From: Octopus bimaculoides
Lineage: Eukaryota
Direction of reading: 5' to 3'
Assembly: GCF_001194135.2 (NCBI RefSeq)
Contig: NC_068982.1
Coordinates: 118,755,429 to 118,793,366, forward strand
DNA: 37,938 bases
Shown: in pieces, positions 1-37,938 of the stretch
Layout of the letters: each line of letters opens with the position of its first letter
How positions within the stretch are numbered: position 1 is the first letter of the stretch
The notes under the pieces: model-generated
Told to the model about the DNA's origin: nothing
Database searches by the model: none
What the model saw: the letters and a program-made list of their open reading frames with translations, nothing else
Program-made: the position numbers and the translations under genes

Positions 1-188
1 ATATAATACATGAACAATTGGAGCTTGTACGAAACGTACGTACTGCTGTAACCTATTGAATTTTTGTTGCTTTTCTACAAATTTTATTCACCAAATCTCT
101 TGATTTTGTTTTTGGTTTTTACCCTACCAAATTCTGGTGCCTCAAACATTTTAAGTACCACATTTAATCTTTTGATTAAATTTATATT

Positions 189-190
<2 letters not shown>

Positions 191-232
<42 letters not shown>

Positions 233-258
233 TGTGAGTGTGTATGCGCGCGCGCGTG
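191..258. repeat. (TG)n microsatellite grading into a short (CG)n
   Basis: Alternating purine-pyrimidine run read directly from the sequence. Confidence 0.95.
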
Positions 259-600
259 TGTGTCGTTTTTAGAATCCGGAAAATGAGTAGTGCACCCTAT
301 GTTTTTACTGGAGAAGGCCGGATTATGGGGTTACCCTGGGTTTCCCGTCCATTAAGGGTTTCACATTATAGCGTATCATCAGATCCCAAGACCTTTCTTA
401 GGGGAACACAAAAAAAGATGTGGATATATATATATATATATAAGCTTTAAAAGGAAATGTATTTTATAAAATCATTTTAGCATATTCTACCTTGACTTTT
501 TTCCATATATAGGGATAATTCACAAAAACAAAAAAAAAACAGACGATGAAGACAGGTGATGTAGACAACAAACAGATGTATTAGTATAACNNNNNNNNNN

Positions 601-658
<58 letters not shown>
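601..658. repeat. (AG)n microsatellite next to a 10-N gap (591-600)
   Basis: Read directly. Confidence 0.95.
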
Positions 659-662
<4 letters not shown>

Positions 663-1278
663 CTATTGTATCTTCTGTTAAGAACATAGTGGAGTACGGT
701 ATAATGTTCATCCACATTCATATTTACCCTGTGCTATCCAGCAGTAGTATTTTACGTACTTCTAGGATTGTGTTTGAGTATCTGTCGTGTGTAAATATAT
801 AATTTTTTCAATTATATGTGTGTGTTTCTCTTGCGTTGTGGAAGGATCAATAGAAATGTACTCAATGAAGTCCAGTGAGAGATATCCTTTAATGGACACA
901 GTATGATGATATGAAAATGTGAGGTGCTAATATTTTCTTCTTGTGGCGCTACTAGGCACATTATAAAAACCGGCCTAGCCACGTGCCACCACAGCGACAA
1001 ACTATTAGTGGCTCTCATCTTTATATCTTTCTACATCTACTGTGCATATTAAATTCTATATATATAATTAGGAAATTGTGGGAGGAGAGAAAGGGTGTAT
1101 GAAAGCCACAAGGTAATGGTGTGGCTTAATAAATTTGCACTCTCTAAGTTTGTATTCAATGTTCACCCTCTCGATCGTCAAGCTATCTTTTTCTCTTTCT
1201 TTCTAACTCTCTCCCTCTGTACACATTCATACTTCACTAGCAACAGCTGTTCCCTGTGGATATATAGGATTTGAAAGT

Positions 1279-1583
1279 GGATGCGCAATGGCCCAGTGGT
1301 TAGGGCAGCGGGCTCGTGGTCATAGGATCGTGGTTTCGATTCCCACACCGAGCGTTGTGAGTGTTTATTGAGCGAAAACACCTAAAGCTCCACGAGGCTC
1401 CGGCAGGGGATGGTGGCGAACCCTGCTGTACTCTTTTGCCACAACTTTCTCTCACTATTTCTTCCTGTTTCTGTTGTGCCTGTAATTCAAAGGGTCAGCC
1501 TTGTCACCCTGTGTCACGCTGAATATCCCCGAGAACTACGTTAACAGTACACGTGTCTGTGGAGTGCTCAGCCACTTGCATGT
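1279..1583 (+). mobile_element. tRNA-derived SINE, family A, 3'-truncated
   Basis: A box TGGCCCAGTGG (1289-1299) and B box GGTTTCGATTCC (1332-1343). The body from ~1355 closely matches the copy at 22123-22350 and stops after CCACTTGCATG, where that copy continues. Confidence 0.9.
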
Positions 1584-4500
1584 GAGAGTTGGTCAAAATT
1601 CTTTGCAATATTACCTTCATATTTCTACTTTCTTATTTCATATTCCACTGGCAGCCATTTTAATTTTTTCTTCGGTTAAATGAGCCACTTGTATCTGCTG
1701 AGTTTAATATAATTAATTGTTAGAAGCAATTATAATTGTTGTTGTTATATATTTTCTAAACACCGATAACTTGTAAATTTACATCATATGTCGTTGAGTT
1801 TTCAAGCATGTTTTAAATTTCGTTTTGTTAATATTAAAATACTCTCGAGTAGCCTAGGGTTTACAAACATTTAACCTCCTCTGCATAGATGAGAATCCAA
1901 TATTATTGTCTGTCATTTATAGGCATCGTACAAACATTTAATTAGAATGTCAACAAGTTTGACAATTTTCAAGGTAGGTTTGGTGGTGAGCAACCATGGA
2001 TGGTATGCTCTCTATAACCTTGAAGCTATCGCTATCTCTCAAACTGTTATTCGCTACGTACAGATGATGGACTTGCACAGACACTTTGCAAAGAGTTGTG
2101 GTACCGGCTTTAATCCATCTACAGATAATTCTTACATAGTACTAATAACTTTTATCTGCGAACAACAGTAACACCGTTGTGCAAATTAGAAAGGATGTGA
2201 TGTCATGACAATACTGTATTTAGAAAAGACGGTTAGAATAATACCGTAAAATAGCAACAACCATGAAAGCTGACACAATATAACCAACAGCAATAAAAAT
2301 ATTACATTCGCTATTTTAAGAAAGAAATATTTCTAGACCCTCTCAGGCAAATGAATGAGCAGCAGAACAACAAGAAACAAAAATAAAACTGACAAACCAA
2401 TAACACTAATAGCTGCAAATACTAGTAAATAAAACATGTCAAGTAACAAATATAAAATAAGAAATGGAAAACGTTAGAAATAAAAGAGAGGGGAAGCTAG
2501 ATATTAAATTGGTTACGTTTAGAAAGTTATCCTATCCACACTCTAGTTATACAATTTGTTCTCGACCTTGTCAACCAAAAGAAGCACCATAATTGACCTT
2601 TCCTAACTAAAATGAGCGTTTTTTAGACTCATAATAACGAGAGCTGTTCGATACGCTCAAGAGTAGTAGTAGTAGCTGCAGCAGTAGTGACAGCAACTGT
2701 TTCCGAAAAGTACATCTTGCAAAATCGCATAAATGTTATCAGCGCAGTGAACGGGTAGAAATTCTGTGGAATATTATTGGCTACAATATAAGTCACCGAC
2801 TGTTTTTATCTTAATTTTTTTTTACCTCCGTGATTAACAGACTATGATGCGAAATTTTCCTCATTAACCCCTTGTCCGTGAACTTCACCAACGAAATCAC
2901 ACCCATATTTTACCATTATCAACATGAACATCATTATTATATTTCTCTACATCGTTAACTGTATCACCTTAGCCATTATCATCAACAGCTGTATCACCAT
3001 TATCATACACATGAAATTCTTTACCATGACCTCCACGACGACCACCATCATCATCATTACCGGTTTTTCTACCTCATCGTCCACAACAACATATTTTCTT
3101 CATTAGAGTCACAATACGAACGACCAGCTACAATAATACTGCGCTGGAAACATATATAATTATCATAACCATTGGAGATATTCGTGTGGCAATATCTCTA
3201 TTGGATTTGTTTTTAGGTTACTTCTTTTTCCGAACACCACTAGCTTTCGTGTGTAATGTCCATTAGTACTTATAATTTATTCCTTTTATATGTAGTAAAA
3301 AATTTCAAATAAAATTATTCCACAATCATTCTTCCCGTATCTTCGACAATATACTCACTAATGTTTTATCGCTGAGATGATATTGTTTCTTCCTGTTTTT
3401 GTCTTTCCATTTTTATGGCTCATATCTGAATCCCCACCCCGAACTAGCTTAGTTACTTCAGTTGCTCCTCTACAGCATATGCGTCTGAAGGTTTAGGAAC
3501 ACATACACATGCACGAGCGCACACATTCAAACTTGCACGTATGCATACATAATTACACAAATACAAATTTATGCTGACAAGTAGGTGTAAACATGTTGAA
3601 TGTTCAAATCAGTCAATAACATCTACATTAATTTACTATATCATGTTAACACTTTTCAGTTTTACATTGTATTTTAATCATCTTCGCATAGAATTGTTCT
3701 CCTCTATTCTCATCCTTTTTAGTGTGTTTCATGTCCAACAAATTAGATATTGATTTCTTAAGTAAACATGTCAATTTATTTACTGCGTTTACTTATTCAT
3801 TTTGTTGTTATTGTTTATCACAAAGTGAACACTGATTGCTATCCATTTTGGGGATACTTTCATAACGGCATACATGCATACTTTCATAATGGCATAAAGG
3901 CTGTGCCTATAATATTTAGTATTCTTTCGAAGACAAGCGACGGAGCTCGTGGGTGATCCAAGGAATGATACGATTTAGTGCTCTTAGCAAAAAGTGTGCG
4001 TATAATAAAATCATAGACACGGAAGTGGGTTGGAGTGATTCTGAGGATGACTAAATTGCGAGAGACAATAGAGTAAAATAATTTGGGAATTTGATGGCAT
4101 GGATCAAATAAGTTTATAACCACTGGATGTTGCACAAAGTTAAGTTAAAATTCAAGGAAGGCATTTCTCCAGCAGTGGAGAGCTAGGCATGCTTCAATGC
4201 TTAAAGAAAAGAATAAAGTTAATAATAAAAGGCCGTTTTAAAAATGCTATAAATAAAATGTTTACTGGGAAATCTCTCTAGAAGCCTAGAAGGACAAATA
4301 TTTTTCACTAATATGTTTGCATAAAGATGAAGGCTCATTGGCAATATATCGGAATGACATTTTTAGGCAGTATAATGAAAAGAGTTCTCTTCGCATCAAA
4401 TGAAGAGTTTTTCGTTTGAAGTCCACAACTAAGAATATAATGCACAATAATCATACGAATATATCTTAATCAATAATGGATAAACTTAGTATTTCACATT

Positions 4501-4668
4501 AGATAAGGCTAACATCTATTTTAGTGCTTCGTAAATCATGTATTCTAAACATATATTACTAAATAAAGACCAAAAAGCTATCATTCGTGTTCATATTTGC
4601 ATATATACGTCAATGTACCTGTAGTTTGTGTATAGATGCACTCAGAGAAACACATACAGAAAAGAAAA

Positions 4669-4696
4669 CTCACACACACACACACACTCTCTCTCC

Positions 4697-4777
<81 letters not shown>

Positions 4778-4810
4778 TTTCTGTCTCTCTCACACACACA
4801 CACACACACA
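4669..4810. repeat. Compound (CA)n-(CT)n-(CA)n microsatellite
   Basis: Read directly. It generates the THTH/SLSL/RERE ORFs at 4581-4912. Confidence 0.95.
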
Positions 4811-7800
4811 TGCAACCAATGTGAAGTTATGACATTTTTACGAGCTGAGTCAACGGCTGTAAGATTGCGCTACTTAATAAGCAATATAAGATTTAATAGC
4901 AAAAATCAATAAACAAATATTTGAAATTTTATGTCAGGATGATTTATTAATAATTTTATTTCAGATAATTCCCACGCATAATACCTTATATATCGAAATA
5001 TATTTTGTAAATTCTTAAAGTACAATATACGTAAAAATGTGAATGCGAAAGGCTATAATCACTAATGCGATACTAAATAGATTTGTACTAAATGTACATA
5101 TCCTACTACGATACATCCTATCCGTTGACTTTGGAATTATATGTTGTATTAATGGAAGCAAGTAACACGATATATGTGGATCGTATAAGTATAATGTAGA
5201 AGGAATGTTATTTCAACAAGCCGTTTGTAACGACATAGCTTGGTCCATTATGTTTGAGTTTGTTGATTGCTTGCTATAATTACATTTTGTCGGAGCAACA
5301 AATGAAATGTCACAGAAATGTTGACCCATTTTCGACGTGGAATTTCTGCAAAGATGTGCAAATTGTGCGAAATGATTTAATAGTTGTTAAACACAGAATG
5401 CAGCCTTCTTGAAAATAAAGCTTCAAATTGGTATAAGTCTTGAACTAATTACTTATGTACCATTACGTTTCCTATTCTTGTTCTAATTCCAAATGTACCC
5501 TTAATTTTGTTGCACCTGCTAGAGCTTTGAAAATACATAATACTGCCATATATATTGATGTATCTGTCATTGTATATGGCAGTATGTATAGTAGAGGTGA
5601 CGGTCAAAATGCACCATGAACACTCTATATTGCCTTGTACTAATGCCTAGCGTAGGAACTTATACATTTGTGGTGAAAATGGAGATAATAGATTAGTATA
5701 CAGAAAATAAACAATTATTGTATGCAAATTATTAGCCCCAGTTGTTTGAAGATATTGGATTTGTCGTATATATATAACAGATTGGCTACATATTTTACTG
5801 GGATAGGTCAAGTAATAATGCATACACATTTGTTGAGTGTCAAATAAATCTTGAAAATCGATTCTGTTTATCATTTTTTTTTCGATCTGTGGAGAAATAA
5901 TTTGCCCTGTTTGTATGTCTTCTACGTTGGTTACATATACATTATCACAGAAGTCATCATGAATTTCGAAGATAGTTGAATGTAAGCTGGTCTAGTAAAC
6001 TGGGGAAAGGTCTGCTCCGTATTCAAATGTGACTCTCGTTTCAAATTTGAGCCATTTGCCTACGCTTCAACATCAATTGTTCTGAAACACAACTAATAAC
6101 ACAGCAGACTAGAAAGGTTTATGTTGTTAGGCTTGAATACACACATACATACACACATACAACCATATATAGTTAAGTATGCATTTACATATGAATTTAT
6201 AAGCTTATATGTATGTAAGTATGTATTTAACTGCATGTAATACTTATATAAACATCTATCTATAACAATATGGACACCTGTGGTTGCTTTATAAATCTAG
6301 ATTAAATCATCAACGAATACATATATCTCAAAGTTAGTTTCGGAATTGCTGGCATCAAGTTTGAATTTTAAAAAAAGTTATTTCATTGTAGAATCTAAGT
6401 GATGTCTTTTTATAACGGATGAAATAAACATTACAACTTTCTTTCAGGGCAGCTTATTGCTCTATATTCGCCAACAATGAGAGCTACATGCTGTTTTTAG
6501 ACCTCCAAGCTTTTCATTGATTTTTCACAAATAGTCTTGAAAGAGTTTGTCTACAAACCAATTCAAATGACTTGATCTCAATTGATGAATCTATCACTAT
6601 ATAGGAAATGTACTACATAAGTTTTAGATCTCAGTAAAGATTAGGTATCAAGTACATAGAAGTATGATTTTAAATTAAATTGCTGAACTCCATGCTTTGA
6701 ACCTTTGGGATAATAAATCCAAATATGACCACTGGTTACAGGAAGAGAGGTTATCTTTATGAAAGATGGGTAAGTGAGGAAACATAATTTATTACGGAAT
6801 TTCTGGTTGACAGAAAAAAACATCATCCTACCACCATTATAAGTAAAAAGATTATTTTAATGAAGTAGTTTAGCAAACGACTTGGAAAAACAATGCGTCA
6901 TATTTTTATAGGACATTCACTTGAGTGAGCGCATAAAAACATAAATCACTAATTTCTGATACCCTCAGATAATAATCTTTAAAACAATTACCTTCGTTTC
7001 ATAGATTTTGCGATGAACAGTCAGAATTAGTCCGTGTTCTATCTGTTAAGCGTTTTCTTGTCGATCATCAAGCTGAAAATTATTTCTAATTAATTCATGG
7101 CGTGTTCTCCAAGTTTAATGGACTTGACTGCAACATGAACACGAAGTTTCATAGTGTCTTCTTAGAATGCTTCGAAGACAATATTTGGTCTTTATACAAA
7201 GAGCGGAGAATTGAATTCATCAGCGTACGAAAGAGAAACAACTGGATTAGGACTTTAAGGAAGGTGTAAAGTACACAGGATCCAATATTATAGGTAGATC
7301 TTCGATTGGATTCTTCTGGAATATCTCAAAATAGAAATTCGGACTAAAGAAGCTTCTTACGCGCTAAGTGAATAATAATTTTATAGTTTGTAATTTTAAT
7401 TAGAATTAGTACAGTTCCTAATGTATTTAACGATGTATTGCTGAAATCACCTGATTTAGTTCCTTGTAGCCGTATTAATAGAATGCAGTATATTAATATT
7501 ATTGATATTGTTGCAGTGTGAAATTGATCATTAACTAGCTAGAGACGATTAGGTAAAAGGAATGTCGGCTTTGGAAGTGACTCGTGAAATAGACGCAATA
7601 TTCCTGTATTCTGTATTTTTCACTTGTCTATTCCAAAACCCATCAAACCTCTTTGTATGTCTTTGTCTTTCGTTAAAGATCTGGTTGATGAGAGATTTGG
7701 GCTGTTATTTCAAAGTTTTTGCCGCTGTTTGAAGATGCCTTATTTCATTTAAACACGACATTAATGCTTTTGGAAAAAGTCTAATTACCGCAATTTTTTA

Positions 7801-9474
7801 GATTACGTGACGAATGTATCGTTGGCCATATCTTCTATATTGTAAACAGATTTCCGTCGGTTGCAGCAATGAGTTTTCAGTCGTTTATGCAAGGGCGCTG
7901 CCTAACATTGAATTAGTTTATAAAAAGCTTAATTTTCCATGAAGCCGTATACCCTTGGAAATTACGTGATGGGTGTTTCAATTTCAGACTCATACTGATT
8001 GCCTATTTTCTTTCACAAGGATAGGTTCCAACAGATACAATGCTAGAAAATGCTTTCCCAAAATAACTATCAGCAGGAGCAATCCAGAAACATCAGAGCT
8101 TCGAGCGAGTTGCTAAACTACTTGCTGCTGTCAAATATTATTGGTAGAATCTTTAAAATCAAGCTTGACGCTTGTACTCAGAATATAAATATCTTCTACG
8201 AAGCAAATACAGTATTTTTTCTAAATTATAACGTTGTAAGGTCAAACAGCGTATGTGTTAATTTTGCCTTTTATGCACCCGGTGTCGATAAGATAAACCA
8301 CAATACAGAGCTGCTATTTGGCGGAATTCTAGTACGTTGGTAGTATGTCGACCACAACACAATGCTCATCTTGTTTAGTCTAGTTTCTTCTGTGTCTGCT
8401 TTCAATGTGCACAGCATATTGCCATTGACTTGAACAACATCCAAATATAGAAATGATTGACCGGGTTTCAGCGACAAAGGTAAATTTTAACATAACATCT
8501 TTAGGCAAGATGTTAAAATATACATGTTAATTGCTTTTGTCGCATAAACAGAGCAGATATCTGAACACCAGAAATACTCTACTATCTTGTTAACCTACTC
8601 TTGATGATTTATGTGTGTTACAAGTAAAAGTGTCTTAGCAAAGCATTAGAAACAAATTAGAAGTGATAGTGTGAATATTATGCGGTTGTATGATTTAATA
8701 TTTTGAACCTACCTTCCATGATTTAAATATGCTATCTATACTGTGACTAAAATATGGGCACCAACGTTAACTTATAAAGCCGTCCAACATTGGCCCACAT
8801 CTCTAGATATGGGCACAGGCTTTGAAATTATTGACTTATATTGTTTAACTGTCCGCATTATTCTATTCATTCAAAACTCAAACAAAACATATCTTTTTAT
8901 ATATTATATATTGTTCGACATATGTTTGTATGTCTTACGTTGTGCCAAATTTTATTGAAGTGGAATTCATTAAATTAAACCATATGCAATCATTCACTTC
9001 GGTCTTATTTCTTGTTTAGGAATCATAAGATTTATCATACATCAACAGGTCTAATTAGAAAGTGGTATACACAGTTTGTTTATTCAAAAGTTATTTCCCA
9101 TTGACCATTAATCATGAACTTGACAATAGGGAAACAACTTTTCAGAAATGCTGAGAATAACCAGATGTAAGTAGAGCGAATGCTGGACTTCAAATAGCTT
9201 GTTCAGACCAGACGAGCATTAGGATTTCAAATTATGTTTATGGATAGATGCTCCAAAATTTTGTGCATTTTACTCAATACAGGATTTACAATAAGATCGA
9301 GTATGCGACGAACCTACAGTTACCATCACAAGCAGTTTTACGTGAAGATTATTTACAATGAATAACAATTTAAGTAATGCTGCAAGCGGGATATGAAAAT
9401 CTATTTGTTAAATATTTACTTTACCATGTTTTAACAAGAAGTTGATATCAGTTCCTCTTACGCTACAAACTATA

Positions 9475-9597
<123 letters not shown>

Positions 9598-9708
9598 AGG
9601 AACAAACACACGCACACATAACATCACTCCCCTCATGCAGCCCGTACAAAAATTATCCTCATTGTTGCTATAGAGCAACAAATACATATTTCATATCCTG
9701 TACTCAAT

Positions 9709-11139
9709 CATGATGGGATTAAGTCTCATTTAGAACTCCTATGCCTAAATGCACGAAATTTGTGCAACAAAGTGCACCTTTTCGACTCCTACATGAAGCG
9801 TATTGAGCACGATTTCATCGCAGTCACAGAATCTGTGTTGGTGCTTTTAGCATAGCTGGTTACAACTTGTTTTGCGAAGACCGTTCTTATAGTCGTAGAG
9901 GTGGCGTGATGATCTACATTCGGTCAAACATTTCTGCAATTCCTTGTGATGATCTGAACAAATCGCAACACGAGGTACTCTTTGGCTAACTAGTCATAAA
10001 CGTGTCAACACTGATACCTGGAGTTGTCTATCGCCGACTAAATTACCATCAACACACACAAATTTTTGAAATACCCAGGGACGCATCTAGGAAAACAGCC
10101 ACTTATTTTTTTCATTGCTGGTGATATCAATTACCCTGAAATTGATTGGAAAGCTTCTCGTTGACGGCAAAATGCAGACGATTTCCTCGGTGTAGTACTG
10201 GATTCAAACTAGTCCCAAGTAGTCACTTTCCACACAAGACGTAATAATACTGTGGACCTGTTCTTTACCACCACTCTTGAAGCTGTCATTAGTGTTACAA
10301 CCAAAGAACCTCTAGGCGACTCCGATCATGCTATGATCATTGCCAATATGTCCCTTATAGTCATAAACAAAAAGCACCAAGACCTAAAAATCAATCGCTT
10401 TAAAAAGCAGACTGGAACTACTACTGTAATGCGTTACAACGCCCAAACCGGCTTCAGTTTCACGATTCTCCTTTGGGAGGAAAAAGCCCCGCCTTTACAT
10501 ACTCCCTCAACAATGCCAGTCTCAAGAAGGCTGCTAGTGAATGTCATCTGGGTATTATTGTAAACAGCGATCTCCGTTGGATAAACCACATCTCTAAGAT
10601 TGTAGGTGTCCTAGCATCACTCACTAAGACCTTTGTAAACCGCTCTCCAGCTATCTGTTTAAAATTGTATTCGACAATAGTACTTTCGCACTTTTCATAC
10701 CCATTCTGGAACCCCTACCTTGCACAGCATATGGATCTCCTGGAAACTGTTCAGCAACATGGAACAAAATGAATACCCACCGTCAGGAATCTATCATACT
10801 CTGAACGTTTAGCATTTGACTTGGTAGACACCACAAGATTATCAACGATCTTCCCAACAACCTTGCACACCGTTTTGAATTCCATATGTCAAACACTCGT
10901 GGACATGCTTACAAAATCCCACAAACAACACAGAACCCATGATTTTCGGAAACAATTTTTCACACTTAGAATTGTTCATGCATGGAATAAACTACCCGTA
11001 TCAGTCGTTAGCTGTCGGAACACTACATCCTTCAAAACTTCCATGCCTCTTGAAATCCTCCAATACTACACCTGATAGCATTTTTTCTTTCTCATTTGCA
11101 GCGCACCTGAGCACTATATACAACAAATTCTTTCATACC
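9709..11139 (+). mobile_element. Decayed CR1/L2-group LINE: APE endonuclease plus post-RT C-terminus, RT core missing
   Basis: Frameshifted translation gives APE motifs LCLNARNL, IAVTES, GGVMIYIR, GDINYPEIDW, NNTVDLFF, LGDSDHAMI, then KADW. It runs directly into LGIIVNSDLRW, CLKLYSTIV..PFWNPYL..DLLETVQ and KQFFTLRIVHAWNKLP, typical CR1-group C-terminal motifs. Multiple stops and frameshifts. Confidence 0.85.
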
Positions 11140-11162
11140 ACACACACACACATACACACGCA

Positions 11163-11214
<52 letters not shown>

Positions 11215-11395
11215 NNNNNNNNNNNNNNNNNNNNNNNNNNNNNNNNNNNNNNNNNNNNNNNNNNNNNNNNNNNNNNNNNNNNNNNNNNNNNNNNNNNNNN
11301 NNNNNNNNNNNNNNNNNNNNNNNNNNNNNNNNNNNNNNNNNNNNNNNNNNNNNNATATATATATATATTGTATAAATATATAAGTATGTATGTGT

Positions 11396-11450
<55 letters not shown>
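11138..11450. repeat. (CA)n/(CT)n, N gap 11215-11354, then (AT)n and (GATA)n
   Basis: Read directly. Confidence 0.95.
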
Positions 11451-13214
11451 CAAGCTTGTGTATGTGTTCGAGTGTATGCTTATGCGTTAACGTTGAATTA
11501 CTTGAGTTCATACTTTCAGGTCTCTGCTCTAGCAACGTATATAATTATGCATTCTTAACTCTGTCATCTTCCAGACTTCAGGAATATTTCTTTCGGGAGA
11601 TTTAATGCCTTCAGATGACACATTCCAAACTTTACCAACATTGCATTTCGTTTTTATTTCTTTGATCTGGAAGAAGCGGCTATCCGTATGTTCAGTTTAG
11701 GTTCTCCGAGATTGCTCAGAATTGATCAATCATCACTCCTCTTAAACAGTTACAAGTTGATAACTGCCGAAGAAAGTATGTACCGGTAGGAAATTCCAGA
11801 GAACCAATAATGTGTAGTACATGGACTTGTTATAATATTCAGTACAGTTCCTGATGGTTTAAATATATCATAATTCACTATACTTAGTGATACATGTGAG
11901 TGTGTAGAGTCTGAATTGAGTTCATTCGAGGCCATTAATTTCCGAGTGAAACGGTACCCCGTAATAGTAGTAAAAACATCAAAGAGGGAAACAAGGTATA
12001 CGCGGGAAGGAAGTTGAATGTTAATAACGCACGAAAAATATATTGTAATCCATACACTCTAATGTTTTCCTATCTATAATGATTTTGTACACGGTGAAGA
12101 TTTGAAATTATATGCGTCATATACAGTGACTCTTAGTCAGTGTTCGGGCATGTTGCCACTGATCACAAAAAACGTTTTTTGACAGTTCGTTTTTATGAAA
12201 GAGCTATAGCTTTGGATCTAGCGAACAAAAAGACTGAGTCTTTTTCATCAGGAATTTTATGAAACGCTCTCATTCTTATACTTTTCTGGAAACACTGACA
12301 GTGGAAAATCAGTGTTACCATTTCATAGAAAATTAGTTACTACGACTAACAATGATATTCTTGGAAAAATTCGGAAGCCGATACGAATAAACTGTTTATT
12401 TATGTAGAGCATTTGAATGTAGGGAAGCATGTGCCACTTCAACCAAGGCCTCTTCAACAAATTCACTAGAACGCCTGGAAATGATGTGTGTGTAGCTGAA
12501 GTGCCTTTCTACCCTCTTGAAAATTTCTTGAATTTTAGGTGTAAAATATTTACTATGAGCAGTTTAATTGATAATCGTTTCCAATTTTTTTAGGAGACTT
12601 TTCTCAAAGAAAGAAATTAACATCATTAGGATAGATGTGTTACATTATTTAAAATACCACAGAAACTTCATTACAACCCGCCACATTGCATTGGTGCAAG
12701 ACGTAATGACGGGGTAGTACGATTCACTTTTATTTTTCCGAGGGTAGTTTACTTTCATGAGAAAGATGATAGCAATTAATTCACGAGATGAGATCTAACA
12801 GGAAAAACGGCTGATACAGAGAGTAGAACGTCCCTAACAATAGACATATTGGCAAGTTTTATCCTATAGAGACCCTTATCGTTGCCAGCTTCAATTATTT
12901 CTATTTCCACGTCGAGATTTGGCGTGGAACGACATTCAAATTTTAGCTTTCATTAAGAAGATGGACGGAAATAAGCAACTCTGAAAAAGTTTTATATAAA
13001 TTATTCACGTTACAGTGTATTGTATGGTATTATACTCCTATATGAGATTTTTGAAAGGACATAGAAACTTCTTTTTTTTTCTGATGTGTTTGTTGTGGGG
13101 AGACTTTTAGATCTGTTTTCGAGTGTTTTATTTTTTTAGTGTTTTCCGCTTTTATTATTAATGACATTTATTTATATTTTCCTATTTCCTATTATTTCAT
13201 ACAAACAATATAAT

Positions 13215-13231
13215 AATAATGATGATGATAT

Positions 13232-13267
<36 letters not shown>
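13215..13267. repeat. (GAT)n microsatellite
   Basis: Read directly. Confidence 0.9.
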
Positions 13268-14007
13268 CAATTAAATACATAAATAAATGAAAAACTAATC
13301 TTCGATTGGTAGATCACAATACTATTTTATTTATGTTAATGCACGATTGTTACTACGTAGATTTTGTAACCATTTTGTAGTTGATTTTCATATTACCGTC
13401 GGATGTTAACGTAGCTTACGATTTGATTTGTAAGGTAGTATGGAGTAGCGGACATAGAATGAATACTACTACACAAAGATACTTAGGAAATATATTTAAC
13501 TGTTGAATATATAGAGAGCACATAGCACTGGATGTATATGTGTGTATATGTGTGTAGTGTGTGTAGTGTGTGCGTGTGCAGTGTTTGAAGTGGTGCACAG
13601 ATATTGCTATTTCTTTAAAAGATGGGGAAAGAGAGAAAGAAAAACAAAGGCGGGAGAGAAAAAATAGACACAGAGGTTCCGGGACAATAAAGAAAGAGGG
13701 GAAAATAATAAACGATGAGGAAATGATAGCTAGCTAGATAGATAAATAGCTAGATAGATAGATCAATCTGTCGATTTTCTCCACGTTTTCACTTTTCTTT
13801 CTCTCTTTCCCCCTTCGTCCCAAGAAGCAAAAATATTTTTTCTCTTCTAAACAAAGCAAAAGACATCCGATTGATATAAATGAACAACAAAAGTTCTGTT
13901 TTTATCATTTTGATTTTGTTTTGACGCGGATGAAAGAGCTAATACAAAATTATCTAAAATTCTAACTGCCTCCTTTTTCTCAATATATATATATATATAT
14001 ATATATA

Positions 14008-14094
14008 NNNNNNNNNNNNNNNNNNNNNNNNNNNNNNNNNNNNNNNNNNNNNNNNNNNNNNNNNNNNNNNNNNNNNNNNNNNNNNNNNNNNNNN
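14008..14094. other. Assembly gap flanked by (AT)n
   Basis: N run. Confidence 1.
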
Positions 14095-15049
14095 ATAAAT
14101 GAATGTATGTATGTACGTATGTATGTATCATTCAACTACGGTAGTAGATCTCAATAACTTTTTTTTTTTTAAAAGAAAAAAAAAAATTTTTTTTACCTTC
14201 AGTGACGGAAGAAAGCATGAAGACTTTCATAGTTTTGATCCCATGCAACAGATTTTGTATAAAATAGTTTGAGCTAAAATATCATGAAAATATATATAAC
14301 TAATGCAAAATTTGAGATTTAAGTATAATTAAAATTTAAATATTAAGAATTGTTAGATTTTAATTTACAAAGTAAAATTATCATTCAAAAATGTGCCATC
14401 ATTTTGTTAAAATATTGACACTAAAATACTTTAAAAATGAGAGCTTAGAAGTGACAGTATAGCTAATGATTTATGTAAAGTAGAACAGTATATATGGAAG
14501 GTAAATTCTTGATGTAAAAAATAGGCATTGGGTCAAGACTAAAAATGTGAAGACTTGAAAATGATTTAAGCAATAACTCAAAACATTTTACTGTAAAGTT
14601 GTTGTTATAGGTAGATTTTAGTGTAACATATAAGTAATTTTTGTATTATACTATTTATTGTACTAACTAATTATGTACTACTATTATTTTTATAACCTAT
14701 TTTAAAATTTCCGATTATTAATTAATAATTTAAAACATGAATTTGTTTAAAGTGCAAAAGATATTCTAATTGAGTTATTTTTTTTTATAGAAGTAACAAG
14801 TAATAACAAATAAAAATAATGACTTGTAATAACATTTTTAGTTTCTTCAGAAGCTAATATGTTTTAAATCTAAATATTTTATATGAAATTTTATCCTTTG
14901 CTGTAATATTTTAATTAAAAAATATCTTGCTCTCTACTTTACCTGACAATACATGTTCAGGACAGTAATAACTTGTCCTGTACTTTTCCAAGTTTCTAAT
15001 CTTAAGAATATTATTTCTCTTGCTCGCATTTTTCCATGCAATACATATA

Positions 15050-15920
15050 CAGGGTGGGTGACAATTAAGCAAATAATAAAAGTTGTTAATGAAATCAATA
15101 TTCCTTTTACAAATTTATTGAAATCAACGATACATGTTCTTTACTACATGAGAAAATGAAGGTAAATCTTCATATTTCAACGTAACCAACGGTGGCGGCA
15201 ACCAGGTTCCTCAAACGGTCAGGGATGGAATGAACAACCTTCTGAAGGACGTCGTCTGGGATATCACTGAGAACCTCCTGAATCCGTGTCTTCAAGTCCT
15301 CCAGTGCGTGAGGCTTTATCTTGTACACCTCTTCATTTGTATAACCCCATAGTTAAAAATCACATGGAGTGAGATATTGGCTTCTCGGAGTTCTGGAATT
15401 CTGCGTTCACAGTCTTACGGTTTTAGTTCCTTCACATAATGGGGTTTCCACGGACGAAAATTTAATTCTTTATGCAACACCGTACTTTCATGAGCTGCTT
15501 GACGAGTTGATTTTAGTGGGCTGCAGTTAAACATTTACTGCACCTTTGCAACATTCTTCGCTGATCGGGATGAATTTAAGTGGTCACATCTTGCATAGTT
15601 CACAGAACCCGTGGTCAACAGCTTCGCATGAAAACTTTGTATTGTCTCCGGGAGTAGTGTTGTATGCTTAACTTTCCATGCACGCCATCATCTCTGAACC
15701 AAAAACATCTGAATTCCACACTTCAAAGCGCGCTGCTATTTTAGTTTGCTTCTGAACACTCAAGCGGCCGGCCATCTGGAAAATAAGAAATAAGAAGCAA
15801 AATAATAAAAGCTAAAAAAATACCCATTAGTATTGTCTGTTTAAAAATGTTTTCGTCATGACTTCAGTGATACTAAAAATTCTATAATGTCTAATGCCTA
15901 ATTACTTTCCACCCACTCTC
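15050..15920 (-). mobile_element. Tc1/mariner DNA transposon, internally deleted and non-autonomous
   Basis: Minus-strand N-terminus from ATG at 15775 (MAGRLSVQKQTKIAARFEVWNS). C-terminus PRSQYLTPCDF*LWGYTNEEVYKIKPHALEDLKTRIQEVL..VEI* matches the PRSPDLTPCDFFLWG-type motif. Degenerate TIRs CAGGGTGGGTGAC-AATTAAGCA and rc GAGAGTGGGTGGAAAGTAATTAGGCA, with TA at 15048-49 and 15921-22. Confidence 0.85.
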
Positions 15921-16028
15921 TATATTTGTTTCTTTAAGGTTTTATATCAAAGTTAGATAAGCAAAATTTTAAGCACTATTTGTTAATGAGCATATTTTGT
16001 AAACGTGATATCTGGTGCTATTTTAAAA

Positions 16029-16245
16029 GTGAGCCCATTGCGTGGCACCTTCGGAAAGTGTTTTCTACTACAGCCTTTGGCCGATGTTGCTTTGTTTACG
16101 TCCCCATAACTTTGCAGGGAAAAGAACCGATAGAAAAAGTAGCAGTCTTTAAAAATAACTGCTGGCGTCAATTCATTAGACTAAATTTTTAAGGCGCTGC
16201 CCCAGCATGGCTGCAGTTTAATAACAGTAACAATAAAAGAAAAAA
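16029..16245 (+). mobile_element. SINE family C, degenerate and internally deleted
   Basis: CCCATTGCGTGGCACCT..TTCTACTACAGCCT, GTTTACGTCCCCATAAC and AAGGCGCTGCCCCAGCATGG each align with the reverse complement of 35749-36086. Confidence 0.7.
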
Positions 16246-16356
16246 TCTAAAATATGAGGCAACACTTTGGAAGACCAGTAAAAACACTCTCATACCACTT
16301 TGTATTCCTCGGTGCTTATTCTACAAGTCATTATTCTAATAATCATTGTTATTATT

Positions 16357-16566
16357 AAGGTGGTGAGCTGGCTGAATTATTAGTAAGTCGGGTAAAATGG
16401 ATTCCGTCCGTCATTTTGTTCTGAGTTTAAATTCCACTGAGGTCGACTTCACCTTTAATCCTTTCGCGGGCGATAGCATAAGTTCGAGTTGAACACTGGG
16501 GTCGATGTAATCGACTACTCCCCTCCCCACAAATTTGAGTCATTGTACTTCCAGTAGAAAGGGTTG
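16357..16566 (+). mobile_element. tRNA-derived SINE family B, copy 1 of a tandem cluster
   Basis: AAGGTGGTGAGCTGGC head, CTGAGTTTAAATTCC B box, CTGGGGTCGATGTAATCGACT core. Aligns with copies 2-6. Confidence 0.85.
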
Positions 16567-16583
16567 TCATTATAATTATTAGG

Positions 16584-16783
16584 AAGGCGGCGAATTGGCA
16601 GAATCGTTAGCACGACGGGCGAAATGCTTACCGGTATTTTGTCCGTCTTTACGTTCTGAGTTCAAATTCCTCCGAGGTCGACTTTACCTTTCATCTTTTT
16701 TGGATGAACAAAATAAGCACCAGTTGAGGACTTGGGTCTTGTCCCCTCTCCCTTATATCAAAATTTGTAAACATTATTATTAT
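16584..16783 (+). mobile_element. SINE family B, copy 2
   Basis: A-box-like TGGCAGAATCG (16596-16606), B box GAGTTCAAATTCC (16658-16670), (ATT)n tail. Confidence 0.85.
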
Positions 16784-16787
16784 CGGG

Positions 16788-16918
16788 AAGGCGGTAATGT
16801 GTCAGAGCCGTTAGCACGTCGTGCAAAATGCTTATCACATAGAGCAGTAGGCTCGATGTAATTGACTTACTCTTCCCCACAAACTGCTGGCCATGCGCCA
16901 AAGTTTGGAACTATTATT
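16788..16918 (+). mobile_element. SINE family B, copy 3, internal deletion removing the B box
   Basis: Head through AAATGCTTA joins directly to GAGCAGTAGGCTCGATGTAATTGACT. Confidence 0.75.
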
Positions 16919-16919
16919 T

Positions 16920-17162
16920 AAGGCAGTGAGCTGGAAGAGTCATTAGAACGCCGGAGAAAATGCTTAGTGGAATTTCTTCCGTCTTTACCTTCTAAATTCA
17001 AATTCCGCCGCGGTCGACTATGCCTTTCATTCTTGCAGCGTCAATAAACTAAGTGCCAGTTGCGCACTGCGGTCGATATTATCGACTAGCTTCCTCCCGA
17101 AAATTTCAGGCCATGTGCCTATACTAGAAAGGACGACGACTACTACTACTACTACTACTACT
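16920..17162 (+). mobile_element. SINE family B, copy 4, most complete, (ACT)n tail
   Basis: Full head and body, 3' end AAATTTCAGGCCATGTGCCTATACTAGAAAGG, then (ACT)n at ~17139-17162. Confidence 0.85.
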
Positions 17163-17727
17163 AAAAAAATTTCGATACCATCAATACTACCAAGATACAT
17201 TTGTCAAAGTCGAGCATTACTACTCAGAGAAAGTTTTCAAAGCACATTAGCTTATATAATAACATGTACGGTAGTCAAAAGAAATATTCTATATTCGAAC
17301 AAATTTAACAATTTTTTCAACAGTTTTTCCTTCGATGTCACGTTTAATTGTCTCGCATATTCTCTCACTAGGGACACTTTATGCAAAATATTTCTGTTGC
17401 ATAATCTCAATTGAGTTACTAGACATTGTATCGGAATATAACAGTGGTGATAATTTCACCGCCATAGCAATATCATTTACGAATATTTAATGATAGAAAG
17501 AATGTTCGACTGGTAGTAGTTCAACATTTAGCTGGGTATGTATATATCAATTACACTATCTACAGTGAAAACATGTTTTATATGTTTATCTTCATTGAAG
17601 CGGTGACATAATTCATTCGCTAGATAGAGAATTATGGTTATAATCTACTGGTTTCAGTGCTTATAATGCATGTATGTAGCACTTCTAGTGAAATTACAAT
17701 GGATTCTGAAATTAGTCGGTCAGTTTG

Positions 17728-17802
17728 CAATAAGTGTGCGACGATTCTATCTCAATAAGTGTGCATCTATTCTACCTCAATAAGAGCGCGACTATTATAT
17801 CT
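17728..17802. repeat. 25-bp minisatellite, three diverged copies
   Basis: CAATAAGTGTGCGACGATTCTATCT / CAATAAGTGTGCATCTATTCTACCT / CAATAAGAGCGCGACTATTATATCT. Confidence 0.85.
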
Positions 17803-18525
17803 ATATATAACCTTATATCTAAACTCATACATACTGACATGAGACAAGATACGTTGGATATGTCAAAACATATGCATATATCACGACTTGAATTCATTCA
17901 TTGATGGGTTTGCTTGTTCCGGGAAGCTGTACGAGCTACATGAAATTCATGGTGTAGGGCAAATCATGGATTTACTATAGGTGTGGTTGAAAGAAGCACT
18001 TAAATTACTTTTCTTTTAAAGAAATTGAAAACGTGATGGACGTAATGTAGCAAAAAGCAGTAATATCTCACATCCTTGGCATCATCATCTCAAAATAAGA
18101 TCATCATTATTTTAATAACACCGTCGTATAATTTACCACAGGTGTTGAGAAAATCTACACCACTGTGGATCCCAGTAAAAATAATGAACAGATGACCGAA
18201 GATGAAAAACTAGTCAAAATTGAATATAAAATTGAATATCTGGAGTAGGAGATAAAAGAAAAAAAAACGTGTGAGGGATAAACTTTGCTCAAACATCAAC
18301 ATAGTTAACAAAATATATTAGGGAGAAGAGGAAATTAGAGGATTATAGTAAAAAGCGTACGTGAAGAATTTGAAACAGAATATCTGCAAGTGTACGAAAA
18401 CAGGGTTCCAATTGTATGAATGATAACAAACTGGTTCTGTGTTCAATATTCAAAATATGAAGCGTTTTACCAGTCTGTTTCATAGATTTCCCTCACTCTC
18501 TCTCATATATATATATATATATATA

Positions 18526-19490
18526 NNNNNNNNNNNNNNNNNNNNNNNNNNNNNNNNNNNNNNNNNNNNNNNNNNNNNNNNNNNNNNNNNNNNNNNNNNN
18601 NNNNNNNNNNNNNNNNNNNNNNNNNNNNNNNNNNNNNNNNNNNNNNNNNNNNNNNNNNNNNNNNNNNNNNNNNNNNNNNNNNNNNNNNNNNNNNNNNNNN
18701 NNNNNNNNNNNNNNNNNNNNNNNNNNNNNNNNNNNNNNNNNNNNNNNNNNNNNNNNNNNNNNNNNNNNNNNNNNNNNNNNNNNNNNNNNNNNNNNNNNNN
18801 NNNNNNNNNNNNNNNNNNNNNNNNNNNNNNNNNNNNNNNNNNNNNNNNNNNNNNNNNNNNNNNNNNNNNNNNNNNNNNNNNNNNNNNNNNNNNNNNNNNN
18901 NNNNNNNNNNNNNNNNNNNNNNNNNNNNNNNNNNNNNNNNNNNNNNNNNNNNNNNNNNNNNNNNNNNNNNNNNNNNNNNNNNNNNNNNNNNNNNNNNNNN
19001 NNNNNNNNNNNNNNNNNNNNNNNNNNNNNNNNNNNNNNNNNNNNNNNNNNNNNNNNNNNNNNNNNNNNNNNNNNNNNNNNNNNNNNNNNNNNNNNNNNNN
19101 NNNNNNNNNNNNNNNNNNNNNNNNNNNNNNNNNNNNNNNNNNNNNNNNNNNNNNNNNNNNNNNNNNNNNNNNNNNNNNNNNNNNNNNNNNNNNNNNNNNN
19201 NNNNNNNNNNNNNNNNNNNNNNNNNNNNNNNNNNNNNNNNNNNNNNNNNNNNNNNNNNNNNNNNNNNNNNNNNNNNNNNNNNNNNNNNNNNNNNNNNNNN
19301 NNNNNNNNNNNNNNNNNNNNNNNNNNNNNNNNNNNNNNNNNNNNNNNNNNNNNNNNNNNNNNNNNNNNNNNNNNNNNNNNNNNNNNNNNNNNNNNNNNNN
19401 NNNNNNNNNNNNNNNNNNNNNNNNNNNNNNNNNNNNNNNNNNNNNNNNNNNNNNNNNNNNNNNNNNNNNNNNNNNNNNNNNNNNNNNNNN
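18526..19490. other. Assembly gap (965 N)
   Basis: N run after (AT)n. Source of the 343-354 aa X-filled ORFs. Confidence 1.
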
Positions 19491-19750
19491 AATAGGTAGA
19501 TAGATGTACATATATTATATATATTTATATGTATACATACACACACACAAACGAGCGTCTAGTAACACAATCTGTATCACGTCCTCACGTTGTTTTTTGT
19601 CTTTTTCCTTTTTTGAACTTATATACATACATATACTTACCGTTAACAAAAGTTGGAATGCGTGGTATTCAGTGAATGAAAACTGAATTAAATATTACAA
19701 AACGTGTACGTTTTATAATATTTAATGCATGTTTCATTTATATATACACA

Positions 19751-20417
19751 CAAGGTCTGGTCAATATTTTCCGGATTGTTGTCATAGTATCGAAGCTAAA
19801 ACACGCTGAGTAAAGCTGCTGGGTAAAGTCCGACCTTGGTCACTGCTGTGCATGTGCACTAAGTTTTAACGTTCTAGCTCCACTTCCGCTGATTACAGCA
19901 GTGCTTCGAAGCAACGTGTGTTACGTGTGATCGTCGCATTGACCATGCAAGAGAAAGTTGTCATAGTGATACCTGTTCAGTGGCCTACGCAAAGTTTCAA
20001 AAACTGTATGGATAGGAGTGTATGAGATGCGTATCTGCCAAGTTTGTGCTAAACCTGCTTTCAGATGACCAAAAAAATACTCGAGTTCTAATTGCGCAAA
20101 ATCTCCTTGTTAGTGGCGAGAACGATGAAGACTTTTTCAAAACTTTACGTAGGACTCTGAGCATGTATCGCCACGCTTTTGGCAAAATTTGATGCAGATT
20201 CTCTGCTCAACATTCTCTGTCATGTGCAATTCGGCGAGCAGATGCTATACACATTACTTCAAAGCACTACTGCAAACAGCGGAAGTGAGCTGGAACGTTG
20301 AATCGTAGTGCGCATGCACAGCAGAGATCAAGGTCAACATTTGCCCAGCAGATTTTGTCTGCGTGCTTCAGCTTTGTTACTATAGCAACAGTCCAGAAAC
20401 TTATTGATCAGATCACG
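19751..20417 (+). mobile_element. Mariner deletion derivative with ~170-bp terminal inverted repeats
   Basis: 19751-~19921 and ~20247-20417 are reverse complements at roughly 75-80% identity by manual alignment. Internal frame DTCSVAYAKFQKLYG*ECMRCVSAKFVLNLLSDDQKNTRVLIAQNLL..ENDEDFFKTL resembles a mariner HTH start fused to the WVPxxL-linker region. TA at 20418-19, CA on the left. Confidence 0.85.
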
Positions 20418-20454
20418 TATATATATATATAATATTTGCGTAATATATGTATAT

Positions 20455-20548
20455 AGCAAGAGCAAGAGCAACAGCAGCAGCACTAGCAACAGCAGCAACA
20501 CTATCAGCAGCAGCAGCAGCAGTAATAGTAGAAGTAGTAGTAGTAGTA
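20455..20548. repeat. Degenerate (AGC)n/(AGT)n trinucleotide repeat
   Basis: Read directly. It generates the poly-L/poly-S ORFs. Confidence 0.9.
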
Positions 20549-21313
20549 TTTTCATTCTTTGCGTGTACATTACTGGGGTTATTCACTTTTTGAAGATATT
20601 CAAATATACTTCGCAAAATGTTCATAAGATACACAATTCATACACTGCACTCTAGTTTATATGAAAAATCATAACGTACTGTAGTTACAGAAGCGCGCAA
20701 ACTCGCCACACACACACACACACACAACAGGCACATGCACACATCTGCATTTGTGAATGTGTGCGTGTGTGTTGATCTATATTTAAGTTTGAATAAATTA
20801 CTACCCAATTTTGTGAATGATTAAAATGATGAAATTTGAAAATAAAAAGTTTGTCACGCTCTATTATTATTCTAATTTTAATTATGTATATCTATGCTAT
20901 ATTTACCTTAGATCCAAAGATTCACAACTTCCGTAAGAGAAATTATATTTGGCGGGATGTAATCTTCATATCTCTATGCTATATTGCATATTTTGAAAGG
21001 CAAAATGGCATCATTTGCATATGTTATGCTGATAAAGATCACTGGATGTTTTCGTGAACGTCATTATTTTTACTTTAGCACAAACTTAAAGAATTAGTTA
21101 TACAAATTTTGAATCTTATATGCTGCATATTGCCGAAAATGTGTTTACGTTAATTGGGAGATGGATTTTATAATGCAGCAGTGAAAGCAAAACATTTCCA
21201 GCAGATTCACTACCAAAATACATATGGACAGAATAACATAAAGTAGAACATGTCTTCCTAATTCAACAAGTATCACTTTAAGTTGTACATATAGTTAATA
21301 AGAAATATCATAA

Positions 21314-21498
21314 AAGGTGCGAGCTTTACTGTACCGGGAGAAGTACCTAGCGGCATTTCTTCCGACTTTACGTAGTGCGTTGAAATCCCACCGGGGATGG
21401 CTTTGGTTTTTATCCTTTCGGGGTCAATGAAATAAGTTAAAGTTGAACAGTAAGGGTCGATTAAATCGACTTATCTCTTCCTCCCAAATTTGAAACCA
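21314..21498 (+). mobile_element. SINE family B, copy 5, old and diverged
   Basis: TAGCGGCATTTCTTCCG, ATCCTTTCGGGGTCAATGAAATAAG and GGGTCGATTAAATCGACTT match the family B body. Confidence 0.75.
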
Positions 21499-22036
21499 AT
21501 AATAAATATTATATACTGAAGACGGTCTGCGTATGCACATGCATGTGAACGAAACGATCCAGTTCACGTATATACATGTAGGCGCTACAAATCGGTGTTA
21601 TTCATTATTACAAGCAGTGAAAGCGCTTTTGAATTGAACGTTTCATCAATTAAACATCTCTATGCTGTTATTTGTACTTTAGCACAGGTTGGTCCAGGCG
21701 AACTTAGCCGTAATATGATTAACATTGGATATAAATATAAGTCTTCTAGATCATTGTACTTCGGAAATGATTTCGTTTAGTTGCATTGTATAAAGTAATC
21801 TCTTCCCAATCCAAATCCTTCCCAAAGATTAAATCTTGCCAATCATCTTTACAAATTAATTATTTCGTTAAAAAACAGATATGATATTCAACATCTTTTG
21901 TTCAGACTACTCGCCGGCACTTATAATGGATTAAGTGCGTTTGTACCAATATACATTTGCACAATATTCACGTACCAGTGTATATGTTCGGCAGTCGTTC
22001 TACTAAGGCCCATCGTATAAGTTCGTGCATCTGCAT

Positions 22037-22071
<35 letters not shown>

Positions 22072-22122
22072 ATGTGTGTGTGTGTGCGTGTGTATGTGTG
22101 TGTGTATGTGTANNNNNNNNNN

Positions 22123-22429
22123 GTTGTGAGTGTTTGTTTATTGAGCGAAAACACCTAAAGCTCCACGAGGCTCCGACAGAGGATGGTGGCGAACCCTGCT
22201 CTACTCCTTCATCACAACTTTCTCTCACTCTTTCTTCCTGTTTCTGTTGCACCTGTATTTCAAAGGGCCAGCCTTGTCACACTGTGTCACGCTGAATATC
22301 CCCGAGAACTACGTAAAGAGTACACGTGTCTGTGGAGTGCTCAATCACTTGCACGTTAATTTCACGAGCCGGCTGTTCCGTTGATCAGATCAACTGGAAC
22401 CCTCGACGTCGCAAGCGACAAAGTGCCAA
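22123..22429 (+). mobile_element. SINE family A, second copy, 5' end lost in a gap
   Basis: Closely matches 1355-1583 and extends to the 3' tail CAACTGGAACCCTCGACGTCGCAAGCGACAAAGTGCCAA. Confidence 0.9.
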
Positions 22430-22599
22430 GAATATATATATACATGCATGTATTATGTATGTATGTATGTATATATTTATGTGTGTGTGAGTGTACTCGT
22501 ATATGCACCTAACGTCCGCAGATGCAAACATCAAGTAAGCCAAAAAATATATATATATGCAATTTAAGATATCTAGATGTAGAATAACCAGATTTTCAG

Positions 22600-22700
22600 T
22601 TTCTCCTTTCTGACTACTTTTTGTTTTACTAAATAACAATATCTCACTGTTTTCTTTGCAGGTGAGTACCTTACAATTCTACTAAAAAAATTCGTAAGTA
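22600..22700 (+). other. Juxtaposed 3'/5' splice site (TTTGCAG|GTGAGT), candidate recursive-splicing point
   Basis: No AG from 22600-22659, T/C-rich tract, branch-like TACTAAAT (22627-34) and CTGAC (22610-14), AG at 22660-61, GTGAGT at 22662, second donor GTAAGT at 22694. Motif evidence only. Confidence 0.45.
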
Positions 22701-23112
22701 CAAATATATTTTTGATAATATTTACTTCCATGGAATTCATTTGGAAAACATATGTAATTATCATTCTACACATCCGTTTTAAGTAATGCCCGGAATTATG
22801 TCTTCCAAGAGTAGAAGAAGAAAATATAAATATGTGTGCGTTTGTGTGTGTGTACCAATTTGAGTGGCAAAATACAGAAAATATAGGAGAATATAATTGT
22901 CTAACAGGATGGACATTTCGACTCAAGGCAGAATTAAAAGCATACTTTTATGCAGCTTTATTTGTTTTATCGTTTGTTACATTGTTTATATTTTATTTAC
23001 ATTTTGTCTGAAACATGCATATACATGAGTATCTTTTACAATGGATGCGTACGAACGTAGGTATATATGTACGTATGTATGTATGTGCGTATGTGTGCAT
23101 GTCTCTATTTAT

Positions 23113-23146
<34 letters not shown>

Positions 23147-24166
23147 TGCCCTTGATCAATGTTTTTCGACAATGAAGTTGCAGTTGTTCCATTAACGAAA
23201 GTATCTGCTCCTCAATTAATACTTACATAGTTGAATAGTAACATCGACGTATTTTGTATGCACGAGGCAATACAGTTTATATATACATACAATCAAACCT
23301 ACGGTTTATCTGACAGATTCTATTACATACTTTTAGTCACAATGTTAGTGGACTCAAACGGAGTTAAATCTGAGTCCACTTTAATCACTACCAACCATAT
23401 TCCAATTGCATTCCCTTTTGCCTCGCATGCCATCCACCCCCACTTATTTTTATCTCGCATTCACATCCTCCCCATTGAATTTTATGCTTTCATTACACAT
23501 TTAATGATAACATACGTATAACAACTCCTTCATTCCACAAATATACTTTCCATATTTTCCCACATCCACACTTCTTTGCCTGTTTCAAAATACGCATACA
23601 TTCGTATACGTGCACAGACGTCAAATCCATTTTCCCTCTTTAACGCCCTCTACCCCATAGAGTCACTTTCCTACTTAGCCCCTAAACACCCACTAGAGTG
23701 TTTCTCAATCGTTTTTGGCTTATTCACACACTTTTTTCTTCTTTTCTTCTTCCTTTCTCCTGATGAAGCACTTGTGTACAAAGCACTACCCGCCCACAGA
23801 AACATACATGCATACACATATGCATATATTTGTTTATATGCTAAACGTGAGGGTTACGGGCCTGTCAATTATGTATGTGGTGGAGGGGTCTATGTAGAAA
23901 TTATTTCTTGAAGAATTGTTGAGATAATAATGTGTAGACTTTTTAAACTGAGATGAGATACTCCGATATTTTTTTTGTTTATGGCGAGGATAGGGTTTCT
24001 GTTAGTACTCACTACTAATATGTCATAAGTACTAGTATGTCATAAGTGTCTGTATATTGTATTTTTGTATTTGCTGTCCTTTTGGTTGTAAAATAAACGG
24101 ATTAATCAAAAGAATACAGTGTCTGCAAGTTGCTGGGTACCTCATATTCCCCTCCATTTTCTTATT

Positions 24167-24185
24167 ACTATATATATATATATAT

Positions 24186-24232
<47 letters not shown>

Positions 24233-24904
24233 NNNNNNNNNNNNNNNNNNNNNNNNNNNNNNNNNNNNNNNNNNNNNNNNNNNNNNNNNNNNNNNNNNNN
24301 NNNNNNNNNNNNNNNNNNNNNNNNNNNNNNNNNNNNNNNNNNNNNNNNNNNNNNNNNNNNNNNNNNNNNNNNNNNNNNNNNNNNNNNNNNNNNNNNNNNN
24401 NNNNNNNNNNNNNNNNNNNNNNNNNNNNNNNNNNNNNNNNNNNNNNNNNNNNNNNNNNNNNNNNNNNNNNNNNNNNNNNNNNNNNNNNNNNNNNNNNNNN
24501 NNNNNNNNNNNNNNNNNNNNNNNNNNNNNNNNNNNNNNNNNNNNNNNNNNNNNNNNNNNNNNNNNNNNNNNNNNNNNNNNNNNNNNNNNNNNNNNNNNNN
24601 NNNNNNNNNNNNNNNNNNNNNNNNNNNNNNNNNNNNNNNNNNNNNNNNNNNNNNNNNNNNNNNNNNNNNNNNNNNNNNNNNNNNNNNNNNNNNNNNNNNN
24701 NNNNNNNNNNNNNNNNNNNNNNNNNNNNNNNNNNNNNNNNNNNNNNNNNNNNNNNNNNNNNNNNNNNNNNNNNNNNNNNNNNNNNNNNNNNNNNNNNNNN
24801 NNNNNNNNNNNNNNNNNNNNNNNNNNNNNNNNNNNNNNNNNNNNNNNNNNNNNNNNNNNNNNNNNNNNNNNNNNNNNNNNNNNNNNNNNNNNNNNNNNNN
24901 NNNN

Positions 24905-24940
<36 letters not shown>

Positions 24941-24965
24941 TATGTATGAATGTATGTATATATAT
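24167..24965. repeat. (TA)n, N gap 24233-24904, (TG)n
   Basis: Read directly. Source of the X-filled ORFs at 24032-25028. Confidence 0.95.
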
Positions 24966-25361
24966 ACACACATTTATATGTATAATGTATATATTTAAAT
25001 AATTCGGGAAAACGAATTTCCAAATCAATCAGGTAAATCCCTTTAGCATTACATGATACTGCATTTCGTACAGTGGAATCTTGCTTATTTTATCTACAAA
25101 TATGCAAAATATATAATAGAGATCAATAATAATTCAGTTTGGGGGATTAATAGTGATTCGGGAATTCTATTTCAGAGAATACAAAAAAATAACCTAATGA
25201 GTATATCTGAAGGTAAACTCGTGGTATCTATTTGCACATCACGAAATGATATTTCAAAGGATATAACCAGTATACCAGCAGAGTATAAAATATACTTCCT
25301 TAATCATCTCCTACTTAAGTTAAAATTAAAATTATCAATTATATATATATATATATAAGCT

Positions 25362-25573
25362 CATCCCACCACACCCCAACACATTCCTACTCTACCTTCC
25401 CACTCCACCCCATCCAATTCCTTACACCCACCACCCACCTCTACCCACAGACCCCTACCTCTACCCCACACTCCACCCATGCCTTCCCCACCTCCCAACA
25501 CCCTCACATCACACCACACCAATACCCTCGCATCACACCACGCACACCACACCAATACCCTCGCATCACACCA
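25362..25573. repeat. C-rich low-complexity tract ending in a ~24-bp minisatellite that runs into gap 25574-26119
   Basis: Unit CCCTCGCATCACACCACACCAATA repeated about three times at 25500-25573, one copy with a 9-bp insertion. Confidence 0.85.
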
Positions 25574-27249
25574 NNNNNNNNNNNNNNNNNNNNNNNNNNN
25601 NNNNNNNNNNNNNNNNNNNNNNNNNNNNNNNNNNNNNNNNNNNNNNNNNNNNNNNNNNNNNNNNNNNNNNNNNNNNNNNNNNNNNNNNNNNNNNNNNNNN
25701 NNNNNNNNNNNNNNNNNNNNNNNNNNNNNNNNNNNNNNNNNNNNNNNNNNNNNNNNNNNNNNNNNNNNNNNNNNNNNNNNNNNNNNNNNNNNNNNNNNNN
25801 NNNNNNNNNNNNNNNNNNNNNNNNNNNNNNNNNNNNNNNNNNNNNNNNNNNNNNNNNNNNNNNNNNNNNNNNNNNNNNNNNNNNNNNNNNNNNNNNNNNN
25901 NNNNNNNNNNNNNNNNNNNNNNNNNNNNNNNNNNNNNNNNNNNNNNNNNNNNNNNNNNNNNNNNNNNNNNNNNNNNNNNNNNNNNNNNNNNNNNNNNNNN
26001 NNNNNNNNNNNNNNNNNNNNNNNNNNNNNNNNNNNNNNNNNNNNNNNNNNNNNNNNNNNNNNNNNNNNNNNNNNNNNNNNNNNNNNNNNNNNNNNNNNNN
26101 NNNNNNNNNNNNNNNNNNNATATATATACAGATATAGGGCAGGGAATCGTCAATTAGTAATAGAATTAATAATTAACAATTTGTAGTTTGGAATCAGTAG
26201 TTCTTTGACTGCTATTTCTAAATTTTCAGTATGTTGGAGAAGCAACTCAAGCTAATCCCTGTATATTTATGATATATATATATATTAAAAATTATAGATT
26301 ATAGCTTATGCATTATAAAGATGAATTAATATACAAATATCAAAATTATATAGACAAGTGTATAATGTGGAATACAAAATATACGATATAAAATATAAGA
26401 TATAACTTCAGATATACTCAGTAGACTATTTTTTCTTTATTTGAATTATCTGAAATAAAAATACCCGTATATCTATTAATGCCCAAAACTGAATTATATA
26501 ATATATATATACACGCTCACACCTCACACAAACATATACATATGCTTGCATAGCTATTATAATCATATATAAATTGTATGTTTGTATGTATGTGCGGTGT
26601 GTGTGCGCGCGCGTAGTGTGTGTCTATGCTAGCATGTGTGTATGTGAATATTATCCTGGAAAATGACAACCGTAGATGTATACTATTACATATTTAAAAG
26701 TCGTAAATATCATGTTATATTTAATTTTCTTTATTATTTAATACCAATGCGTAGTGTATTGTGTCAAAACAATAATTGAAGCATCAACAAGCTCGCTATT
26801 GACACACTTGTTTTTCATTGAAAGAATATAACATAAATGTTGAGAAACACTATGATGTTAATCTTAACAAACTGAAGAATTGGCAAACAGGCGAGCTATT
26901 ATGAGATCGCTTTCTCGGCTGAATTAAAGCAACACGTCTCCAGATATATTGCTGAACCTCTTTAAAATAGATCACATTAGAGGAAATATATCAGGAGTGA
27001 AGTTGGTTTCAACAATTAATACAACGGCTGAATTGTTGAAAAATGCGGAAGAGATAAGCACACTTTCAAAACCTGGAGCATCAAATGACATACTTTATCA
27101 AAGTTTAATCACTGTTACCACTTGCAGCAAACAAAAGTAAAAAAATGATTTACTTGTTCATAATTACATTTAAACATGAGTTAAAAGTAATCTAATTACA
27201 AGATACGCACTACAATGATCGACTGAATAAAATCGCATACATACATTCA

Positions 27250-27305
27250 TGTATGCATACATACATACATACATACATACATACATACATACATACATAC
27301 ATACA
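27250..27305. repeat. (TACA)n microsatellite
   Basis: Read directly. Confidence 0.9.
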
Positions 27306-27543
27306 TGCATGCATGTATACTTAAATACATACAGGAGATGGCGCATTCTAGATCATACACACAAGATGGCGCCGTCAACATCAGATGGGCAAGCTTGGAG
27401 AACCGTTTAAAATTTTTTGGGAACATTTACTCCAACATTTATGCCAATTCCTCCAGCTCAAATCAGCAAGTGGCGTATTTCTTCAGTTATAAATTTGAGT
27501 AACACGCTTTACTTACCGACGTAGCGTTATTTAGACCTAAGTT

Positions 27544-27575
<32 letters not shown>

Positions 27576-27747
27576 NNNNNNNNNNNNNNNNNNNNNNNNN
27601 NNNNNNNNNNNNNNNNNNNNNNNNNNNNNNNNNNNNNNNNNNNNNNNNNNNNNNNNNNNNNNNNNNNNNNNNNNNNNNNNNNNNNNNNNNNNNNNNNNNN
27701 NNNNNNNNNNNNNNNNNNNNNNNNNNNNNNNNNNNNNNNNNNNNNNN
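27576..27747. other. Assembly gap after (TA)n
   Basis: N run. Confidence 1.
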
Positions 27748-29654
27748 CCGTGAAACAAGTTCGGCAACAAGCACCCCACTTTTTTTTTTTTTTATGGCTT
27801 GTTCTTGTGGTGTAAATCGATTTTTTCAAAAGACTGAAAACTGGATAAAACCTGCCAGAACTGATCGAAAATAATGTAAACAAACCACTTCCACCATCAT
27901 TAAATTCTAACCAAATGTAACGGATTTAACAGGGACAACTGTAATATATTCAATTTAGAAAAATCCTGAACTTGAGTGCACTGAGTGAAAATCTTCTCTA
28001 CCGCAAGCAATTTCTGAACGAATAGAGATCTAATGAACTGTCTGGAAACTATACACGCGGAAAAACGGAAACACCGGAAGATAAAAAAGAAGGTGTAGAA
28101 ATATACAAGACTAATAGAAAGAACTATATTTTGGTGGATGACTTTAGGAAAGAATTTGGCCCTCTTAAGTTGGACATTTCTAACAAATATATATGAGGGC
28201 CTCATCTCCCCGACGCCATGAGTCCGGGAAAAAGAAGATGAAATGGGACTCCCACCTCAGACACCGATTACAATCTAAGTCTTCTTATGGCTGTTCACGT
28301 AGGATGCATAAATGTGAGTGGCCTGGCGTCGAGCTAGAGACAAGGACGTTTCCTAAATGACGCCAGGTCACGATGTTTAGATGTTATTGTTGCCACTGAA
28401 ATCCGGTTAAAAGGGCCAAGATATCTGCTCCCGCTCTTGAAAGGCTACGAGGGCGGGGTGTTGGACATGCTTAAAAGAAACCAAGTTCCAGTGGAAAGTT
28501 AATTTTTTTTAATTTGTTTTTTTTATGTAGAAGGTAGGCTGGTCGTTTTAGACCTGACATTCAGTTGTGGTAAGGAAATCAGGCTGGTCGCTGTTTATGC
28601 ACACAATTCGTGTCGGACAGATTATTATCGAGATTTGGACAAGTTTCTAGGTACATCATATTCATTAGTTGTGGTTAGGAGACTTTAACACTATCCTCGA
28701 TGCACGCGTGGATAGTGTTGGCTCAAATACTGATAGGAGACCTAACATTGGCTTCCGGGATCTACTAAGTCACCTTCAGCTAATAGATCCCTACAGACTA
28801 GAATTACTGGACGCTCCATTGTGGATATGGTCAAATAGCGACGGATCTTCTAGGTCTCACATAGATAGAATTTTATTAGAAAGTTAGATAAAGATATAGT
28901 TATGTATCCACAATATCACCTGGTCAGTTACTGTAACCAAAAGATAGTCACTTGTAAACTGTACCTAGATAAGTTATGTAGTAAGGGATCCCGCTATTGT
29001 AAACTCAATAAATCCTTTTTGGCGATTTAGGAGTACAGGAGCCGGATTAAATTATTAATACAGAGGGCGTTGACCGGTTGCATTATTAACAACAAATGGT
29101 TTTACATGCTCAAAAGAGCCATTAAATTTGAGTCTATTTGATATAGTGCAGTTTTAGTGACTAGAGAGCGTAGGAAGGAAATTGAATTAGTTAAGGCCCT
29201 AGAGGAAGTCATGAGAACTGGCGACGCAACCCAGTGAAGAGACTGGAGTTAAACCAGCACCACTGTATCGTCAGAGCTAGATTTCGCTCAATGGGGAGCG
29301 AGGGAATCAAGGCCGCTGGATGAGCACGTGTTGTTAAGTCTCAACGTGGAAGCGATTCCATAATTTGATCTTTGGTGAATTCGCAGGGTGAGTTGATAAA
29401 CGAACCCTAAGAAATGTGTCGGACTTTTCAGGAGCACTTCGCCCAGCTTTTCAGGGTGAGCGATGGACCGGATAGGAGGACAAACCTTACGGACTTCCTC
29501 GCCGGGATGCCGCGTCTCTCGGGGTAGGATTCGGAGAGTTGTGAAGGGTCGATCACACCCGAGGAAGTGATTGGGGCCATAGCTGACTGCGGCGGTGGTA
29601 AGGTGCTGGGACTCGATGGTCTACATTACAAGCTATATAAAGGTATGCCAGACT
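27748..29654 (+). mobile_element. Decayed Tx1/L1-clade LINE: possible ORF1 tail, ORF2 APE endonuclease and linker, truncated at the RT start
   Basis: ORF2 start ATG at 28287 (MAVHVGCINVSGL), then VIVATEIRL, GRLVVLDL, LVAVYAHN, GDFNTILDARVD, WIWSNSDGSSRSHIDRIL, RYCKLNKSFL, and GLDGLHYKLYKGMP (KSPGPDG-like). The 5' boundary and ORF1 assignment are less certain. Confidence 0.8.
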
Positions 29655-31979
29655 CTCTGTCTGTCGTATCTTCAACATCCCTATCAAAGTGACCATGCAT
29701 TCTTTTCTTTACCCACCTATTTTCAGTTCATTCGTTTTCAATTTCTTGTATAGTGCTTTATCTTTGCAATTTTTCATCGTACACAAGCCTGACCTTCCTA
29801 CTTCTAATATTAGCGGTTCTGAGGCATTTTTTACATACCATGCAATGTTGTTTTCTTCTGCTCTTCGCCCTATTTTTCTTGGTTCATAGTCTGTCTGTTT
29901 CACTTTTTGAGTGAGTGACCCATATCTAGTTAGCGACTTCCTTGTCTTTCTGTCTAAGCTGTTTAGTTTGTCGGCTGTCCATACGATTACCCTTGCCCGA
30001 TATCTAAGGAGTGAAACCATCCAGGTGTTGATAGCTTCGATCTTATTCCGTCCGTTTAATTTCGACTTAAGGATCAGTCTCAATCTGCGTAAGTACTCAA
30101 CCTTAAATTTTTCTTTTATTTCTTTCTACATTAATTTATCCATTTCCCAAATCTTCAAGTACTTGTAGCCCGTCTCTTCTATCTGCTTCATAACCTTCCT
30201 CGACGGTATTGTTAGTCCGTCCATACATTTGATTTTGCCTCTCTTCAATACCAACACACCACACTTTCTTAGTCCGAAGTCCATTCTGATATCAGCCCTG
30301 AAGGTATACACCCTATCAACGAGAGAACTGACTTGGGCTTCATCTTTACCATAAAGTTTGGGGTTGTCCATGAATAACAAACGTTTACATTTTTTGTTAG
30401 CGGCTTTTGAATACATACCCAGCTTTTGCTTTCCTCAGAATGAGTGTCAGTGGTATCAAGCACTGTACAAAGATCAATGGGAGCAGGCAGTCCCCCTTGG
30501 AAGATGCCTCTCCTTATTTCTATTGTCCCTAAACCTCTTCCGCATACTGTCAGGTCCGTCCTCCAATTTGCCATACTTTTTCCAAGCAATCGCTCAACAT
30601 TCGCTGCAATCTCAAACAAGTTCATACACTCCATAATCCAAGAACGTGGGATCATATCGTACGCCTTACGATAATCGATCCATGTCATGTCTAAATTACT
30701 TTTCCTCCTCTAGCAGTCTCTAAGTACAGTTTTATCTATCAGCAGTTGAATTCTTGGTACCTCTGCACTTACGTTTGCAACCCTTCTGCTCATGTGGCAG
30801 GACTCCATTTTTTCTAGATGTCCGTACATTGACTCTGCGAATATTCCAGTCAATAATTTCGACATAAGTGGCAAACAGGATATCAACCTGTAATTGTCTA
30901 CCTTATTGCCTGTTTCGATGTTTTTTAGGCACAGTACAGACCTACCCAATGTCAACCACTCTGGTGTTGTTTGGTCGTCATTTAACAAGGTGTTGAGTTT
31001 TCCTTCACTTTCCTAACTGAAATGACTATTTCTGCCTCTTTTGGACAGACTGCTGCTTGTTTCAGTTCTTGCAACTATTCAGCATCCTTCTTGTGCTCCT
31101 TGGCTTTGATGCAGATGTCACTCCAAAACATTTGTCTTCCAATGTTAACAGGTATCAACTTTTCATTTGTACATCCTCCATTTATTTCTTTATAGAATCT
31201 CTTCTAATCTACTCTGCATAACCTATTCTGTTGCTTACCGTTCGTTCTTTGTTCGTATCTTACTATCTTTGCTTTCTTTGCAGCCAGGCGCTGTTTCAGT
31301 TCCTCCACTAGTACTTTCAGGCCCTTTCTTTCAGTATTATACTTCCTTTTCAGCGCCCTGTATTTTTGTTCGCTTTTAAGCTGCCCTTTCTCTTTTCGGT
31401 CTAACACAGAGATTTCATTCGAGAGCATGTCTAATCCTGGATTCTACTTTTCCACCATGGATCTTTTCTTTTGTCACTCCCATTATGTTTCTTTTTCTTG
31501 ACATCAACACCCACATTTTCTGTTACAACAATACTTGCTGCCTTGATCAAATTATTTGTTTATGTGATGTTGTTTGTTCTGATGTATTTCAGAATTTCAT
31601 TGACATTTTTCGCTAAATAATGTCGCTATTGTTCTCCTGTATTCTACGACAGAATAAATTATGTCGTAGATTGTCTTTTGTTCATCTGTCATGTCGCTAT
31701 TAGTTTTATCGTCTGCTTTTAGATCATCTATATGTCTCTCAACAAGTAACCTACAACTGCTCATTTCCTGTGCTATGAGATCACTCTTATTAGCAAGAAC
31801 TGTATTCACAATATACAGCATTCACAGTATACCACCGTTATTCACAATATTTTGTTTTTTCTTTGTCACTCATATGAGGTAGCGACTATCAGGTTGCGCA
31901 ATTACCAGTGTTTTTATTGTGACACCATCACTAGATGTATCATTATGAGCCCATAAGGCGACTCCACCCGTTTCCTTTA
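29647..31979 (-). mobile_element. Decayed Dong/R4-clade non-LTR retrotransposon, 3' (RLE) end missing
   Basis: Minus-strand fragments: ILKYIRTNNIT..NLIKAAS, DPWWKSRI, NYRLISCLPLMSKLLTG, WIDYRKAYDMIPRSWI, IRRGIFQG, LLFMDNPKLYG, DFGLRKC, GYKYL, ILKSKLNGRNKIEAINTW, LDRKTRK, MHGHFDRD. No APE domain. These motifs are characteristic of R4/Dong elements. Confidence 0.85.
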
Positions 31980-32041
<62 letters not shown>

Positions 32042-32090
32042 CATTGTTATTATTATTATTATCATCATCATCATCATCATCATCATCACT
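31980..32090. repeat. Compound (TTA)n-(TCA)n microsatellite
   Basis: Read directly. It abuts the 5' end of the R4/Dong-like element. Confidence 0.95.
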
Positions 32091-32446
32091 GATATCACTG
32101 GTATTATTCTTTTTATGTGTAGCAGTAGCAGTGGTTGCAGCAACAGCAACAGTAGCAGGGGTAGGGTAGTGGTAAGGGTGGTGGTCTATAAATAGATTGG
32201 GGAGATGGTGGAGAGGTCAGCCATAGAGACAAAAGGATCTTCGATTATTATTATGTTATGTTTCCTCAACCAGAGACATGAATTAACAACAAGGTCTTGC
32301 ATCTGAAGATGTTATCAGGTGAGATACCATGCTAATGAAAACACTGATAACTGCTTTCTTTCCCTTACATCTCAATACAACAGATTACTGAAGTCGTATT
32401 AGTCACATTTTGGAAGTTTCAATATCTTTCCTATTTTCATTATATG

Positions 32447-32626
32447 AAAAAATGGCTTGGCGGCTTAACGTATCTTTTTACGCTCTGCAATCAAATTCTC
32501 CTAAAGTCGACTTTGCCTTTCACCCTTTCATGTCGATGAAAGAAGTACTCGTCAAGTACTGGCGTCGATATAAGCGACTCTCCCTCTCCTCTAACATTCC
32601 ACTACTTGGGTCTATCGTAGGAAGGA
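32447..32626 (+). mobile_element. SINE family B, copy 6, 5'-truncated and diverged
   Basis: AAAGTCGACTTTGCCTTTCACCCTTTCATGTCGATGAAAGAAGTAC..CTGGCGTCGATATAAGCGACT..TATCGTAGGAAGGATT. Confidence 0.75.
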
Positions 32627-34021
32627 TTAATGTTATTCTCATTATCATTTATTATTATTCAATTAATACTATTAGGAATTGTGTGATTGTTGCTATTAGT
32701 ACCATTATTATCATCACAGTTTTTGTTGTTCCTATTAGTGTTGTTGCTGCTGATATTAATCTTATTGCTCTGTGTATTTTATTTATTATTGTAAAGTTAT
32801 TGTCGTGACTATAGATTTGTTGTTATTTTTAATCCCCTCTATTTATAAGCAAAGTTACTTATAGTATATCATGTACTTTTTGTATACCATCTATGGGAGC
32901 TCAGTTTGGTAAGTTTCCAATTCAAGCATGCCATCGTTTTGTGTAATATGTCTTTCATTTTACTTGTTATATGGTTTGCAGAATGGAATACCGAAACAAT
33001 TCTATCCTATATTAACCCTCAAAAACATGGAAGTGACCGCAGCATTTGTTTTTGTGTTGAAGCCATATTTTTAATATAAATAACAATATATATCAAACGC
33101 TGTAAACTGATACTCTATCTTGAACTATTTACCCAAGATTTTTCGGCTTTTTTTTCAATTAGAGTTTGGGCTTATATTGTTTGTTTTAATTTCCAGGTAA
33201 TCATGGAATGGACCGCTGTGGTCCTGTCAATCGTGTGTCCTATTGTCGTAGATGAAACAATAATAAATTCGCATCGAGAAAAACGTTCTCGATTTTTTTT
33301 GTTTTTTCAGTGTTCGAGAACTTTTATGACACATTTGTCCAGCTGATTAGATGCGATCCGTTGAAACGAGCCACACGAAAGTGATCAGTGTTTTTCAACC
33401 TCATTGATACAGCAGCGTACAGTCGTTTTCGTTATGTATTAAGTAGCATCCACAATTCAAACAGAAGTGCAAACACCAATCTAGATGCGAATTTCTCAAA
33501 ATGTGGGCTAAAGAACTTCTTTGTGATAAACAAACTGAAGACATAATTTCAGTATCCAAAAGACAAAAATGTCACTAATGAGGAATTTGCAGCATTTGTC
33601 TTCTGGTAAATAGAGAGAGTAGAATTAACGGCCGAAAGCGTCAGAATTTTGCATGTGAGCTGTGTAAATTATTGTTATTTTTGTTTGGAAATTTGTTTCA
33701 ATAAAAATTGATTTGGACCAGTGTGGTCAACTTCGTGTGCTTATATAATACATTTTCCTGTGATTTACAGGGTTAAAATTAGGAGCATTGATATGCTCAT
33801 CATCTTCATCTTTTTATTCTATATAACTCTAGAAAGGTACGTACTAATGTATCCTCTCAGAGATGGTTACCTGAAATTTCTGCACCAAATGACTACTTTA
33901 AATATCAGCGTTAATTAGTGGATAGACAGGAATTATTACAGAATGTTGCAGAAGAATTACACTGAGATTTTGCCACTCAAAACTTACAATACCTTATGTG
34001 TGTGCTTGCGCAAGTGCGTGT

Positions 34022-34024
<3 letters not shown>

Positions 34025-34072
<48 letters not shown>

Positions 34073-34242
34073 NNNNNNNNNNNNNNNNNNNNNNNNNNNN
34101 NNNNNNNNNNNNNNNNNNNNNNNNNNNNNNNNNNNNNNNNNNNNNNNNNNNNNNNNNNNNNNNNNNNNNNNNNNNNNNNNNNNNNNNNNNNNNNNNNNNN
34201 NNNNNNNNNNNNNNNNNNNNNNNNNNNNNNNNNNNNNNNNNN

Positions 34243-34320
<78 letters not shown>

Positions 34321-34485
34321 ACGAGCGTGCGCATACGCACATACACATATATAAACATACTTATATATTTGTGTGTGTGTGTGTGTGTGTGTGTCTGTGT
34401 GCATCTGTGTGTGTATCTATGCATGTGTGTTGGTAGGTAGTTAGGTAAGTAGCGAGGTAGGAAGGTAGGTGTGTAGGTAGGAAGG
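34025..34485. repeat. (TG)n, N gap 34073-34242, (CA)n, (TG)n, degenerate (GTAG)n
   Basis: Read directly. Confidence 0.95.
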
Positions 34486-35599
34486 TATGAGAACCAGAGA
34501 TATATAAAGATGTCTGTGTACTTGAGCAATAAGAAAGAAATACAATGATAGATATAGTTAATCTCCGAGTCATTCGTTCTTCTTTGTGTTATAGTAAATT
34601 TGGCGAGTAAATAAAACTAGATGAAATTTTAGTTATCCAAATGGCAAAGATCAATGAAGAAATCCAGTGAGAAATTCATCCCAGAATATCTTGAGAAATG
34701 TCAGACGAATGAAATAGTTCAGCCATTTATTTAGCTTTGCGCATGTTGTTCATTAGAGCGTAGAACGAATGTATCTATGGTAAAGTATTTAGAAGATTCA
34801 CAAATTCTCCTTGGACGATTATCCCTATCCATTGTCTAGTCTACTTCCAGTGCCGCTTCATTACTCTCTGAGAATGTTTCAATGGTTGATTACGCAGCGG
34901 TTTAGCCATTTCGAACGGTGTATGTGGCATTCGCCGTCCGTGACTGGCATTACGTTGCTATTTTATCTGTACTAAATCAGTGAACTTACCAAATTTAAAA
35001 CTAATATTCTTTGTTAATATCTAGCACGTGAACACGTAAATTGTATTTCTTAATGTTCATGTTACTGAAGTTTATGGGTCATCCAACTGCTGCTACTGCA
35101 ATTCCAAGTTTAGTGAATTGCTGCTGATATTGTAAAGTGCTGCTGATGTTACAATATATGGAATCTTCTTTGGATAATAATCTAGGGAAATTTCCCTTTG
35201 ACTGTTACATGCAAAGTTTTGAAATTGAAAATAGTTCACCACGTGACAGGGTTGCATACTGTCTGTCAGCCAAGACATAATACGCAGAGTTGTGGTCCAG
35301 GCCCGTTTAAGTTAATAATGCACTGGTGTAGATATAAGAAAACCTTACGTGTTAAACAAATCGATTCAGTCCACCTGTGATGGTGCAAAAATTTGTTTAT
35401 AATGAATACAATGATCTAAAATATACAGAACACAAATCAACTTCTTTGAGACTTACATTACATCTCTGATATTTTGTGCAGGCAAATATTAACTATTTTG
35501 GAATAACCACATACTGACAAATTGACTATAATATATATGCTCGCATATCTGTGCGCCATAGTATATGTGTGTGCATGTGTATCTGAGCATGTATGCATA

Positions 35600-35603
35600 T
35601 ATG

Positions 35604-35672
<69 letters not shown>

Positions 35673-35710
35673 GTGTCTGTGTGTGTGTGTGGTGTGTGTG
35701 TGTGTGTGTA
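35600..35710. repeat. (TA)n/(TG)n microsatellite
   Basis: Read directly. Confidence 0.95.
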
Positions 35711-35748
35711 GTATATATATGCGTCTGCATATGTATATGCGTGTGTAT

Positions 35749-36084
35749 ATTTTAGCTTCTACTGGCTTCAATCATTTGATTGCAACCATGCTAGGAAACC
35801 GCCTTGAAGAGTTTCAGATGAACCGCTAGGTTACAGGGACATAAACACACCAGCACCAGTTGATAAGCGGTGGTGAGGGACAAATATATAGATGTTGATA
35901 GATATATGCATATAAATGTATACGACTGCCACTTTCAGTTTCGTCTACTAAATCTAACCACAAGGCTTTTAGTCCACTCGAGGCTATGGTAGAAGTCACG
36001 TACGGCAGGTACCACGCACTGGCACTGAACCTGGAACAATGCAGATGGGAAGCAACCTTTTTACGATACAACCACACCTACACC

Positions 36085-36086
<2 letters not shown>
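35749..36086 (-). mobile_element. tRNA-derived SINE family C
   Basis: Reverse complement begins AAGGTGTAGGTGTGGTTGTATCG with B-box-like GGTTCAGTGCC, then GCGTGGTACC, TTCTACCATAGCCTCG, GGTGTGTTTATGTCCCTGTAACCTAGCGG and 3' AAGGCGGTTTCCTAGCATGG. Homologous to 16029-16245. Confidence 0.8.

Positions 36087-36087
<1 letters not shown>

Positions 36088-36119
<32 letters not shown>
36088..36119. repeat. (CA)n microsatellite
   Basis: Read directly. Confidence 0.95.
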
Positions 36120-36120
<1 letters not shown>

Positions 36121-37429
36121 ATATAATATAATATATAGTTTACTTATATTATAGGTATATATATATTTTATGCGCGTGTGTCAGTGAGCATATATATGAG
36201 TATAGATATGTGCGTTTATGCCCATATACATATATATGTGCATTTATATGCTTATAGGCATACATGATATTCTACATATATATTCACAAGTATGTTTGTA
36301 TGGAATTAAATGAGTGTTTAGATGTAAATGTTAAATAAACGATTCGTTAAAGGAGTAGATGTAGATGTTCGTTGATCCGTTGATATCACAATTAATAAAA
36401 TTTTCTGCGTGTAATTTTGTGCATAGAGAATAGTTAACTGTGTTATACATCATCAAATAAAGGTAGGATTACACTGTTTGGTACATGTTTTAATGCGAAA
36501 GCTATCCCAATACTCGACTGCAAACCTCGTCTCCTGAAAAGTGACATTTTCAGTTGCATAGCATTGATCTAGCTATCACTCCTTGCGCTTAGCTGAATAT
36601 CGCAACAAATCTGTTGTCTATAATAATGTCTCAAGTATGTCAATTTTAATGAATTGTTGGAGGAACTTTCATCTCTAATTTGATCATATTCATCTAAAAT
36701 CCTTTCCTCTCTGAAGTCCCCACATTTGTGTAATTTAATGAATGTTATAATTCTTAACATCAACACACCCTATGACTATCACCATATGCCTGTATTGAAA
36801 TTGGGTTGAATTCTCCACAGAATACTCTTTAGCAAAGGAAATACAAACCGACAACCCTTACGATCATTTTAAAATTTTATGTTTAATTTCGTATATCTAG
36901 TCTCCATTGTTATCGACTTAGTCTCGTCAGGCCTTGGCAAATTCTACGCAACATAGGTTACATCATCCTACATTTCAATTATAGCCCACTCACAAACATT
37001 ATCGATGTCTACGTCAGTTAAATATTTCTTCTAGTGATATACTGAATATTTGACGACAAATGTTTTATTCTCTTAAAGTACACGGAATGGACGAAATTCC
37101 AAATAATTTTTACAAATGTGGGCCTATTTTATGTTTGTTAAGTTACTGCATTGCAGTCTTTTCTAGTGAGGATCTGCAGTGACCAACTTCAACCAGCAAG
37201 ATACGATAATTTATCCCATGTCATTTTTGCATACAATAAAACAAAAACATTTTGTTAATCGTAACAATGTTCATTCATAAATAACACCAATATACTTCAC
37301 ATACCAAAACTTACTCTGCACGCGTATACACACCTCCCATAAAACATCCACAAATCAAGGTATAGAAAAGCGAAGTGATGATTTAATGGAGAAGGGGCAT
37401 TTTAGTTCCACAGAGACATGAGAAACAAT

Positions 37430-37690
37430 AGCCTTTCAGCCAAAGTTAATTAAACATAATCACACCAAAATCTCTTTACGCATTAACAATGATCAGCTAA
37501 TGCCATCCTTGCAACGAGGGAACTCTGAATTTGACAGCTTATCAACTCTAAAATTGTAGTTAAACCTCCCTCCAAACTAATCCCAGATACATAAGATATA
37601 TCCGATATCCCAATGACACATCAGAAATTCGCTGCATCCTCTGCTGGAATAAGAAAATCTTCTTATGGCTGAACTGCTTTCTTAATAATA
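37430..37690 (+). mobile_element. Possible heavily decayed LINE RT N-terminal remnant (Jockey/I-like)
   Basis: Stitching frames gives PKLIKH, ITPKSLYALTMIS-NAILAT, KIVVKP, YPIS, IRNSLHPLLE*ENLL, in the order of the LPPKA..LT.IFNAIL / KI..IPKP / YRPISL / I.NRL...LE..NLL motifs. Needs several frameshifts. Confidence 0.3.
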
Positions 37691-37938
37691 CACAGTGAAT
37701 ATGGATATGGGTTTAAACAAGAGCTACAAATGGCAAAGCCCAGAAGACTACAAATCATACACACACATGAATAGGCCCATATACAAAAATATATACGTAT
37801 ATACACCAACTGTCCCACATATATATGAGTATTTATGTGAGTGTTTGTGCATGCTTAACTTTACGTGTATATTATATCAGCATGTATATATGTATATTTA
37901 TACATGTGAATATATACGTGTGTGTGTATATATATAAG

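What the first reader, a model, noticed from the sequence alone, without database searches (positions are those of the whole stretch)
22600..22700. Candidate recursive-splicing ratchet point with a 32-nt cryptic RS-exon
Seen: a 60-nt AG-free T/C-rich tract with branch-like motifs ends in CTCACTGTTTTCTTTGCAG, followed immediately by the consensus donor GTGAGT (22662). A second consensus donor, GTAAGT, lies at 22694, defining a 32-nt frame-shifting exon. The alternative 62-nt exon 22600-22661 has stops in all three frames, and the site is not inside any recognised repeat. Known: Drosophila ratchet points and vertebrate RS-sites are AG|GURAGU junctions in long introns followed by a short cryptic exon used for exon definition. 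Inference: this window may lie in a long plus-strand intron that is removed stepwise. I am not aware of recursive splicing having been characterised in cephalopods.
Basis: partly seen in the sequence, partly recalled or inferred. Interest (0 to 1): 0.7.

Follow-up and report, generated by a model that had tools for sequence, protein, structure and literature searches.

The report
Candidate recursive splice site, octopus DNA
A near-perfect "acceptor-next-to-donor" splice signal, followed 32 bases later by a second donor, really is present in what looks like octopus non-coding DNA and is rarer than chance predicts for this window, but nothing available here shows that the strand is transcribed or the site used, so it remains an untested candidate of a known kind.

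Summary
A 60-nt AG-free, 73% pyrimidine tract ends in TTTGCAG|GTGAGT (junction 22661/22662), and GTAAGT lies 32 nt downstream.

The bare 8-mer AGGTRAGT occurs at chance frequency. The full juxtaposed signal does not. It scores 22.0 bits against 12.1 for the next best of 180 AGGT sites on both strands. Null models expect about 0.001 such sites per window, so roughly 50-120 per 2.7-Gb genome, or 2-5 once the second donor is required.

Every sequence-level feature of a fly or vertebrate recursive splice site is met. The defining functional features could not be tested: position in a long sense-strand intron, conservation, and RNA evidence.

- No coding exon, host gene or strand asymmetry was found in the 38 kb.
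- The only protein hit is a SINE-derived segment of an Octopus bimaculoides gene model.
- The surroundings are rich in transposon fragments and microsatellites.

My estimates:
- Used recursive splice site: about 0.4.
- Chance look-alike: about 0.35.
- Ordinary non-coding exon edge: about 0.15.

If real, it is a new member of a known kind. Interest is modest.

The parts
22600..22659 (+). AG-free pyrimidine-rich tract (AG exclusion zone plus polypyrimidine tract) upstream of the acceptor
   Evidence: 60 nt with no AG, 44/60 pyrimidines and TT at positions -5/-6. The acceptor score of 12.6 bits ranks 2nd of 1795 AGs on +.
22610..22614 (+). Branch-point candidate CTGAC (A at 22613, 48 nt from the acceptor G)
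   Evidence: yUnAy match. Weak evidence, because 1.2 matches are expected by chance.
22627..22633 (+). Branch-point candidate TACTAAA, a near match to UACUAAC, about 29 nt upstream of the acceptor
   Evidence: Read directly from the sequence.
22643..22647 (+). Branch-point candidate CTCAC (A at 22646, 15 nt from the acceptor G)
   Evidence: yUnAy match.
22660..22667 (+). Juxtaposed acceptor and donor, AG|GTGAGT. This is the candidate ratchet point, with the junction between 22661 and 22662.
   Evidence: Joint score is 22.0 bits against 12.1 for the next best of 180 AGGT sites. In genomic context, 10 of 11 positions match the U1-complementary consensus.
22662..22693 (+). 32-nt putative cryptic RS-exon (frame-shifting; stops in 2 of 3 frames)
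22694..22699 (+). Downstream consensus donor GTAAGT, which would define the RS-exon
   Evidence: It matches 7 of 11 positions of the U1-complementary consensus, so it is weaker than the ratchet-point donor. The chance of a GTRAGT within 10-100 nt is about 0.04.
22123..22433 (+). Context only: a SINE-like interspersed repeat ending about 170 nt upstream of the tract. The site lies outside it.
   Evidence: 92% identical to 1362-1580. Its translation matches the N-terminus of the O. bimaculoides model A0A0L8HIS0.
22444..22486 (.). Context only: (ATGT)n microsatellite between the SINE and the site
   Evidence: Tandem Repeats Finder.

Best explanation
The + strand at 22600-22699 carries a complete, near-consensus set of spliceosomal signals arranged as a recursive splice site (ratchet point) with a short cryptic RS-exon.

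Shown here:
- The anatomy: branch-like motifs, a 60-nt AG-free pyrimidine tract with TT at -5/-6, CAG|GTGAGT, a 32-nt segment, then GTAAGT.
- Its rarity under null models.

Inferred mechanism, if the + strand is transcribed as part of an intron:
1. The intron would exceed 37.9 kb, because no coding exon was detected in the window.
2. U2AF and U2 at the acceptor, and U1 at GTAAGT (22694), define the 32-nt segment as a tiny exon.
3. The upstream exon is ligated to 22662, removing at least 22.6 kb as a first lariat.
4. Ligation recreates a 5' splice site (exon end|GTGAGT). It is stronger than the downstream GTAAGT: 10 of 11 against 7 of 11 consensus positions in genomic context.
5. That recreated site is used next. 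The 32 nt and the remaining 15 kb or more are removed, leaving no trace in the mRNA.
6. Occasional use of the downstream donor would instead insert a 32-nt frame-shifting exon that has stops in two of three frames, exposing the transcript to nonsense-mediated decay.
For: - The sequence is exactly as described.
- The joint acceptor-plus-donor score of 22.0 bits is far above the next best, 12.1, among 180 AGGT sites on both strands. The acceptor ranks 2nd of 1795 AGs.
- Null expectation is 0.0007-0.0025 such sites per window, multiplied by 0.04 for the second donor. The independent-bases model is calibrated against observed counts at 8-12 bits.
- TT at -5/-6, as in 99.5% of Drosophila ratchet points (bioRxiv 10.1101/006163).
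- A short, out-of-frame cryptic exon with its own donor, and a ratchet-point donor stronger than that donor, as described for Drosophila (PMC8605326).
- No coding exon was detected in the 38 kb, which is compatible with a very long intron.
- All five invertebrates tested by Shepard et al. show 4- to 22-fold sense-strand enrichment of such motifs in large introns (PMC2773006).
Against: - Nothing shows that the + strand is transcribed or that the window is intronic.
- No host gene or exon was found.
- Base-composition skews after masking are about zero on both strands: TA +0.006, GC -0.004.
- The window is dense in microsatellites, assembly gaps and transposon remnants. In squid, simple repeats and DNA transposons correlate with low gene density (PMC9068888).
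- 32 nt is at the short end for an RS-exon, which is typically about 50 nt.
- Conservation, the strongest discriminator in flies and humans, could not be tested.
- About 50-120 core sites of this quality are expected by chance in a 2.7-Gb genome.
- The scoring matrices are generic, not cephalopod-trained.
- I could not check whether the stretch belongs to a multi-copy repeat elsewhere in the genome.
Confidence: 0.4

Rival explanations
1. It is a fortuitous look-alike. An AT- and T-rich stretch of untranscribed DNA, or DNA transcribed only in antisense, happens to read as a strong acceptor abutting a consensus donor. It is never used by the spliceosome.
For: - AGGTRAGT itself is at chance frequency, and the other copy in the window is plainly meaningless.
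- Its component features are individually common. AG-free gaps of 60 nt or more make up 4% of gaps, 2% of 60-nt windows are as pyrimidine-rich, and yUnAy matches are about as expected.
- Null models predict about 50-120 equally good core sites per 2.7-Gb genome.
- No gene, exon or strand asymmetry was found.
- The setting is repeat-rich and probably gene-poor.
- In vertebrates such motifs are barely enriched on the sense strand, 1.0-1.5x.
- Only about 0.2% of splice-scored intronic AGGT sites in human have RNA support.
Against: - Per window the joint pattern has p of about 0.001, and about 4e-5 with the second consensus donor.
- It exceeds the runner-up by 10 bits.
- With the second donor, only about 2-5 such sites are expected by chance genome-wide.
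Confidence: 0.35
2. It is an ordinary exon edge of an unannotated transcript. One option is that GTGAGT at 22662 is simply the donor of a non-coding first or UTR/lncRNA exon ending at 22661, whose 3' end happens to be pyrimidine-rich. The other is that 22662-22693 is a conventional alternatively spliced, poison-type 32-nt microexon that merely begins with GTGAGT.
For: - CAG|GTGAGT is a perfect conventional donor, and the acceptor is strong.
- Stops in all frames of 22600-22661 fit a non-coding exon.
- Annotated exons that begin with a donor-like sequence are common in mammals (PMC6224609 abstract; PMC8605326).
Against: - No protein in 5.8 billion matches any open frame here.
- The 32 nt is not a multiple of three and has stops in two frames.
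- A 60-nt AG-free pyrimidine tract is what lies upstream of an acceptor. It is not typical of exon ends.
- The alternative acceptor at 22599 has a poor pyrimidine tract.
Confidence: 0.15
3. The stretch is part of an unrecognised interspersed repeat whose consensus carries cryptic splice signals. Its rarity under random-sequence models would then be misleading, and many copies would exist.
For: The window is a mosaic of SINE, LINE and mariner-like remnants. The site lies between a SINE with its microsatellite tail and further microsatellites.
Against: There is no second copy of 22540-22800 within the 38 kb. Homology to the neighbouring SINE ends at about 22433. No protein-domain or RNA-family match covers it.
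Confidence: 0.08

Closest known systems
Drosophila intronic ratchet points with cryptic RS-exons (Ubx, kuz, Bx; Hatton 1998, Burnette 2005, Duff 2015, Joseph 2018/2021)
   Same: - Juxtaposed (Y)nCAG|GTRAGT with a prominent pyrimidine tract and TT at -5/-6.
- A short, out-of-frame cryptic exon closed by its own donor.
- A ratchet-point donor stronger than the RS-exon donor, predicting '0-nt' recursion.
- At least 15-22 kb of exon-free sequence on each side.
   Different: - The organism is a cephalopod (lophotrochozoan), where no such site has been described.
- The RS-exon is 32 nt against about 50 nt typical.
- Conservation, host intron and use are unknown here, whereas fly sites are defined by RNA evidence and ultraconservation.
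Vertebrate RS-sites and RS-exons in long neuronal genes (Sibley 2015; Blazquez 2018; Bass & Salzberg 2026)
   Same: - A YAG|GT core followed by a competing downstream donor.
- Inclusion would give a frame-shifted transcript sensitive to nonsense-mediated decay.
- The genome is large and rich in SINE and LINE elements, as in vertebrates.
   Different: Most vertebrate sites have weaker motifs, are identified only from RNA, and show little motif enrichment on the sense strand (1.0-1.5x). This site is near-consensus.
Intronic pseudo-exons and decoy splice sites
   Same: Strong acceptor and donor signals in non-coding DNA with no coding potential.
   Different: A decoy pseudo-exon does not need a donor immediately abutting the acceptor. 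The AG|GTGAGT juxtaposition is the feature specific to recursion.

Membership tests
Recursive splice site (ratchet point) with cryptic RS-exon | Acceptor immediately followed by a donor: YAG|GTRAGT | tested here: met
   CAG|GTGAGT at 22659-22667. Donor part scores 9.4 bits, close to the maximum of the matrix used.
Recursive splice site (ratchet point) with cryptic RS-exon | Prominent polypyrimidine tract with TT at -5/-6 and an AG exclusion zone | tested here: met
   15 of 18 pyrimidines upstream of the AG, TT at -5/-6 and 60 nt AG-free. The acceptor ranks 2nd of 1795 AGs. Criterion taken from bioRxiv 10.1101/006163.
Recursive splice site (ratchet point) with cryptic RS-exon | Downstream donor defining a short RS-exon (about 50 nt, generally out of frame) | tested here: met
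   GTAAGT at 22694. The exon is 32 nt, not a multiple of 3, with stops in two frames. This is at the short end of the range given in PMC8605326.
Recursive splice site (ratchet point) with cryptic RS-exon | Regenerated ratchet-point donor at least as strong as the RS-exon donor (for a fully skipped cryptic exon) | tested here: inconclusive
   10 of 11 against 7 of 11 consensus positions in genomic context. The true exonic half of the regenerated donor depends on the unknown upstream exon.
Recursive splice site (ratchet point) with cryptic RS-exon | Lies inside a long intron, on the sense strand of the host gene | tested here: inconclusive
   No coding exon or gene was detected on either strand. 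Two composite searches of 4925 and 4647 residues gave only a SINE-derived hit. Strand skews are about zero. These results are compatible with either a >38-kb intron or intergenic DNA.
Recursive splice site (ratchet point) with cryptic RS-exon | Core motif conserved in orthologous introns while the flanks drift | not testable with these tools
   No cephalopod genomic collection is available. Exact-protein look-ups and a metagenome DNA scan returned nothing.
Recursive splice site (ratchet point) with cryptic RS-exon | RNA evidence: exon-to-site junction reads, sawtooth coverage, lariats to and from the site | not testable with these tools
   No RNA-seq access.
Ordinary coding cassette exon or microexon | Open reading frame continuous with a known protein, with length usually a multiple of 3 | tested here: not met
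   32 nt, with stops in 2 of 3 frames. The 62-nt alternative has stops in all frames. No protein match.
Interspersed-repeat-borne cryptic splice site | The stretch recurs as multiple diverged copies | tested here: inconclusive
   No other copy within the 38-kb window, and the site is outside the adjacent SINE. Genome-wide copy number is not testable here.

The most novel reading that the evidence does not exclude
The site is a working ratchet point in an octopus intron longer than 38 kb. That would be the first recursive splice site documented in a cephalopod or any lophotrochozoan. It would imply that stepwise removal of giant introns through near-consensus AG|GTRAGT sites with cryptic RS-exons is a pan-bilaterian solution, one also used in the greatly expanded genomes of coleoids.
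Probability: 0.38. Interest if true: 0.45.

Novelty: new member of a known kind. Interest (0 to 1): 0.3.

Why it matters
Recursive splicing is established in flies and vertebrates and has been inferred from motif enrichment in other insects and sea urchin. It has not been examined in molluscs. Coleoid cephalopods combine very large, repeat-rich genomes and long neuronal genes with an invertebrate ancestry. Whether they subdivide long introns in the fly manner (strong, conserved ratchet points) or the vertebrate manner (many weak sites) is an open question, though a modest one.

One validated site would show that the mechanism exists there. It would also give a template for a genome-wide search, and such sites bear on gene annotation and on interpreting intronic variants. 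On its own, a single unvalidated motif match changes little.

Tried and rejected
**Finding the host gene through coding exons**
- I ranked all stop-to-stop frames by protein-like composition.
- I searched two composites, of 4925 and 4647 residues, against 5.8 billion proteins.
- The only hit was an O. bimaculoides dynein heavy-chain model whose N-terminus is SINE-derived. It matches the window only at the two SINE copies, so it is not the host gene.

**Retrieving the locus or its orthologues**
- Exact-protein look-ups of 11 window ORFs, including two that span the site, and of the dynein model found nothing on record.
- An exact 24-mer scan of metagenome contigs gave no match.
- The genome, viral, phage, plasmid and E. 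coli collections hold no cephalopod DNA and were not scanned.

**Other checks**
- Rfam and tRNA scans of the window gave nothing.
- Pfam on the ORF spanning the site gave nothing.
- Strand inference from base skews after masking repeats gave about zero, with confidence intervals spanning zero. AATAAA and ATTAAA counts were uninformative.
- Transposon orientation is mixed, so it does not indicate a strand.

**Considered and dropped**
- A sense-versus-antisense motif enrichment test on real octopus introns. The only reachable octopus protein had no locus on record, and genes over 100 kb come without DNA, so the test would have been underpowered.
- Reading 22600-22661 as a coding exon. It has stops in all frames and no AG inside from which to start.

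Full report
**What is there**

On the + strand, 22600-22659 is a 60-nt stretch without a single AG. It has 44 pyrimidines (31 T, 13 C) and ends in ...CTCACTGTTTTCTTTGC. AG follows at 22660-22661 and is abutted by GTGAGT at 22662-22667. A second consensus donor, GTAAGT, lies at 22694-22699, which leaves a 32-nt segment, 22662-22693.
- The 62-nt alternative exon 22600-22661 has stops in all three frames.
- The 32-nt segment has stops in two frames and one open frame.
- Branch-like motifs lie 48, about 29 and 15 nt upstream of the acceptor (CTGAC, TACTAAA, CTCAC). Three yUnAy matches against 1.2 expected is not informative.

**Is it more than chance?**

The 8-mer AGGTRAGT is not. It occurs twice on + and never on -, against 1-2 expected per window. 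The other copy, at 34443, sits in GGTA-rich low complexity with no pyrimidine tract. AG-free gaps of 60 nt or more (78 of 1801) and equally pyrimidine-rich 60-mers (2%) are also common.

The combination is different. I used an approximate generic metazoan matrix, covering acceptor positions -20..-1 and donor positions +1..+6, written from memory and not cephalopod-trained.
- The site scores 22.0 bits, against 12.1 for the next best of 180 AGGT sites on both strands.
- Its acceptor alone ranks 2nd of 1795 AGs on +, above all 1956 on -.
- An independent-bases model reproduces the observed counts at 8-12 bits: 9.8 against 7, 4.1 against 4, and 1.6 against 2. It predicts 0.0007 sites of at least 22 bits per window.
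- Order-3 Markov simulations give 0.0013-0.0025, that is 3 events in 1900 windows.
- A second GTRAGT 10-100 nt downstream has probability 0.04.

The pattern is therefore unexpected for one window, at about 1e-3, or about 4e-5 with the second donor. In a 2.7-Gb genome, chance still yields some 50-120 core sites and 2-5 with the second donor.

**Surroundings**

The window looks like a draft assembly of octopus DNA. It has nine N gaps (2772 N in all) and is dense in microsatellites.
- A SINE-like element occurs twice, at about 1354-1583 and 22123-22433, with 92% identity over 219 nt.
- Its translation is the only thing in the window that matches any of 5.8 billion proteins. The match is the N-terminus of an Octopus bimaculoides dynein heavy-chain model, A0A0L8HIS0. 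That model matches the window nowhere else.
- A degenerate reverse transcriptase lies on the - strand at about 30129-31012 (RVT_1, E = 3e-7).
- By eye, there are LINE endonuclease/RT remnants on + at about 9600-11100 and 28300-28900.
- A mariner-like remnant is bracketed by inverted repeats about 225 nt long, 19736-19960 and 20208-20433.
- The candidate site lies about 170 nt beyond the SINE and its (ATGT)n tail. It is in no tandem repeat and has no second copy in the window.

**Is the window a plus-strand intron?**

This is the crux, and I could not settle it.
- Frames with protein-like composition are all transposon- or SINE-derived.
- Two composite searches covered the 80 best frames of 40 aa or more and the 131 best remaining frames of 25 aa or more, on both strands. 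They found no host protein.
- The 38 kb therefore contains no recognisable coding exon, which fits either an intron over 38 kb or intergenic DNA.
- After masking repeats, strand skews are nil (TA +0.006, GC -0.004, with confidence intervals spanning zero). Poly(A)-signal counts show no consistent bias.
- Transposon orientations are mixed.
- In squid, simple repeats and DNA transposons correlate negatively with gene density, and long gene deserts exist (PMC9068888). That leans slightly towards a gene-poor setting.
- Exact-protein look-ups and a metagenome scan returned no independent copy of the locus, so conservation is untested.
- Rfam and tRNA scans were empty.

**Comparison with what is known**

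Drosophila ratchet points are juxtaposed acceptor and donor sites with a prominent pyrimidine tract.
- 99.5% have TT at -5/-6, they are highly conserved, and they sit in the longest introns (bioRxiv 10.1101/006163; PMC6110457).
- They are recognised through a short (about 50 nt), poorly conserved, usually out-of-frame cryptic RS-exon with its own donor. The stronger regenerated donor normally wins, so the exon is skipped (PMC8605326).
- The candidate meets all of these sequence criteria: TT at -5/-6, a 32-nt out-of-frame exon, and 10 of 11 against 7 of 11 consensus positions for the two donors.

Calibration from other genomes:
- Shepard et al. (PMC2773006) measured about 0.07-0.12 such motifs per 100 kb on complementary strands in all animals.
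- On the sense strand of large introns they found 0.5-2.2 per 100 kb in five invertebrates (sea urchin 8x, fly 22x), but only 1.0-1.5x in vertebrates.
- In human, only about 3,000 of 1.67 million splice-scored intronic AGGT loci have strong RNA support (bioRxiv 10.64898/2026.09.10.750672).
- No held paper contains both 'recursive splicing' and 'octopus'. The single paper with 'cephalopod' is, by its title and abstract, about neuronal microexons.

**Weighing**

The posterior depends on two things. One is how many strong recursive sites octopus has, which is unknown. The other is how many equally good chance sites exist, about 2-5 with the second donor and more if hidden repeats inflate the tail.
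- If octopus resembles the tested invertebrates, a site of this quality is probably real.
- If it resembles vertebrates, the odds are roughly even or worse.
- If the locus is intergenic or antisense, the site is meaningless.

| Explanation | Estimate |
|---|---|
| Used recursive splice site | about 0.40 |
| Chance look-alike | about 0.35 |
| Ordinary edge of an unannotated non-coding or poison exon | about 0.15 |
| Repeat-borne signal | about 0.08 |

These are judgements, not computed posteriors.

**Mechanism if real (inferred)**
1. The 32-nt segment is defined as an exon by the strong acceptor and GTAAGT at 22694.
2. The upstream exon is ligated to 22662, releasing a lariat of at least 22.6 kb.
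3. The regenerated exon|GTGAGT donor is used to remove the 32 nt together with the remaining 15 kb or more.
4. Rare use of GTAAGT instead would give a transcript carrying a frame-shifting 32-nt exon with stops in two of three frames.

**Verdict**

If true, it is a new member of a known kind in an unexamined phylum. Placing the locus in an annotated assembly, checking total RNA-seq junctions, and aligning other octopods would each settle it quickly.

Noticed in passing
window 1354-1583 and 22123-22433 (+): Two copies of a SINE-like element, 92% identical over 219 nt. Its translation forms the first ~115 residues of UniProt A0A0L8HIS0, an O. bimaculoides dynein heavy-chain model. The N-terminus of that public gene model therefore looks like a repeat-derived annotation artefact. 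ARAGORN and Rfam detect no tRNA-like head.
   Followed up: partly
window ~29700-31560 (-), best 30129-31012: Degenerate non-LTR retrotransposon reverse transcriptase, broken by frameshifts and stops (Pfam RVT_1, E = 3e-7). No close relative was found among 5.8 billion proteins at E <= 1e-3.
   Followed up: partly
window 9622-11072 (+) and 28338-28884 (+): Frames that by eye resemble LINE apurinic-endonuclease and RT segments (for example ...GDINYPEIDW..., ...LWLGDFNTILD...). Pfam gave no significant hit, so this rests on visual resemblance only.
   Followed up: partly
window 19736-19960 / 20208-20433, with ORF 20016-20189 (+); also 15173-15352 (-): Inverted repeats about 225 nt long, 77% identical, bracket a short frame resembling a mariner/Tc1 transposase N-terminus. 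This is a likely decayed DNA transposon of about 700 bp. A separate frame at 15173-15352 (-) resembles a transposase C-terminus. Neither was confirmed by Pfam.
   Followed up: partly
window N runs: 591-600, 11215-11354, 14008-14094, 18526-19490, 22113-22122, 24233-24904, 25574-26119, 27576-27747, 34073-34242: Most of the nine assembly gaps are visibly flanked by di- or tetranucleotide microsatellites ((TG)n, (CT)n, (AT)n, (CATA)n). This suggests a short-read draft assembly that broke at simple repeats. True gap lengths are unknown, so distances across them are uncertain.
   Followed up: no
window 34443-34450 (+): The only other AGGTRAGT in the window (AGGTAAGT) lies inside GGTA/GGTAGG low-complexity sequence with no pyrimidine tract (8 of 18 pyrimidines). 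It serves as an internal example of a meaningless motif match.
   Followed up: yes
window 16584-16697 and 16920-17034 (+): A direct repeat of about 115 nt at 78% identity, 336 nt apart. It is probably another short interspersed or locally duplicated element. It is unrelated to the SINE next to the site.
   Followed up: no
window 22669-22690 (-): On the opposite strand of the same 100 nt, TTTTTTTAG is followed 7 nt later by GTAAGG. This is a reminder that weaker splice-like pairs arise easily in AT-rich DNA.
   Followed up: no
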